A DNA stretch of 57,272 nucleotides. Origin: Candidatus Spechtbacterales bacterium. GTDB taxonomy: Bacteria > Patescibacteriota > Minisyncoccia > Spechtbacterales > 2-12-FULL-38-22. Positions 1 to 57,272 of this stretch are shown piece after piece (within the stretch, counting starts at the first letter, position 1; each line of letters opens with the position of its first letter). The stretch covers positions 4,128 to 61,399 of the forward strand of contig JBBDXP010000015.1 in NCBI GenBank assembly GCA_040902285.1, read 5' to 3'. The notes below the pieces were generated by a model. The model saw only the letters and a list, made by a program, of their open reading frames with translations. It was not told where the DNA came from and ran no database searches. A program made the position numbers and the translations under genes.

Positions 1-138
1 AATTATAAAAAGCCTTCTTTTGGAAATTTAAGATTTTTCTTTTCCGAGCGGCGCAGAAAATATTGCGAAGCACTATATTATTACGTAATGTATCTGATTA
101 TGATATAATCTCCTCTGGCACATTTGGGGAGATAACCG

Positions 139-297
139 ATGGAAAAAATACCCATCTACAACGGCAAAGGGGTTTTTCTTTACTATCACATCAAATACAC
201 TCCCGAAGAAATCGCGCAAATTAACGCGAATACCAAACGCCTTATAAAATTAGGCAGCCGCCTTCATCCGCCAAAAAGCAGATCCGATCCCGCATAA
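139..297 (+). CDS. Small hypothetical protein (52 aa, MEKIPIYNGKGVFLYY...SRSDPA), below ORF-track cutoff
   Basis: Hand-translated ORF with extended -10 TGATATAAT (101-109), GGGAG SD upstream and a terminator overlapping the stop. Confidence 0.55.
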   Translation: MEKIPIYNGKGVFLYYHIKYTPEEIAQINANTKRLIKLGSRLHPPKSRSDPA

Positions 298-308
298 GCG
301 GGATTTTT
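287..308 (+). terminator. Rho-independent terminator
   Basis: ATCCCGC-ATAA-GCGGGAT followed by a T run. Confidence 0.7.
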
Positions 309-338
309 ATTAGGAGTCCCGCGTGATAAAATATAAAA

Positions 339-812
339 ATGATTGTAGTTTTGGATAATATAAGAAGCATGCATAATGTCGGTTCTATCTTTAGAACGGC
401 GGACGCTGCGGGAATAGAAAAAATTTATTTATGCGGGATAACTCCAAGCCCTTTGAACGAGTTTAAAAAACCGCGCCAACAGATAACAAAAGTTTCACTT
501 GGCGCTGAAAATAGCGTAAAATGGGAAAAGTACCCGGCCTCGTTTAAAGTATTGGATATTCTAAAAAAGCGGGGATATAAAATTTTCGCGGTGGAACAGC
601 ACAAAAATTCAATTCCTTACTATAAAGTTAAACTGGCGCGCAAACAAAAAGATAAAACGGTTTTGATTCTGGGGCACGAAATAAAAGGTCTTTCTCCGGC
701 AGTATTAAAACGCGCGGACAAGGTACTGGAAATTCCAATGGCAGGACAAAAAGAGTCGTTAAATGTTTCTGTCGCGTTTGGAATAGTAGTTTACGGGCTT
801 ATTTACAATTAA
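339..812 (+). CDS. TrmH/SpoU family RNA methyltransferase
   Basis: VLDNIRSMHNVGSIFRTADA, ILGHE and IPM..ESLNVSVAFGI SPOUT motifs. Confidence 0.93.
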   Translation: MIVVLDNIRSMHNVGSIFRTADAAGIEKIYLCGITPSPLNEFKKPRQQITKVSLGAENSVKWEKYPASFKVLDILKKRGYKIFAVEQHKNSIPYYKVKLARKQKDKTVLILGHEIKGLSPAVLKRADKVLEIPMAGQKESLNVSVAFGIVVYGLIYN

Positions 813-940
813 CACTCGCTTATGCTCGCAACGCAGATTGATACGGATTTTGCTGATTTATGCGGATAAACTCAATTTAAAATATCGGCATAAATCCGCT
901 TAATCAGCAATTATCTGCGTTATAGTGAGCGTAGCGAACA
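813..940. repeat. Imperfect palindromic element built from about 10-bp periodic units
   Basis: Four direct decamers (acgcagattg, atacggattt, tgctgattta, tgcggataaa), an AT spacer, then four inverted decamers (tatcggcata, aatccgcgtt, aatcagcaat, tatctgcgtt); outer arms tcgcttatgctcgc / gtgagcgtagcga. Confidence 0.75.
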
Positions 941-947
941 AAATATT

Positions 948-1166
948 ATGGATGAACAACACCACAAAAAAGTTCGATATGTGTGCGAGGGCACATGTGG
1001 CGCCAACCTTACCGAGGAAGAGTATCAAAACCATCCGACGAAAGTATGCGGAACGGAAGGATGCACCAACAAAGGGCATGAGTTTGCCCGCAAAGAAGCC
1101 AATGAAGGACACGAAAAAGACGCGGTATGCGAGCATTGCGACAACTGTGCAATGTGTAAGGCCTAG
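948..1166 (+). CDS. Small Cys/His-rich putative metal-binding protein
   Basis: 72 aa with CEGTC, CGTEGC and CEHCDNCAMC; lies in line with the neighbouring + genes. Confidence 0.7.
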   Translation: MDEQHHKKVRYVCEGTCGANLTEEEYQNHPTKVCGTEGCTNKGHEFARKEANEGHEKDAVCEHCDNCAMCKA

Positions 1167-1169
1167 TCC

Positions 1170-1439
1170 ATGGAGCATTTAAATATTCGTGTAACGGGCA
1201 GGGTGCAGGGCGTTTTTTATAGGCATTCCGCCCGTAAAAAGGCGGAGGAGCTTGGCATTTTTGGTTTTGCGCGCAACGAGCCGGATGGCTCTGTTTATAT
1301 GGAAGCGGAAGGAAGTCAAAACGCGCTTGCCGGATTTGTCGAATGGGCCAAGCGGGGACCCATGCTTGCCAGAGTGGATAATATAAAAACAGAGGAAGGA
1401 AAACTAAAAAATTTTTCTGATTTTAAAATAGAGCATTAA
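1170..1439 (+). CDS. acyP: Acylphosphatase
   Basis: VTGRVQGVFYR and GFARNEPDGSV motifs. Confidence 0.95.
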   Translation: MEHLNIRVTGRVQGVFYRHSARKKAEELGIFGFARNEPDGSVYMEAEGSQNALAGFVEWAKRGPMLARVDNIKTEEGKLKNFSDFKIEH

Positions 1440-1444
1440 CCAGA

Positions 1445-1750
1445 ATGGAAAAATATATTATAACCCGCCACGCCCAGTATAAAATGAGATACTACAGAAT
1501 TTCTGTGTCTTTGGTAAAGCGAATTATTAGACACCCGGTAAGAGTGGAAGAAAGCGTGGTACCCGAAACCGTGGCGTGCATGGTAGTTGCCCCGACAAAA
1601 AGACATACCGAGGTTTGGGTAATTTACACTACAACAAAAGAAAAACAGATAAAGATAATAACCGCATGGAGATACCCGGCTAAAAGTCCGGAACGAAACC
1701 CTATTCCAGCGGAAATATTGGAAGAAGCGAGAAGTGTTTTAAGAATGTGA
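1445..1750 (+). CDS. DUF4258-like hypothetical protein
   Basis: ITRHAQYKM...IKIITAW pattern. Confidence 0.6.
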   Translation: MEKYIITRHAQYKMRYYRISVSLVKRIIRHPVRVEESVVPETVACMVVAPTKRHTEVWVIYTTTKEKQIKIITAWRYPAKSPERNPIPAEILEEARSVLRM

Positions 1751-1770
1751 TATGGGAAAATTCTTCTTTT

Positions 1771-1809
1771 AAAAAAGAGCCCCCTCACATACGCGCATGT
1801 AAGGGGCCC
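1771..1809 (-). terminator. Terminator downstream of the DGR-target-like gene
   Basis: Minus strand CCCCTTACAT-GCGCGT-ATGTGAGGGG then GCTCTTTTTT. Confidence 0.65.
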
Positions 1810-1827
1810 AAGTCCTCAGGGGACCGA

Positions 1828-1866
1828 GGTTCACCCCGTTAGAGGTAAACCTCTAACGGGGTTCAC
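1828..1866. repeat. Palindromic mini-element flanked by GGTTCAC direct repeats
   Basis: Perfect 13-bp stem ACCCCGTTAGAGG-TAAA-CCTCTAACGGGGT; GGTTCAC at 1828-1834 and 1860-1866. Confidence 0.8.
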
Positions 1867-2674
1867 TTCCGAGCGGACGCCACCCCGAGGCAGTCGTCGC
1901 GGTCGTCGACCCAGTAGCGGGCGACGCCGAGACCCTGCTCGTCGCTTATATAGAAATATTGCAATTTTCAGAGAAGTCACCGACGCTGACGTGGTAGCCG
2001 CCCGAGTCCACGGACGAGGTCCTCACGTAGACGTGGGGGACAAGGCGGATGCCTCGAACCTTGGCGTATGCGGTGAAGAACCACGTGGCCTCTGCGACGT
2101 TGGGAACGCGCTCGTTGTCGCTGAGCTGGTCCTGCTGCTCGCTCCACGTCTTGCGAGTGGAGTTGGGTACAGGGTCCTTGCGAATAACGAGCCACGTCGT
2201 GCCAACAGTGTCGGAGCGAGCGAACTTCTGACGTTTGTCCGCGAACCACGGGTCGTTCTTCTCGAAGAACAGATCCGTGTTGAGTTCGTGGATGTCCAGA
2301 AGGTTCATCTCGCTTGGCGGGCCTGCTACGACGGCGAAGCCGTTGTCGCGTGCCCACTGCAGGACTTCCTTTTCGGGAAGCGTTGAGGTCAAGCTCGCAA
2401 GCTGTGCCTCGGTGTAGCTGACGCCGATCGCCTCTGCGATTTCCTGTGGACTGATGAAGTCATCGCCCAGGATGTCGCGAGCCCGCTGGTAGCTCGACGT
2501 GGTGCCCGAACTGCCAGTGAGCGTGTTGGCGAACTGAACGAGCTGAGCTCGCGCAGATCGGTCGTTGACTAATGTTTTGAGCGCTTCGTCATTGAGACCC
2601 TCTTCCGCAAGCAAGCGAAAAAGTGTTGCCTCAAATTCAGATGCTCTGGCAAGACCTGCGATAGTGATAGCCAT
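1863..2674 (-). pseudogene. DGR target-like (CLec/FGE-type C-terminus) gene disrupted by a 29-bp insertion at 1944-1972
   Basis: AGGAGG SD before ATG 2674. Removing 1944-1972 leaves 783 bp in one frame ending ...VSVGDF-DEQGLGVARYWVDDRDDCLGVASARK-TGA. GC clearly higher than flanks; homologous to 43031-43690. Confidence 0.8.
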
Positions 2675-2807
2675 CACGTGCCTCCTTCCGTTTAATGAGC
2701 TTTCCAAAGAAAACCGCCTTGGATTCGGTACAAAGACAATACCATAATTGTAAGTTTTGTAAAGGTCTTATGGTTTAGCACAAAATCCCGAATACCAGGT
2801 ACTTAAA

Positions 2808-2840
2808 CTAAAAGACCGCCTTGTTCGGGCGGTCTTTTAG
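2808..2840. terminator. Bidirectional-type terminator at the greA stop
   Basis: CTAAAAGACCGCC-TTGTTCG-GGCGGTCTTTTAG. Confidence 0.75.
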
Positions 2841-3298
2841 TTTACTTCCAGTATTTTGTATTTTCTTTTTCCAGAGGGGATTTCTATTTCTACTTCATCG
2901 TCTTTTTTACGGCTCATAAAAGCCCTGCCAAGCGGAGAATCGTAAGACAGCTTGCCTTCGGCGGGGTCTGCTTCCTCCCGTCCTGTTATTGTAAAGCTTT
3001 TTTCGGCGCCGTCGGGACTTTTTACTTTTATAGCCGAGCCGATCCTTACCGCGCTTCCTTTTTGCGCGCTTTCTTCTATTATTTCGGCGTCGTTTAAAAT
3101 TCTTTTTATTTCCGAAATCCTTCCTTCCATGCGGCTTTGCTGTTCTTTTGCTTCTTCGTACGCGGCATTTTCAGACAAGTCACCCTGGGCTATGGCCTCT
3201 TCAAGACGCTTGGCCACCTTGGGCCTTTCTTTTTGTTCAAGCTCTTCAAGTTCGGCGGTTAGCTTGTTGAATCCTTCTTTTGTTAGTTTTTCTGCCAT
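2837..3298 (-). CDS. greA: Transcription elongation factor GreA
   Basis: QGDLSENAAYEEAK and SYDSPLGRAF motifs. Confidence 0.96.
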   Translation of the reverse strand: MAEKLTKEGFNKLTAELEELEQKERPKVAKRLEEAIAQGDLSENAAYEEAKEQQSRMEGRISEIKRILNDAEIIEESAQKGSAVRIGSAIKVKSPDGAEKSFTITGREEADPAEGKLSYDSPLGRAFMSRKKDDEVEIEIPSGKRKYKILEVN

Positions 3299-3373
3299 AA
3301 GAAATTTGTATCATATTTTTAATATTTTTAAAAGATGGTACAATAAAAATAAATAAGTAAAAAATAACTTAGT

Positions 3374-3613
3374 ATGGAAAAACAAGTAACTATATATTCA
3401 ACACCCACATGTCACTATTGCCACATGGCGAAAGAATTTTTTAAAGAACATAATGTGGAATATGCCGATAAGGATGTAACGCAGGACATGAAAGTGCGTG
3501 AAGAAATGGTAGAAAAATCAGGACAACTGGGAGTACCCGTTATAGAGATAGGGGACCAAGTGCTTATCGGCTTTGATAAGGACGCTTTAATGGAACTGTT
3601 GGAAATAAAATAG
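3374..3613 (+). CDS. Glutaredoxin/NrdH-like redoxin
   Basis: IYSTPTCHYCHMAK and GVPVI. Confidence 0.92.
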   Translation: MEKQVTIYSTPTCHYCHMAKEFFKEHNVEYADKDVTQDMKVREEMVEKSGQLGVPVIEIGDQVLIGFDKDALMELLEIK

Positions 3614-3618
3614 TTCTT

Positions 3619-4071
3619 ATGAAGTTTAAGAGTATTATTTACAAAATTATAGATGCGGGAGATGTTTGGGCGCACTGCGATTTGTTTTGCGGAGTGTATG
3701 ACCCGGCACAGGCGCGGATAGAGGCTCAGTCGGTATACAATGCCATGAAAATATACCACATGGCCAAGGATGATGTTTCAAGACAGCGGGCCGTTTTAAT
3801 AAAAGAACAGCGGGCCGAGCTTGTTAAGCACCATTTGTGGGTTCTTTGGACGGATTATTTTAAACCCGAACACGCCGAAAAGCACAAAGACCTGCACGAT
3901 TTATTTTGGCAGGCAACAAAGGTGGCTGGGGACGCCAAAAAGACGGTTGAACCCGAAGTTGGACAAAAGTTGATAGATTTAATTGATAAGATAGGAAATA
4001 TATTTGCCGAAACAAAAGAAGGATATCAATACAAGCCCATAGCCGATAATATGTCCGCTCAGGCAAAATAA
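3619..4071 (+). CDS. sodN: Nickel superoxide dismutase precursor
   Basis: Leader followed by Ni-hook HCDLFCGVYDPAQA; VKHHLWVLWTDYFK. Confidence 0.93.
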   Translation: MKFKSIIYKIIDAGDVWAHCDLFCGVYDPAQARIEAQSVYNAMKIYHMAKDDVSRQRAVLIKEQRAELVKHHLWVLWTDYFKPEHAEKHKDLHDLFWQATKVAGDAKKTVEPEVGQKLIDLIDKIGNIFAETKEGYQYKPIADNMSAQAK

Positions 4072-4082
4072 ATTCCAAATAC

Positions 4083-4385
4083 ATGGCATTTAAATTTTCA
4101 CCAATTTTCAGATTTAGAGTACAGGGCACCAGTATGGAACCTACTTTTCGCCCCGGCTCGCATGTTTTGGTCAGCAGATTGGCATATGTTCTTGTTGACC
4201 CGGAGGTGGATGAATTGGTGGTTGTGAAACACCCCAAAGATAGCACGCCCATGATAAAAAGAATAAAAGAAATTTCAGGGAAAGATTATTTTGTTGTGGG
4301 AGATAATTTAGAACAAAGTACGGACAGCAGACATTTCGGCCCAATAAAAAAAGAACACATTGTGGGCAGAGTGATAGAGATTTAA
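4083..4385 (+). CDS. sodX: NiSOD maturation protease (S26 family)
   Basis: GTSMEP, IKRI and GDN..STDSRHFGPI motifs; directly after sodN. Confidence 0.9.
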   Translation: MAFKFSPIFRFRVQGTSMEPTFRPGSHVLVSRLAYVLVDPEVDELVVVKHPKDSTPMIKRIKEISGKDYFVVGDNLEQSTDSRHFGPIKKEHIVGRVIEI

Positions 4386-4487
4386 GAGCCGTCAGTCGTG
4401 GGTCATAAGCAATACGCTGTAATACAGACAGCCACGCACGGCTGTTTTTTCTTGAAAAATTAGCGTTTTGGGCTTAGAATAATAGCT

Positions 4488-5258
4488 ATGGAAATTAAAA
4501 CCATTGATGTTTTGGATCTTAAAGTTTCTTATAGTGATATGGGAAACGGAAAAAACATACTTATCCTGCACGGATGGGGTGCAAGCCATGAATCATGGCT
4601 TGAAGTGCAAAAAGACCTAGCTGAAAGGGGCTTTAGGGTAATAGTTCCTGATTTGCCGGGTTTCGGCAGTTCTGAAGAACCAAAAAGCCCGTGGGGACTG
4701 AAAGATTATTCGGAATTTGTGCATGAATTTTCAAGAGTAACGGGCTTAGATAAATTCGCGCTTGCCGGCCATTCCTTCGGCGGGCGCGTAGCAATAGATT
4801 ACTCTGTAAGATACCCGAAAGATTTTAGATATCTTGTTCTTATATCCGCGGCCGGCATAGTCAGGCATAAAAAAGCAAAAATTAACGGTATACTTGCTTT
4901 TACAAAAGCGGGCGGTTTTATGTTTTCTCTTCCTATACTTTCCTTTACACGGCCGATAGTGGAAAAAGTATGGTATAAAATATCGGGATTGCATGATTAT
5001 CCCAGAGCATCTAAAATGATGAAGGCCATAATGCAGAGGGTCTTAAATGAAGAACTAAGAAGCCATTTGCCGAATATTCTCATGCCCACCCTTATACTGT
5101 GGGGGGAGAAGGACCTTGCAACACCTCTTTCGGACGGAATAATAATACACGAAAATGTGCCCACAAGTTATTTGCATGTTTTTAAAGGAATGCCTCATGC
5201 TATCAACTTAAAAAACCCCCATGGGGTTGCCGAAAAAATGGCTGAATTTTTAGCATAG
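4488..5258 (+). CDS. Alpha/beta hydrolase
   Basis: LHGWG, PDLPGFG, GHSFGG nucleophile elbow, WGEKD and His motif. Confidence 0.92.
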   Translation: MEIKTIDVLDLKVSYSDMGNGKNILILHGWGASHESWLEVQKDLAERGFRVIVPDLPGFGSSEEPKSPWGLKDYSEFVHEFSRVTGLDKFALAGHSFGGRVAIDYSVRYPKDFRYLVLISAAGIVRHKKAKINGILAFTKAGGFMFSLPILSFTRPIVEKVWYKISGLHDYPRASKMMKAIMQRVLNEELRSHLPNILMPTLILWGEKDLATPLSDGIIIHENVPTSYLHVFKGMPHAINLKNPHGVAEKMAEFLA

Positions 5259-5276
5259 GAGTGTGAGATACGAACA

Positions 5277-6896
5277 ATGACAACGCTTTTACTTTTAATA
5301 ACATTTGTTTTTTGGTCAGCCGTTATAATAAAAAACGGTCTTTTTTGGATTTATTTGTGGCAAGTAAAGGAATACCGGTTTGACAGAGTTAAGGTCCACT
5401 TTGAACTTACTTCGTCGCGCAAGTTGGTATTCAGCAGGCAAAATCTTTTTCTTTTGCTTCTTTTGCTGGCCTCTTTCACGCCATTTACCATACCCGTTAT
5501 CTTGGTTGCCGCAGCCTATTACGGTTTTTTTGCCAGCAGAGCTTTTCAACATTTGCAGAACAATAGCTTGAAGGCACCCAAGTTTACATTTCGCGCTATT
5601 TTGGTGACAGCCACTGTGCTTTTTGTGTACGGCGCGGGCACAACAGCAATATTTGTATGGTCATTTGACAATATATTAATATGGTTTGTGGCGGCTGATT
5701 TGGTGGTACCGGTTGTGGTTTTTGCAAGCGTACTTGCGACACAGCCGTTTTTTACATTCTTAAAAAACAGAATTATAAAACGAGCGATAAAGAAGCGAGA
5801 AAAAATGAAGGATCTGCTTGTAATTGGAATTACCGGAAGTTACGGAAAAACGAGCATGAAAGAGTTGTTATCGGATATTCTGTCCAAAAAATTCAAGGTT
5901 TTAAAAACTCCCGAAAACATAAATGTCGATATTGGTGTGGCAAGGGTGATTTTAAAACAGCTTAAAGAGGACCACGAAGTTTTTATAGTTGAAATGGGAG
6001 CGTACAAAAAAGGAGAAATAGAAAAAACCGCAAAAGTTGCTAAGCCCCAGATAAGTATTCTTACCGGTATAAATATGCAACATGTTTCTCTTTTTGGGAA
6101 TTTAGCCAACACGCAACAGGCCAAGTATGAACTTGTCGAGGCCTTGCCGGATAAGGGATTAGCTCTTTTTAACGGCGATGATGAAAACACCCGGGCTCTT
6201 TTCCGCCAATGCAAAAATCCAAAGCGTTTGTATGCCACCAACACTTTAGTCGATAAAAGCCCCCAAAGTGTAATGCTGAACCATATTAAAGTTAGCCCGG
6301 AAGGTCTTGAACTTAAGGTTGCCGAAGAAGGCAAAGAAATTGTTTTAAAAACACCTCTTTTGGGCAAGCATAATGCCACAAATATAATGGGAGCCGTTAC
6401 GCTGGCCAGAGAATTGCGAGTAGAATGGAGGCACATAAAGGAGGCGCTGGAAGAAACACAGGCCCGTACGCGCATGCTTCAACTGAAAAAAGGGATAAAA
6501 GAGTCCATTATTATAGACGATACTTATTCCGCTAATGAAAACGGAGTTCTGGCGGCTCTCGATGTTTTAAACAGAATGAAGGGGCGCAGGAAAATATGCG
6601 TAATACAACCGTTAATAGAATTAGGACCCTCCGCCGAAAAAGTACACAGAAGTATCGCGGCATCAATTGCGCAAGTTTGCGATTTTTGTATTGTGACAGG
6701 AAGAGATTTTTATTCTGCGATGTGCCAAGAAGCTATGGATAACGGCATGAGCAAGGATGCTATTTTTTGCCTGCCCAATCCCCACGACGCTTTGAGGAAA
6801 ACGCAAGAACTTACGGACAAGGGAGATATAATTTTATTGGAAAACCGCATACCCGAAAGAATAGTTGAAGGAGTAATTGTCCATAAAAATAAATGA
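5277..6896 (+). CDS. MurF-like Mur ligase with N-terminal transmembrane region
   Basis: About 160 hydrophobic N-terminal residues; ITGSYGKTSMKE P-loop, VEMGAY, IDDTYSAN, LIELG. Confidence 0.85.
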   Translation: MTTLLLLITFVFWSAVIIKNGLFWIYLWQVKEYRFDRVKVHFELTSSRKLVFSRQNLFLLLLLLASFTPFTIPVILVAAAYYGFFASRAFQHLQNNSLKAPKFTFRAILVTATVLFVYGAGTTAIFVWSFDNILIWFVAADLVVPVVVFASVLATQPFFTFLKNRIIKRAIKKREKMKDLLVIGITGSYGKTSMKELLSDILSKKFKVLKTPENINVDIGVARVILKQLKEDHEVFIVEMGAYKKGEIEKTAKVAKPQISILTGINMQHVSLFGNLANTQQAKYELVEALPDKGLALFNGDDENTRALFRQCKNPKRLYATNTLVDKSPQSVMLNHIKVSPEGLELKVAEEGKEIVLKTPLLGKHNATNIMGAVTLARELRVEWRHIKEALEETQARTRMLQLKKGIKESIIIDDTYSANENGVLAALDVLNRMKGRRKICVIQPLIELGPSAEKVHRSIAASIAQVCDFCIVTGRDFYSAMCQEAMDNGMSKDAIFCLPNPHDALRKTQELTDKGDIILLENRIPERIVEGVIVHKNK

Positions 6897-8110
6897 TTCA
6901 TATTTCGTTATCGCCAAATGTACAAAAGGACGATGTGTTTGCGGCAATTTCCCGATTGGTAATGTTTTGGAAATGGAACGAAAATAAATACACGGAGAAG
7001 CTTAAAAAAAGATTCGCGGAATATTTTGGCAGGGAAAATACATATCTTACCAACAGCGGCAGAAGCGCTCTTTATCTGTTTTTAAAATCTCTGGGCTTAC
7101 AAGAAGAAGATGAAATAATAATACAGGCCTTTACATGCAATGCGGTAGCAAACCCCATTATATGGGCCGGGGCGAAACCCGTTTACGCCGATATAAACAA
7201 TTCCTATAATATAGACCCTGCAAAATTAGAGGAAAAAATAACCCCGAACACAAAGGCGGTAATAATACAAAACACTTTTGGAATTCCGGCGAATATAAAC
7301 GAAATATTGGCTATAGCCCGACAGAATGACCTGCTTGTTATAGAAGATTGCGCGCATTCTCTCGGGGCAACATATCGGGGGCGCGCAATCGGCACATTTG
7401 GAGATGTTGCCTTTTTTAGTTTTGGAAGGGACAAGGTTATATCATCTGTTTACGGAGGGGTGTTGGTTGTAAATAATCCCGATTTAAATGAAAAAGTCGC
7501 AGATGAGTACGCTCAAATCAAGACCCCGTCCGCGTTCTGGGCGTTTCAGCAGTTGTTCCATGTTCCGGCGACATATTTGGCTCTTTTAACTTATAAATCC
7601 GTTGGGAAATATATCTTGTGGGCGCTACAAAAATTAAAACTTCTATCTTTGGCGGTAACGCATGAAGAAAGAAACGGCGATATGCCCCGATATTTTCCCG
7701 CGCGGCTGCCGGAACCCTTGGCCTATTTGGTATTAAGGCAATTTAACAAGCTGGAAAAAATGAACAGACACAGAAAAGAATTGGCCAAAATTTACGAAAA
7801 CGCTTTGAAGGATAATTCTGATTTTAAAATCGTAGAAAACTATGATGAAGGCGCGGTCTTTCTTCGATATCCCGTTCAACATAGAAACGCGGAGAGTATA
7901 ATTAAAAAAGCCAAGGACAAAGGTATCATTCTGGGGAATTGGTACAGAGAAATTATCGCGCCCGTAGGCACTGATACCGATAAAATGAATTATAAGGCGG
8001 GTAGTTGTCCGAATGCCGAAGGATTCGCAAATGATGTAATTAATCTGCCTACAAACATAAGAACAAGTGCGAGAGACGCTAAAAAAATAGTTGGTTTTTT
8101 GATAAAATAA
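6893..8110 (+). CDS. DegT/DnrJ/EryC1/StrS PLP-dependent aminotransferase
   Basis: TNSGRSAL, VIEDCAHSLGA and FFSFGRDK (PLP lysine). Confidence 0.9.
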   Translation: MIHISLSPNVQKDDVFAAISRLVMFWKWNENKYTEKLKKRFAEYFGRENTYLTNSGRSALYLFLKSLGLQEEDEIIIQAFTCNAVANPIIWAGAKPVYADINNSYNIDPAKLEEKITPNTKAVIIQNTFGIPANINEILAIARQNDLLVIEDCAHSLGATYRGRAIGTFGDVAFFSFGRDKVISSVYGGVLVVNNPDLNEKVADEYAQIKTPSAFWAFQQLFHVPATYLALLTYKSVGKYILWALQKLKLLSLAVTHEERNGDMPRYFPARLPEPLAYLVLRQFNKLEKMNRHRKELAKIYENALKDNSDFKIVENYDEGAVFLRYPVQHRNAESIIKKAKDKGIILGNWYREIIAPVGTDTDKMNYKAGSCPNAEGFANDVINLPTNIRTSARDAKKIVGFLIK

Positions 8111-8133
8111 AAGAGGGCGTGTTACGCCCTCTT
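8108..8133. terminator. Terminator between convergent genes
   Basis: AAAGAGGGCGT-GTT-ACGCCCTCTT. Confidence 0.7.
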
Positions 8134-8137
8134 GGGG

Positions 8138-8419
8138 TCAGAGCAGACCACCACCACCGCGGGGGAGTCTGTATTCTTGCACGCCAGGTCCGTCCTCTCC
8201 TGCGGAGTCCATGCGTCTGCTTTCTCTCCGACGATCTTCTATAACATCCTCAACTAAAAGACCCAGCATGTAGATTACTATGAGTGTTAGCACAGATATC
8301 ACGACAACGCCCAGCGCGGCTGCCACAGGGATTTGCCATTGCAGAGAGATTGCCAAGACAGCCACGGCTCCGAGAGCAATAGGTACCAGTCCGTATCCAA
8401 ACCGTACCAGATGTACCAT
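8138..8419 (-). CDS. Orphan small membrane protein, GC-richer than flanks (upstream ATG at 8479 possible)
   Basis: Two hydrophobic helices; GAGG SD before ATG 8419; inverted inside the degT-femX run. Confidence 0.6.
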   Translation of the reverse strand: MVHLVRFGYGLVPIALGAVAVLAISLQWQIPVAAALGVVVISVLTLIVIYMLGLLVEDVIEDRRRESRRMDSAGEDGPGVQEYRLPRGGGGLL

Positions 8420-8479
8420 TTCCGTTTCCTCTTGTTGCGGAATTAAGAACCAGGTAAATACTAACATAATAATGTTCAA

Positions 8480-9544
8480 ATGTCAATAAGAGAAATACGG
8501 GATAAAACTACTTGGGATGATTTTATAACCGCGCAAAAAGACCACACTTTTTTGCATTCTTGGGCATGGGGCAAACTCAATGAAGCCGAAGGGGATAAAA
8601 TATGGCACCTCGGTTTTTATGACGATAACCGATTGGTCGTCGTTGCCCTGGTTATAAAAGTGCATGCAAGGCGGGGTAATTTTTTGTTTGTGCCGCAAGG
8701 ACCAATTTTTGATAAAAATTGGGCAAATCCTAAATCCGAATATCGAAACACGAAACAAATTCAAAATCATAAATTCCAAATTCTCGACAAACTCACAAAT
8801 CATTTAAAACAATTGGCTCAAGAGGAAGGGGGAGTGGCGTTCATAAGAATTAGCCCGCTGCTGGAAGAATCAGAAGAGAATAAAAAAATGTTCAGGGATT
8901 TAGGATTTAGAAACGCGCCTATTTATATGCACGCTGAAACCGCCTGGCAACTTGATATCACAAAAAACGAAGATGAACTTATGATGGGAATGCGCAAAAA
9001 TACCAGGAATCTTGTCAGGAGAGCGCAAAAAGATGGGGTTGAAATATTTTCGGGCGTAAACGATGAATTTATTGAAGAATTTTTTAAATTATACAAACAA
9101 ACGGCGGGTAAGCACGGTTTTACCCCGTTTTCTAAAAATTACATAAAAGAAGAGATAAAAGCGTTTGAGGGCAGTGCTAAAATTTACCTTGCAAAATACA
9201 AAGGAAAAACACTTTCGACTGCTGTAATAGTGCAACAGGGGACTGGGGCGTTTTATCATCATGGAGCCAGCAGTCCGGATGACACAAAAATTCCGGCGGC
9301 CTATCTTCTGCAGTGGCAGGCGATTTTGGACGCCAAACAAAACGGAAGAACCCGATACAACTTTTGGGGTATAGCTAAAAACGAGGATGATAAAAAACAC
9401 CCATGGCACGGACTTACATTTTTTAAAAAAGGTTTTGGGGGGTATCGCACCGACTACATGCACGCGCAGGATTTGCCGCTTTCGCCAAAATACTGGCTTA
9501 ATTATCTGATAGAAAAAGTGCGCTTGCTGAAAAGGGGAGTATAA
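8480..9544 (+). CDS. FemABX-family peptidyl transferase
   Basis: FLHSWAWG, QGP, FIRISP, YHHGAS, LLQWQAI, YNFWGI, GLTFFKKGFGG. Confidence 0.9.
   Translation: MSIREIRDKTTWDDFITAQKDHTFLHSWAWGKLNEAEGDKIWHLGFYDDNRLVVVALVIKVHARRGNFLFVPQGPIFDKNWANPKSEYRNTKQIQNHKFQILDKLTNHLKQLAQEEGGVAFIRISPLLEESEENKKMFRDLGFRNAPIYMHAETAWQLDITKNEDELMMGMRKNTRNLVRRAQKDGVEIFSGVNDEFIEEFFKLYKQTAGKHGFTPFSKNYIKEEIKAFEGSAKIYLAKYKGKTLSTAVIVQQGTGAFYHHGASSPDDTKIPAAYLLQWQAILDAKQNGRTRYNFWGIAKNEDDKKHPWHGLTFFKKGFGGYRTDYMHAQDLPLSPKYWLNYLIEKVRLLKRGV
8725..8784 (+). repeat. Heptamer-periodic repeat translated in frame inside femX
   Basis: aaatcct aaatccg aatatcg aaacacg aaacaaa ... aaattcc aaattct; 60 bp, preserves frame. Confidence 0.7.
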
Positions 9545-9588
9545 AAATGTATAATTATAATACCGGAGAGGGAAGGTTTTAGATAAAA

Positions 9589-10380
9589 ATGAACAACTAT
9601 TTTAAAAAAATATCACAACTCGCAAGTTCTTGGATAAAATCTATACACGGATTATTTGGCAATGAAGATTTTTCTGAAGAAAAGGACGAGTTCGTTGCCA
9701 TAGTGTCGCACCAGCTTCGCACTCCTGTCTCGGCTCTGTTGGGATATATGTCTTTGCTTAGAGACGGCAATTACGGAAAACTGACATCGGAGCAGTTGAA
9801 CGTGATAAACAAATCATTAAAAATAACTCTGGGCATGGAACGCATGATTGATAATTTTCTCAGTGTATCGCACGCCGAAAGGGGAGTTTTAAAATTCCAC
9901 TTTGAAAAAACCGATTTACGCGATATTATAGATGAGGTTGCAGAAAGACATGAAATGCAGGCCAAGCGCAAAGAACTGCAAATAAAATGGCTAAGACCGG
10001 ATAATCCCGTTTATATAGATGCTGATATTGGAAAGCTTTCCAATGTTTTTTCAAACATTTTAGACAACGCGCTTAAATACACCGAGAAGGGCGGAGTATC
10101 CATAAGAATTCTTGAGGATAAGCGCAAGGGAATTGTTGAAATATTTATAAAAGACACGGGAATGGGTATAACCTCGGAAGATGAAAAAAATATATTTAAG
10201 AGTTTTTACAGAGGAAAAAAAGTGCACAATATCGAACCTGCGGGTGCCGGACTCGGCTTGCATGTGGCAAGAATGGTAATTGAAGGCCACGGGGGAACAA
10301 TAAGAATAGAGGGAACAAAGGAGGGTGCCGGAACAACGTTCGCGGTAGAGCTTCCCGATATGCCGGAAAAAATAAAATGA
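9589..10380 (+). CDS. Histidine kinase (HisKA + HATPase), no obvious sensor or TM domain
   Basis: SHQLRTP H-box, NILDNALKYT, DTGMGI, GAGLGL. Confidence 0.93.
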   Translation: MNNYFKKISQLASSWIKSIHGLFGNEDFSEEKDEFVAIVSHQLRTPVSALLGYMSLLRDGNYGKLTSEQLNVINKSLKITLGMERMIDNFLSVSHAERGVLKFHFEKTDLRDIIDEVAERHEMQAKRKELQIKWLRPDNPVYIDADIGKLSNVFSNILDNALKYTEKGGVSIRILEDKRKGIVEIFIKDTGMGITSEDEKNIFKSFYRGKKVHNIEPAGAGLGLHVARMVIEGHGGTIRIEGTKEGAGTTFAVELPDMPEKIK

Positions 10381-11798
10381 AAAATAGAATATACACAAAC
10401 GAAATAATGACCCGGGAAGGCAAAGATGTGGCACTGGCCGGCTGGATAGAGGCCCGGCGCGACCACGGCAAATTGATATTTTTGGATTTGCGCGACAAAA
10501 AAGGCATAGTCCAAGTTGTTATAACTCCGAAACAAAAAGACGCATATGAGGCGGCCAAAGATGTGCGCGATGAATGGGTTTTACAAATAAACGGCACAGT
10601 ACAAAAAAGGCCTGACAACATGGTAAACCCGGATATAGAAACGGGAAGGCACGAGATTGGCGTTAAAGAAATTAAAATTTTAAGTAAAGCTGAAACCTTG
10701 CCTTTTCCGATTGATACGGCCGGATATGATATTTCGGAAGAACTGCGCCTTAAATACAGATATTTGGATTTGAGAAGAAAACGGCTTAACGAGAATATTT
10801 CGCTGCGCTCGGAACTTATTCGCCGTGTGCGAAATTTTTTATTTGAAGAAGATTTTACAGAGATAGAAACTCCGCTCCTAACTAAATCGACTCCGGAAGG
10901 AGCAAGGGATTTCTTGGTTCCTTCGCGTATATATCCGGGAAAATTCTTCGCATTGCCGCAATCTCCTCAGCAATACAAACAGCTGCTTATGGTAGCGGGG
11001 TTCGAGAAATATTTCCAAATTGCCCGCGCTGTGCGGGATGAAGATCTGCGCGCGGACAGGGGATTTGAACACACTCAAATAGATATGGAGATGAGCTTTG
11101 CCGACAGAGAAGAAGTAATGGAGCTTAACGAAAGAATGATAACCGCTGTTTTTGAAAACCTTGGAATGAAATTAAAAGAAAAACCGTTCCCAGTTTTAAC
11201 TTATCGGGAGGCAATGGACAAATTTAAAAGCGACAGGTTCGACATGCGATCCGAAAAAGACAAAAAAAATAATGTTCTGGCATTCGCGTGGGTCGTGGAT
11301 TTTCCGTTTTTTGAAAAGGATGACAGCGGGCGATGGACTTTTACTCACAATCCTTTTTCCCAGCCCAAAGAAGAATTTGTAGAAGATCTTATTGCCGGGA
11401 AAAATATTGAAAATATACTAACAACGCAGTATGACCTTGTGTGCAACGGGTATGAAGTTGGAGGAGGAAGCATAAGAGCGCATGATCCGCGTGTATTGCA
11501 AGCGGTTCTCAAAATAATGGGTTACAGCGAAAAAGAAACGGAGGAAGGATTCGGACATATGTTAGAGGCCTTTAAGTATGGCGCGCCTCCCCACGGCGGA
11601 ATTGCCTATGGTGTTGAGCGGTTACTTATGATATTAAAGAATGAAGAGTACCTGCGCGAAGTGCAGGCATTTCCGCAGACCGGTTCCGGAAGGACTTCTG
11701 TAATGGATGCTCCGTCCGAAGCGGGCGAACAATTACTTAAAGAGCTAAATATTAAAATAATAAAAAATGCTAAGCGGAAGAAAAATAAAAATAAGTGA
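10377..11798 (+). CDS. aspS: Aspartyl-tRNA synthetase, probably non-discriminating, short form
   Basis: RRDHGKLIFLDLRD, LKYRYLDLRR, ALPQSPQQYKQLLM, GAPPHGGIAYG. Confidence 0.96.
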   Translation: MKNRIYTNEIMTREGKDVALAGWIEARRDHGKLIFLDLRDKKGIVQVVITPKQKDAYEAAKDVRDEWVLQINGTVQKRPDNMVNPDIETGRHEIGVKEIKILSKAETLPFPIDTAGYDISEELRLKYRYLDLRRKRLNENISLRSELIRRVRNFLFEEDFTEIETPLLTKSTPEGARDFLVPSRIYPGKFFALPQSPQQYKQLLMVAGFEKYFQIARAVRDEDLRADRGFEHTQIDMEMSFADREEVMELNERMITAVFENLGMKLKEKPFPVLTYREAMDKFKSDRFDMRSEKDKKNNVLAFAWVVDFPFFEKDDSGRWTFTHNPFSQPKEEFVEDLIAGKNIENILTTQYDLVCNGYEVGGGSIRAHDPRVLQAVLKIMGYSEKETEEGFGHMLEAFKYGAPPHGGIAYGVERLLMILKNEEYLREVQAFPQTGSGRTSVMDAPSEAGEQLLKELNIKIIKNAKRKKNKNK

Positions 11799-12891
11799 AG
11801 CCCTAAAAGGTTCGCGCAAAAAATTCGCGCTCTTGGCCGCAACGGCTGTGGCAGCGCCTCTTTTACTTTTAATTTTATTTTTTTACGGAGGATTGAATCT
11901 TTCTAAAATATCTTCGGCTTTTAATTTTGTATTTCGCGAAAACCCCGAGACAAGCCGGGAAAGCCGCACGGACCGCTCCGACTTGCGCCTTATTTCCAGG
12001 CAAGATTTTATTAAAAAATATAATCCCAAGCCGGCATACCTTCCGCAGGCCCTGGAAATACATTCGTCACTTTCGGGCTATGTAAAAAGCAATTCCACAT
12101 CAACGCTTCTTCCCGTACGAAATTGGTCAGTGCCATTTGTGGATATAAAAGCGGAGAGCGCTTTGGCAATAGATTTGCCAGGTGCGAGAATACTGTACGG
12201 AAAGAATGTTTTTGAACCGCGCCCCATAGCCAGCCTTACAAAACTAATGACGGCTTTAGTTGCCGCGGAGCATATGAATCTATCGGATGTGGCAACGGTA
12301 TCTCAAAACGCCGTAAGAACGGAGGGCAGTTCCGCCAGTTTGCTGGTCGGGGAAGAACTGACCATTGAGCAGCTTCTGTACGCGGCTCTTCTTGAATCAA
12401 GCAATGACGCGGCGGTGGCAATACAAGAGTTTTATGACGGCTCTCGCGAGGCAGGAACTCCGAGCTTTGTGGATTTAATGAACCAAAAAGCCGGCGCACT
12501 TACCCTTAAAGATACATCTTTTGTTGAGCCGTCGGGATTAAGCGCGGAAAATAAAACAACCGCATTTGGTGTTGCCAGTATATTATGGGCGGCATTCCAA
12601 AATGAAAATGTGGCCAGAATACTGGGCACATCCAATTATACGACAGAGCCCTTGAATAAAGAATTTACGCACTATTGGGTAAACTTGAATACCCTCATTG
12701 GGGCATATGGTGAAATTATTGCGGGAAAAACCGGTTATACGGAAGAGGCGGGACCTTCAATGACTGTGTTGTCGGCAACTCCCAATGCCAATAAATTTGT
12801 CGCGATTGTCGTTTTAAACGCATACGACAGGATAGAAGAATCAACCAACCTTCTTAATTGGGTAAAACAGGCCTATATTTGGGAAGAGTAG
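11767..12891 (+). CDS. D-alanyl-D-alanine carboxypeptidase (peptidase S11)
   Basis: IASLTKLMTA (SxxK), SSN, KTGYT; N-terminal TM anchor. Confidence 0.92.
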   Translation: MLSGRKIKISEALKGSRKKFALLAATAVAAPLLLLILFFYGGLNLSKISSAFNFVFRENPETSRESRTDRSDLRLISRQDFIKKYNPKPAYLPQALEIHSSLSGYVKSNSTSTLLPVRNWSVPFVDIKAESALAIDLPGARILYGKNVFEPRPIASLTKLMTALVAAEHMNLSDVATVSQNAVRTEGSSASLLVGEELTIEQLLYAALLESSNDAAVAIQEFYDGSREAGTPSFVDLMNQKAGALTLKDTSFVEPSGLSAENKTTAFGVASILWAAFQNENVARILGTSNYTTEPLNKEFTHYWVNLNTLIGAYGEIIAGKTGYTEEAGPSMTVLSATPNANKFVAIVVLNAYDRIEESTNLLNWVKQAYIWEE

Positions 12892-12909
12892 ATTATTTAA
12901 CAACAAAAA

Positions 12910-13959
12910 TTGTTTATGGGGGGTGATACTTTTGAACTGGCGCGTATTTTAGGACTGGTGGCTATATCTTTTGTGATAACCATTCTTTGGACACCGGCAC
13001 TGACGCATTTTCTGTACAAATACAACTTGGGTAAAAGAATACGCATAGGGAAGAACGCGCCCATTTTTGCTAAACTGCACCGGCATAAAGAGGGCACGCC
13101 AACTATGGGGGGCGTACTTATTTGGGGTACGACTCTTTTTTTGGTGGTTATTTTCTGGATAATTTCCGAGTTGTTTCCTGATTCTCCTTTCTCTATTTTT
13201 AATTTTTTAAACAGAGGCCAAACATATCTTCCTTTGGCGGCTTTGGTCGCGGCAGCTATTATAGGATTAGCCGATGACCTTTTGGGCATATTTCCTAAGG
13301 GCTCATTTAGGGGGGGGTTGCGCATGAAACACAGAGCCATATTATATTTTTTGGTTGCCGCCGTGGGCGCGTTTTGGTTCTTTTTCCGCCTGGATTGGGA
13401 TGTTTTATACATACCTTTTCTTGGCGAATACAATATAGGATTTTGGTACATCCCTTATTTTATACTTGTTATATTCGCGACTTCGTTTTCGGTAAATGAA
13501 ACCGACGGCTTAGACGGTCTTGCCGGCGGAGTACTGATGATGGCTTTTGCAAGCTATGGAGTATTGGCGTTTATTCAGGGAAGATTCGATCTTGCGGCTT
13601 TGATAGGGGTAATTGTGGGCGCTCTTTTGGCGTTTCTCTGGTTTAATGTTCCACCCGCCAGATTTTTTATGGGGGATACGGGAGCCATGTCGTTAGGCGT
13701 GGCACTGGGAATAATAGCGATGTTAACGAACATGTCTTTGCTTTTGCCCGTGATAGGATTGGTACTCGTGATAGAGTCCGCATCCGTAATACTGCAGGTT
13801 TTTTCTAAAAAAATATTCAAAAAGAAAATTTTTATATCCACGCCCATCCATCACCACCTTCAGGCCTCCGGATGGCCAGAATCCAAAATAGTAATGCGGT
13901 TATGGATAGTTTCGGCTGTTTCGGCGGGAGCAGGAGTGATAATAGGCCTGGTAGGATAA
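12910..13959 (+). CDS. mraY: Phospho-N-acetylmuramoyl-pentapeptide transferase
   Basis: KEGTPTMGG, NETDGLDGL, FFMGDTG, PIHHH. Confidence 0.96.
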   Translation: MFMGGDTFELARILGLVAISFVITILWTPALTHFLYKYNLGKRIRIGKNAPIFAKLHRHKEGTPTMGGVLIWGTTLFLVVIFWIISELFPDSPFSIFNFLNRGQTYLPLAALVAAAIIGLADDLLGIFPKGSFRGGLRMKHRAILYFLVAAVGAFWFFFRLDWDVLYIPFLGEYNIGFWYIPYFILVIFATSFSVNETDGLDGLAGGVLMMAFASYGVLAFIQGRFDLAALIGVIVGALLAFLWFNVPPARFFMGDTGAMSLGVALGIIAMLTNMSLLLPVIGLVLVIESASVILQVFSKKIFKKKIFISTPIHHHLQASGWPESKIVMRLWIVSAVSAGAGVIIGLVG

Positions 13960-13968
13960 ATACCACAA

Positions 13969-14787
13969 ATGTCAACCAAAGCTTTGCGTAAAAAGGTTTC
14001 CCGTCCCATAGGGATATTTGATTCGGGCATGGGGGGCATATCTATATATAAAGTGATTAAAAATCTTTTACCCGGAGAGGATTATATTTATCTCGCCGAC
14101 AAAAAATTCTTTCCCTACGGCACCAAAAGCTCAAAAACCATTTTAAAAAGAACGGATAAGGCGGTAAAATGGCTAAAGGAACAAGATGCGAAATTAATTG
14201 TTATTGCCTGCAATACCGCGACGGTTGAAGTTCTGGAGAGTATGCGCGAAAAATACCCCGATATTTTATTTGTGGGCACGGTGCCGGTTATAAAAACTTG
14301 TGCTGAAAAAACAAAAACGGGCAGTATAGGAATATTATGCACAGAAAAAACCGCCAACAGCGAATATCAGCTCCGGCTTATAAAAAAATTCGCGCAGGAT
14401 AAGAATGTGCACATAGAGGTATGCGGTCAGCTTGTTGATATAATAGAAAGAGGCGACATAGAAAACATTAAAACCTCGCCGTTCGTTTTACGCCCGATTG
14501 AAAAATTAAAAAATAAAAATGTGGATGTAATAGCCCTGGGTTGTTCGCATTTCCCGTTAATAGGATATGAAATACAAAAAATAGCCGGGAAAAAGGTACA
14601 TGTTATTGATTCGGGCAAAGCCATTGCCCGCAGGGTTAAAACTCTTCTTAAGAAAAGCTCTCAGTTGATTCAGGGAAAAATTCCGGGCCGAACCATCTTT
14701 TACACAACCGCACGTAAGGAAAAATTTGATAAAATAATAAGTATGTACACAAACGAACGGATAAAATCCCGTTTGGTTAAATTATAG
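13969..14787 (+). CDS. murI: Glutamate racemase
   Basis: FDSGMGG, PYG, ACNTAT, LGCSHFP. Confidence 0.95.
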   Translation: MSTKALRKKVSRPIGIFDSGMGGISIYKVIKNLLPGEDYIYLADKKFFPYGTKSSKTILKRTDKAVKWLKEQDAKLIVIACNTATVEVLESMREKYPDILFVGTVPVIKTCAEKTKTGSIGILCTEKTANSEYQLRLIKKFAQDKNVHIEVCGQLVDIIERGDIENIKTSPFVLRPIEKLKNKNVDVIALGCSHFPLIGYEIQKIAGKKVHVIDSGKAIARRVKTLLKKSSQLIQGKIPGRTIFYTTARKEKFDKIISMYTNERIKSRLVKL

Positions 14788-14790
14788 CCA

Positions 14791-16350
14791 ATGCTCATTA
14801 AAGGAGGAACAATTATTGACGGTACCGAAAGAAAAAGATTCAAGGGAGACATAAGAATAGACGGCAACAAGATATCAGCGGTCGGCGACTTAAAGCCGTT
14901 ACCGGATGAAAAGATAATCGATGCTACCGGCCTTTTTGTGTCACCCGGGTTTGTTGACATACTTAACCACTCGGATGCATATGTTACTTTGTTTGAAAAT
15001 CCGGCTCAAGAAAGCTTACTAAGACAAGGCATAACAAGTATTTTAATGGGTAATTGCGGATCTTCTTTAGCCCCTTTAACGGACGGGGTCTTTGTTAATT
15101 CCATACAAAAGTGGGGAGATATTTCTCGGATAAATGTTAACTGGCTTTCTATGGGTGAATATATAGAGGAATTAAAAAAGCATAAGTTCGGCGTTAATAT
15201 CGCGACACTTGCGGGACACTCAACAGTCAGGAGGGGCTTGGTTCAAAGCGATCCGGGAGGACTGAATAAAGAAGAACTTGGGCAAATGACTTTAATGCTG
15301 AAACGTTCTTTAGATGAGGGAGCTTTCGGCATATCAAGCGGCCTTGCGTACGCGCACGGCGAACATGCCCATAAGGAAGAAATTTCAAAAATAGCGAGAT
15401 TGGCCGAATCTCACAAAAGCGTTTATTCTGTCCATATTCGGGACGAATCTGAACATTTTAAAAAATCCATAAATGAAATCCTTGAAATGGCGCGGCAAAC
15501 CAAAGCAAACATCGAAATATCCCACCTAAAAGTTGTGGGCGAAAAATTCTGGGACCAGTTTACCCCTGCCTTAAAAGAAATAGAAAAAGTCCGCAATGTT
15601 AATTTTGATGTTTACCCCTACACCGTAACCGCCTCCGTGCTTTATTCCTTTTTGCCCAAATGGGCAAGCAAAGGAGGAAACAAAAGTTTAATACCCAATA
15701 TTCAAAACGGGCAAACCCGTGAAAAACTTATTAAAGACATGGAAAATGATCCGTATTCATACGGGGATATGACAGTTGCGATGGGGAACATAAACCCCAC
15801 TTATTTCGGCAGAAAAATAAAGGATATAGCCAAAAATCAGGATGCGAGTCCGGAGGAGGCCGTACTTAACCTTATCGATGCTTCGGGAAACAGAGTTATT
15901 GTGTTTACCCAGACAATAAGCGAATACAACCTTAAAAAAGCATTGGCACACAATAAAAGTTTTATCACTTCCGACGGAGCCGGCTATAAGGCGGAAGGTT
16001 CCGGCAAAGGAGAAGTGGTGCACCCAAGGAATTTTGGCGCAATGCCCAGGTTTTTGGGAAAATATATACGCGAATACGAGATAATGTCGTGGGAAAAGGC
16101 GATAGCCAAAATAACATCATTGCCCGCTGAAAAAATAGGTTTTAAAAACAGGGGACAAATAAATCAGGGATACTTTGCCGATATTGTAATTTTTGATCCT
16201 TCTAAAATTACCGATACCGCGACATTCGAAAATCCGTTCCAATACCCCCGCGGTATAGAATATGTGTTTGTAAACGGCAAGGTGGCCGTTGAAAATAATA
16301 TATTAAAGCAAATGGAGGGAAAGATTTTAGAAAATCACGCCAAAAAATGA
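14791..16350 (+). CDS. N-acyl-D-amino-acid deacylase family amidohydrolase
   Basis: PGFVD..NHSD, GITSILMGNCG, VHIRDE, ISHLK, SDG, HPRNFG, FADIVIFDP. Confidence 0.88.
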   Translation: MLIKGGTIIDGTERKRFKGDIRIDGNKISAVGDLKPLPDEKIIDATGLFVSPGFVDILNHSDAYVTLFENPAQESLLRQGITSILMGNCGSSLAPLTDGVFVNSIQKWGDISRINVNWLSMGEYIEELKKHKFGVNIATLAGHSTVRRGLVQSDPGGLNKEELGQMTLMLKRSLDEGAFGISSGLAYAHGEHAHKEEISKIARLAESHKSVYSVHIRDESEHFKKSINEILEMARQTKANIEISHLKVVGEKFWDQFTPALKEIEKVRNVNFDVYPYTVTASVLYSFLPKWASKGGNKSLIPNIQNGQTREKLIKDMENDPYSYGDMTVAMGNINPTYFGRKIKDIAKNQDASPEEAVLNLIDASGNRVIVFTQTISEYNLKKALAHNKSFITSDGAGYKAEGSGKGEVVHPRNFGAMPRFLGKYIREYEIMSWEKAIAKITSLPAEKIGFKNRGQINQGYFADIVIFDPSKITDTATFENPFQYPRGIEYVFVNGKVAVENNILKQMEGKILENHAKK

Positions 16351-17642
16351 AAGATTTTTTGGGAAAAAAAATTACCTTGATGGGTTTGGGTTTAAACGGA
16401 GGCGCGATAGAAGACGCCTTGTTTTTTATTAAACAGGGCGCGAATTTAACTGTAACAGACCTTAAAACGGAAGAAGAGCTTGAAATGCCTTTAAAAAAAA
16501 TTAAAAAATATAATGTCAATTTAACTTTAGGCAAACATATTCAAAAAGATTTTTTGAACGCGGATCTTATCATAAAAAATCCTGCGGTTAGGAAAGATTC
16601 AAAGTATCTAGCGCTCGCGCGAAGCAAAGGGATAAAAATCAATACCTCAATCGAATTGTTTTTTGAGTTGGCAAACACCAAAAAACTTATAGGAATAACG
16701 GGAACAAAGGGTAAATCAACCACCGCGGTGCTTATATATAAAATTATAAAAACAAAATACCCCAATACTTATCTGGCGGGGAACATGGGGGTATCCCCGC
16801 TGAAATATGCGGACAGAGCGCAAAGAGACATTGGCATAATTGAACTATCAAGTTTTCAGCTGGAAGGGCTTAAAAAAAGTCCGCACATATCTGTAATAAC
16901 CAATATCGGGCGTGATCACTTAAACAGATATAAAAATTTTTCCGATTACGCAAGGACCAAAAAAACAATTTTTAGATGGCAGGATAAAAATGATATTTTG
17001 GTTATAAATAATGCCCTAAGATCTGTGACTAAAAATGCTCAATCTAAAGTGGTCTTATTTTCCGGAGATAATATAAAAATAAAAAATCCCAAGATACACC
17101 CCGATAATATTTCGGCGGCGATACATGTAGCAAAAATTATGAGAGTAAGCAAAAAAACATACGAACCGATAATTAAAAACTTTAAAGGGTTAAAAGGGCG
17201 TCTGGAGTACATAGGAAGCATAAATAAGGCAGAAATATTTAACGATACGACAGCCACAAATCCTATGTCCGCCATAAACTCCTTACAAAATTTTAAAAAC
17301 AAAAAAATCGCTCTTATAGCGGGAGGGGAAGATAAAAATTTGGATTATAATGAATTTTCAAAAAATCTGAAGGGGGTGTATGTTTTGGCTTTGTTGCCTG
17401 GCTCGGCAAGTGATAAAATATACATGTGCGGAGTAAAAAATAAAACATGGAACCCAAGATTTAAAAAAGTAAAAAATCTTGAGGAGGCCTTAAAATATTC
17501 TTTGGGGTTATCTCCTGAGATAATACTGTTATCTCCCGCGGCGGCAAGTTTTAATATGTTTGCTAACGAATTTGAAAGAGGGTCCAAATTTGCCGATATA
17601 GTTAAAAAATATGGCGCTAAAAGCAAAACGTTCTCCCGATAA
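16347..17642 (+). CDS. murD: UDP-N-acetylmuramoylalanine-D-glutamate ligase
   Basis: ITGTKGKSTT, ELSSFQL, DHLNRY, NDTTAT, LSPAAASFNMF. Confidence 0.95.
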   Translation: MKDFLGKKITLMGLGLNGGAIEDALFFIKQGANLTVTDLKTEEELEMPLKKIKKYNVNLTLGKHIQKDFLNADLIIKNPAVRKDSKYLALARSKGIKINTSIELFFELANTKKLIGITGTKGKSTTAVLIYKIIKTKYPNTYLAGNMGVSPLKYADRAQRDIGIIELSSFQLEGLKKSPHISVITNIGRDHLNRYKNFSDYARTKKTIFRWQDKNDILVINNALRSVTKNAQSKVVLFSGDNIKIKNPKIHPDNISAAIHVAKIMRVSKKTYEPIIKNFKGLKGRLEYIGSINKAEIFNDTTATNPMSAINSLQNFKNKKIALIAGGEDKNLDYNEFSKNLKGVYVLALLPGSASDKIYMCGVKNKTWNPRFKKVKNLEEALKYSLGLSPEIILLSPAAASFNMFANEFERGSKFADIVKKYGAKSKTFSR

Positions 17643-18708
17643 GATTTTAATGTATTTAATCCTGGCTCTTCTGGTGGTGGGGCTTTTGGCATTGTTATCA
17701 GCATCAATACCTCAAAGCAGAAGAGATTTAGGAAATGTTTACGGGTATTTTTTTCATCAAATTGTATATGGACTTTTGATAGGAGGAATAGCGGCATATG
17801 TTACATATAAAATACCGTATGACAAAGTGCGGAAAATCGCGCCTTTGATTTTTTTGTTGTCTGTTTTGGCAATGACCCTAGTTTTTATACCGGGACTATC
17901 TGTAAAATCAGGAATTGCGCAAAGATGGATAGAATTGGGACCTTTCACATTCCAACCTTCAGAACTGGTTAAATTAACTTTTATTTTATACTTAGGGGCA
18001 TGGTTCAGCACGCGCCTGAAAACCTCCAAAAACACAATAAGCTTAGCGCCGTTTTTGATAATGCTGGCGATTTTGGCGATGTTATTATTACTACAGCCGG
18101 ATTTAAGCACATTCGGAATAATCGCTCTGACAGCCGGGGTAATGTATTTCGTTGCCGGAGGGCCTTTGCGCCATATGGCATATATGGGAGCTATTGGTAT
18201 TGCGACATTTTTTGTTCTTGTTAAAATAGCTCCATACAGAATGGAAAGAATATTGGTTTTACTGGATCCCGGCAAAGATCCTTTGGGTGTGAGTTATCAA
18301 ATTAATCAGGCACTTGTGGCAATCGGCGCGGGAAAAATATGGGGCTTTGGACCCCTACAGGGATTGCAGAAAACGAATATACCTCTGGCAATGAATGATT
18401 CCATATTTGCGGTATGGGCGGAAGAAACAGGATTCATAGGCGCGGGATTCTTACTTTTGCTATATCTTGCTATTGCTTGGAGGGGGCTGTGGCTTGCCGA
18501 AAAAATAAAAGACCACTTCGCAAAAGTTGTAATGGCGGGTATAACAATTTGGATATTTTTACAGGCAATCATAAACATAGGTTCAATAATTGGTGTTTTG
18601 CCTCTTACCGGAATAACGTTGCCGCTTGTAAGTTATGGGTCGTCTTCTCTTATTGTAATGCTTGCGGCTCTTGGTTTTATGCTCCAATTATCCAAAGAGG
18701 CCAAATAA
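17611..18708 (+). CDS. ftsW: SEDS peptidoglycan polymerase FtsW
   Basis: QRWI, FQPSELVK, QPD, DSIFAVWAEETG, LPLVSYGSSS; precedes murG. Confidence 0.9.
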   Translation: MALKAKRSPDKILMYLILALLVVGLLALLSASIPQSRRDLGNVYGYFFHQIVYGLLIGGIAAYVTYKIPYDKVRKIAPLIFLLSVLAMTLVFIPGLSVKSGIAQRWIELGPFTFQPSELVKLTFILYLGAWFSTRLKTSKNTISLAPFLIMLAILAMLLLLQPDLSTFGIIALTAGVMYFVAGGPLRHMAYMGAIGIATFFVLVKIAPYRMERILVLLDPGKDPLGVSYQINQALVAIGAGKIWGFGPLQGLQKTNIPLAMNDSIFAVWAEETGFIGAGFLLLLYLAIAWRGLWLAEKIKDHFAKVVMAGITIWIFLQAIINIGSIIGVLPLTGITLPLVSYGSSSLIVMLAALGFMLQLSKEAK

Positions 18709-18713
18709 AAAAT

Positions 18714-19829
18714 ATGCGTATTATATTAGCGGGAGGCGGAACGGGCGGACATATTTTTCCTCTTATCGCCGTTTCCAGACAATTGTATATTCAAGCCAAA
18801 AGAGAGAAAAAATTTGCTCCCGATGTTGTCTTTGTAGGACCCGCCGACAGACATGCCACCGAATTATTCATAGGCAACAATATAAAAGTGCGAAGAATCG
18901 CTGCCGGAAAATGGCGCCGCTATTTTTCTTTTTTAAACATTTTTGATTCTATAAAAATATTGATGGGACTTGTTCAAGCGTTTGTGCATCTTTGGTGGTA
19001 TATGCCCGATGTTGTATTTTCAAAAGGAGGATACGGAAGTTTTCCTGTTGTAATAATTTCCCGCCTCTTCAGAATTCCTGTCGTAATACACGAATCCGAC
19101 AGTGTCAGCGGAGCCGTAAACAGGATACTGGCTCGTTTCGCAGATAAGGTTTTGGTGTCTTTTCCGATTGAATTTCCAAATCTACCAAAAAATAAAACCG
19201 TATTTATAGGAAATCCCGTCAGAGATCTTGGAAAGGGAAACAAGCAATTTGCCAAAACGCAACTTAATATAAAAACAAATAAGCCGGTTATATTATTCCT
19301 TGGAGGCAGCCAGGGAGCTCTGCAAATAAACAGTTTAATACTATCCGCGCTTAAAGAACTTACAACTTTATACGAGGTAATACACCAGACGGGAGATAGG
19401 CATTATGACGCTGTTGTAAAATATGCCAAAGAAAACCTGTCCACACAAAACAGGGATAACTACCATATTTTTGCGACTCTTAATGAAATTGAAATGAAAA
19501 ATGTTTTTACCGCGGTCGATATTATAATTTCCAGAGCCGGAGCCGGAGCGATCTTTGAAATAGCGCAACTGGGGAAACCGGGCATATTGATACCTCTTGA
19601 AAATTCCGCGGGCGGACATCAGGAAAAAAACGCCGAAATTTATCAATACTCGGGAGCATGCGTGATACTATCAAGATCTAATGTTATCCCTCATATTCTT
19701 TTAAGCCAAATAAGCGGTATTATCAATGACAAGAACAAGGCGGAACAAATGAGCCGGGCCGCTTCAAAATTTGCCAAGCCCGACGCGGCAAAAAACATAG
19801 CACTACTCCTGTTAAATTATGGAAAATAA
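18714..19829 (+). CDS. murG: MurG glycosyltransferase (start at 18714 rather than 18414)
   Basis: MRIILAGGGTGGHIFP, HESD, GNPVR, GGSQGA, SRAGA. Confidence 0.96.
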   Translation: MRIILAGGGTGGHIFPLIAVSRQLYIQAKREKKFAPDVVFVGPADRHATELFIGNNIKVRRIAAGKWRRYFSFLNIFDSIKILMGLVQAFVHLWWYMPDVVFSKGGYGSFPVVIISRLFRIPVVIHESDSVSGAVNRILARFADKVLVSFPIEFPNLPKNKTVFIGNPVRDLGKGNKQFAKTQLNIKTNKPVILFLGGSQGALQINSLILSALKELTTLYEVIHQTGDRHYDAVVKYAKENLSTQNRDNYHIFATLNEIEMKNVFTAVDIIISRAGAGAIFEIAQLGKPGILIPLENSAGGHQEKNAEIYQYSGACVILSRSNVIPHILLSQISGIINDKNKAEQMSRAASKFAKPDAAKNIALLLLNYGK

Positions 19830-21246
19830 AAGCGAAAATATAAAAGTAAGAATAGCGCCGTCTCCAACGGGCGCTTTGCATGTAGGCACCGCTCATACGG
19901 CTTTATTTAATTTTTTATTCGCAAAACACTACGGCGGAAGGTTTGTAATGCGCATAGAAGACACGGACAAAGAGCGGTCCGAGGAAAAATGGGAAAAAGA
20001 TATACTAGAAAATTTGAAGTGGCTTGGACTTGAGTGGGATGAAATCTATAAGCAAAGCGAGAGAACGGGTATTTATACACAGTATATAGAAAAACTTTTA
20101 CAGGAAAAAACGGCCTTTTACTGCTGGCACACACAGGAAGAATTGGAACAAGAAAGAAAAGCGCAGGCGAAAAAAAAAGAGGCCCCGCGCCATATATGCG
20201 CTTATAGAGATAGCGCGCCGGACGAAAACGAAATAAACACATCTATTATCCGGTTTAAAAACACCCATACAGGTAAAATAAGTTTTGAAGATGCCGTAAA
20301 AGGTAAAATAAGTTTTACCGCGGAACTTCTTGGTGATTTTTCCATAGCAAAAAACATAAGCGGCCCTCTGTATAATTTTGCGGTCGTAGTGGATGATTTT
20401 GAAATGAAAATAACCCATGTATTGCGGGGGGAAGACCACATACCCAATACTCCAAAGCAAATTTTATTGCAAAGAGCCCTGGGATTTAACAAACCCGAAT
20501 ATATACACATACCCCTTATACTTGGAGCCGACAGAAGCAAATTAAGCAAAAGACACGGCGCGACATCCGTATCTACATACGCAAAAAGCGGATATTTGCC
20601 TGATACCATGTTTAACTTTTTGTCTTTACTTGGATGGCGCCCCAAAGAAGACGGGAAAGAAATAATGACATCCGACCAAATAATAAAAGAGTTTGCGGTT
20701 GAGGACATTCAAAAATCACCCGCGATTTTCGATATAGAAAAATTGGATTGGATGAATGGCCAATACCTGCGCAAATTAGATACGGGCAAATTCGCGGAGC
20801 TTTGCATGCCTTATCTTAAAGAAGCCGGTCTGCTAAAAGAAGAACTGGACACGGAGTTTATTAAAAAAGCGGTATCTTTAGAGCAAACTCGCGTAAAAAA
20901 GCTGGAAGACATAGCAGAAGCAACGGAATTTTTCTTCAAAGAACCTCAATACGAAGCACCTATGCTTATATGGAAACAAATGACAAAAGAAGAACTTATC
21001 AATATACTGCAAAATGTGCGTGGTATAATTAAAAATATAGATGAAAAATCCTGGAATATGGAGGAGTTAGAAAAGTTAATCATGCCAGAAGCGGAGGAAA
21101 CAGGGGATAGGGGAAAGATGCTTTGGCCTTTAAGAGTCGCTTTGACAGGCAAAAAAGCGTCCCCCGGACCTTTTGAGGTAATGAATGTTTTGGGTAAAGA
21201 AGAGGTTTTAAAAAGGATTGAAGCAGCAATTGAAAAAAATAAATGA
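19819..21246 (+). CDS. gltX: Glutamyl-tRNA synthetase
   Basis: RIAPSPTGALHVG, RIEDTD, LSKR, LRVALTG. Confidence 0.96.
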   Translation: MENKSENIKVRIAPSPTGALHVGTAHTALFNFLFAKHYGGRFVMRIEDTDKERSEEKWEKDILENLKWLGLEWDEIYKQSERTGIYTQYIEKLLQEKTAFYCWHTQEELEQERKAQAKKKEAPRHICAYRDSAPDENEINTSIIRFKNTHTGKISFEDAVKGKISFTAELLGDFSIAKNISGPLYNFAVVVDDFEMKITHVLRGEDHIPNTPKQILLQRALGFNKPEYIHIPLILGADRSKLSKRHGATSVSTYAKSGYLPDTMFNFLSLLGWRPKEDGKEIMTSDQIIKEFAVEDIQKSPAIFDIEKLDWMNGQYLRKLDTGKFAELCMPYLKEAGLLKEELDTEFIKKAVSLEQTRVKKLEDIAEATEFFFKEPQYEAPMLIWKQMTKEELINILQNVRGIIKNIDEKSWNMEELEKLIMPEAEETGDRGKMLWPLRVALTGKKASPGPFEVMNVLGKEEVLKRIEAAIEKNK

Positions 21247-22583
21247 CATCGCTAACACTCAAAAAATCTGTCCTATTATTTATAGTTTTAATAATGGCCG
21301 CTTTAATCGCAAATAGTTGGTTCGTATTTGCGCAAGAAGAAGATGTTGTTAGCCAGGAAGAACAAGGCACGGGAGGAACCGCAGAACCACAAACAGACGA
21401 AGAAAAAATAAAAGAATACGAACGGCAAATTGAAGAAAGCCAAAAACTGCTTGAGGAGCTAAGGGCGCAGGCGGAAGAACAATCACAAAATTTGTATAAT
21501 GCCCGGGAGGAAGCAAATACGCTTGAATCTCAAATAGCCCGGTTTAATAGCGATGTCGCAGGTTTGCAGGCAAAGATAAGCATAAAACAGGAAGAAATCC
21601 GCTCAACGCAATTGGCAATACAAAAAATAAATCTTGAGATACAAAAAAAAGAAAAAGAAATACAGATAAAAAAAGACCAGATGACAGCCATGATACGCGA
21701 GATAAATAAAAATGATTCGGAAACCACATTTGAATTAATTTTAAAATACGAAAGCTTTTCGTCATTTTTCAATCAAGTACACGCGCGGGAAGCGCTTCAA
21801 GAAAATATAGACGGAGATCTTCAGGAATTAAAAAAATTGAAAGAGGAATTAATAGGGGCAAATGGCACGCTTGAAACAAAAAGGACAGAATTGGAGGAAG
21901 AACAGGGGGTGTTAAGAAGCCAAAGAATCATCCTTGAGAACAGAAGGTATAACCATCAATTACTTCTAAGGCAAACTAAAGAAGAAGAATCCGCGTACCA
22001 GGAGTTTTTGAATGACATCCGTCAAAAGGAACTGGAAGTAAACAGAGAAATATTTGAACTGGAAGACCAGCTTCGCAGAACATTGGATCCCAGCGCGTTA
22101 CCCAGTGCGCGACATGGCATTCTGTCATGGCCTGCGGATAATGTGCTTATAACTCAAGGTTATGGATGTTTACACTCGTCTTTCGCCAGAGCTTCTTATC
22201 CTTCATGTGACAATGGACAGGGAGGATTCCATAATGGAGTGGATATGGCCGCAAAATTCGGCACACCAATAAAGGCGGCGAGAGGAGGCGTAGTTGTAGC
22301 GATAGAAAATTCACCATATGCGTATGGCAATTGGGTTGCCATTAAACATGACAATGGCCTTGTAACCGTGTACACCCATATGTCGGATTTTGGACTTGCC
22401 GGAGCAGGCAGTCCGGTTGAAGAAGGGGAGAGGGTGGGCTTTATGGATTCCACCGGGTATTCAACCGGGTCGCATTTGCATTTTATGGTTTACGCACCCG
22501 GAACATTCCATACTAAACCAAGTGCAATTGCGGGCATTCTTCCCATCGGAGCGACATTGAATCCTTTTGACTATTTACCTTAG
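21243..22583 (+). CDS. Coiled-coil M23 peptidase (EnvC/MepM-like)
   Basis: Signal peptide, long coiled coil, HNGVD, HMS, STGSHLHF. Confidence 0.9.
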   Translation: MTSLTLKKSVLLFIVLIMAALIANSWFVFAQEEDVVSQEEQGTGGTAEPQTDEEKIKEYERQIEESQKLLEELRAQAEEQSQNLYNAREEANTLESQIARFNSDVAGLQAKISIKQEEIRSTQLAIQKINLEIQKKEKEIQIKKDQMTAMIREINKNDSETTFELILKYESFSSFFNQVHAREALQENIDGDLQELKKLKEELIGANGTLETKRTELEEEQGVLRSQRIILENRRYNHQLLLRQTKEEESAYQEFLNDIRQKELEVNREIFELEDQLRRTLDPSALPSARHGILSWPADNVLITQGYGCLHSSFARASYPSCDNGQGGFHNGVDMAAKFGTPIKAARGGVVVAIENSPYAYGNWVAIKHDNGLVTVYTHMSDFGLAGAGSPVEEGERVGFMDSTGYSTGSHLHFMVYAPGTFHTKPSAIAGILPIGATLNPFDYLP

Positions 22584-22643
22584 AATGGTATAATGAAAAT
22601 GTAATAAATATTTAATTCTGTCAAGGTTTTATAAAATACCACC

Positions 22644-23003
22644 ATGGGCATTTTAAATTTATTACCGGCTCGCATTATACTTTTGGCATTAATATTGCTG
22701 ATATTGTTGTTTGTGTTGCCGGAAGGCATTATAAATGAAATTCCGGGAGCGCAGTGGACTAAAAGTTATCTGGAAAAGACGTTTTCACAGATGTGGAACA
22801 CGGCCAATAATATATGGAATAAACTTGTTAGTTGGCTGGACAATGCCGCTGCCGTGGTACGCGATTCGTTTAACAGAACGCAGGCAACAGTACAATTGCT
22901 TGTAAAAGAGAAGGTGCAGGCGCTGGAAGATATTCTCAAGGCCGTAGATGCCATTAATAGGTTATTTAATACCGATAATACAGATAATACAGATACAAAA
23001 TAG
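22644..23003 (+). CDS. Hypothetical membrane-anchored protein
   Basis: N-terminal TM and helical body; C-terminus formed by a 9-bp repeat (TDNTDNTDTK). Confidence 0.6.
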   Translation: MGILNLLPARIILLALILLILLFVLPEGIINEIPGAQWTKSYLEKTFSQMWNTANNIWNKLVSWLDNAAAVVRDSFNRTQATVQLLVKEKVQALEDILKAVDAINRLFNTDNTDNTDTK

Positions 23004-23021
23004 ATACCTGAGGAACCGTGT

Positions 23022-23066
23022 TTATCCACAATAGGGTATTGACGACATAGTATGTCGTTTTATAAT
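23022..23066 (+). promoter_or_regulatory. Sigma70-type promoter upstream of xer with a DnaA box and a palindromic operator
   Basis: TTATCCACA (23022-23030); TTGACG (23039) - 16 bp - TATAAT (23061); ACGACATA-G-TATGTCGT (23042-23058). Confidence 0.65.
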
Positions 23067-23074
23067 AGATATAT

Positions 23075-23104
23075 AACTGAGCATTAGAGATATTATACTC
23101 AGTT
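23075..23104. other. Candidate dif-like Xer recombination site
   Basis: AACTGAGCATTA-GAGATA-TTATACTCAGTT: 12-6-12 inverted arms (10/12 complementary), 7/11 match to each E. coli dif arm, 56 bp upstream of xer. Confidence 0.6.
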
Positions 23105-23160
23105 TAATATACTTCTAATATAAGCCCGCCCCGGCTATTTAACCCCTCTCCCCCAAGTTT

Positions 23161-24117
23161 ATGACAAAAAAAGACAAACAAGAAATACTGCCATACTTTG
23201 ATGATTTTTTGCTTCACATACAGACAAATAATTATTCAAAGGAAACTCTATATAACTACGAAAGAGACCTAAGGACACTGGGCGCTTTTTTGACCTCCGA
23301 AATGAACGGTCTCCCCTTCTCCGACATACAAAAGCGCACAATTGAGCAATTTAAGGCATATTTGACCTCAAATGACCGCAAAACTTCTGCGGGTGCAAAA
23401 CCCCAAAAACAACTACAAAGCGGCTCTATCAATCGAATTTTGAGCTCTGTGAGAAGGTATTTGGTATATTTGATAGACATGGATTACAAAGTGCCCATAG
23501 CTCCCGAATCAATTAAATTGCTTCGCACGGAGAAAAAACACCCTCAAGTAGCCGAATTGGAAGACCTTACACGGCTTATTGAAACCCCAAATGAGTACGA
23601 AAAGGATAAACTGGTGGGATTGCGAAACCGGGCAATGTTGGAATTGTTGTTTGCCACCGGTATGCGAATAAGCGAACTGGTTAATTTAAAAAGGGATCAG
23701 GTTGATAAAACCGGTAAAATATTTATCACGGGCAAAGGGAAAAAGCAAAGATTTGTTTATCTCACGGACCGCGCAATCAGGCATTTAAAAACATACCTTG
23801 ACGAACGCTCTGATAATTCGGATTTTATGTTTGTTCCGTACAGAGGCCGGAACGCTCAGGAAAAGCGCCCGATTTCCACAAATTATTTGCAAATGAAAAT
23901 AAAGCAATATAGAAACCTTGTTGGAATAAATGTTCCCACCAGCGCTCACTCGCTAAGACACGGCTTTGCCACCTATCTTGCCGAAAAAGGAGCAAATCCC
24001 GCTGCCATACAGATACTCTTGGGCCATGAATCTCTCGATACCACCACGCGCTATGTTCACGCTTCGGACAAATACGCCCAAAGAACCCACAAAAGATTTC
24101 ATCCGCTCAAGGATTAA
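23161..24117 (+). CDS. Xer-family tyrosine recombinase
   Basis: SAM-like N-domain; TGMRISE, GKG.K.R, HSLRH, LLGH and TTRY catalytic residues. Confidence 0.95.
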   Translation: MTKKDKQEILPYFDDFLLHIQTNNYSKETLYNYERDLRTLGAFLTSEMNGLPFSDIQKRTIEQFKAYLTSNDRKTSAGAKPQKQLQSGSINRILSSVRRYLVYLIDMDYKVPIAPESIKLLRTEKKHPQVAELEDLTRLIETPNEYEKDKLVGLRNRAMLELLFATGMRISELVNLKRDQVDKTGKIFITGKGKKQRFVYLTDRAIRHLKTYLDERSDNSDFMFVPYRGRNAQEKRPISTNYLQMKIKQYRNLVGINVPTSAHSLRHGFATYLAEKGANPAAIQILLGHESLDTTTRYVHASDKYAQRTHKRFHPLKD

Positions 24118-24129
24118 GCTTAAAAAAGT

Positions 24130-24223
24130 AGGGGTTGACCCCTCACATGGAAATTGAGTAAACCCCAACCTAATTAGTTCAGATACCATATACATTTCTT
24201 TGACCGCCATGTGAGGGGTTGAC
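24130..24223. repeat. MITE-like element with terminal inverted repeats and AGGGGTTGAC direct repeats
   Basis: CCCCTCACATGG (24139-24150) and CCATGTGAGGGG (24207-24218); AGGGGTTGAC at 24130 and 24214. Confidence 0.7.
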
Positions 24224-24309
24224 AAATAAAAAATGTGTTATACTAAAATTGAGAGTATAACAGTTTTTTCGGCAGAGCTCAGTTACAATTAAATAATTCT
24301 AGATAGTCC

Positions 24310-25167
24310 ATGCGCAGAGTAAAACACAATCCGTTAACAAGATTGATGAGTCGCATATGGCGTCCTTTTACGCATGGATACAGATTTCTCGGATTTTTAA
24401 TAGCTGTTTTTACAATTTTGTCCGGCTCCATATTTGTTAGCGACCTCATAAAAAATCCCGAGTTAACCTGGGAAGAAAAAATCAAAAAAGCCCTAAGCTT
24501 GTCAAGTTTATCTCTTTTAGAATCAGGGACAAAGGAAATTAACAATATTCAAATAGTCGAAGAGGACAAAAGCACCTTTGATTGTTCTAATTTGGATTCC
24601 GATTGGGTGTCGGGAAGCGGTTTAAGATTTGAAGAAAGAAAAATCAAATTGCAACCAGGCAAATTGGCGGGTGCGGCGTTCCTGAGAAACCCGATAAGCA
24701 TATTTTTTAATTTTGAGCTAAACCTGCGTTCTGTTTTAAAAAGCGGAATAAACACAAATTTATCTTTTTATAACAGCCAGGGAGAACTTAGATACGCGAT
24801 AGGAGACGGGGATTTCAACACCGTACGGCAAATGTTTATAGACAACGCCGGATATGTGCGAACAATGGAGGTAACTAAATTGGAGGTCCCCATAGACAAT
24901 ACTTATGATGTGGGTCTTAAAATAAGCGTGGTGGAAAAAACAGATTCCAGGGTTGCCATAGCCACCCTAACTTATAGAGATTCTTTGGGAAAAACGCATA
25001 CGCGGGATTTGGAAAACCTAATTATCCCAAAATCGCAGCAATTATACCACAATGTGGGACTTGGAATAAACGCGTCTTTAGAATTATATAATCTTGAAAA
25101 CGCCCATATGGAAATAAAAACCTGCAAAATTAAAGAGGTTTCCGCTTCGGAACTTCTCAATATCTGA
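24310..25167 (+). CDS. Hypothetical membrane-anchored beta-rich protein
   Basis: 285-aa ORF with one N-terminal TM; no motif recognised. Confidence 0.7.
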   Translation: MRRVKHNPLTRLMSRIWRPFTHGYRFLGFLIAVFTILSGSIFVSDLIKNPELTWEEKIKKALSLSSLSLLESGTKEINNIQIVEEDKSTFDCSNLDSDWVSGSGLRFEERKIKLQPGKLAGAAFLRNPISIFFNFELNLRSVLKSGINTNLSFYNSQGELRYAIGDGDFNTVRQMFIDNAGYVRTMEVTKLEVPIDNTYDVGLKISVVEKTDSRVAIATLTYRDSLGKTHTRDLENLIIPKSQQLYHNVGLGINASLELYNLENAHMEIKTCKIKEVSASELLNI

Positions 25168-25232
25168 TTATTGCCAAAATAAGTTTATTATCCTATACTA
25201 TTTACATTGTGGTTCTTTAAAAGGAGGTCTGC

Positions 25233-26279
25233 ATGAACCCTCGCGTTGCTGTTGTGGGAGCTACGGGCGCCGTTGGCAGGATGATGGTAAAAATTTTGGG
25301 AGAAAGAAATTTCCCCTTATCTGAGTTAAAACTTTTTGCGTCTGAGCGCTCTGAGGGCGAGAAAATTTATTTCAATGCAGGATATAGACAGGTAAAAAAG
25401 TTTACGGTCGAGGTTTTGTCTGAAAGCAGTTTTAAAAACTCTGACATAGCACTTTTTTCAGCCGGTTCTTCGGTAAGCAAAGAGATTGCCCCTTTGGCGA
25501 TAAGTAGCGGATGTTATGTTGTAGACAATTCAAGCGCATGGCGCATGAATCCGGGCGTGCCGCTTATTGTGCCTGAGGTTAATTCTCAAGACATCGATGA
25601 ATATTGGAAAAACGGAAAAATGGGCCTTATCGCAAACCCCAATTGTTCAACGATACAAATGGTTGTTGCCCTCTCCCCTATTCAAAATGCGGTCGGCATA
25701 AAAAGAATAGTAGTTTCAACTTATCAGTCGGTTTCGGGTACAGGACAAAAAGGGATTTCCGAATTGGGAAAACAAATCAAGGCGTATGAGAACGGATATC
25801 TCTTACAGCGCATGCAAGGGAAAGTTTACCCATACCCTATTTTTTCCAATTGCATACCCCATATAGATGATTTTACGGAAAGCGGAGATACAAAAGAAGA
25901 GTTAAAGATGATAAACGAGACGCGAAAGATTTTGGGTATCCCGCGAATGCCTGTGTCTGCAACCTGTGTTCGTGTCCCGGTTTTCTACGGGCACGCAGAA
26001 AGTATCAACTTTCAGACACAAAAAAGCATAAGAACTGATGAGCTTCGTGAACTGTTATCGAATTCTCCCGGTGTGGAGATTATCGATAATCCCAAAAATG
26101 CCGAATACCCGACACAATTGGCGGCTGTGGACAAGGACAAGGTGTTTGTTGGGCGGATACGCAAAGACAGGTCGGCAAAAAATTCCTTTAATATGTGGGT
26201 CGTCGCGGACAACCTGCGCAAAGGTGCGGCAACAAATGCCGTTCAAATCGCGGAACTTCTCCTTGAAAAGTACCTTTAG
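25233..26279 (+). CDS. asd: Aspartate-semialdehyde dehydrogenase
   Basis: VVGATGAVG, VDNSSAWRM, IANPNCST, CVRVPV..GH, DNLRKGAATNAVQIAE; AGGAGG SD. Confidence 0.97.
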   Translation: MNPRVAVVGATGAVGRMMVKILGERNFPLSELKLFASERSEGEKIYFNAGYRQVKKFTVEVLSESSFKNSDIALFSAGSSVSKEIAPLAISSGCYVVDNSSAWRMNPGVPLIVPEVNSQDIDEYWKNGKMGLIANPNCSTIQMVVALSPIQNAVGIKRIVVSTYQSVSGTGQKGISELGKQIKAYENGYLLQRMQGKVYPYPIFSNCIPHIDDFTESGDTKEELKMINETRKILGIPRMPVSATCVRVPVFYGHAESINFQTQKSIRTDELRELLSNSPGVEIIDNPKNAEYPTQLAAVDKDKVFVGRIRKDRSAKNSFNMWVVADNLRKGAATNAVQIAELLLEKYL

Positions 26280-26312
26280 CAAACCTCAAACCTTCTCAAA
26301 AAGAGAAGGTTT

Positions 26313-26633
26313 TTATTTACAGTTACCCGCGAGAGAAAACCCCGCTGATATTGCTTCGGCCGCGGACTTAAAATATATTTTATTTTCCTCTTTGATTGTT
26401 TTTGCTCCCGAACAATTCAAAAAATGGAATTTATCACTGTTTACGCTTGCGACAACCTCTCCCTCTTGAAAATTTTGATTATTTTGGGTATAATTTGATT
26501 CGTTTACTGCTTTTTCTATGATTATCGGAGGTTTTTGCAATTTCATCAAATTTGAGGTAAAATAACCAAATCCGAAAACAATTATCATACCGAGTGAAAA
26601 AGTGAAAATATAAAACAAATCTTTTTTCATCAT
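26313..26633 (-). CDS. Membrane-anchored protein with Ada-like metal-binding domain
   Basis: TM followed by VASVNSDKFH..NC...I...N...F.S..EA..AGF...C. Confidence 0.7.
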   Translation of the reverse strand: MMKKDLFYIFTFSLGMIIVFGFGYFTSNLMKLQKPPIIIEKAVNESNYTQNNQNFQEGEVVASVNSDKFHFLNCSGAKTIKEENKIYFKSAAEAISAGFSLAGNCK

Positions 26634-26661
26634 TAAATAAATTTATCATTAAAAATACACC

Positions 26662-26934
26662 ATGGCAAAAACAAAAGCGGCCGGCTCTACCAAACTAGGA
26701 AGAGATTCAATATCAAAGCGTCTTGGCGTGAAGCTTTTCGGCGGACAAGCGGTAAGGGCCGGAGCGGTAATAGTGCGCCAAAGAGGTACAAAATTTATTC
26801 CGGGGAAAAACGTCCTACAAGGAGGAGATGATACTCTGTACGCAGCGCGGAACGGAGTCATAAAGTTCCGCGAAAAGCGAAAAATGAATTTTGACGGAAA
26901 ACAAAGGAGAGCAAAAGTTATAGACGTGCTTTAA
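26662..26934 (+). CDS. rpmA: 50S ribosomal protein L27
   Basis: [26 protein letters not shown]. Confidence 0.97.
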
Positions 26935-26935
26935 C

Positions 26936-26962
26936 AAAAAACCCGCAATTGCGGGTTTTTTG
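26936..26962. terminator. Bidirectional terminator between rpmA and rplI
   Basis: AAAAAACCCGC-AATT-GCGGGTTTTTT. Confidence 0.8.
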
Positions 26963-27409
26963 TTAACCTTCTTGTTCTATTATCACTTTTACCTGTGCTT
27001 CGAGCCCGTGATCAAATTCCAGCATTATATCGTACTCGCCCGCGCGTTTTATAGCATCTTCAAGTTTTATAAACTTAGCGGGAACATTGAACCCGGCCTT
27101 TTTCAAGGCCTTGGATATCTTGTCGGCTGTAATAGACGAATACAGTTTGCCTTCATCGGATGCCTTGTCTTTCATTGTAAGCTCGTATCCGTCCAATGAG
27201 GCCGCTGTTTCTTCTACTCCTTTTAGTTCTGACACGGCCTCAGCTTCCTTTTGCTCTAATATCGAATTTAACTTTTCCAACTCATCCTTTGTGGCCGCTT
27301 TTACAAGTTTTTTGGGAATAAGAAAATTGCGCGCATAACCGTCTGATACTTTTTTAACTTCCCATTTTTTCCCCAGATTTTTTATATCTTCCAATAGTAT
27401 TACTTTCAT
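26963..27409 (-). CDS. rplI: 50S ribosomal protein L9
   Basis: MKVILLEDIKNLGK, VSDGYARNFLIPK, GKLYSSI. Confidence 0.97.
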   Translation of the reverse strand: MKVILLEDIKNLGKKWEVKKVSDGYARNFLIPKKLVKAATKDELEKLNSILEQKEAEAVSELKGVEETAASLDGYELTMKDKASDEGKLYSSITADKISKALKKAGFNVPAKFIKLEDAIKRAGEYDIMLEFDHGLEAQVKVIIEQEG

Positions 27410-27538
27410 CCAGTTAGTAATTACTGCTTTGCAGTTTTAATTTTAAGCGTATTTAAATAAATTAACCTTTTATCCATTGTCGCGCTTTTCGCCACGCACC
27501 CGTCAGGGTTATTACTAACGGGATTCATATACTTTATA

Positions 27539-28738
27539 TTATCGCATAGAGCGTATCACTTCAATCGCTTTTTGTTTTTGAGTGTCATTACCGCTTTGAA
27601 AATCTTCTTCGGATAATTCTATACTGATCGTGGGTTCTATTCCTTCGTCGTTTATATACTGCCCCGATGGTGTTATCCATTTAGCTATAGTAAGTTTTAT
27701 ACTGCTCCCTCCCGGCAAGTCCTTAAATTCCTGCACCAGGCCCTTACCAAAAGTTTTTTCTCCCACAAGAGGGGTGTTTTTATGGTCACGTAGTGCGCCT
27801 GCAAGGATTTCAGAAGCGGAAGCCGAACCGCCATTCTGCAATATTACTATCGGAAAATCGCCTAATAATCCCGGCCCCTGACTTCTGTGTATGCGCTTGA
27901 TATCTCTTTGTCTCTCCTCTATTACTATTATTTCATCCTTTTGTAAAAACCATCCGGCTATGCTGGTTGCTGTTTCCAAAAACCCTCCAGGATTATTTCT
28001 TAGATCAACGATTATTCTGTCGGCGGGCGTTGTTAAAATTTCTTGAACGGCTTTTTTAAAATCCTCATCTGTATTATCCGAAAATTGCAATATTTCTATA
28101 TAAGCTATGTTGTCTTCTATAATTTCCCACTTTATAGAAGGCGCCTCTATTGTGTCGCGAATTACGGTTATACCGATTTCTTTGCCGCCTTCTTCCCGAA
28201 TGACGGTTAATTCAACCGAGGTGCCTTTGGGGCCTCGTATCTGCGTTATCGCTTCTTCTAAAGTAATGTCCTTTGTTGTCTCTCCGTTAATTGCGACTAT
28301 AGTGTCTCCGGCTCTGAGACCCGCTCGCAAAGCGGGCGATTCTTTAAGGGGAGACACAATCGTTAACTTATCGTCTTTTAGCGTAATTTCAATTCCCACA
28401 CCTTCATATTTTCCCGTGACACTATCCACAAACTCCGATGTTTCTTCTTTGTCAAAAAATGTGGAATACGGATCTCCAAGTTCTCTTAGCATTCCCCTTA
28501 TTGCCGCGTATATCAGCGCCTCGTCATTTATTTCATCCGCGTTTACATAATCTCTGTGTATAATATCCCAAACGTCCTTTATCAGTGAAAAATCAACCTT
28601 TTCACTTTTAAATATGGAGGGTATGGCAAAATCATAAATATCCGAAGATTTTTTATGTGAAGAACCGGCAAAAAACCCCGCGCCAAAGACGAAAGTTGCC
28701 AGTATAATAAAGGTCAGTATTTTTTTAAATATATTCAT
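27539..28738 (-). CDS. ctpA: C-terminal processing protease CtpA (S41) with PDZ domain
   Basis: DPYS, GVGI, DLRNNPGG, SASASEILAGALRD, GEKTFGKG. Confidence 0.95.
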   Translation of the reverse strand: MNIFKKILTFIILATFVFGAGFFAGSSHKKSSDIYDFAIPSIFKSEKVDFSLIKDVWDIIHRDYVNADEINDEALIYAAIRGMLRELGDPYSTFFDKEETSEFVDSVTGKYEGVGIEITLKDDKLTIVSPLKESPALRAGLRAGDTIVAINGETTKDITLEEAITQIRGPKGTSVELTVIREEGGKEIGITVIRDTIEAPSIKWEIIEDNIAYIEILQFSDNTDEDFKKAVQEILTTPADRIIVDLRNNPGGFLETATSIAGWFLQKDEIIVIEERQRDIKRIHRSQGPGLLGDFPIVILQNGGSASASEILAGALRDHKNTPLVGEKTFGKGLVQEFKDLPGGSSIKLTIAKWITPSGQYINDEGIEPTISIELSEEDFQSGNDTQKQKAIEVIRSMR

Positions 28739-28746
28739 GTAAAATT

Positions 28747-29889
28747 TTAATCCTCAAATATATTTTGGAAGAATGTCCTTATTTCGGAAAAATCTCTGGC
28801 TCTGGGCAAAAGGACATAAGCGCCATTTATATTTGCCGGTTCAATAAGGCCGTTTTCTGCCGGCTCCAATAAAACGGATTGCACCGGAACCTGGGCGTAG
28901 TCCTGCGCCAATGTTATAACTTCTCTCAAATCCCCTAGACCCATATCTGTTCTCACGTTTCTGCCTAAAGAATCTAAAATATCAAAGATTTTTATCGGGT
29001 TTGCCAAAACACCCAGAGACAGCGCCTTGCTCTTTAGAGAAGATACAATCTGCTGTTGGCGGCGCATTCTGTCAAAATCAGACGATGAATAGCGAGAACG
29101 GGCGTAATACAAAGCATCCTCGCTGTTTAAAACAGAATATCCTTTAGGAACATTGAAGACCCAATACTTGTCAGGCAACACATCTTGTTCAGAAGAAAAA
29201 TTAGTATTCTCGCCATCCTCTTCATCAGCAGTGTCTCCTTCGGTTTGACTTCCCGGAACTTCCCCCTCGGCAAGATACCAATATTTACTGTTGGGTTTTC
29301 CTTCGCCCTGCCATTGCTGGGCCTCGTAAAACGGCGTATCGCGGTATATTTCCACTCCTCCCATTATATCCACTATTTCTTTAAAACCGTCAAAATTAAC
29401 AACAATAGCATGGTCAACATAAACTCCGGTCGCATAGCGCACAACCTCTTTGGACAATGCCAGTCCCCCGCCCCCCCGCCTTCTCTCCTCTCCAAGAGCA
29501 TAGGCAAAGTTTATTTTTTCCGGAACATTATGGTCCGGCATTTCTATGTATAAGTCCCTCGGCAGAGATATCATTGCCGTTTTTTGTTTTGCCTTATCAA
29601 AACTTATAAGCACCATAGTATCCGCCAAGAGTCCTCCATTTGCGTCCCCGGCACCTCTTATTCCTAAAACAAGAATATCCAGACGATCTTTTTCTTTTTT
29701 TAGCTCAAAATCATCGTATGTTCCGACGTCTTCTGAATTACCCGCTATAGTAAAAACATTCGATGTTTTGTAGAACATTAAACCCAAAACAGAGGTCACA
29801 AATAAGACAAAAATACTGAGAATCAGTATTTTTTTTCTTGATTTTTTGCGGGGCTTTTCTAATTGATAATCCGTTGTAGTATTCATCAT
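28747..29889 (-). CDS. LCP family glycopolymer transferase
   Basis: ADTMVL, ISLPRD, KIN.AY, VNFDGF.EIVD.MGGV, AL.YARSR, SDFDRMRRQQ. Confidence 0.93.
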   Translation of the reverse strand: MMNTTTDYQLEKPRKKSRKKILILSIFVLFVTSVLGLMFYKTSNVFTIAGNSEDVGTYDDFELKKEKDRLDILVLGIRGAGDANGGLLADTMVLISFDKAKQKTAMISLPRDLYIEMPDHNVPEKINFAYALGEERRRGGGGLALSKEVVRYATGVYVDHAIVVNFDGFKEIVDIMGGVEIYRDTPFYEAQQWQGEGKPNSKYWYLAEGEVPGSQTEGDTADEEDGENTNFSSEQDVLPDKYWVFNVPKGYSVLNSEDALYYARSRYSSSDFDRMRRQQQIVSSLKSKALSLGVLANPIKIFDILDSLGRNVRTDMGLGDLREVITLAQDYAQVPVQSVLLEPAENGLIEPANINGAYVLLPRARDFSEIRTFFQNIFED

Positions 29890-30953
29890 TTAAACCATTT
29901 GCGCATATTAGAGGCAGAAACGACTCTCTTTTCCATTATAACGCGTCTTTTGGCAATCATCTTGCCAAACATTTTTATAATATTTAAATAAGCTCCCAAA
30001 GATTCTCTTTCCCACACAAGCATGTACGCGAATAAAAAAAGTTCTCTTTTTAAAAACCAGGGAATATCCAATAGCATGTTAACCCAAAAATCGTTTTTAA
30101 TAAAGGCCAAGCGCTGGTTCTGAAAATCCAATTTTCTTTTAAAACCGGGTACTGTTTTTCTATGTTTTATGAAATTTTTGTAACTTCCCGACAGCTTGTG
30201 CGTTGTTTGCCTGTCATGCCAGGCCAAAGCGCCCGGTTCATACCAGGAACCCCACCCCAAAAGGCGCATGCGCCAGCCAAGATCGACTTCATCCGCGTAC
30301 CAAATGAAATCTTCGTCCAGATATTCATAAGGATACCGTGCCCTGTCCGCTGGATCACTATAATGCGCGTAAAACGGTTTGAACTTTTCCATTTTTGCCT
30401 CTCCAAGCGCTTTTGCGCGAAAAAATGGCACTGCGCCCTCGTAGCAAAATATTTCTTCCGCTTTGTCATATTGACCCCTGTCTTTTTCCCCGTGTCCCCT
30501 ATTTATAATTCTTCGGCTTTTAAAAATCTGCATCCCCGTCGTGTCTATTATTTTTGTTTTTTTATTATTTTCAAAATCCCACCGCAGGATTTTTGCCTGC
30601 AACACACCCATTTTCTTATTCTTTTCCATCGCGCCGCAAGCCCTTTCTATAAAATCGGGTGCCATTATTATGTCGACGGATAATCCTACTACATATACAG
30701 AATCCGTATAATACAAACTCCTGTTGAATCCTCCTCCTAAGATATAATTCTTATCAAATTTTATTATTTCGATATCCGCAAATATATTTTTTGCGATGCT
30801 CAACGTGGCATCGGTAGACGCATTGTCAAATACCCGGAATTTAATATTCGGATAAGTTTGCGCTTTTAACGCTTCCAAGCACTTGCCTATATATTTTTCT
30901 CCATTGTGCACTATTAAGTGTACGGAAACCTCCGGATTAGACATCTTTTTCAT
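29886..30953 (-). CDS. Glycosyltransferase family 2
   Basis: VHNG..YI..CL, FDNASTD, YADEVDLGWR. Confidence 0.88.
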   Translation of the reverse strand: MKKMSNPEVSVHLIVHNGEKYIGKCLEALKAQTYPNIKFRVFDNASTDATLSIAKNIFADIEIIKFDKNYILGGGFNRSLYYTDSVYVVGLSVDIIMAPDFIERACGAMEKNKKMGVLQAKILRWDFENNKKTKIIDTTGMQIFKSRRIINRGHGEKDRGQYDKAEEIFCYEGAVPFFRAKALGEAKMEKFKPFYAHYSDPADRARYPYEYLDEDFIWYADEVDLGWRMRLLGWGSWYEPGALAWHDRQTTHKLSGSYKNFIKHRKTVPGFKRKLDFQNQRLAFIKNDFWVNMLLDIPWFLKRELFLFAYMLVWERESLGAYLNIIKMFGKMIAKRRVIMEKRVVSASNMRKWFK

Positions 30954-32523
30954 TTATTTTATTTTCTCCGGCCCTGTAAACGCCCACGCTTATCCCAGAA
31001 ATTGCCATAAAACCCAGCAAAGCCCTTCCATCATATAAAGCGGCGTCTGTCATAAGATAAGTACCCAGCCATATGGCTGAATACACAAACATAGCAAAGT
31101 ATACCGCCCAATCATCTGCCGGATACTTTTTAATGTACCTAACGCTAATTTTCAAAATTTCCCATATCATCCATAAAAATACCACAAGACCAAAAACTCC
31201 TATTGTACTGGCAATGTGCAGATATAAATTATGCGCACTGGCCCCCGCCTCTGAAGCGGATAGGGATTCTCCTAAAACAGTCGGGTAATTGCCTATTCCT
31301 ACTCCTATTACCGGGTTTTGAACAATTGACCCAATGCTCTCCTTCCATATATGTATTCTGCCCTGGTTAGAGGTTTCACCAAAATCAATTATGGATCTGA
31401 AGCGTCCCAAAGAAGCTGCTGATGTAAAATCGGTTTCCTGGAATTGCGGAAAGCTTACAATCACAAAATATATAGGAAACATTGCCAAAAAAATAATAAA
31501 CGAAATCCAAATCATTCTTGAAAACTTTCCGGATATTTTTAATTTTTTAAAAATAATTAATACAAAAATGGCTGACAAAGACGAAAGCCATATCCCCCTT
31601 GTTCCTGATAAAATAAGAGCGAGGTTGGCTAAAACAAAAATACCAAAGCCAATAATGATTATGCGCCTCCCGTATTTAACATTTTTGAATTCGGCGAGTT
31701 TACCCTTAAATATCCTGAAAAAAACAAAAAACATTGCGGGAAAAGTCATTAACACATACATAGGAAAGGAATGAGAATCAGGAAAAGTAGAAAACATGCG
31801 CAAGCGTAAAGTATCGCCGGAATAAGAAAACCAGGTATTTCCAAAATTGGTCACAATATCAGCCCATTGTCTCCCATACATATTCAAACTTATCAATTGT
31901 CCCCACCAATAATGAAAAATGTACGCTTCGGAAAAATACGCCGCCACAAATTGAAGATACCCGAACATAACGGCAAGCAAGCCCGAGTAAACAAAGTTCT
32001 TAACAAATCCGGAGGCCACGTCTTTGTTTTTCATTATCAGTCCCCGCAATATAATAAATAAAAATGCCGCGTTAGCGATAAATATCATTCTTTTCATTCC
32101 GGGTATGGGGTCAAAGGCAACAAAAAGCGAAAAGAACGCGAAAACAAAGAATGCCAAACCAAGCAGTTCTATTCTACGGTGCTTTACATAATAAATTATT
32201 TCCTCTCTCCCCCTCCAAACAGCTAATTCTCCAAACCATTTTGAATCAGTTATAAGCCACTTTGCAAATAAAACAAAAAGCACAAGCCGCCCCATGTCAA
32301 AATTGTCAAATCCTTCCGATATCGGAAGAGCTATAAAAAAAGGTATTGACCTGAGAAATAAATTAACTCCGTTCTGGGTTTTGGCAAAAATTATATAAAT
32401 AAGATACAGAGCCAGAACAAAAAATGCCGCTTGTCTCGGCAGGTATCCAAATATAACAAGTACCGTAACGCTAAATCCTATTATAAATACCGCGTTCAGG
32501 GGTGTAAAAAATTTGCGTATCAT
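30937..32523 (-). CDS. O-antigen ligase/polymerase (Wzy_C)-like membrane protein
   Basis: Multi-TM; SGTRG, R..IW, GVGIGNY, AHNLYL. Confidence 0.88.
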   Translation of the reverse strand: MIRKFFTPLNAVFIIGFSVTVLVIFGYLPRQAAFFVLALYLIYIIFAKTQNGVNLFLRSIPFFIALPISEGFDNFDMGRLVLFVLFAKWLITDSKWFGELAVWRGREEIIYYVKHRRIELLGLAFFVFAFFSLFVAFDPIPGMKRMIFIANAAFLFIILRGLIMKNKDVASGFVKNFVYSGLLAVMFGYLQFVAAYFSEAYIFHYWWGQLISLNMYGRQWADIVTNFGNTWFSYSGDTLRLRMFSTFPDSHSFPMYVLMTFPAMFFVFFRIFKGKLAEFKNVKYGRRIIIIGFGIFVLANLALILSGTRGIWLSSLSAIFVLIIFKKLKISGKFSRMIWISFIIFLAMFPIYFVIVSFPQFQETDFTSAASLGRFRSIIDFGETSNQGRIHIWKESIGSIVQNPVIGVGIGNYPTVLGESLSASEAGASAHNLYLHIASTIGVFGLVVFLWMIWEILKISVRYIKKYPADDWAVYFAMFVYSAIWLGTYLMTDAALYDGRALLGFMAISGISVGVYRAGENKINEKDV

Positions 32524-33674
32524 TTTTTTGCGGTCTCGCTAAATAATTTGATCATCAAATCGGTATGTCTTTCCCATGTATATTTGCCCAATATTTTTTC
32601 TCTTCCATCTTTAATATACCTGTTTTTATTTTCATCGCGAAGCGCTGAACGCAAAACATTTGCTATTGCGAGCGGTGTGTACTCCCCCTCTTTGGCTGGA
32701 ACAAAAAACGCCCTGTCTTCAAAAATTTCCCGCGTTGTGGGTGTATCGGCAACCACGGGTGAAGTTCCGGCGGCCAATGCTTCCAAGGGGGGCAGTCCCA
32801 TTGCTTCAGAGGAAGAAACATAAATAAAAAGCCGCGCTTTTTGGTATAAAGAGGTCAACTCTTCATCGCTTACAAAATTCCTGCGCTCAATTCTCTGTTC
32901 GCCCAGCTGTTTGTTTATTTCTTCAGCCAATTTGTCTATCCTTGGCGGATTATATTTATCCACCCCAACAGCTATAAAATTTAAATCTTGAAATTCCGCG
33001 GCTATTTCGGCAAAAGCGGACATTGTTTCGGCCAAGTGACGTCTAGGAAATGCCTGTCCTATGTACAAAATATAATCCCCTTTTTCGTGAGCCGAGGGGG
33101 CGAATTGCGCAAGATCCGCGCCCAGAGGAACAACCACTATTTTATGTTTGGGGATATTAAAATATTCGCAAATTTCGTTTTTAGAGGCATTTGTCTGCGT
33201 TGTTATCTGCGTTGCGCGCCGAGCGGCCCAGTTGGCAAAAAGCTTATACCCTATGCGGTATTTTAAAGGCAAGGTTCCTTTCGTAAATTCATAATATATA
33301 TCGTTTGTAAGAACCACGACAGATTTAGACATAAAAAATGCCGGGAGCATAAAAGAGGGAAAAAATGCTACATTGATTCTATCTTTCAAAGCATAAATGG
33401 GCAAAGCAATGTGAAAAAATACATTAAAAGACGGCCGGAAAAAAGGAAAAAAGAACGGCAGCTTAGCTATTCTTTTTACAAAAATATCATTATCCAAAAA
33501 AGGTATGTTATTCGGAACAGCCCCTTTGAAATACAAATAAAACCTGTAATGCTCTTTGAGTTCAGGGCGCCGGCTTAATATTTCTATTAGTTTATATGTG
33601 TGCCTGCCTATTCCGGCTCTTTCAGCTCCTGTTTTGTCTTCCAATTTGTGGCAATCAATACCTACTTTTATCAT
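32520..33674 (-). CDS. Glycosyltransferase family 4 (GT-B)
   Basis: EAMGLPPLEALAAG E-x7-E motif. Confidence 0.9.
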   Translation of the reverse strand: MIKVGIDCHKLEDKTGAERAGIGRHTYKLIEILSRRPELKEHYRFYLYFKGAVPNNIPFLDNDIFVKRIAKLPFFFPFFRPSFNVFFHIALPIYALKDRINVAFFPSFMLPAFFMSKSVVVLTNDIYYEFTKGTLPLKYRIGYKLFANWAARRATQITTQTNASKNEICEYFNIPKHKIVVVPLGADLAQFAPSAHEKGDYILYIGQAFPRRHLAETMSAFAEIAAEFQDLNFIAVGVDKYNPPRIDKLAEEINKQLGEQRIERRNFVSDEELTSLYQKARLFIYVSSSEAMGLPPLEALAAGTSPVVADTPTTREIFEDRAFFVPAKEGEYTPLAIANVLRSALRDENKNRYIKDGREKILGKYTWERHTDLMIKLFSETAKK

Positions 33675-34615
33675 ACAGGCATTTTTCCGAATTTATTTTT
33701 ATAATAATCTCTAATACCTGCTATTATGGCGCATGAAACTTCTTTGTCTTGCCGTGCTGTTATTTTTAACAACTGTTTTACGATCTTCAAAAAAGCCCAT
33801 ACATGCATATAAAATTTAACCCAAATGGGGCCGTGCTTTTTGGCCAAGAGCATTATGTTACGATTGTGATAATAATGCATACCGGCGGAACCCAAAGAGG
33901 GCAAAGTTGTTGCGGACACTTTGTGCCATATTTTGGAATATGGTGTCCACACAAGAAGCCACCCCGCTTCTCGCGCCCTTAAAGACAAGTCCGCATCCTC
34001 AAAATACAAAAAAAATCTTTCATCAAATTCGCCGATTTCTCGGAGTGTTTCTTTTTTTATCAGCATACAAGCACCCGTTAAAAAATTAACATTCTCATTA
34101 GAGGTTTCGGACGAAATCCTCTTTTTAAAAAGAGAGCTGGATATCGCCTTATCCATGGCCAGCCAGCTTATTTTAGTTTTTCCCCCAAACCAAATCAATT
34201 CCCTTTCGTCGTAAAAGAATATGGCCGGAGATATTATTCCGGCTTTCTTGTTTTTTTCAGCTTCGCACAAAAGAGGACTTATAAAATCCGGGCTTACCTC
34301 TGTGTCATTGTTTAGTAAAAGCACATAGTCAGCGCCACAGGTAAGCGACTTTCTAATACCAACATTGCATCCGCCCGCAAAACCCGAGTTTTCATTATTT
34401 TTTACTATCTCTAAATTAAGGCCGGGGTTATCTGCTTTAAACTTTTCCAATTCGAACACAGAATTGTCCGAAGAGTTGTTATCCACCACCAAAATATTCA
34501 CTCTTTTATATTTTACTTTACCGAGTGAGCGCAAACACACGATTGTATCTTTAAAACTGTTCCAGTTCAGCAAGATAACAAAAACGCTCGGTTCCGGATT
34601 ATTATTGTTCTTCAT
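33671..34615 (-). CDS. Glycosyltransferase family 2 (rhamnosyltransferase-like)
   Basis: LLNWN, VDNNSSD, N.GFAGGCN, LLLNND, FFLYFEDADL. Confidence 0.92.
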   Translation of the reverse strand: MKNNNNPEPSVFVILLNWNSFKDTIVCLRSLGKVKYKRVNILVVDNNSSDNSVFELEKFKADNPGLNLEIVKNNENSGFAGGCNVGIRKSLTCGADYVLLLNNDTEVSPDFISPLLCEAEKNKKAGIISPAIFFYDERELIWFGGKTKISWLAMDKAISSSLFKKRISSETSNENVNFLTGACMLIKKETLREIGEFDERFFLYFEDADLSLRAREAGWLLVWTPYSKIWHKVSATTLPSLGSAGMHYYHNRNIMLLAKKHGPIWVKFYMHVWAFLKIVKQLLKITARQDKEVSCAIIAGIRDYYKNKFGKMPV

Positions 34616-34701
34616 GTTTTTAAGAATAGCAAAATAACAAAGCTCTAACAACTATAAAACGGCCCTTGTTCAGGCCGTTTTATGTGCAGAAATTTGCTTT
34701 G

Positions 34702-34944
34702 TTATTTTTCCATGTTCTCTCCCATGGACTCATCTCTGGGAGCTCCGCTCTCCGGTGATGTCTTTTCTCCGCCCATGTCCTCTTCTCCTTCTTCGGACAT
34801 GGGGGGCGCGACGGTTTCTCCTCCTTCGTCGGCCATGTCAACTCTGCCTCCGGCGGCGGCTCCCGGTTTCCTCATAAAATACCACCAATACGCGCCGGCC
34901 GCGGCAAGCAATATGACAACAAGTACTAAAAATACTAAATTCAT
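34702..34944 (-). CDS. Small single-TM protein with acidic tail
   Basis: Hydrophobic N-terminus and E/M/G-rich tail; terminator at about 34655-34683. Confidence 0.6.
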   Translation of the reverse strand: MNLVFLVLVVILLAAAGAYWWYFMRKPGAAAGGRVDMADEGGETVAPPMSEEGEEDMGGEKTSPESGAPRDESMGENMEK

Positions 34945-35051
34945 ATTTTTATGCGTGTTAATTTTAATTTATTTTGCACTATAAACACAACTTAATTATA
35001 TCATAAAAAAAATAAACGCAATACCAAAACTTATTGTGGAAAAATGATAAA

Positions 35052-35137
35052 ATAAAGTAAAGTAAAGTAGTTGAGTTAATGAGCGCAGCGAATTTACTAA
35101 CTCCCTTACCCTTCACCTTGACACAAGGTGCAGGGTG
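35052..35137. repeat. Pentamer repeats plus two stacked hairpins upstream of priA
   Basis: (TAAAG)x3; gagtta..gagcgcagcgaa..taactc; CACCTTG-ACA-CAAGGTG. Confidence 0.5.
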
Positions 35138-35177
35138 CTCAATTTTCTAACAAAATTAAAATTTTTACAAAATTGGC

Positions 35178-37094
35178 ATGTACATATACCTAGTAATCCC
35201 CTTAACCAATATTCCCAGATCAAGCTTGCAAAAACCTGTTTATTATAGCAGTGAAAAATTTGAATTGGGACAATTGGTAGAAGTGCCCTTGGCGTCTCGC
35301 TTGGTGCCTGCTGTTATTGTAAAAAGGACCCAGGCGGAACGCCAAAAACTTAGCGTTAAAAAATCTCCATACTCTTTAAAAAGCATCCGACGAGGACTGC
35401 TCACAAAACCCCTGCTCTCCAAGCAGTTTTTAAAATTAGCGGAATACTTAGCGGAGTATTATTTTGTATCAGCCGGATTGATGCTAAAAAGAATGCTTCC
35501 TCCTTTTTTTGCAAAACCAACAAAGCCCCTTTTAAGCCGACTGGAAGATCTGGCCGATTTGGCAAACGGCACTCAAAGAAAAACTCCGCAAAAAGTATTA
35601 TTGATAACACGGGATAGAGAAAAATATTATAAGGATTTTATTAAAAATGGCCCGAGTATTTTTATTGTGCCAAAATATTTGCATTTGGAACTGCTTCCAA
35701 ATTCTTTTAAAAAAGGGGTCTCAATTATTGGTAAGAACACAAGCGCGACTGAGTGGCGCGATATATGGATAAACGCCTATGAAGGAACCGCGAAGACCGT
35801 TGTGGGCACCCGTTCGGCCATTTTTACCCCTGTTAAAAATTTAGAGAATATAATCATAGAAAAAGAAAATGATTCATCGCATGTATCGTGGGATCAACAT
35901 CCCAAATTCAGCGCGCCTCATGTCGCCGAACTCATGTCCGAAATATACGGCGCGCGGCTTATGGAAGGAGATTTGATACCCTCTGTGAGCAAATGGCACA
36001 AAGCTAAAACCGAAAGGTGGAAAATCGTAGAACAAAAAAATAAATCTGCCAATTGCAAAATAGTAAACATGAAAAAAGAGCTGGAAAGCGGAAACACCGG
36101 AATAATAAGCAAAGAGCTTAAGGACAAACTAAAGTCCCTTAAAAAGGAGCAAAAAGCTCTCCTTTTTATAAACAGGCGCGGTTTGTCCTCCGCTCTTTTG
36201 TGCCGGGATTGCGGATACATAGTTAAATGTTCAAATTGCGACTCCGCGGTTGTGTTACACAAAGGCATAAGTTACAAGTTAATATGCCACCATTGCGGAA
36301 TTAAGATTCCTCCTCCGCGCATATGTCCGGATTGCGGCAGCTATAGAATAAAACAGCTCGGAGGGGGAACCCAGCTTGTTGTTCAGGAAGTACAAAAGAT
36401 TCTTCCGGGAGTGAAAATAGCGCGGATGGATAGCGATATAACTAAAAATACCGAAGACCAAAAAAATATCCTGAATAATTTTAAAAGGGGAGATTATCAG
36501 GTGTTAGTGGGCACGCAAATGGCAGTTGCCGAAAATGTGCTTTCCGGCATTGACTTAATCGCCGTTGTTATGGCTGACTCAATACTGGGATTGCCATCTT
36601 ACCAGGCATATGAGAAGGTGTACGAAATTATATGGCGGCTGAAAAACATGACAAAGAAAGAAGTGGTAATTCAAACTTATCTGCCCGAACTGGAACTGTT
36701 CAAATTTATAAACAATCCACGCATGGAAGAATTTTTCAAAAGGGAACTAGAAAAAAGAAAAGATTTAAAATGGCCGCCTTTTTCCCATATCATAAAGTTA
36801 ATCCATTTGAACAAAGATGTAATTATGGCCGAAAGAGAAGCCGTAACAATGAAGCGCAGGTTAGACACACAGCTGAAGGCCGAGGAATTTAAAAATATTA
36901 AAGACGCGGCGGAAATATTGGGCCCTGCTCCCGGGTATATCCCAAAAATCGCGGAAAAATATGCCTGGTACATATTAGTTAAATGGCCCGTCGGAAAAAG
37001 CGGCAAACCAAAAGAGTTAAAACTTAGAAACAAGCTACTGTCTATAGCAGGACGGCTTTGGCAAATTGAAGTTGACCCAGCCGATGTTGTATAA
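35178..37094 (+). CDS. priA: Primosomal protein N' (PriA), helicase motifs degenerate
   Basis: VGTRSAIF, FINRRG, four CxxC pairs, GTQ, ARMDSD; adjacent to def-fmt. Confidence 0.9.
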   Translation: MYIYLVIPLTNIPRSSLQKPVYYSSEKFELGQLVEVPLASRLVPAVIVKRTQAERQKLSVKKSPYSLKSIRRGLLTKPLLSKQFLKLAEYLAEYYFVSAGLMLKRMLPPFFAKPTKPLLSRLEDLADLANGTQRKTPQKVLLITRDREKYYKDFIKNGPSIFIVPKYLHLELLPNSFKKGVSIIGKNTSATEWRDIWINAYEGTAKTVVGTRSAIFTPVKNLENIIIEKENDSSHVSWDQHPKFSAPHVAELMSEIYGARLMEGDLIPSVSKWHKAKTERWKIVEQKNKSANCKIVNMKKELESGNTGIISKELKDKLKSLKKEQKALLFINRRGLSSALLCRDCGYIVKCSNCDSAVVLHKGISYKLICHHCGIKIPPPRICPDCGSYRIKQLGGGTQLVVQEVQKILPGVKIARMDSDITKNTEDQKNILNNFKRGDYQVLVGTQMAVAENVLSGIDLIAVVMADSILGLPSYQAYEKVYEIIWRLKNMTKKEVVIQTYLPELELFKFINNPRMEEFFKRELEKRKDLKWPPFSHIIKLIHLNKDVIMAEREAVTMKRRLDTQLKAEEFKNIKDAAEILGPAPGYIPKIAEKYAWYILVKWPVGKSGKPKELKLRNKLLSIAGRLWQIEVDPADVV

Positions 37095-37612
37095 TGCGTA
37101 GAATCACAATTATGACCCCAAAAACAGTTGTACAACATCCGGCGGAAATATTGCACAAACCCGCTGAATCTATAAAAGATTTTAAAAGCGATAAGTTAAC
37201 TTCGCTTATTAAAGATATGAGGCAAACCCTTAAAAAGGAAGACGGTGCCGGCATAGCCGCGCCTCAAATAAATATATCTAAAAGTATTTTTGTAATACCC
37301 AAGGCGTACGCTCCCAAGGTAAGAATGTGGCACGATCCGACAACATGGTTAAGGCCTCCGTACCAAACCGTATTTATTAATCCGGAAATTTTATATTATT
37401 CAGAAAAAAAAGAGGAAACAGATGAGGGATGCTTGAGTGTAAGGGGCCAATTTTATCCTACAACGCGTTCGAGCGAAATTGTATTGCGCGCCCAAAACAG
37501 AGCGGGGAAAAAATTCAAGGTACGGGCAAGCGGACTTTTGGCGCGCATATTTCAACATGAAACAGACCATTTAAACGGAATACTTTTTTTAGATCGCTTA
37601 CATGAAAAATAA
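37094..37612 (+). CDS. def: Peptide deformylase
   Basis: GAGIAAPQI, EGCLSV, QHETDHLNG. Confidence 0.96.
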   Translation: MRRITIMTPKTVVQHPAEILHKPAESIKDFKSDKLTSLIKDMRQTLKKEDGAGIAAPQINISKSIFVIPKAYAPKVRMWHDPTTWLRPPYQTVFINPEILYYSEKKEETDEGCLSVRGQFYPTTRSSEIVLRAQNRAGKKFKVRASGLLARIFQHETDHLNGILFLDRLHEK

Positions 37613-38528
37613 ATTTGTATTTTTTGGAACTCCCAAGTTCTCAAAGATTGTTTTGCAAAAGCTCATAAAAGCGGGATTTAAGCCGGCTTTGGTTATTACC
37701 GCGCCCGACAAACCGGTAGGAAGAAAACAAAAACTCACTCCTTCGCCCGTAAAAGTTCTGGCTAAAAAAAACAAAATACCGGTGCTGGAGCCGGAGCGAT
37801 TAGACAATGAATTTATCAACAAACTCCGCTCGGATTCTTATGATTTTTTTGTAGTAGCGGCTTATGGAAAATTATTACCGCCTGACATATTGGAAACCCC
37901 AAAAAAAGGAGCGCTTAATGTGCACCCCTCCATTTTGCCGCGTTGGCGAGGCGCCTCTCCCGTGCAACACGCGATATTGAGCGGAGACAAAGAAACAGGT
38001 TCAACCATAATGCTTATGGATGATAAACTGGACCACGGGCCGATCTTAGCGCAAGAAAAACTAAAGATAAAAAAGGGCAACATGGCCGAAACTTTATCCG
38101 ATAAGTTAGCCCTGCACGGAGCGAAATTATTAATAGAAACTATTCCAAAGTGGATTAAGGGTTCTCTGGAGACCAAAGAACAAAATCATGGTCTGGCAAC
38201 TTATACTAAAATGATAACGCGCGAAGACGGGAGAATAAATTGGCATGCGCCTGCCGAAGTTTTAAAAAGAAAATTAATGGCCTTTACGCCGTGGCCCGGA
38301 CTTTTTACCACATGGAACGGCAAGCGTCTTAAAATTTTGTCATTTGAAACAAGCAACAAAAAATCTTTTGCTCCCGGAAAAGTGATTCGCCATAGTGCGA
38401 ACCTAACTATAGAAACCGGAAAAGGGACAGTTATTATTAAAAAAATTCAGTTGGAAGGAGAAAAGGCCAAGAGCGCGGGAGAATTCATGCGCGGGCATTC
38501 GGATATAATAGGAACGATGCTTATCTAA
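37602..38528 (+). CDS. fmt: Methionyl-tRNA formyltransferase
   Basis: FFGTP, PDKPVGR, NVHPSILPRWRGASPVQ, LDHGPI, PWPG. Confidence 0.96.
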   Translation: MKNKFVFFGTPKFSKIVLQKLIKAGFKPALVITAPDKPVGRKQKLTPSPVKVLAKKNKIPVLEPERLDNEFINKLRSDSYDFFVVAAYGKLLPPDILETPKKGALNVHPSILPRWRGASPVQHAILSGDKETGSTIMLMDDKLDHGPILAQEKLKIKKGNMAETLSDKLALHGAKLLIETIPKWIKGSLETKEQNHGLATYTKMITREDGRINWHAPAEVLKRKLMAFTPWPGLFTTWNGKRLKILSFETSNKKSFAPGKVIRHSANLTIETGKGTVIIKKIQLEGEKAKSAGEFMRGHSDIIGTMLI

Positions 38529-38581
38529 AGACAGCGGCATGATATAATAAAAATTGGCGATATTATAATTAAAAACTACCT

Positions 38582-38776
38582 ATGTTGGAAAATCACACAT
38601 ACAACCTGCACCACCAACTTGTGCAAGAAAATAAAAGCTTGTGGAGAATTAAAAACCACTACCTGAAAGACGCCGGCGATTGCGCCAAATGCCAAAAATT
38701 CTGGGAAAAAATGGAGGCGGACAAAGAAGAGCATGTAAGGGAACTGGAACAACTTATAAAAGACCATATGGCTTAA
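38582..38776 (+). CDS. Small two-helix ferritin-like protein
   Basis: 64 aa; ENKSLWRI..HY..DA..C..C..FW......EEHV (ExxH); terminator at 38779-38811. Confidence 0.6.
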   Translation: MLENHTYNLHHQLVQENKSLWRIKNHYLKDAGDCAKCQKFWEKMEADKEEHVRELEQLIKDHMA

Positions 38777-38893
38777 ATAAAATACGACTCATACCCATGA
38801 GTCGTATTTTATTTATAACTCATATCATGAATTATAAATCGGCCCGCGATTTGAAAAGATACTCGGTATATTACGTCTACCCAAAACCTATCG

Positions 38894-39448
38894 CTAATCA
38901 ATAGGACAAACAGCCGGATCGTTTATCTTTTTTGATAAAGAGTATATAGAAACCATAAAAAGGCCTATTCCCAGAAACCCAAACTCGGTTCCGCCGTATG
39001 GCAATGCGGCCAAAATACCCGTGGCCCCGATTGAAATTGCGACCGGGGTAAGTATTAAAGAACCGCATGCGGCACATCCTATACCAAGCGCTCCGGTTAT
39101 CAGTCCGCCGGATATTCCTAAAAGATTTCCCTTTCCCTTATCATAAACGGCGGATCTGTTTTTACGTATCATAAAAACAATCATCGCAAAGTTAACCGCG
39201 AATAAAACGGAGATGGCAATTATTATTACAATTGAAAAGAGCGAATTGTTAGCACCTATGTTTGCGGTTAAGGACGCTAAAATTATTGCCTTTTTTTCTA
39301 TGGGAGCGGAAGACGCAAAAACCGCCTTTATAAAAGAAAAGTTGGGAAAAAGAACCGATAAAATATAAACCTTGCCACTCACCCATAAAAATAGCAACAA
39401 ATAACCGGTATTAGAAAATACTTTTCCAAAAGCTCTAAACATATTCAA
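38894..39448 (-). CDS. Four-TM membrane protein with CAAC motif
   Basis: GIGCAACG; C-terminal VCPID; follows dsbA-like gene. Confidence 0.7.
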   Translation of the reverse strand: MNMFRAFGKVFSNTGYLLLFLWVSGKVYILSVLFPNFSFIKAVFASSAPIEKKAIILASLTANIGANNSLFSIVIIIAISVLFAVNFAMIVFMIRKNRSAVYDKGKGNLLGISGGLITGALGIGCAACGSLILTPVAISIGATGILAALPYGGTEFGFLGIGLFMVSIYSLSKKINDPAVCPID

Positions 39449-39454
39449 TTATTG

Positions 39455-40234
39455 TTATTCGGTTTCTTCTAGTGCCAGATCGATTGTCTGTTTAAAAACA
39501 CTGTAGGGCTGTGCTCCCTGAATCGGAAACTTTTTACCGTTGGGAGCAATTACAACCGTATGCGGAGTTCCCCTGCCTCCGGCTTCTCTCTGATCTACAA
39601 AATCCTCAGTTACTTTACTGGCGTGCCTCTCACTATCGTAACACTCCTGAAAAGCGCTTCTGTTAACTCCTGCGTATGCGGCCACATCCGGCAAATCCCC
39701 CAAGGGAAAGCCGTCATTAGTTGGAGAAATTTCAAACATTCTATCTATAAAAGCCCAAAATGCGTCGTTTCCGCCAAGCTCAGCCACACACTCTGCCGCC
39801 TGACCCTCCTGCTCTGTTTTCTGGTGAACAGAACTTCCGTGTCTATATACCCAAACTACTTGGTCACCGTATTCTTCAACAACACCTTGTAGTGTGGCGT
39901 GTAATCTCTGACAAAACGGGCATTCCAAGTCCACATATTCAACTATTTTAACCGGCGCTGAAATACTGCCCTTTATATGGTCGGCTTCGGTAACTTCGCG
40001 TATATCTCCCAGTACTTCTTCTGCTTGAGAAGGATCGTTGCCAGGCGCATCCGTATTTTTAACATTAGCGGAACCCGTGGAACCGCCTCCTCCTGAAAAA
40101 TATAATCCTACAGCCATAAACGCGCCGGCAAGAATTATTGACGCGGGTATTAAATAGGGATTTTGTTTTAAATCGTTATTTGCTATTTTTTTTCTTTTCG
40201 CTACTCTTGGTTTTGTTTTACTTTCAGTTTTCAT
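39455..40234 (-). CDS. Membrane-anchored DsbA/thioredoxin-like oxidoreductase
   Basis: DHIKG...APV.IVEY.DLECPFC, GTP, GAQPY. Confidence 0.92.
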   Translation of the reverse strand: MKTESKTKPRVAKRKKIANNDLKQNPYLIPASIILAGAFMAVGLYFSGGGGSTGSANVKNTDAPGNDPSQAEEVLGDIREVTEADHIKGSISAPVKIVEYVDLECPFCQRLHATLQGVVEEYGDQVVWVYRHGSSVHQKTEQEGQAAECVAELGGNDAFWAFIDRMFEISPTNDGFPLGDLPDVAAYAGVNRSAFQECYDSERHASKVTEDFVDQREAGGRGTPHTVVIAPNGKKFPIQGAQPYSVFKQTIDLALEETE

Positions 40235-40321
40235 AATTTTTATTTAATTACACCTTATCCCAATGTAGCATAAAAAATTATAAGTGCCAATAAAAAGCGC
40301 CGTGCTTAACGGCGCTTATTT

Positions 40322-41068
40322 TTAATCGCGAACAAATTCGCGCACAAGGTCGCAAAATTCCTCGCGATGAGTTTCGGGGGGCCAGTGGTCGGCTTTTTCA
40401 AAAATATGCAACTTTGAATCCGGAAGTATCTCGGCGGCTCGAATGCTGTGTTGAACCGGAAAAATCTCATCATTGCTTCCGTGAACAATAAGAACAGGTA
40501 CATTTATATTTTTCAAATGTTCAAGGCGATATATTCTTTTTTTCTGTCCGAATATATTAACGCCTGTTCTCATAAATCGCAGGGTTATGCCGATGTTGTG
40601 CGGCGCATCCTTGTCTCGCCGCAAATAATACAATATCTCTCCGACTATAGGAATCGAAGCAATGCGGGCCATTTGATTTATTTCTTTTCCCAAACCCGCG
40701 GAACTCACAAGAACAAGCTTTTTTACCTTATTTTGGAAATGCCGTGTATATTCTATTGCCGCAAGTCCTCCAAAAGAACCTCCGACTATAACGGGATTTT
40801 TTATCTCAAAAGCTTCAACAAACTTTTCAATAAAAAGAGGTATAAAATCCAAGCTCATTTTGTGCTGGTTCAGAGAATCGCTAAACCCGCATCCCGGAAA
40901 ACTAAAAGCATACACCGTAAAATCACGAGACCAATTTTTTATCTCTTCCACCCATTGCTCCATAGAATTTGCTATGCCATGAAGCAAAAGCAGGACTTGT
41001 TTCCCGTCTCCCGCCTTTACATAATGAATGCGCTTGCCGTTTTCAGGAGACCAGTATCCCCTTTTCAT
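40322..41068 (-). CDS. Alpha/beta hydrolase (cassette-like orphan)
   Basis: LLHG, GGSFGG, HGSND, ADHWP; AGGAGG SD; terminator at 40291-40321. Confidence 0.9.
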   Translation of the reverse strand: MKRGYWSPENGKRIHYVKAGDGKQVLLLLHGIANSMEQWVEEIKNWSRDFTVYAFSFPGCGFSDSLNQHKMSLDFIPLFIEKFVEAFEIKNPVIVGGSFGGLAAIEYTRHFQNKVKKLVLVSSAGLGKEINQMARIASIPIVGEILYYLRRDKDAPHNIGITLRFMRTGVNIFGQKKRIYRLEHLKNINVPVLIVHGSNDEIFPVQHSIRAAEILPDSKLHIFEKADHWPPETHREEFCDLVREFVRD

Positions 41069-41123
41069 CTTGACCTGTCTGCCTCCTTTCTAAAAGAACT
41101 AACTGACCGGGATTATAACACAG

Positions 41124-41762
41124 CTACTTATGTTGTAAATAAGCCTTAAGTTTTTTAAAATCCTTCACAAGTTTTTCTTTGTTGGTTCTGTCGTAAAGTG
41201 CGGAGGCTGGATGATACATGGGAATTATTTTAACTTTTCCGTATTCTGCCATACCCTCAAAAACCGTGCCGTGCACCTTTCCTATTGTTGTAAATGCTTG
41301 CTTAAGATTAAACTGAGCCATTATATATTCTCCGGAAAACCTTCCCAGAGTAATTATAAAATCCGGTTTTATTGTGTTTATTTGCCTCATCAAAAACGGC
41401 GCGTATAGTTCTATCTCCGCCAATTCGGGATCTCTGTTTCCGGGCGGGCGATCTTTAACGATATTGGTCACATAAACTTCTTCTCTTTTAAATCCCGCAG
41501 TAATAAGCAATTCATCCAAAATTTTTCCCGCAGTTCCGCAAAAGGGTCTGCCTTGTTTGGCTTCATTTGCGCCAGGAGCCTCCCCTATAAACATTACAGA
41601 AGCACTGTGGCTTCCCTCTCCTATTACAGGAAGATTTCCCTCTTTCTGGCGGAAATCATATAAAGGAGAGTTTTTCAAATTTATTATTTCTTCTTTTATT
41701 GCCTTAAGTTTTTCTATTTTTTCGGACGCGTTGTTGGCCTTTTTTGTCAATTGTTTTTTCAT
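41124..41762 (-). CDS. Family 4 uracil-DNA glycosylase
   Basis: [34 protein letters not shown]. Confidence 0.93.
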
Positions 41763-41904
41763 ACTGTAATTGTTCAAATTCAAAAAATAAAATTAATGAC
41801 CTTTCAAAATTATATCATACAAAGCAGCTAATCTTGGCCTTGTCAGGCCAAGATTTTTATTTTATACTCTTTGCAGTTGTTTAAAAACGCCAGAAGGAAG
41901 CGAC

Positions 41905-42543
41905 GTGCAAAAGTACAGGCTTACAGTGGTAACCGCGCTTATTGTTTTTGTTTTGACAATGTTGGTTTTGTCTCCAAAAACAACAACTCCTCCCGACTCT
42001 TCCGGGCCTTTTCCAAACCAGAACTCCGGCGGTACTGTTCCGGATGTGTTCACACCTCCAGCCACAGATAGATCGGCTGATGTGGCACGCGAGATCGCCG
42101 ATTATATTACCCTTAAATCAGAAGGGTTGCTGGCTGTGCCCTACACCGAAATTCCGGATCATGGGAATGGAACTTTCGGCGTCCACTATAACGCTTTTAT
42201 CACAAAAACCGCGTCGGAAATGACCGGGGCAGACGAAGCGCGCGTCCGCGAGCTTATCGGGGAAATATTCGGATTAACCACCCTGCACATACTGAAGGAC
42301 TCCGGTCCGTCTTTAACCCACATGGGAGTACAGGTCATAGATCCTGATATTTGGTGGTGGGGAGGACACGAACGAGGCTCATCCCGCATTTATATCGCTT
42401 CAAAAAATGACCTTTTGCGGATCTCCGCGCCTCTTGGCGCGCAATGGCTTGAAGCGGCCAGAGAAAACCCGCAAACTCTTGTTATGACAGGTACCCTGCA
42501 GGAACTTCTCGAGCGTCTCCAAAAGGCCGAAGAAAACAAATAA
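41905..42543 (+). CDS. Orphan membrane-anchored protein
   Basis: GTG start, TM, Pro/Thr linker, unknown domain; terminator at 42551-42572; opposite orientation to neighbours. Confidence 0.7.
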   Translation: MQKYRLTVVTALIVFVLTMLVLSPKTTTPPDSSGPFPNQNSGGTVPDVFTPPATDRSADVAREIADYITLKSEGLLAVPYTEIPDHGNGTFGVHYNAFITKTASEMTGADEARVRELIGEIFGLTTLHILKDSGPSLTHMGVQVIDPDIWWWGGHERGSSRIYIASKNDLLRISAPLGAQWLEAARENPQTLVMTGTLQELLERLQKAEENK

Positions 42544-42604
42544 CACCAAGGCCCTGCGCTGCAGGGCTTTTTCTTTGTTTTAAAAAGGTTGTGGATAACT
42601 TTTG

Positions 42605-42633
42605 TTGACCGGGAAATAAAAAATTAGGATAAT
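42605..42633 (+). promoter_or_regulatory. Sigma70-type promoter of a candidate sRNA, with adjacent DnaA box
   Basis: TTGACC - 17 bp - GATAAT; TGTGGATAA at 42590-42598. Confidence 0.5.
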
Positions 42634-42637
42634 TAAT

Positions 42638-42710
42638 ATGAGGTTCGAGATACTTGTATCTTCGAGCCTCATAAAGGAAAGTCCTGCTTATGCAGGACTT
42701 TCCTTTATTT
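42638..42710 (+). ncRNA. Candidate small structured RNA
   Basis: Hairpin ATGAGGTTCGA..GATAC-TT-GTATC..TCGAGCCTCAT followed by a perfect 17-bp stem and T run; no ORF. Confidence 0.35.
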
Positions 42711-42719
42711 GTAAAAATT

Positions 42720-42923
42720 TTAACTCAAGATAGTTCTGATTGTTGTTGTATCCACATTTATGCCGTAATTCTTCAAGGCGCTTTGTATTTCGTAGTCCGA
42801 TAAACCTTGATTCTGTAATTTGTTTACAATAACGGCGAGTTTGGTCCTTCCGCGCCTATCAGAAAATCCTCCGGCCATTTTCATTCTGTCCAATGTGTTG
42901 TCCCCATACCTGTTTGTTCCCAT
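42720..42923 (-). CDS. Small putative winged-HTH protein
   Basis: GLSDYEIQSALKNYGINVDTTTIRTIL; 14-bp inverted repeat overlaps the start. Confidence 0.55.
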   Translation of the reverse strand: MGTNRYGDNTLDRMKMAGGFSDRRGRTKLAVIVNKLQNQGLSDYEIQSALKNYGINVDTTTIRTILS

Positions 42924-43030
42924 AAAAGATATATCTTTCGGATATATCTTTTATTTTATCATCCGCCGGTAAGCTGCGTTTGTGGATAAAATAAAAAAGA
43001 CCTTGTGCGATTTGCGCAAGGTCTTTGACA

Positions 43031-43690
43031 CTAAAAAATTCTGCACGAAGCAAGGCCTATAAAGGCACGGGCCGTATCATCACTATCCCCTATCACGACA
43101 AGATTGGCTTCGTCCCAGAAGTATCCCACATACACATGACCTCCGCCCGAATACACGGAGGAGGTTCGAACATAAGCAATGTCGGTAAACGGGTTTTCTC
43201 CTGCAACCTTGGTATAAGTATTGAACGCCCAGGCGGCCTGAGCTGCATTCGGGACACGCTCGTCAATGCCCAGCATAGCTATTTGATTAAGCCAATTCTT
43301 GCCTGTTGAGTCCGGAATCCACCCCTTGCGGACGACAAGCCATTCTGTGTCAACCGTATCGTTGAGGCTAAACTCTTCTTTTTGCTCCTCATACCAAGCG
43401 GTAGGTCCCCGGAACGACCGTGAATCGAGTTTTCTTATATCCAAAAGGTTCATCTTACGAGGCGGACCTGGGATAACAATACAATTATTATCGCGGGCCC
43501 AAAGAAGAATCTCCCGAGGCGGAACCAGAGTTGCAAGACAGGCAAGCTGTACAAATAAATACTTTAAACCCCAGGCGTTAGCCGCCTGAACCGGGGCTAT
43601 AAAATCATGTCCCAAAATCTCCAGCGCTTCCGTATAGTTGCGAACCGCTATTTCCTCAAAAAAGCCTGATCTTTGAGTGTCATGTGGCAT
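43031..43690 (-). CDS. DGR target-like (CLec-type C-terminus) protein, paralog of 1863-2674
   Basis: Shared blocks WARDN, GPP..MNLLDI, DTV.T.WLV.RK, ERVPN.A.A.W, YVRTSSV.SGG.HV.VG.F; own promoter (TTGACA-17-TATAAA), AAGGAG SD and terminator. Confidence 0.8.
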   Translation of the reverse strand: MPHDTQRSGFFEEIAVRNYTEALEILGHDFIAPVQAANAWGLKYLFVQLACLATLVPPREILLWARDNNCIVIPGPPRKMNLLDIRKLDSRSFRGPTAWYEEQKEEFSLNDTVDTEWLVVRKGWIPDSTGKNWLNQIAMLGIDERVPNAAQAAWAFNTYTKVAGENPFTDIAYVRTSSVYSGGGHVYVGYFWDEANLVVIGDSDDTARAFIGLASCRIF

Positions 43691-43797
43691 TCGACTTCTC
43701 CTTGTTTAAGGACAGATGATAAATTTATACCACCACAAATTATAATTGTCAATTTTAAATATAAAATAAAAAACCCGCTTTTGGCGGGCTTTATAGA

Positions 43798-43998
43798 TTA
43801 CTTTTCATCTTGGATCGGTTCGGTCGCCTTTCTAAAAAGGCGTACCGTGTTGTAAATAGCCATAAAAAGAACCATGAAGTACACAACCGCAAAGGATGCT
43901 AGTGTCCTATCTTTAGGAGCGCTCATAAAAAATACAACCGCCGTTAGAAGGGCGCTAAAAACAAGACAGCCAAGTGCGAGTAAAATCTTTTTATCCAT
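43798..43998 (-). CDS. Orphan two-TM small protein
   Basis: AAGGAG SD before MDKKILL; terminator at about 43769-43792. Confidence 0.6.
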   Translation of the reverse strand: MDKKILLALGCLVFSALLTAVVFFMSAPKDRTLASFAVVYFMVLFMAIYNTVRLFRKATEPIQDEK

Positions 43999-44104
43999 TC
44001 TTGTCTCCTTGCAACGTACTGCAAAAATAATAAAACAAATATGTGTTTTTGTAAATATACAAAAACACATATTATCCAACTGAATTTTTATTTTAATTTT
44101 GCTT

Positions 44105-46735
44105 TTACTTTACTACACTCAGTTGTGGAGACGGGGAATTTCCATTTTTAATCCGTTCTTTTTTGCGCATCCACCACTTTAATGTTTCAACCATCAAAAG
44201 ACGAATGATACCGGAGGAAAACACAAGGGCTATACCCAGAAAACTGAGTGGTACTGTTCCAAGAAAAGTGTTAAGCACCGGAAGATAAACAGAAGAAAAC
44301 ATCATTATAAAACCGACCGCAACCCCCAACAACAGATATTTATTATTGAAGGCGTTTCGGCTAAACGCGGAGAAACTAAGCGTTTTAATAGAAAATATAT
44401 AAATAAGAGTATCCGTGGCTAAAGCAGCAAACATAACTGTTTGTATATATTTGGGCTCTAAATCAGTTAAATAAACGAGCCACAAGAAAAGACCCACCAA
44501 AACCAAATCGCTCAAAACTCCAACAATAATTATTATACGCCACCCAAGCTTGTTGATTATGGCCTCGTTCCTTTTGTACGGCCTTAGCTTCATTATTCCC
44601 TTCTCACCCGGCTCAAACGCCAAAGACGAACCCGGCAATCCGTCTTCCATCAAATTTGCCCATAATATCTGCGCCGCGGTAATAGCCGTAAAGGGTAGCC
44701 GTAATAATATGGAGGTTAGTATTAAAATTGTCTCGGTAAATGCGTTTGTAATAAGAAAGATGGTCACTTTTCTGATATTTGTAAAAGCAATGCGTCCTTC
44801 GCGGACAGCAGACACTATAGTTGAAAAGCTATCATCAAGAAGCACCAGATCGGATGCTTCTTTGGTGACATCCGTGCCGCTTCCAAGAGCGATTCCAATA
44901 TCCGCGTCTTTTAGGGCAGGCGCATCATTTACACCGTCGCCTGTCATGGCAATTACCTCTTTGTTGGCACGCAATGCTTCAATAATGTACATTTTATGGC
45001 TTGGTGTGGCGCGAGAGACAATCTCTATTTCTTTTATCCTCTCTTTAAGTTCCTTCTTGCTCATTTTTTCCAGCTCCGCCCCCTCCACTATGCAAGTTTC
45101 CTTTTCCATATTAAATCCAAGTTCGCCGGCAATTGCCCGCGCGGTTAACTTGTGGTCTCCAGTAATCATAATCACTCTTAGACCCGCTTCGCGTACTTGT
45201 TTAATAGATTCTTTTACATCCGAACGGATAGGATCCCGTATGGCGGCTATTCCCAGAAAATTAAGATCTGAAATATATTTTTTAAGGTCATTCCTGTCTT
45301 TGCAATTAATACGCGAGCTGTCTTCTATGCGAAGTTCCGCTGCAGCGATTATTCTAAATCCTTCTGATGCCAGTTGGTCAACTTCGCCGGAAATATGTTC
45401 GTATTCCTCCTTGGGCATACTACTAAATCCGAAAACTGTTTCGGGCGCCCCGGTCACAAAAATATTGATTGAACCGTCCTTGTACTTATGAAAGGAGGCA
45501 ATATATTTTTCATGGGGGTCAAAAGGCAAAAGAGCACAGCGTGGAAGCTCGTCAAGGTCTTTTTCCAAATCTCCTCCTGCTTTTCTGTAAAATTCCATCT
45601 TTGCTCTGTCAGTTGCCTCCCCGGAAATTTTTCCCGCTCCCACAATCTTCGCTTCGTTTGCAAAAGCAAGCGCAAGTTCTATGCGCTTCTTATCGGTAAA
45701 GTGAAAAATATTTTCCACCTCCATTTTTCCCTCTGTTAAAGTTCCGGTCTTGTCGGTGCAAATCACGGTTGTGGAACCCAAAGTTTCAGCACCAATAAGG
45801 GTTTTAACAAGGCCCTTTTTCTTTAAAATGCGTTGTGAAGCGACCGCCAAAGCCACAGCAAAAGCTGCCGGTAAACCCTCGGGAATAGCGGCCACAGCTA
45901 CGGCTACGGCCAGGGTAAAAAGTACGGCGAAATTATTTTCAGAAAAATAACCCGCGAACAGAATCATTGCCGCAAAAAAAGCAACCATAAGGGAAATCCT
46001 GCGGGTTAAAACTCCTAAGCGCTCCTGCAAAGGTGTTTTTTCATCCTTTACATTCGCGGTTAATTTTGCGATTTTTCCAAGTTCTGTTTTGGCGCCCGTT
46101 CCCACTACCACGGCCTCCGCCTCTCCTTTTTCCACCACCGTACCCATAAAAATCATGTTAGTCCTATCGGCCAGCACGGTGTCTTCGGCCAAATCTTTGG
46201 TGTCTTTTTTAACAGGGTCGGATTCCCCGGTTAAAAGGGCCTCAGTGACCTCAAGATCGACTTGTGATATAATTCGCGCGTCCGCCGGCACCTTCATTCC
46301 AGCCGATATCAAAATGATATCCCCCGGCACAAGATTTCCTGCGTCTAATTCCTCTAGCTTACCATTTCGGCGCACACGCGCCATAGTCGTAACAAGTTTC
46401 TCCAGTTTTTCAAAAATTTTATTACTGCGAAATTCCTGCCAGAAACCAATAATTACATTTACCGATACCGAAACCATGATAACCGCGGTGTCCGTATATG
46501 TATCGAGCCAAAAAGTGATTCCGGCAGCCATCAAGAGTATAAAAATCAAAGGATTTTTAAACTGATTAAACAACAAATACCACCACCTTTTCTTTTTTCC
46601 TTTTGGTAGTGTATTCAACCCAAAAGAAGCCCGCCTCTCGGCAGCTTCTTTTTTACTTAGGCCTTTTTCAAAATCAACCTTAAGTTCTTTGGAAATGTTT
46701 ACAAGCGACATCGAATGCCAAGTGTTTTCTGACAT
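44105..46735 (-). CDS. P-type ATPase, type IIA-like (Ca2+ transport)
   Basis: TGES, IPEGLP, DKTGTLT, MITGD, GDGVNDAPALK.ADIG. Confidence 0.94.
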   Translation of the reverse strand: MSENTWHSMSLVNISKELKVDFEKGLSKKEAAERRASFGLNTLPKGKKKRWWYLLFNQFKNPLIFILLMAAGITFWLDTYTDTAVIMVSVSVNVIIGFWQEFRSNKIFEKLEKLVTTMARVRRNGKLEELDAGNLVPGDIILISAGMKVPADARIISQVDLEVTEALLTGESDPVKKDTKDLAEDTVLADRTNMIFMGTVVEKGEAEAVVVGTGAKTELGKIAKLTANVKDEKTPLQERLGVLTRRISLMVAFFAAMILFAGYFSENNFAVLFTLAVAVAVAAIPEGLPAAFAVALAVASQRILKKKGLVKTLIGAETLGSTTVICTDKTGTLTEGKMEVENIFHFTDKKRIELALAFANEAKIVGAGKISGEATDRAKMEFYRKAGGDLEKDLDELPRCALLPFDPHEKYIASFHKYKDGSINIFVTGAPETVFGFSSMPKEEYEHISGEVDQLASEGFRIIAAAELRIEDSSRINCKDRNDLKKYISDLNFLGIAAIRDPIRSDVKESIKQVREAGLRVIMITGDHKLTARAIAGELGFNMEKETCIVEGAELEKMSKKELKERIKEIEIVSRATPSHKMYIIEALRANKEVIAMTGDGVNDAPALKDADIGIALGSGTDVTKEASDLVLLDDSFSTIVSAVREGRIAFTNIRKVTIFLITNAFTETILILTSILLRLPFTAITAAQILWANLMEDGLPGSSLAFEPGEKGIMKLRPYKRNEAIINKLGWRIIIIVGVLSDLVLVGLFLWLVYLTDLEPKYIQTVMFAALATDTLIYIFSIKTLSFSAFSRNAFNNKYLLLGVAVGFIMMFSSVYLPVLNTFLGTVPLSFLGIALVFSSGIIRLLMVETLKWWMRKKERIKNGNSPSPQLSVVK

Positions 46736-46779
46736 AAACTAATTATACTACGCTTCTTTTTGATGATAAAATATTAAAT

Positions 46780-47220
46780 GTGAAAAAGAAAAGAAAAAAT
46801 TTATCATCCACGGGAAATTTTTCCATACAAAACGCGATTTCAATTCTTCAGGGCAGTATTCTTTACCAGTTACTTATGGCCTTACTTGCTCTTTTGAGCG
46901 GTGGCATGCTTCTTTATGAGTTTTTCGGCAACAATGTGTCGGAGGAAACAATATCCCTTATGGATAAATTGGACCTGTCTATTGCCTATGTGTTTTTGAC
47001 AGATTTTTGTGTCAGCGTTTTATTTGCCGGCAAAAAGTTATTATATATAAAACAAAACTGGCTGGATCTTATCAGCTCTATTCCGCTTTCCGATGGACTA
47101 TTCAGGGTTTTACGAATAGCGCGTTTTATAAGATTGGTCCGGCTTTTGCGTGTTGCCAATACCGGACTTAACATAGAAGATAGTATTAAAGATATATACA
47201 AAAACAGAAAAGACCACTAA
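46780..47220 (+). CDS. Stand-alone voltage-sensor-like (Ion_trans S1-S4) protein
   Basis: S2 D..F..D, S3 NWLDLISSIP, S4 FRVLRIARFIRLVRLLR; no pore helices; terminator at 47221-47250. Confidence 0.75.
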   Translation: MKKKRKNLSSTGNFSIQNAISILQGSILYQLLMALLALLSGGMLLYEFFGNNVSEETISLMDKLDLSIAYVFLTDFCVSVLFAGKKLLYIKQNWLDLISSIPLSDGLFRVLRIARFIRLVRLLRVANTGLNIEDSIKDIYKNRKDH

Positions 47221-47272
47221 ATTAAAACCCGCCAAAGGCGGGTTTTAATTTAGTGGTCTGCATTTCGCTATT

Positions 47273-47872
47273 CTACGGAAGATCTACCGGATTATTGTCC
47301 GGAACATCACCCATCATGTTGATATTTTGCCTTACCTCCTCCGCACGGGAAGAGTTTTGCTCTGAAAGCGCTTCCAGTGCCGCTTCTTGTCCTTGCTGTG
47401 AAGAGACCATTGCTCTTTCTATCGCGGAATGCGCTTGTTCGGGAACATGTCCCAAAACATCTTCTAAAACCTCCATATGCTTAAGAGTGGCTTCGGCAAC
47501 TCGCGCTTGAACATTTTCACTTGCGTTTTGAGCCCTTTCAACCGCCGCGGCAAAATGCTGCTGATAAAGCTCCATGGCTTTTATAAATCCCGCTACATCC
47601 TTCGCGCCCATTTCCCTGCTCATTCTTGTATTTCTATCCTCCAGTTCGTGGGCCTCGGAAAGCCGTTCTTCAGCGCGTTCCAAATATTTTTGCGCTTTTG
47701 CGTCATTGCTAAAGGCAAAAAAAGTGGCCATGCCCTCACCCCACTGGTCCAAAAAGAACCAAAAGCTGTCGGGCGTTATACCTGCCTCGGGAAATCCTTC
47801 GACATGGGCTGATGCGCCGACGACACTTAGCGCCAAACCGAGAACTACTGTAAAAACTAAAAGTTTTTTCAT
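47273..47872 (-). CDS. Secreted helical protein (DUF5667-like)
   Basis: Signal peptide, AGITPDS.W.FLD..GE, AEERLSEA. Confidence 0.75.
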   Translation of the reverse strand: MKKLLVFTVVLGLALSVVGASAHVEGFPEAGITPDSFWFFLDQWGEGMATFFAFSNDAKAQKYLERAEERLSEAHELEDRNTRMSREMGAKDVAGFIKAMELYQQHFAAAVERAQNASENVQARVAEATLKHMEVLEDVLGHVPEQAHSAIERAMVSSQQGQEAALEALSEQNSSRAEEVRQNINMMGDVPDNNPVDLP

Positions 47873-47994
47873 TTTAAATCTGTTTTATTTCTAAAAACGA
47901 CCTTTATAGATTTAATACCAATTAATCCTTACATGCATTATACCAAATATAGACAAGGTCCGGCACTCCAATATCAACAATGCAGTATAAAAAT

Positions 47995-48250
47995 TCATAT
48001 TCCCTCGTAGCCGGGGAAAAAGTCCGTTTTTATACTTTGTTTTTTAATTCCCGTATCTAACAATAATTTTTCTGTTGCGTGTACCATCGGAGAAGGTCCT
48101 GATACATAAAATACTGCGTCCTCGTAGTTGTTTATATTTCGCACAATATTATTCTTGTTTATGGGGCCGACAATATATTTTGTTTTTACGCCAAATTCCT
48201 TAGCAGATTCAAATATCTCCTTAAACACAAACTCATCTTTTTTATTTTTG
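47995..48250 (-). pseudogene. 5'-truncated fragment of an FNR-like FAD/NAD(P) oxidoreductase
   Basis: Only C-terminal NAD-binding part (FVFKEIF...FYVSGPSPMV...IKTDFFPGY); FAD domain absent. Confidence 0.65.
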
Positions 48251-48299
48251 TCTATTCGTATCTCAAAGCTTTTGCAGAGGGGTCAAGGCGCAAAAAAAA

Positions 48300-48556
48300 T
48301 TATTTTTTGTCTATTTTTTTCCAAAGCCAGATAATAGCCAAAATTCCTACTACCAACCAAACCAACCAGGTGGCAAAAAATAAAATTCCAAGTCCCCATC
48401 CGGCCATCATTTCTCCTCCGCCTGTCCCATGCCAGTCCAACATGTGCATGTAGTAATCACCGCCTGTGTTCATGTAATAATCCTTCCCGTGTGCGCTAAA
48501 CCGCTAATGGGCAACAGCGCCAATAAGGTTAACAAAGAAACAAATAATTTTTTCAT
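48300..48556 (-). pseudogene. His/Met-rich small membrane protein gene with a 1-bp frameshift near 48483
   Basis: 257 bp (one short of 86 codons); signal peptide frame MKKLF...AHTG stops early and the C-terminal frame DYYMNTGG...WKKIDKK is offset. Confidence 0.6.
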
Positions 48557-48595
48557 ATTTCTATAAGTTATTTTATCTTAATTCTATTATAGCCC

Positions 48596-49579
48596 CTAAA
48601 CTCCGCACGAACCACCTCCGCCAGATGTTATCGGTTCAACTTCCCGCGCTATTTGCGCGTATCCTTGTGCGCTGGAATATAAAGACCCCAGTACTTCTTT
48701 TGCGTCTACATCGTCCCAGTAAACACCTCTTTGAGCAAAGTATTTTCCTATTGTCATGTATGTATCCGGAAACCAGAATGAATTCACACCCAGCGCCGTA
48801 TCATACATTTGTTGTTCTGTCGCGCCCCCGGCGGCCATTAATTCCAGAAGCCCGAGCATTGCCATGCCGTGGTTGCAATCGGGAAAGTATACAGAATTAC
48901 CGCAACACGGGCGATATATGTTTTTAGCAACCTCTTCAACCAGTTTTTGTTCTCCTTCTGTCAGTGTTACAAAATCATGCGTGTTGTAATGGTCCATAGC
49001 ATTGCCTTTTGCCAAGCTCCACCCACCCGTGGAGGCGAACCTCCCCGCATCTCCCCCATACTTTTCATCTGTCATCGGGCCTTCCTCCAATATTCTGTTT
49101 TTATTGGCCAAACCGAAAGCCCAAAGCAGATTAAGAATGAAATTCGCGTTTGCCGAATTTATAACTATCTCGGCATTCTTGTCTTCTTCCAGGAGTTTTT
49201 TTTCATATTCGGCAAGGCCTTCTCTTTCTTCATACAAAGAATAAAATTTATCTTCGTCTATAACCCCAGTTTCGACAAGTTTTTTGCCAAGATCCTCCCA
49301 ATTCGCGAGAATTGTTATTCCCTGCGCGGGCGTTACCGCTTCAGCAAGCCCGCTTTCTATCTGCTCCGCTTTTATTTTTAGCATTTCAGGATTTTTGACT
49401 AACCGTAATCCAGAAGAAGTTTTAATAAGTATCCATTTTGGTTTAAAAGAAAAACTTATGTAAAACACTTGGCTAAAAATCAAAAGCACCGCAAGTAAAA
49501 CCGCGATGCCGGGCAGGAGTGATGCCCCGCCCTTATTTTGAGAACTGTTATTTTTTAAGCTTTTTTTAATTTCCTCCAT
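48596..49579 (-). CDS. Membrane-anchored Cys-motif protein (putative metal/thiol binding)
   Basis: YRPCCGNSVYFPDCNHGMA and C-terminal GGGSCGV. Confidence 0.75.
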   Translation of the reverse strand: MEEIKKSLKNNSSQNKGGASLLPGIAVLLAVLLIFSQVFYISFSFKPKWILIKTSSGLRLVKNPEMLKIKAEQIESGLAEAVTPAQGITILANWEDLGKKLVETGVIDEDKFYSLYEEREGLAEYEKKLLEEDKNAEIVINSANANFILNLLWAFGLANKNRILEEGPMTDEKYGGDAGRFASTGGWSLAKGNAMDHYNTHDFVTLTEGEQKLVEEVAKNIYRPCCGNSVYFPDCNHGMAMLGLLELMAAGGATEQQMYDTALGVNSFWFPDTYMTIGKYFAQRGVYWDDVDAKEVLGSLYSSAQGYAQIAREVEPITSGGGGSCGV

Positions 49580-50447
49580 GTTTTTTATTTCCGGACCTTT
49601 TTGCTTTTATCGTAAAAAACAAAAAGAGTCCCGCTATGGCCAAGGCCCAGATAAATTCCGGGACCAGCATTAATTTTTCAAGAAGTGACTGCGACTTTTC
49701 ATTGAGCCAATTTCCAATGTTTACCTGCACCTCAGGCGCCCAGAATGTATTATCGCTTAGCGCCATAAAAACAAGCACAAGGCCCATTGCCAAAAATATG
49801 AAAGCCGATACAAGGTTGGTGGTATGCACGGTTGTCTTTTTGAATCCCCAATTTATACCAACCAATTTTCCCTTTATCAACTTCATATTTTCTAGTTTGA
49901 ATGAGTCGTAAAAATAAGCTGCGATAAAAAGCGGAAACACCATTCCAAACGCATAAGCAAACACCACTATAAGCGCCTTCCAAAAAACGCCTGATATTAC
50001 GGCTAATGTCATAGCTCCCGCAAGAACCGGAGCACAACATGATGTCGCGGCACCCGAAAGCAAACCCAGTCCAAATACCGATTTTGAACTCATGCCCAGT
50101 CCCGATACAGCCGGATGTCTGTTCTTTAACCCGGGAAACAAAGGAATGGATTTTCCCAAAATAGCCATTACGCCCAATACCATCATAAATATGCCCCCTA
50201 TCAGATACATTTCCTTATGGAAATCCCTGAAAAATCCGGCAAGCCAGGCGGCTCCAAGGCCTATGGGAATAAGAATAGCCGCGATTCCCGCAAAAAACAC
50301 CAGAGTCATTCTTATTATCTTGGTCTTCTTTTTAAATACCGATGCCATGTATGCCGGAAATATAAATCCGATACAGCAGGGCGCGAATAACGCGACCATA
50401 CCCGCGATAAAAGACGCTATTATAGAAGCTCCTAAAATCACATCCAT
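49566..50447 (-). CDS. CcdA/DsbD-TM family thiol-disulfide transporter
   Basis: ALFAPCC...PAY and ATSCCAPVL; multiple TM. Confidence 0.85.
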   Translation of the reverse strand: MDVILGASIIASFIAGMVALFAPCCIGFIFPAYMASVFKKKTKIIRMTLVFFAGIAAILIPIGLGAAWLAGFFRDFHKEMYLIGGIFMMVLGVMAILGKSIPLFPGLKNRHPAVSGLGMSSKSVFGLGLLSGAATSCCAPVLAGAMTLAVISGVFWKALIVVFAYAFGMVFPLFIAAYFYDSFKLENMKLIKGKLVGINWGFKKTTVHTTNLVSAFIFLAMGLVLVFMALSDNTFWAPEVQVNIGNWLNEKSQSLLEKLMLVPEFIWALAIAGLFLFFTIKAKRSGNKKHGGN

Positions 50448-50448
50448 A

Positions 50449-50997
50449 TTATCTTGTCACAACTGCCTCAAACGAAAGTTCCATTCTTGGCGATTGTGTT
50501 GAATTAGTTTCAAGATATACAACCCTTTGCGCTAATCCAACGCCCGCGGGCCCATGCGCGGCAGGATTAAAAACAGCTTTTACCGCAGCTGTGTCTCCCG
50601 GATTAATAACCACATTGGCAGAAGATGTTCCCAAATGCCCGGGCATTACAAATTTCCCGTATTCTTTGCCCCCCGCGTCATAAATATAGGCATCTGTACA
50701 CGCACAGGAAGTATAGGCCTTTGTTATTATAACGGGTTCTTCTCCGTTGTTTTTTACTTCGAATGAGTGTTCCACTTTTCCGTCTTTCATATTTATCGTA
50801 CCGAAATCAAAACTGCTGTGCGTAGCCAAGAGAACGCTGTCGGAATATTCGAGTATAACTGTTTCCTCTTCTTCGCTTATCACGACTAGTCCGGCAAGCG
50901 AACCGATAAAAAGGGCTATGCCTGCTACAAGTAGTAAATTTCTTTTTTTGTTTTTCATTTTAAATAAAAACGCCTGCTTATATTTGAGCAGGCGCAT
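50449..50997 (-). CDS. DUF1573-like Ig-fold membrane-anchored protein
   Basis: FDFGTI, F.VKN.GEEPV.I...YTSCACT. Confidence 0.8.
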   Translation of the reverse strand: MRLLKYKQAFLFKMKNKKRNLLLVAGIALFIGSLAGLVVISEEEETVILEYSDSVLLATHSSFDFGTINMKDGKVEHSFEVKNNGEEPVIITKAYTSCACTDAYIYDAGGKEYGKFVMPGHLGTSSANVVINPGDTAAVKAVFNPAAHGPAGVGLAQRVVYLETNSTQSPRMELSFEAVVTR

Positions 50998-51018
50998 AAT
51001 TAACTAATAAACTCCCGT

Positions 51019-51471
51019 TTAGACGGGTAAAAAACCATGCGCCTCGTATGTCAAACCGTCAGCATCAGAATTGCGCGCATTTCTTATTTGGTTTAAAAAA
51101 TCTAAAAGTGGCGCAAAGGCCTGCTCGTTTAATTTATTATAGTTTTTTGTTGTTATATTAATAATACTTATCTTTTGCTCTGTGCCAGCACGAAAACACC
51201 GATATAAAAACCTGTCGAAAAAGTACGCAAGGCCGGCCAAGGCACTCAAAACACCTATAGTGATAACGGCCTGCGAAAACGCTTTAACTGAATTCACGTG
51301 ATGAAATACCAATCCAAACATTCCCGTATCAGGACAATCCGGAGAATTGGAAATATAAAATGGACAAGGCATGTGCATATCATGTTCCATATTGCCGACT
51401 ATAAAAAAGCCAAAAAAAGTTATGGATAAAAATACAAATAGAACAGAAATTGTTATTGTTTTGCGGTTCAT
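51019..51471 (-). CDS. Hypothetical membrane protein with His/Met/Cys motif
   Basis: MEHDMHMPCPF...DC...FHH. Confidence 0.65.
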   Translation of the reverse strand: MNRKTITISVLFVFLSITFFGFFIVGNMEHDMHMPCPFYISNSPDCPDTGMFGLVFHHVNSVKAFSQAVITIGVLSALAGLAYFFDRFLYRCFRAGTEQKISIINITTKNYNKLNEQAFAPLLDFLNQIRNARNSDADGLTYEAHGFLPV

Positions 51472-51476
51472 TATAA

Positions 51477-53528
51477 TTACATTGCCTTTTTTAATAGTGT
51501 AGCATTAAAAGCGACAATAATAGTGCTTAAAGACATAAATACGGCGCCGACAGCAGGACTTAAAACTATTCCCGCCCAATACAGAGCACCGGCGGCGGCG
51601 GGCAGGGCAAAAATATTATATCCGGCCGCCCACCATAAGTTTTGCAGCATTTTTGTGTAAGTTTTACGGGAAAGATCCATAATTTTTACTATATCCATAG
51701 GATTGCTTTTCACTAAAATTATATCTCCCGCCTCCATGGCAACATCTGTTCCCGCGCCAATGGCAATGCCCACATCCGCGACAGCAAGAGCGGGCGCATC
51801 GTTAACGCCGTCCCCTACCATGGCTACTCTATATCCTTTCTTTTGCACTTCCTTTATTCTTTCGGCTTTTTGTTCCGGCAATACTTCGGCAAAATAATCT
51901 TCAATTCCGATTTCCTTGGCCACTCTTTCTGCTACAGCTTCGTTGTCCCCTGTCAGCATTATAGTTTTGATGCCCATTTCTTTCAGTTGTGAAATTGCCT
52001 TTTTTGATTCGGGCCTTATTTCGTCATCTAACGCGATTATCCCCAAGGGGATATCATCCGCAAAAACTACAACCGACGTTTTACCCTGTTTTGAAAAATC
52101 TGATACTGCCTTATGCCTGTTCACAAAAGCGTTTAATTCAACGGCCGCTCTTAAACTTAAAACTTTTATATTTTTCCCTTCCACCGTGCCTTCGGCTCCT
52201 TTCCCGGGAATTTGCCTGAAATTCTTTACTTCTTTTTTGTTTTCAGCCGCTTCAACGACCGCCTTTGATATTGGATGAGCTGAATGCGCGTCCACAGAAG
52301 CCGCGTAATTTAAAATAACTTTTGGGTCAACGCCGTCAAAACCCTTAACATCGGATACTTTAAATTCTCCTCGGGTCAAAGTTCCTGTTTTATCCAATAT
52401 TATCGCGTTTATATTGCGCGCGTTTTCAAACGCTGTCCTGTTTCTTATAAGTAAGCCGTTCTTTGCCGCAATTCCCGTAGAAAAAACAACAACCAACGGT
52501 ATTGCTAGCCCGAGCGCGTGCGGACAGGCAATCACTATAACGGCAATCGTGCGCTCTAGCGCGAAGGCAAAATCCTGCGATGTTAAAAATATCCATGCAA
52601 AGAGGGTCATGACGCCCCCGGCTAATGCCACAACAGTCAACAATACCGCCGCCTTATTGGCCAAGTCCTGTGTTTTTGATTTGTCCTCCTGCGCGCGCCG
52701 GACAAGTTCGCTTATCTGTGAAAGGTAGGTATCTTTGCCCAGTTTTTTAATCTCCACCGTCAAAGAACCGTCACCGTTAACAGCACCCCCTATAACCTTG
52801 CTGCCTTTTTCTTTTTCAATCAGCTTTGTTTCGCCCGTAAGCATGGATTCGTTAACATCCGACATGCCCTCGACAACAATACCATCCACCGGTATTTTTT
52901 CTCCGGGCTTTACAAGCACCATGTCTCCGACAACAAGTTCTCCCAAAGGAATATCTTCGGTTTTGCCGCCCTTTAATCTATGGGCAGTTGCCGGCATAAG
53001 TTTGGCTAATTCCTCAAGCGCACGAGACGCTCCAAGCACCGAGCGCATTTCTATCCAGTGTCCCAAAAGCATTATGTCAACCAGGGTTACCAATTCCCAC
53101 AAAAGCGGTTTTCCTTCAAGTCCAAATACCACAGCCGCGCTATATGCGTATGCGGTAGTAATAGCAACCGCAACCAATGTCATCATTCCGGGAGATTTTG
53201 CTTTTAACTCATCCCAAAGGCCGGATAAAAACGGTTTTCCTCCGTAAAAATAAATTACAGTCGCTAAAAAAAGTGAAAAATAATTACTTCCCTCAAAAGT
53301 AATATCTATATTTAAAAGACCCTGTATGGAGGGTGCAAAAAATAAAACCGGCAGGGATAATAATGCGGAAACCCAAAATCTGCGCCTAAAATCGGCCACC
53401 ATTCCGGAATGGTGGCTTACATGGTCATGGTGTTCTTCGTTGTGGTTCTGGCCTTCCATGTGGCCCTTATGTTCCGTTTCCATTTTATGCTCTATTTTTT
53501 TGCCTTCTGGTTCGCAACAATGTGACAT
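51477..53528 (-). CDS. copB: Copper-translocating P1B-type ATPase (CopB/P1B-3-like)
   Basis: His-rich N-terminus, CPH, DKTGTLT, HP, GDGVNDAPALA, GYN, MSLST. Confidence 0.92.
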   Translation of the reverse strand: MSHCCEPEGKKIEHKMETEHKGHMEGQNHNEEHHDHVSHHSGMVADFRRRFWVSALLSLPVLFFAPSIQGLLNIDITFEGSNYFSLFLATVIYFYGGKPFLSGLWDELKAKSPGMMTLVAVAITTAYAYSAAVVFGLEGKPLLWELVTLVDIMLLGHWIEMRSVLGASRALEELAKLMPATAHRLKGGKTEDIPLGELVVGDMVLVKPGEKIPVDGIVVEGMSDVNESMLTGETKLIEKEKGSKVIGGAVNGDGSLTVEIKKLGKDTYLSQISELVRRAQEDKSKTQDLANKAAVLLTVVALAGGVMTLFAWIFLTSQDFAFALERTIAVIVIACPHALGLAIPLVVVFSTGIAAKNGLLIRNRTAFENARNINAIILDKTGTLTRGEFKVSDVKGFDGVDPKVILNYAASVDAHSAHPISKAVVEAAENKKEVKNFRQIPGKGAEGTVEGKNIKVLSLRAAVELNAFVNRHKAVSDFSKQGKTSVVVFADDIPLGIIALDDEIRPESKKAISQLKEMGIKTIMLTGDNEAVAERVAKEIGIEDYFAEVLPEQKAERIKEVQKKGYRVAMVGDGVNDAPALAVADVGIAIGAGTDVAMEAGDIILVKSNPMDIVKIMDLSRKTYTKMLQNLWWAAGYNIFALPAAAGALYWAGIVLSPAVGAVFMSLSTIIVAFNATLLKKAM

Positions 53529-53537
53529 GTGGTAATT

Positions 53538-53810
53538 TTATTTATTTTTTTGAGACAATTTGTATACTTTCAATACTTCCTCTGTCGCCTTTTTTGTCTT
53601 GCCGCTTTTCATTTGCCAGGCGACATGCGTTTCCAGATGATTTTTTAACAACAACCCCTCAACTTCGGTAAGCGCTTTTTTAATGGCGGTTGACTGCGTA
53701 ATTATATCCACACAGTATTTTTCATTCTCCACCATTTTTTGAACACCGCGAACCTGTCCTTCTATTTTCTTAAGGCGATTTGTGATAATTTTTTTTATTT
53801 CCGATTTCAT
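53538..53810 (-). CDS. csoR: CsoR/RcnR family metal-sensing repressor
   Basis: RLKKIEGQVRGVQKMVE...YCVDII.Q..A, HLETH. Confidence 0.92.
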   Translation of the reverse strand: MKSEIKKIITNRLKKIEGQVRGVQKMVENEKYCVDIITQSTAIKKALTEVEGLLLKNHLETHVAWQMKSGKTKKATEEVLKVYKLSQKNK

Positions 53811-53817
53811 CTATTTC

Positions 53818-53845
53818 ATTATACCCCCGGGGGGTATAATGTCAA
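53818..53845 (-). promoter_or_regulatory. csoR promoter with CsoR-type G/C-tract operator
   Basis: TTGACA - 16 bp - TATAAT on minus; TATACCCCC-G-GGGGGTATA at 53820-53838; -10 only 7 nt from ATG (leaderless-like). Confidence 0.85.
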
Positions 53846-53866
53846 TAACTTTTTATCGATGTGCTT

Positions 53867-54109
53867 TTATTTTATCGCAACAAGTGCCAATAGTATCCAG
53901 ACAGCCACAATTAAAAGCAACGCCTCTTCTGCGCGTAGAGAAATTTTTAAAATTTTATACAACAGGGTTTCTTTCTTCCCCATTCTGTCCATTATAAAAA
54001 CAAAAATGCCGGTAACTAAAATTGCCCCTATTATTTGCGGAGCCAGCGTTAGCGCTACAAACGCCCCGCATTCAAAAGGTCCCGCACAATCTAAAATATT
54101 CAGTCCCAT
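53867..54109 (-). CDS. Small membrane protein
   Basis: Two TM segments; N-terminal CAGPFEC. Confidence 0.55.
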   Translation of the reverse strand: MGLNILDCAGPFECGAFVALTLAPQIIGAILVTGIFVFIMDRMGKKETLLYKILKISLRAEEALLLIVAVWILLALVAIK

Positions 54110-54166
54110 TTTTTAATGCCTATAGAAAGTCAAGTAAATACGATAAAAAATTAGTGAGAAGGTTTT

Positions 54167-55291
54167 TTATTCAGCACCGTTTGTTGTGTGCGTGCTGATT
54201 TCGCGTATTTGTCGTTCAATTAGAAAAGCAAAGATAATGGAAATTGCCAAAACAAGTGCGTAAATAAATAACATTTTTAACAAAGAATAATTCGCCGTGA
54301 TGTGGTGCGCAAAAAACGCAAAAAACCACGAGCCCAGAGCAATGGCACCCATAACAAATATGGGTTTTCGCATGGCCCCAAGCAGAGACGAATGCTCCTG
54401 AGATTCTTTTTTCTTTTCTTCTCCAAAAGGAACCATGGAAAATAAGGGCGCAAAAATTACCATAATTATCGCTCCGCTTACCCCCATAATTAAAATGGAT
54501 GTCATTTTCGTCAAAAACACGCCGTCTTGAGACAAAACCTGTGAGTTTGACACATACACAGCCAACTGGCTAATCAACAAAAGCGCAAAACCCGTCCAGA
54601 TAAGTTCAGCGATATTTTTAATTACACTCATTTCATCATCGCCTATTCTAAAATCTTGCAAAAATTTAAAAAACAAAAATACCGCCGCAACAGTACCGCC
54701 CATTCCGAGTATAAATCCCAAGGACGCTATGGCGTTTAACAGGGGCTGTATGTCTATTAAAATTTCCAGAACACGATCGATACTTATAAGGGAAGCGATA
54801 AATATACTTAACGATAGAAAAGCTACCAAAAGGCACCAAATGCAAAACTTGCGCAGCAAAACTGCCTGCACAAACAATAAATACGACGACATCCCCGCTG
54901 CCGCCATCGTCAGTAAAACTATTAACGCAACCGCCCACCAGGGTAAAAGTTCATACGCAAAAATAAGCAGTATATAAGAAAAAAATATGGTAGCAAAATA
55001 AAACATTCCCAAGTATTCCAATTTAATGCTCATAAACTTGGAATACTTACTGGATACCACAGCATTGCAATCGCTTCCGGACGGACAAACTAGCATTCCT
55101 CCGCCTTTTTTGGTGCGATAAATATAATAAGAAACTCCAAAGCCCGCCAACGCGGCTGCCGCTATAAACGCGTAAAAACCCAGACGGCCCGGATGCAAAA
55201 CAGCGAAGAAAAACCCGCTGGCACCTACAACCATAAGGCTAAAATATAAACAAATGCTTTTTTGAAAAATTAAACCGGTTATTTTCCCCAT
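54167..55291 (-). CDS. Vitamin K epoxide reductase (VKOR) family protein with extra TM domain
   Basis: CP.GSDC..V..SKYS and FCIWC. Confidence 0.88.
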   Translation of the reverse strand: MGKITGLIFQKSICLYFSLMVVGASGFFFAVLHPGRLGFYAFIAAAALAGFGVSYYIYRTKKGGGMLVCPSGSDCNAVVSSKYSKFMSIKLEYLGMFYFATIFFSYILLIFAYELLPWWAVALIVLLTMAAAGMSSYLLFVQAVLLRKFCIWCLLVAFLSLSIFIASLISIDRVLEILIDIQPLLNAIASLGFILGMGGTVAAVFLFFKFLQDFRIGDDEMSVIKNIAELIWTGFALLLISQLAVYVSNSQVLSQDGVFLTKMTSILIMGVSGAIIMVIFAPLFSMVPFGEEKKKESQEHSSLLGAMRKPIFVMGAIALGSWFFAFFAHHITANYSLLKMLFIYALVLAISIIFAFLIERQIREISTHTTNGAE

Positions 55292-55394
55292 AAATAAAAC
55301 CTTGATCTGATAACACTTATTCTACCATGTTTTAGATCCGCGGATAAATAATAAAAACCCACTGTTTTGTGGGTTTTGAAAACTAATCTTGATC

Positions 55395-55622
55395 CTAATA
55401 TAAATCTTCGTGGTGAATATAACTTACGCCTTCAACCATCATTTCAGCCAATCTTGTTTTTTCTTTGGGCATCCTGCCGATTAATATCACACGGATACTC
55501 GGGTCTCCAATAATCTCCATATAGCCGAATTCTTCATCATATTCAAAACCTAAATGGGACAATTCTTCAATTATTTCGTTGATATTATCAAAAGTTTTAA
55601 GCGCAACCGTTACGTTTACCAT
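55395..55622 (-). CDS. Orphan small acidic protein
   Basis: GAGG SD, 75 aa, terminator at about 55354-55378. Confidence 0.55.
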   Translation of the reverse strand: MVNVTVALKTFDNINEIIEELSHLGFEYDEEFGYMEIIGDPSIRVILIGRMPKEKTRLAEMMVEGVSYIHHEDLY

Positions 55623-55774
55623 CACACACATCCTCTAAAGTACCACTCTTACTGTACATAAAATATTATTTTCTTTCAAGAATCCATTCTAAATTTTAAA
55701 CGTATTAATTTGTTATTGTAAATGCCTCACACACGTTTATAAATCAAATAAAAAAAAGTGCTTTCATCTAAAAT

Positions 55775-57031
55775 TTATTCCAACAATGCGGCGGCAAGAC
55801 CTAAGAACGCCAAAAAACCGAAAACATCGGTAGCGGTTGTTATAAATACGGTTGCCGAAGAAGCCGGATCCTTTCCCAGCCGATGCATTATAAGGGGCAC
55901 CAGCGTGCCGAAAAATCCCGCGATAACAAGATTTACCACCATTGCGACACCCAATACTGCCGCTATTTTGTAATCCCCGCTTATGGCCACAACAACACCC
56001 GCGGCAAGCGCCCCATTAAGCACGCCATTAGCCAATCCCGAGAGCAATTCGTTGCGCAAAGTACGCCAGACAGTTGCAAGAGTAATTTGATTAAGCGCTA
56101 TACCACGCACAAGAACGGCCAAGGTCTGAGTGGCGGCGTTGCCCCCCATTCCCGCTACCACGGGCATAAAAACGGCAAGCATTACATATTTGGATATTGT
56201 ACTGTCAAAAAAACCCACGGTAAAAGCAGCTATAAACGAGGTTACAAGATTAAGAGCAAGCCACTTGTATCTGTGTGATATTTTTTTAGATGCCGTATCC
56301 AGCGCGCTTTCTTCGCTCGAAACTCCCGCAAAATCGTATAATGATTTTGAACCCTGCTCGTGCAAAAATTTTAAAATGTCATCAGAATATACTATCCCCA
56401 AAACCTCTTTATTCTCCCCCGTCACAATCAGTTTATTGTGAGGGTGTGAGCGAAACTCTTCCAGCACCTCTTCGTGAGTGGCCGTATGCTTTATCGTGCG
56501 AATGGGGCGCGTGTATTTTTGAATTATATCGCCCGGGCTGGCAAAAATAAGTTTGTGCATGGGTAAATATCCGACAAGCGCGCCATTTTTCATTATTAGA
56601 GCAACCGGCAGGCGTCCTGTTCTTTTTTCATGTACTTCCAAACGTTTGGCAACATTGGCTATAGTATCGTTTTCTTGAACCTGCACATAATCTATATTCA
56701 TTAACCCCCCGGCTGTTTCGGGGTCAAACCTAAGAAGCATAGATACTTCTTTTTGTATTTCCCGACTTACAAGCGACAGTAGTCTTTTCTGCGCCTTTGG
56801 CGGGAACATTCCCACGATATCGGTGGCCTCATCGGGATCCAAATACTCAAGCAGGCGGACAAGGCTGTGTTTAGGAACTTTGCTTAAAATTTCATACTGA
56901 ATATTGGTTGCCAACCCAAGCACAACCTGCGCCTGGGTTTTTAGCGGCAAGGCAACAAAAATTTCCACCCGCTCATCGGGGTTAGAATTAATGCGTTGTA
57001 TTGTGTTTTGTATTTTATTCTTTTTCGGCAT
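55775..57031 (-). CDS. mgtE: Magnesium transporter MgtE
   Basis: ETAGGLM, CBS pair, MPVVAGMGGN..TQ, DPA.SA..FITT.TDV. Confidence 0.94.
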   Translation of the reverse strand: MPKKNKIQNTIQRINSNPDERVEIFVALPLKTQAQVVLGLATNIQYEILSKVPKHSLVRLLEYLDPDEATDIVGMFPPKAQKRLLSLVSREIQKEVSMLLRFDPETAGGLMNIDYVQVQENDTIANVAKRLEVHEKRTGRLPVALIMKNGALVGYLPMHKLIFASPGDIIQKYTRPIRTIKHTATHEEVLEEFRSHPHNKLIVTGENKEVLGIVYSDDILKFLHEQGSKSLYDFAGVSSEESALDTASKKISHRYKWLALNLVTSFIAAFTVGFFDSTISKYVMLAVFMPVVAGMGGNAATQTLAVLVRGIALNQITLATVWRTLRNELLSGLANGVLNGALAAGVVVAISGDYKIAAVLGVAMVVNLVIAGFFGTLVPLIMHRLGKDPASSATVFITTATDVFGFLAFLGLAAALLE

Positions 57032-57153
57032 TATTGGAGTTTAAATTTCTTTATACATTCTACCATCTTAAATGATTTTGTTTATATAAAACCTTCGTTT
57101 TTGTGGGCTTTTCATACAGATAAAACTGTATTATAATATACGAGCAAATATAT

Positions 57154-57224
57154 TGCCCCGTAGTTTAGTGGTAGAACGCTGGGTTTTGGTCCCAGAAGCT
57201 GAGGTTCGAATCCTTGCGGGGCAA
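57154..57224 (+). tRNA. tRNA-Gln (anticodon TTG)
   Basis: Acceptor TGCCCCG/CGGGGCA; D-arm; anticodon stem CTGGG-TTTTGGT-CCCAG; T-loop GTTCGAATC; CCA not encoded. Confidence 0.95.
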
Positions 57225-57272
57225 CAGCGAACGGAAATACTTTCAATACTTTGCATTTTCAGATATGCGCGC

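Follow-up and report, generated by a model that had tools for sequence, protein, structure and literature searches.

A solo, disrupted member of a CPR family of DGR targets, with a two-donor mosaic insertion in its VR

Introduction

A gene that ends like the target of a DGR but stands apart from any reverse transcriptase (RT) or template repeat (TR) raises the question of whether it is still served from elsewhere in the genome or is what a former cassette has left behind. Such a gene is found on the minus strand of a stretch of 57,272 nt from a Candidatus Spechtbacterales bacterium (GenBank assembly GCA_040902285.1, contig JBBDXP010000015.1, positions 4,128 to 61,399), which is called here the window. 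In a DGR, RT and Avd copy the TR RNA with misincorporation at adenines, and the cDNA then replaces the VR of the target gene. A previous sequence-only reading of the window had described positions 1863-2674 as a GC-rich orphan ORF with the hallmarks of such a target, and had proposed that it was either a remote target or one acquired without its cassette. DGRs of CPR bacteria and their uncharacterised targets have already been published (PMC5758913, PMC8144416).

Results

The gene is interrupted within its VR

The gene starts at the ATG at 2674, with an RBS (GGAAGGAGG) upstream, and the stop codon of the family is the TGA at 1863-1865. With its 812 nt, the span 1863-2674 is not divisible by 3 and so cannot be the single ORF that had been supposed. 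The frame opened by the ATG stops at a TAA at 1946-1948, giving a product of 242 aa that ends in ...VGDFSENCNISI, whereas the codons for DEQGLGVARYWVDDRDDCLGVASARK, which precede the family stop, and with them the C-terminus recorded in the sequence-only reading (...GLGVARYWVDDRDDCLGVASARK, closed by the TGA at 1863-1865), sit in a different frame. The family HMM likewise matched the gene in two pieces, with HMM positions 8-238 in one frame (E = 1e-100 for the window ORF) and 236-261 in another (E = 4e-6 for the out-of-frame C-terminus), and it was from the frames, this HMM and the homologues described below that 1863-2674 (minus strand) was classed as a disrupted gene of a CPR DGR-target family. 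No continuous ORF runs through the VR because of the TAA and of a +2 frameshift, both brought in by an insertion at 1944-1972. Taking out this AT-rich block of 29 nt, which the earlier reading had passed over and written as an ellipsis in its predicted TR, restores an ORF of 260 codons.

The gene occupies a GC island (1790-2690) with 59% GC, compared to 41% in the remaining window, so that its GC-richness was confirmed. With the insertion removed, 27 of the last 40 codons (67.5%) were of the NNC type compared to 43.6% of its other codons (Fisher p = 0.006), which bears out the claimed dominance of these codons at the C-terminal end, and adenines accounted for 12.5% of the last 40 codons against 23%. 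No Pfam match was obtained with either the truncated or the repaired protein, and a profile search of PDB sequences gave nothing meaningful and no detectable sequence similarity.

Homologues form a family of DGR targets in CPR bacteria

A database search retrieved at least 139 homologues, all of them from CPR/Patescibacteria, of about 260 aa, devoid of Pfam domains and covering 100% of the repaired query, the closest of which (P0002) is 72% identical to the window protein. The gene is thus no orphan, all the more as the window also holds a paralogue. The family shares the C-terminus YVRTSSxxSxGxxVxVGxF-xxx-GLxVxxxxxxxRxxxxGVASARK, in which hypervariable positions are set in a fixed scaffold, and the residues that had been singled out as invariant in the window copy (VG, F, GL, V, W, R and LGVASARK) turned out to be this conserved scaffold.

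The paralogue (43031-43690, minus strand, 219 aa, E = 5e-66) is diverged, with 49% GC, a degraded C-terminal scaffold (…YVGYFWDEANLVVIGDSDDTARAFIGLASCRIF) and no cassette, and looks like an older relic. Family members have a GC content of 56-64% in hosts of 31-60% GC, with a median excess of 14.6 points over 36 loci plus the window gene. Therefore, GC-richness is a trait of the family and not a mark of recent transfer into the window genome alone. A scan of IMG/VR viral contigs for the family gave 0 matches; the family is cellular, not viral, and fits the cellular DGR clade restricted to Patescibacteria (PMC8144416).

Homologous loci were collected by scanning one genome per species, which gave 61 loci. 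In a first pass, 16 of them had an ORF with the DGR RT hallmark IGNLTSQ...YxRYTDD lying 1-2 kb away from the family gene; once the criteria were relaxed and TRs were also detected, 23 homologous loci were found to hold target, TR, bAvd and RT. Pfam recognised RVT_1 in the RT ORFs and bAvd in the small opposite-strand gene between TR and RT. The order in intact relatives is target gene, a spacer of 350-450 nt, a TR of about 120 nt, bAvd on the opposite strand and RT; an avd ORF was sought in the spacer between VR and TR and was absent from it, as Avd sits after the TR on the opposite strand. The contig of P0002 (L068) carries a TR (2327-2445), bAvd and the start of the RT. Two cassettes had a different layout: L013 (9800-13507) has three tandem family genes ahead of its TR, and L014 has a second, fragmentary TR-like piece (3377-3739) and an Avd remnant upstream of an intact cassette.

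The TRs differ from the last 40 codons of their targets almost only at TR adenines, where 17/17 mismatches were located in L016, 17/18 in L012, 18/19 in L028, 15/17 in L004 and 15/17 in L068, and about half of the TR adenines are changed in each VR. The real TRs (e.g. GTCGGCAACTTCGAC..AAGGGTCTCAACGTCAACAACTGGAACGAC..CGCAAC..AAC) are close to the one that had been predicted from the window gene alone. When the restored VR of the window was compared with the TR of L068, which is not its cognate, 18 of 29 adenines differed, compared to 10 of the 90 other positions (Fisher p = 1.6e-7). From its profile match and this comparison, the window gene is a member of the DGR-target family and, given the adenine-specific signature, its VR was diversified in the past or descends from a diversified copy. 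Thus, the proposal of a target domain derived from the AAC codons of a TR holds for the family, at 23 loci and by its adenine mismatches, and is only partly right for the window copy.

An AF2/AlphaFold model of an intact homologue (P0003) reached a pLDDT of 90.4, and the Foldseek list of PDB entries obtained with it was dominated by FGE, EgtB, SenA, C-type lectins, TvpA and TaqVP, with weak individual scores: the best E-value was 0.03, all being above 0.01, and the C-terminal domain of Bd2740 gave a probability of 0.96 and a TM of 0.60. The model is consistent with a CLec/FGE fold for the family and does not prove it. In intact relatives, the replaced VR would be the last 40 codons or so, at the tip of this CLec/FGE-like domain.

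The 29-nt insertion was copied from two donors

Alignment with the TR/VR pairs of homologues defines a VR 5' part of 14 codons (1973-2014, minus strand; TCC GTG GAC ... GGT GAC TTC), followed by the insertion (TCTGAAAATTGCAATATTTCTATATAAGC, 1944-1972, minus strand) and by a 3' part of 26 codons (1866-1943, minus strand), whose frame differs from that of the remaining gene. The length of the insertion is set at 29 nt by the family, in which exactly 3 residues separate VGxF and GL. On the sense strand, its context reads ...GTC GGT GAC TTC / TCT GAAAAT TGCAATATTTCTATATAAGC / GAC GAG CAG GGT..., and its effect is to deprive the protein of the conserved GL.V..W..R..LGVASARK end.

The insertion is a mosaic. 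The junction between VR and insertion (GGTGACTTcTCTGAAAAT) matches greA (GGTGACTTgTCTGAAAAT, 3167-3184) at 17 of 18 bases, with 0 such matches expected by chance; this first donor (GGTGACTTGTCTGAAAAT, minus strand) encodes the GreA residues GDLSEN. The second piece, of 26 nt (GAAAATTGCAATATTTCTATATAAGC), is an exact copy of 28080-28105 (plus strand), antisense to the codons for AYIEILQF in an intact S41/Ctp peptidase gene (ctp; 27539-28738, minus strand). The greA donor lies 1.2 kb from the VR in sense orientation, and the peptidase donor 26 kb away in antisense. Microhomology measures 8 nt (GGTGACTT) from VR to greA, 6 nt (GAAAAT) from greA to ctp and 1 nt from ctp back to the VR. None of the 11 adenines and 11 thymines of the insertion departs from the donors, and one base at the greA junction is mismatched. 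In the related genome L001, which shares about 78% nucleotide identity with the window in common genes, greA has other synonymous codons at the donor site; hence, the donor is the greA allele of the window's own lineage, and the event took place in situ. We infer that the insertion arose by serial microhomology-mediated template switching of a DNA polymerase during replication or repair.

The cumulative GC skew of the window peaks near 27 kb, about 1 kb from the ctp donor site, and gene orientation flips there from mostly plus to mostly minus, a switch that may correspond to a replication terminus or to a simple change in operon orientation.

Several other readings were considered and rejected. 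Spacer capture of the CRISPR type was discarded as flanking repeats are absent, and so was a 26-kb inversion between inverted copies, as ctp is continuous and so are the flanks of the VR. That ribosomes bypass the insertion was also dismissed, as neither matching take-off and landing codons that would restore the conserved F nor support from homologues were found.

Two further explanations touch on the reality of the insertion and on the enzyme involved. VRs are variable in populations and often mis-assembled, and the assembly graph is fragmented around 1820-1940, so that the interruption could be false and the real gene intact. However, among the Logan contigs of the three sequencing runs that hold the locus (X1 = SRR27977660, X2 and X3), which drop rare variants, independent k=31 contigs of two samples, of 163 nt (depth 13.4) and 582 nt (depth 9.1), cross both junctions with 0 differences, and no insertion-free contig was found among the assembler contigs of the samples holding the locus. 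A chimera of the de Bruijn graph was rejected as well, the shared 26-mer being shorter than the overlap of k-1 = 30 nt needed for a false path. An assembly or sequencing artefact is therefore highly improbable. Reverse transcriptases readily switch templates at short microhomologies and extend mismatched ends, and the insertion could also be the footprint of aberrant retrohoming, in which the RT switched template to greA mRNA and to an antisense RNA of ctp and the chimeric cDNA was integrated. The insertion lies exactly inside the VR, to which integration of DGR cDNA is confined, the greA piece has the mRNA sense relative to the sense strand of the target, and extension of a mismatched end would explain the single mismatch at the greA junction. 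Against this, the 22 unmutated adenines and thymines argue against passage through an adenine-mutagenic RT, the norm in the family being that about half of the adenines are changed, the ctp piece would require an antisense transcript, and the window holds no RT. Such a footprint is thus very unlikely, if somewhat less so than an artefact, and template switching by a DNA polymerase is the preferred mechanism.

The 3' flank carries an eroded repeat array

The two hairpins that had been noted right after the stop codon were found, with a fold z-score of -6.2: the first, with a 13-bp stem and a 4-nt loop, at 1834-1862, and the second, a terminator with a T-run, at 1780-1808. Comparison with the post-stop regions of L001, L068, L069 and others revealed a copy-specific insertion of 32 nt (1828-1859, minus strand), 3 nt after the stop, made of a 25-nt perfect hairpin and a 7-nt duplication (GTGAACC). 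No other copy of the post-stop hairpin was detected in the window or in 70 loci. Thus, this hairpin, which had been taken for a DGR hallmark, is peculiar to the window copy and not a family feature. The intrinsic terminator, comprising hairpin and T-run (1771-1808, minus strand), has the same form as in L001.

What the family does have behind the stop is an array of about 5 CTTGA/CTTG repeats with a spacing of 8-9 nt, which opens at the stop codon and runs into the terminator stem. CTTG density averages 3.5 per 70 nt after the stop compared to 0.05 inside the gene. The array adjoins VRs and not TRs, and was found in 44 loci (e.g. L008 4829-4898, L010 10697-10766 and L068 1941-2010), some solo copies having lost it (0-1 repeats). 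In the window, the 3' end of the VR (CTCGGGGTGGCGTCCGCTCGGAAG) and the 3' scaffold are intact, whereas the array has been reduced from 5 repeats, the number in close relatives, to a single CTTG in an eroded remnant (TGAACCTCGGTCCCCTGAGGACTTG, 1809-1833, minus strand) that is broken by the hairpin insertion. The array is a candidate target-site element, and to our knowledge it has not been described before.

The window copy stands without a cassette, as do many relatives

The absence of RT, TR and avd, which the sequence-only reading had noted for the vicinity of the gene, was confirmed across the 57 kb of the window. An HMM built from 13 family-linked RTs gave no match at E-values up to 10 in any frame, and iterated jackhmmer gave none for Avd. 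No near-copy of either VR half was found in the 57 kb by blastn with a word size of 7. A maximum-sensitivity scan of all window ORFs of at least 15 aa with the family HMM, which in other loci picks up TRs as fragments of HMM positions 223-261, returned nothing beyond the two family genes. When JGI metagenome contigs were scanned for a cognate TR or VR with the exact 21-mer of the VR scaffold, there were 0 matches.

The window and L001 share the gene order SpoU, acylphosphatase, 101-aa ORF, GreA, glutaredoxin, SodN, S26 peptidase, hydrolase and Mur ligase. As the 101-aa ORF and greA of L001 are only 25 nt apart, the window gene is, relative to that genome, a GC-rich insertion of about 0.9 kb at that site. 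Of the two origins proposed beforehand, acquisition without the cassette fits this synteny, whereas a working remote target is unlikely, the VR being split and the 3' element eroded.

L001 has a family member of its own 5 kb away, likewise without RT, and a second family copy at 13522-14184 (minus strand). The solo gene of L001 is flanked by a direct repeat of 50 nt (9881-9930 and 10863-10912, 92% identical) that holds a sigma70-like promoter (TTGTAA-17-TATAAT). With promoter-bearing repeats around it, the inserted unit would run approximately from the transcription start to the terminator, which hints at how family units of about 1 kb move.

Solo copies are common. About 20 loci whose flanks extend for 5 kb or more on either side show no RT. 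Of the family copies with enough flank, about half are solo, most of them intact; L043 and L054 are solo loci broken by a stop or a frameshift. The solo copy of L065 keeps a 44-aa remnant of an RT (10957-11088; E = 2e-4 with the family RT HMM), which is direct evidence of cassette decay. L065 comes from a Spechtbacteria genome, in which the copy is flanked by the TIM and PGK genes; an unrelated hairpin (15-bp stem, 4-nt loop) follows its stop, and a PF05635 gene lies 1.7 kb downstream.

Heterogeneity in the samples

In both samples, the contig over the 3' half of the VR reaches a depth of only about 60% of that of its neighbours, and it also connects to a second downstream context, which could reflect heterogeneity or a second copy. 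Contigs of X1 and X2 join a different GC-rich sequence (...GCTTCTGCGGGCAGGTCGGCGGACAAGCAA) to window position 1820; the X2 contig, of 612 nt, which joins ...GGCGGACAAGCAA to that position, goes on across the hairpin and the 3' half of the VR as far as 1939. In X1 there is, besides, a second allele that diverges by about 10% over 2056-2554 and resembles P0004 at its N-terminus. A second copy or strain is present in the samples.

Discussion

The window copy is, with a probability that we put at about 0.75, a non-functional relic, i.e. a solo and disrupted DGR target into which homing no longer takes place. A once-diversified target gene would have come to stand alone without RT, Avd and TR; later, the 29-nt insertion from the cell's own greA and S41 peptidase gene would have split its VR by a stop and a frameshift, and the 32-nt hairpin insertion and the loss of most CTTGA repeats would have added to the decay. 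An appropriate annotation is that of a disrupted DGR variable-protein pseudogene of a CPR family, neither an orphan nor an intact ORF of 270 codons.

The main alternative is that a DGR located elsewhere in the genome still homes into this VR, in which case the insertion would have struck the dominant strain by accident, very recently, and would be erased at the next homing. Targets not adjacent to their cassette are documented for other DGRs (PMC5758913), and service in trans would account for the many intact solo copies of the family. The 3' scaffold of the VR is preserved, in two samples a drop in depth over the 3' half of the VR coincides with a break in the assembly graph, and our view covers 57 kb of the genome plus assembler contigs, from which rare insertion-free or diversified alleles could escape. 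However, those 57 kb hold no TR, RT or Avd, and among the contigs of these samples none resembling a TR could be aligned to the VR with at least 80% identity, a threshold of borderline sensitivity. The insertion is the sole allele seen in two samples, and the post-stop array is eroded and interrupted. In the survey of Wu et al., remote targets at distances above 100 kb turned up only outside the CPR set, and CPR DGRs are reported to tend towards a single target (PMC5758913). Cassette decay is, as seen in L065, a source of solo copies. A working remote target is unlikely, since one round of homing would overwrite the frame-breaking insertion that splits the VR, and since the conserved 3' element has been eroded.

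An extension of this alternative is slightly less likely still, namely that the dispersed solo copies are working remote targets of a single cassette acting in trans, with the array of five CTTGA repeats as the recognition element of the target site, and that the window copy lost the array and was scarred at its homing site by repair or by a failed integration of cDNA. The DGR of the Bordetella phage has a hairpin/cruciform at its target site, for which the CTTGA array would stand in. The window copy thereby draws attention to the conserved array that follows the VR in the family as a candidate target-site signal.

With the window copy read as a relic, its relation to known systems can be stated. 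By sequence, it belongs to the same family as the cassette-adjacent targets of 23 CPR loci, i.e. to the DGR variable proteins of CPR/Patescibacteria (the CPR set of Wu et al. 2018, PMC5758913; DGR clade 2 of Roux et al. 2021, PMC8144416), with which it shares a VR formed by the last 40 codons or so, adenine-specific differences between TR and VR and a cellular host. In contrast to them, it lacks a cassette in 57 kb and has a VR split by a frame-breaking insertion and an eroded 3' flanking element. As in the CLec/FGE variable proteins of solved structure TvpA of Treponema (2y3c), TaqVP of Thermus (5vf4) and Mtd of the Bordetella phage, the VR lies at the C-terminal end of a domain, the AlphaFold model of which retrieves such folds, but the family lacks sequence-profile similarity to PDB entries, Foldseek E-values below 0.01 and any Pfam domain. 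Like the remote DGR targets of Treponema denticola and Legionella (PMC5758913), the window gene is a family member away from any RT or TR; what defines those targets, however, is a TR elsewhere in their genome that matches them, and the broken VR of the window copy speaks against current use.

As for the insertion, it combines short segments from two ectopic donors through microhomologies of 8, 6 and 1 nt, without target-site duplication or features of mobile elements. Insertions by microhomology-mediated template switching are known from MMBIR/FoSTeS-type events and from template-switch mutagenesis in E. coli. The present case resembles those events in the traits just given, and differs from them in that one donor is 26 kb off in the opposite orientation and that the event took place inside the target site of a retroelement; it is known here from its junction sequence.

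The window gene is, then, a degenerate member of a published kind, and only the mosaic insertion and the CTTGA array are unusual; it changes nothing in our knowledge of how DGRs work. The two-donor insertion would offer a clear natural case, from an uncultivated lineage, of microhomology-mediated template switching. For the family, this case indicates that DGR targets outlive their cassettes and then decay, and the target genes appear to move among CPR genomes as GC-rich units of about 1 kb.

Follow-up and report, generated by a model that had tools for sequence, protein, structure and literature searches.

What is the function of the near-palindromic 30-bp element that lies directly upstream of a Xer-like recombinase gene (xer) in the 57,272-nucleotide stretch of DNA analyzed here (referred to as the window)? 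The question reaches beyond one locus. Much of bacterial diversity lies within the CPR, whose members are nearly all uncultured and are known chiefly from MAGs. The original prediction took the element for a candidate dif site, and three comparative findings now support that view: conservation, linkage to xer, and location at the terminus (published dif criteria are given in PMC2731167). We consider it very probable that the 30-bp element is the chromosomal dif-type site of the Xer protein encoded directly downstream. The evidence for this reading, drawn from the sequence of the element and from the three comparative findings, is presented below together with the competing explanations.

Sequence and surroundings of the site

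The element reads AACTGAGCATTAGAGATATTATACTCAGTT on the + strand and consists of two arms and a short spacer (AACTGAGCATTA-GAGATA-TTATACTCAGTT; Table 1). It is intergenic, lying between the 119-aa ORF and xer. Near-symmetric 12-bp arms around a 6-bp spacer, placed between the xer promoter and the ATG, had been described in the original prediction, and we confirmed this layout: the arms are complementary at 10 of 12 positions. The stated agreement of the inner 28 bp with the E. coli dif arms (7/11 each) was likewise right, by a hand count against the reference sequence GGTGCGCATAATGTATATTATGTTAAAT (PMC2731167). The inner ..TAA-N6-TTA.. of the site is shared with bacterial and archaeal dif. The G+C content of the site (9/30, or 0.30, by hand count) is lower than that of the window, approximately 0.41 (0.40 to 0.42 in the surroundings).

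Table 1. Positions of the site and of neighboring features in the window
Feature	Position	Strand	Remarks
119-aa membrane-like ORF	22644-23003		Upstream of the xer promoter
9-nt tandem repeat	22966-23002		GATAATACA, three copies
Sigma-70-like promoter of xer (predicted)	23039-23066	+	TTGACG-N16-TATAAT; 11/12 matches, best in the region
dif-type core recombination site (predicted)	23075-23104	+	30 bp; canonical 28-bp core at 23076-23103 (11-6-11)
Left arm	23075-23086		AACTGAGCATTA; variable; family consensus AACTGAGTGTAA
Central region	23087-23092		GAGATA; 6 bp, asymmetric; putative strand-exchange region
Right arm	23093-23104		TTATACTCAGTT; nearly invariant
C-rich box	23140-23152		CCTCTCCCCC; CTCTCCCC in relatives
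xer	23161-24117	+	318-aa Xer-like tyrosine recombinase; Pfam PF00589 (128.8 bits), PF02899 (36 bits)
Repeats downstream of xer	24121-24270		13-nt perfect inverted repeat ACCCCTCACATGG / CCATGTGAGGGGT; direct repeat AGGGGTTGAC (two copies)
Terminus-like zone	23000-26963		Skew plateau begins at the site; peak at 26928
Palindrome at the rpmA(+)/rplI(-) junction	26934-26963		ACAAAAAACCCG-CAATTG-CGGGTTTTTTGT; perfect 12-bp arms

A search of the 57-kb window allowing up to 3 mismatches returned a single match to the 30-mer. Its position-weight-matrix (PWM) score of 44.5 bits falls within the range spanned by 167 orthologous sites (26.5 to 51.6 bits), and the runner-up position in the window scored -1.0. 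A possible second site at 28552-28581 on the - strand (GGGATATTATACAC), the right half of which is site-like, was rejected as a coding coincidence: it lies inside a ctp-like CDS (codons W-D-I-I-H), its left arm is mismatched, its PWM score is -1.0, and its counterpart is missing from the relative L202. Bare palindromes like the site are frequent in this DNA. Inverted repeats with arms complementary at 10 or more of 12 positions and a 6-nt spacer occur 17 times in the window versus 3.8 ± 1.8 times in Markov simulations, and most of the 17 resemble terminators. Given this number of comparable palindromes, the case for the site rests on conservation and context rather than on symmetry.

The xer promoter was predicted as a consensus match, with an inferred transcription start. 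Its -10 box ends 8 nt ahead of the site, which would thus cover roughly +2 to +31 of the predicted transcript; from the end of the site to the xer ATG (23161), the distance is 56 nt.

Other elements of the neighborhood were recorded along with the site. The tandem repeat upstream of the promoter codes for the tail (TDNTDNTDTK) of the 119-aa ORF. A C-rich box, which is not Shine-Dalgarno-like, lies 10 to 30 nt ahead of the xer start codon in the window and in relatives (equivalents in L002 to L005, L008, L019 to L021, L202, L204, and L206). Among the 46 ORFs of the window, xer alone has such a box, which was found in 15 of 42 loci with the site in the same orientation as xer versus 9 of 45 with the site in the opposite orientation. 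Downstream of xer, the arms of the 13-nt inverted repeat are 56 nt apart, and the repeats are followed by a promoter-like stretch (TTGACA...TATACT) and a 16-nt hairpin. An Rfam search with these downstream repeats gave no match.

Conservation, linkage to xer, and position at the terminus

Among the best 120 database proteins, identity to Xer was 69 to 87%, and the source names of some of them include Spechtbacteria, Kaiserbacteria, Nomurabacteria, and Paceibacterota. When one genome of each species (GTDB representatives) was scanned by alignment, at least 595 relatives were obtained, of which the best 80 loci (59 to 73% identity) were used. They cover many lineages of Patescibacteria as well as MAGs labeled Dehalococcoidia/Chloroflexota, the phylum labels being those of the depositors. 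With up to 8 mismatches to the 30-bp consensus allowed, the site was present in approximately 69 of these best 80 ortholog loci. It preceded xer in every case, and none of the 80 had a second site at the same threshold. The site-negative remainder consisted mostly of loci that were cut short upstream or that had diverged (L055). Conservation upstream of orthologous xer genes, which the original prediction had named as a check, is thus found across many Patescibacteria lineages and also in Dehalococcoidia-labeled MAGs.

Pooling of the ortholog and metagenome loci gave 167 sites (95 distinct 30-mers) with the family consensus AACTGAGTGTAA-GRGWTA-TTATACTCAGTT. The 12-6-12 geometry, with 11-6-11 inside, was constant over all 167 orthologous sites. 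The right arm TTATACTC and the spacer GRGWTA were each found in 88 of the 95 distinct sites, whereas the left arm GAGTGTAA was found in 63, with positions 8, 9, and 11 differing between lineages. In 90 of the 95, the inner arms still differ from each other at one position or more. In the set of 69 sites, G13 and A18 were invariant, as were positions 18 to 22 and 26, and positions 23 and 24 were nearly so. Both arms carry a GAGTnTAA core with symmetric inner positions, and the outer positions covary toward symmetry (positions 1/30, 59 observed versus 43.8 expected; positions 3/28, 51 versus 29.6). When the intergenic region was aligned with those of five relatives, the site was the sole conserved block in otherwise unalignable sequence.

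The placement of the site relative to xer is less uniform than its sequence. The site has the same orientation as xer in 54 loci (including the window clade) and the opposite orientation in 113, and it flips between clades. Over the 167 sites, the median distance to the xer start was 40 nt, with a range from overlapping (approximately 0 nt) to approximately 1,700 nt where a gene is inserted.

Linkage was also assessed from the DNA side by scanning metagenome contigs with the degenerate pattern GAGTRTWAGRGWTATTATACTCA, with no protein input. At least 120 contigs matched, with one match apiece. In 108 of the 120 contigs listed, a Xer ortholog was adjacent, with the site upstream of its start; the remaining 12 either run out within 17 to 231 nt in the direction of the expected xer or contain a known inserted gene and then the contig end. 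No contig among the 120 listed contradicted the linkage of site and xer. The copy number was one each in the 57-kb window, in five 21-kb loci, and in approximately 200 shorter loci and contigs. Close linkage of site and gene, which the original prediction had put forward as a mark of the single-recombinase systems XerS/difSL and XerH/difH, is indeed described as their hallmark in a review (PMC5357621).

A change of GC skew from + to - marks the terminus of replication and not the origin. In the window, cumulative G-C climbs to approximately 23.0 kb, stays flat to 26.9 kb, and drops after its maximum at 26928. The strands of the ORFs follow a similar course, with 19 consecutive + ORFs up to 26.3 kb and - ORFs after that. 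For GTDB species-representative loci with 3-kb flanks, the skew to the left of the site exceeded that to its right in 54 of 55 loci, and the signs across the site were (+,-) in 32 and (-,+) in 0. The metagenome loci, taken in native orientation with flanks of up to 5 kb, gave 23 of 23, 18, and 0, respectively. Across both locus sets together, the pattern was (+,-) in 50 of 78 loci and (-,+) in none. In the 21-kb locus of the complete genome CP174359.1, the skew maximum (9890) falls within the site (9876-9905); on the chromosome of 721,362 bp, the site is located near 542,001. The terminus check by GC skew that accompanied the original prediction therefore gave a + to - switch in the window, in the CP174359.1 locus, and in dozens of other loci.

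Site and skew breakpoint do not always coincide. In the 21-kb loci, the breakpoint lies at +24 nt from the site in CP174359.1, -0.5 kb in L207, +2.3 kb in L205, and +4.0 kb in L202, compared with +3.9 kb in the window; L206 is without a clear switch. The skew maxima of the window and of its closest relative thus fall 3.9 to 4.0 kb rightward of the site rather than on it. Compared with the 0.3 to 96 kb listed for proteobacterial dif sites (PMC2731167), such offsets are small. The flanking synteny consists of core and housekeeping genes, with mraY-ftsW-murG-gltX-M23 peptidase on one side and rpmA/rplI-ctp on the other, converging on the site. A search for FtsK-orienting (KOPS-like) 6- to 8-mers around 23.09 and 26.93 kb returned just A-rich coding-strand words and start-codon contexts.

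Two further observations concern the terminus region. The palindrome at the rpmA/rplI junction resembles a bidirectional terminator and sits exactly at the skew maximum and the point of gene convergence. At L207, the site-xer unit is inverted between M23-gltX-murG and rplI/rpmA/RNase T flanks, which represents a local terminus inversion relative to the window, L202, L204, L205, and L206.

Several lineages have a small gene inserted ahead of xer, with the site intact 230 to 1,700 nt upstream. The inserted genes encode HNH endonucleases (Pfam HNH_5/HNH) in L028, L033, L050, L074, L075, L101, L104, L171, and L195, and LAGLIDADG endonucleases in L007 and L013; L138 contains an IS (rve-type transposase). 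The pattern suggests that homing or insertion is directed at the highly conserved junction of dif and xer. In 11 other loci (L072, L126, L143, L153, L155, L156, L162, L180, L181, L190, and L200), the gene in this place encodes a protein of approximately 450 aa with a SAM-like N-domain and a truncated or degenerate integrase domain, of which only the first ~48 Pfam positions match and in which no HxxR or Tyr motif could be made out by eye. Its C terminus is a nuclease-like domain ('GRADLG...YVEVG') for which no Pfam match was obtained. This fusion protein may have an accessory or partner role.

A separate group of loci (L026, L053, L058, L065, and L077, and also L040) lacks the site upstream of the xer ortholog. 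The operon there consists of a second tyrosine recombinase gene (PF00589, 148.8 bits; called active), a nuclease-like ORF of 170 to 190 aa that is homologous to the C terminus of the ~450-aa fusion protein, and then xer. Just upstream of this operon, L053, L058, and L077 have another palindrome, GTTTCGCAAA-CTGTCAC-TTTTGCGAAA, the shape of which recalls difH/difSL.

The recombinase, its proposed action, and competing explanations

The scores of Xer for PF00589 (Phage_integrase) and PF02899 (SAM-like) are both over the cut-off. The catalytic residues R169, K195, H263, R266, H289, and Y298 are invariant across 20 orthologs and line up with their XerD counterparts. With all catalytic residues retained, Xer is read from its sequence as a presumably active recombinase. 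Its NCBIfam scores are 199.6 for XerC (TIGR02224; cut-off, 335.15), 193.6 for XerD (TIGR02225; cut-off, 329.6), 173.7 for XerA (NF040815; cut-off, 220), and 93.4 for XerS (NF003462; cut-off, 267), all of which are below the respective cut-offs. The best PDB sequence match is XerD (1a0p; E = 1.3e-27), and the match to XerH is weak (E = 1.2e-14). The folds nearest to the AlphaFold model are those of XerA (best), XerD, and XerH; the model is of moderate quality (pLDDT, 75; TM, approximately 0.4 to 0.5 to Xer structures) and supports the assignment at the family level only. As a side observation, Xer residues 15 to 310 are matched (83.6 bits) by PDB 9i5v chain 14, a chain of 401 residues labeled 'Ribosome-associated translation inhibitor RaiA', an odd label for a tyrosine-recombinase-like sequence.

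Xer-related recombinases of candidate phyla have been placed in a separate 'Cand' subgroup (Smyshlyaev et al. 2021, PMC8138268), of which Xer is probably a member. The parts of that account consulted here classify the proteins and give no cognate site, terminus position, or linkage. In XerD, C-terminal RQ..QQ residues contact FtsK-gamma (PMC5357621). In the HMMER alignment to 5dcf/1a0p, the XerD segment RQLHQQ faces AQRTHKR (QR..KR) in Xer, the C-terminal tail of which is invariant inside its own family. Since Xer does not retain the residues through which XerD contacts FtsK-gamma, control of Xer by FtsK cannot be assumed.

In the mechanism that we propose, two Xer protomers would bind the two GAGTnTAA arms of each site, and the two sister sites on a chromosome dimer would synapse as a tetramer. 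Tyr298 would cut at the borders of the 6-bp GAGATA spacer, the cleavage positions being placed by analogy with Xer core sites, and resolution of the dimer at the terminus would follow through two ordered pairs of strand exchanges. The site has polarity because the arms keep a difference and the spacer is asymmetric; these two features may determine the strand pair that is exchanged first, as they do in XerH/difH and XerS/difSL. As far as sequence can speak to it, the shared GAGTnTAA core and the covariation at the outer positions argue for one recombinase acting on both arms. Because both arms carry one recognition sequence, the most likely catalyst is a homo-tetramer of a single recombinase. 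Given the second recombinase-like genes at some ortholog loci, the term 'single recombinase' may not hold family-wide. Since the site overlaps or adjoins the promoter and leader of xer, bound Xer would probably damp its own transcription, and this position makes autoregulation of xer a plausible second role of the site.

Other explanations of the element were weighed against its reading as the dif-type site of Xer. The dif site could be served by two recombinases in the manner of XerC/XerD, with a paralog encoded elsewhere in the genome acting beside Xer. Variation is much greater in the left arm than in the right, a contrast reminiscent of the XerC and XerD arms (PMC2731167), and a second active recombinase gene does occur beside xer in some ortholog loci. 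However, these loci with an extra active recombinase are without the 30-bp site, both arms carry GAGTnTAA and covary toward symmetry at their outer positions, no second tyrosine recombinase gene was found within the 57-kb window, and the tight linkage of site and gene is typical of single-recombinase systems (PMC5357621). We regard a two-recombinase arrangement as unlikely. It is more improbable still that the palindrome is an operator only, through which Xer or another protein represses xer with no recombination. Such a role would fit the window, where the site would occupy +2 to +31 of the transcript as predicted, and other lineages, where it overlaps predicted -10 or -35 boxes: in some opposite-orientation loci the TATAAT of the arm lies 17 nt past a TTGACA, and in other loci the outer end of the site forms the -35 box of a downstream promoter. 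These classes of overlap are nearly forced by the short search space, and -35 boxes were not clearly enriched over shifted controls. Among the inverted-site loci, a -35 box (at least 4/6 matches) was present 16 to 18 nt upstream of the arm TATAAT in 20% versus 12% for the shifted controls, a difference too weak to claim, and the enrichment was dropped. The terminus position belongs to the site and the gene as a pair and thus cannot alone separate a dif site from a pure operator; nevertheless, an operator would leave the position of xer at the skew switch in two phyla unexplained. It would also have to be reconciled with the exact Xer core-site geometry and the conserved asymmetric 6-bp spacer, with an orientation relative to xer that is free (54 same, 113 opposite), and with distances to the ATG of approximately 0 to 1,700 nt.

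Integrative elements and DNA invertases typically have a tyrosine recombinase gene beside its own site. The recombinase gene adjoins the site here as well, and Xer has weak NCBIfam matches to invertases and integron integrases, so the element might be the attachment site of an integrative element with xer as its integrase, or the end of an invertible segment. We consider this very improbable. Each locus has one copy, and no partner site, direct or inverted, was found within the 57-kb window or the 21-kb loci; the flanks are syntenic and housekeeping in content, and the orthologs have identities of 59 to 87% over phylum-level diversity. The pattern GAGTRTWAGRGWTATTATACTCA had no match in viral contigs (IMG/VR), nor did the consensus 30-mer in phage and plasmid records. 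A final alternative, which we find scarcely credible, is an RNA hairpin in the 5' leader of xer that acts on stability or translation. The palindrome would indeed be transcribed at the extreme 5' end of the predicted mRNA in the window, but the fold of the leader is ordinary (z = -1.45), its minimum-energy structure is without the AACUGAG/CUCAGUU stem, and an Rfam search of the leader gave no match. A hairpin also provides no role for the conserved asymmetric spacer, and the site is inverted in approximately two thirds of the loci (113 of 167). With a predicted -10 or -35 box inside or against the site in at least 30 inverted loci, the site would be only partly transcribed there.

As the dif-type site of Xer, the element would have several uses. 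A terminus marker of 30 bp that can be searched for as a pattern would provide an independent anchor with which to check and close CPR genomes, and it would help to orient replichores and support coverage-based growth estimates. The GRiD tool uses dif, and its database predates any CPR site. The site would define the cognate site for the 'Cand' Xer subgroup, and a candidate single-recombinase system with a canonical 11-6-11 site would be a compact option for recombination tools. The gap between dif and xer is flagged as a recurrent insertion point of selfish endonuclease genes. The site-xer pair is also a testable character common to Patescibacteria and Dehalococcoidia. On a wider scale, we tentatively propose that the site and Xer could form a vertically inherited terminus module common to most Patescibacteria and a Dehalococcoidia branch, with the near-invariant 30-mer as a landing pad for the HNH and LAGLIDADG endonuclease genes, the IS, and the fusion gene that recur between site and xer, and with the promoter overlap coupling the supply of recombinase to site occupancy. 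If true, the module could rank among the largest single-recombinase Xer systems by species count and, as a trait common to both groups, would have a bearing on the proposed CPR-Chloroflexota relationship.

Comparison with known Xer/dif systems

The putative dif-type site and xer occur as a pair in hundreds of Patescibacteria and Dehalococcoidia genomes. We assign this pair to the Xer/dif kind, and we found no published description of it: our literature search returned no Xer/dif paper on Patescibacteria or CPR and none with the motif. For three Dehalococcoides genomes, Kono et al. predicted dif sequences that bear no relation to the CPR site.

The systems with a single recombinase offer the closest parallels in organization. 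In XerS/difSL of streptococci and lactococci, as here, the gene lies directly beside the site in one module at the terminus and the arms are imperfectly inverted; as is proposed for the CPR pair, the arms have functional asymmetry and XerS is a single recombinase (PMC5357621). XerS is larger than the present protein (356 versus 318 aa), however, and difSL is a 31-bp site with an 11-bp central region in contrast to the canonical 11-6-11 layout here. XerH/difH of Helicobacter and Campylobacter also combines a site near the gene with a recombinase that acts alone, and XerH is among the nearest folds. It differs in the length of XerH (354 to 362 aa) and in the arms of difH (..TGAAAA-N6-TTTTCA..), which are unrelated in sequence.

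Archaeal XerA/dif combines a single recombinase of XerC/D size with a 28-bp 11-6-11 site at the terminus and near-symmetric arms (..ATAA-N6-TTAT..), and dif is close to xerA in some Euryarchaeota; XerA works without FtsK (PMC2958812). The hosts are archaeal rather than bacterial, and the arms of P. abyssi dif match at just 7/11 and 6/11 positions by hand count. The XerC/XerD-dif system of E. coli and most bacteria resembles the CPR pair in site geometry, in the inner-arm motif, and in having one arm better conserved. Unlike in that system, the arms here share one recognition sequence, and the gene is linked to the site.

The last parallel is XerL/dif of the Legionellales. XerL belongs to a distant clade with its catalytic Tyr at residue 387, and its site was found through a mimicking mobile element (PMC9765430), whereas searches of IMG/VR and of phage and plasmid records gave no such element for the CPR site. 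Nevertheless, XerL/dif is a lineage-specific, single-recombinase system of dimer resolution, as is proposed for the CPR pair, and was overlooked by homology searches; its site, like the one described here, is palindromic, low in G+C content, and located at a skew maximum (PMC9765430).
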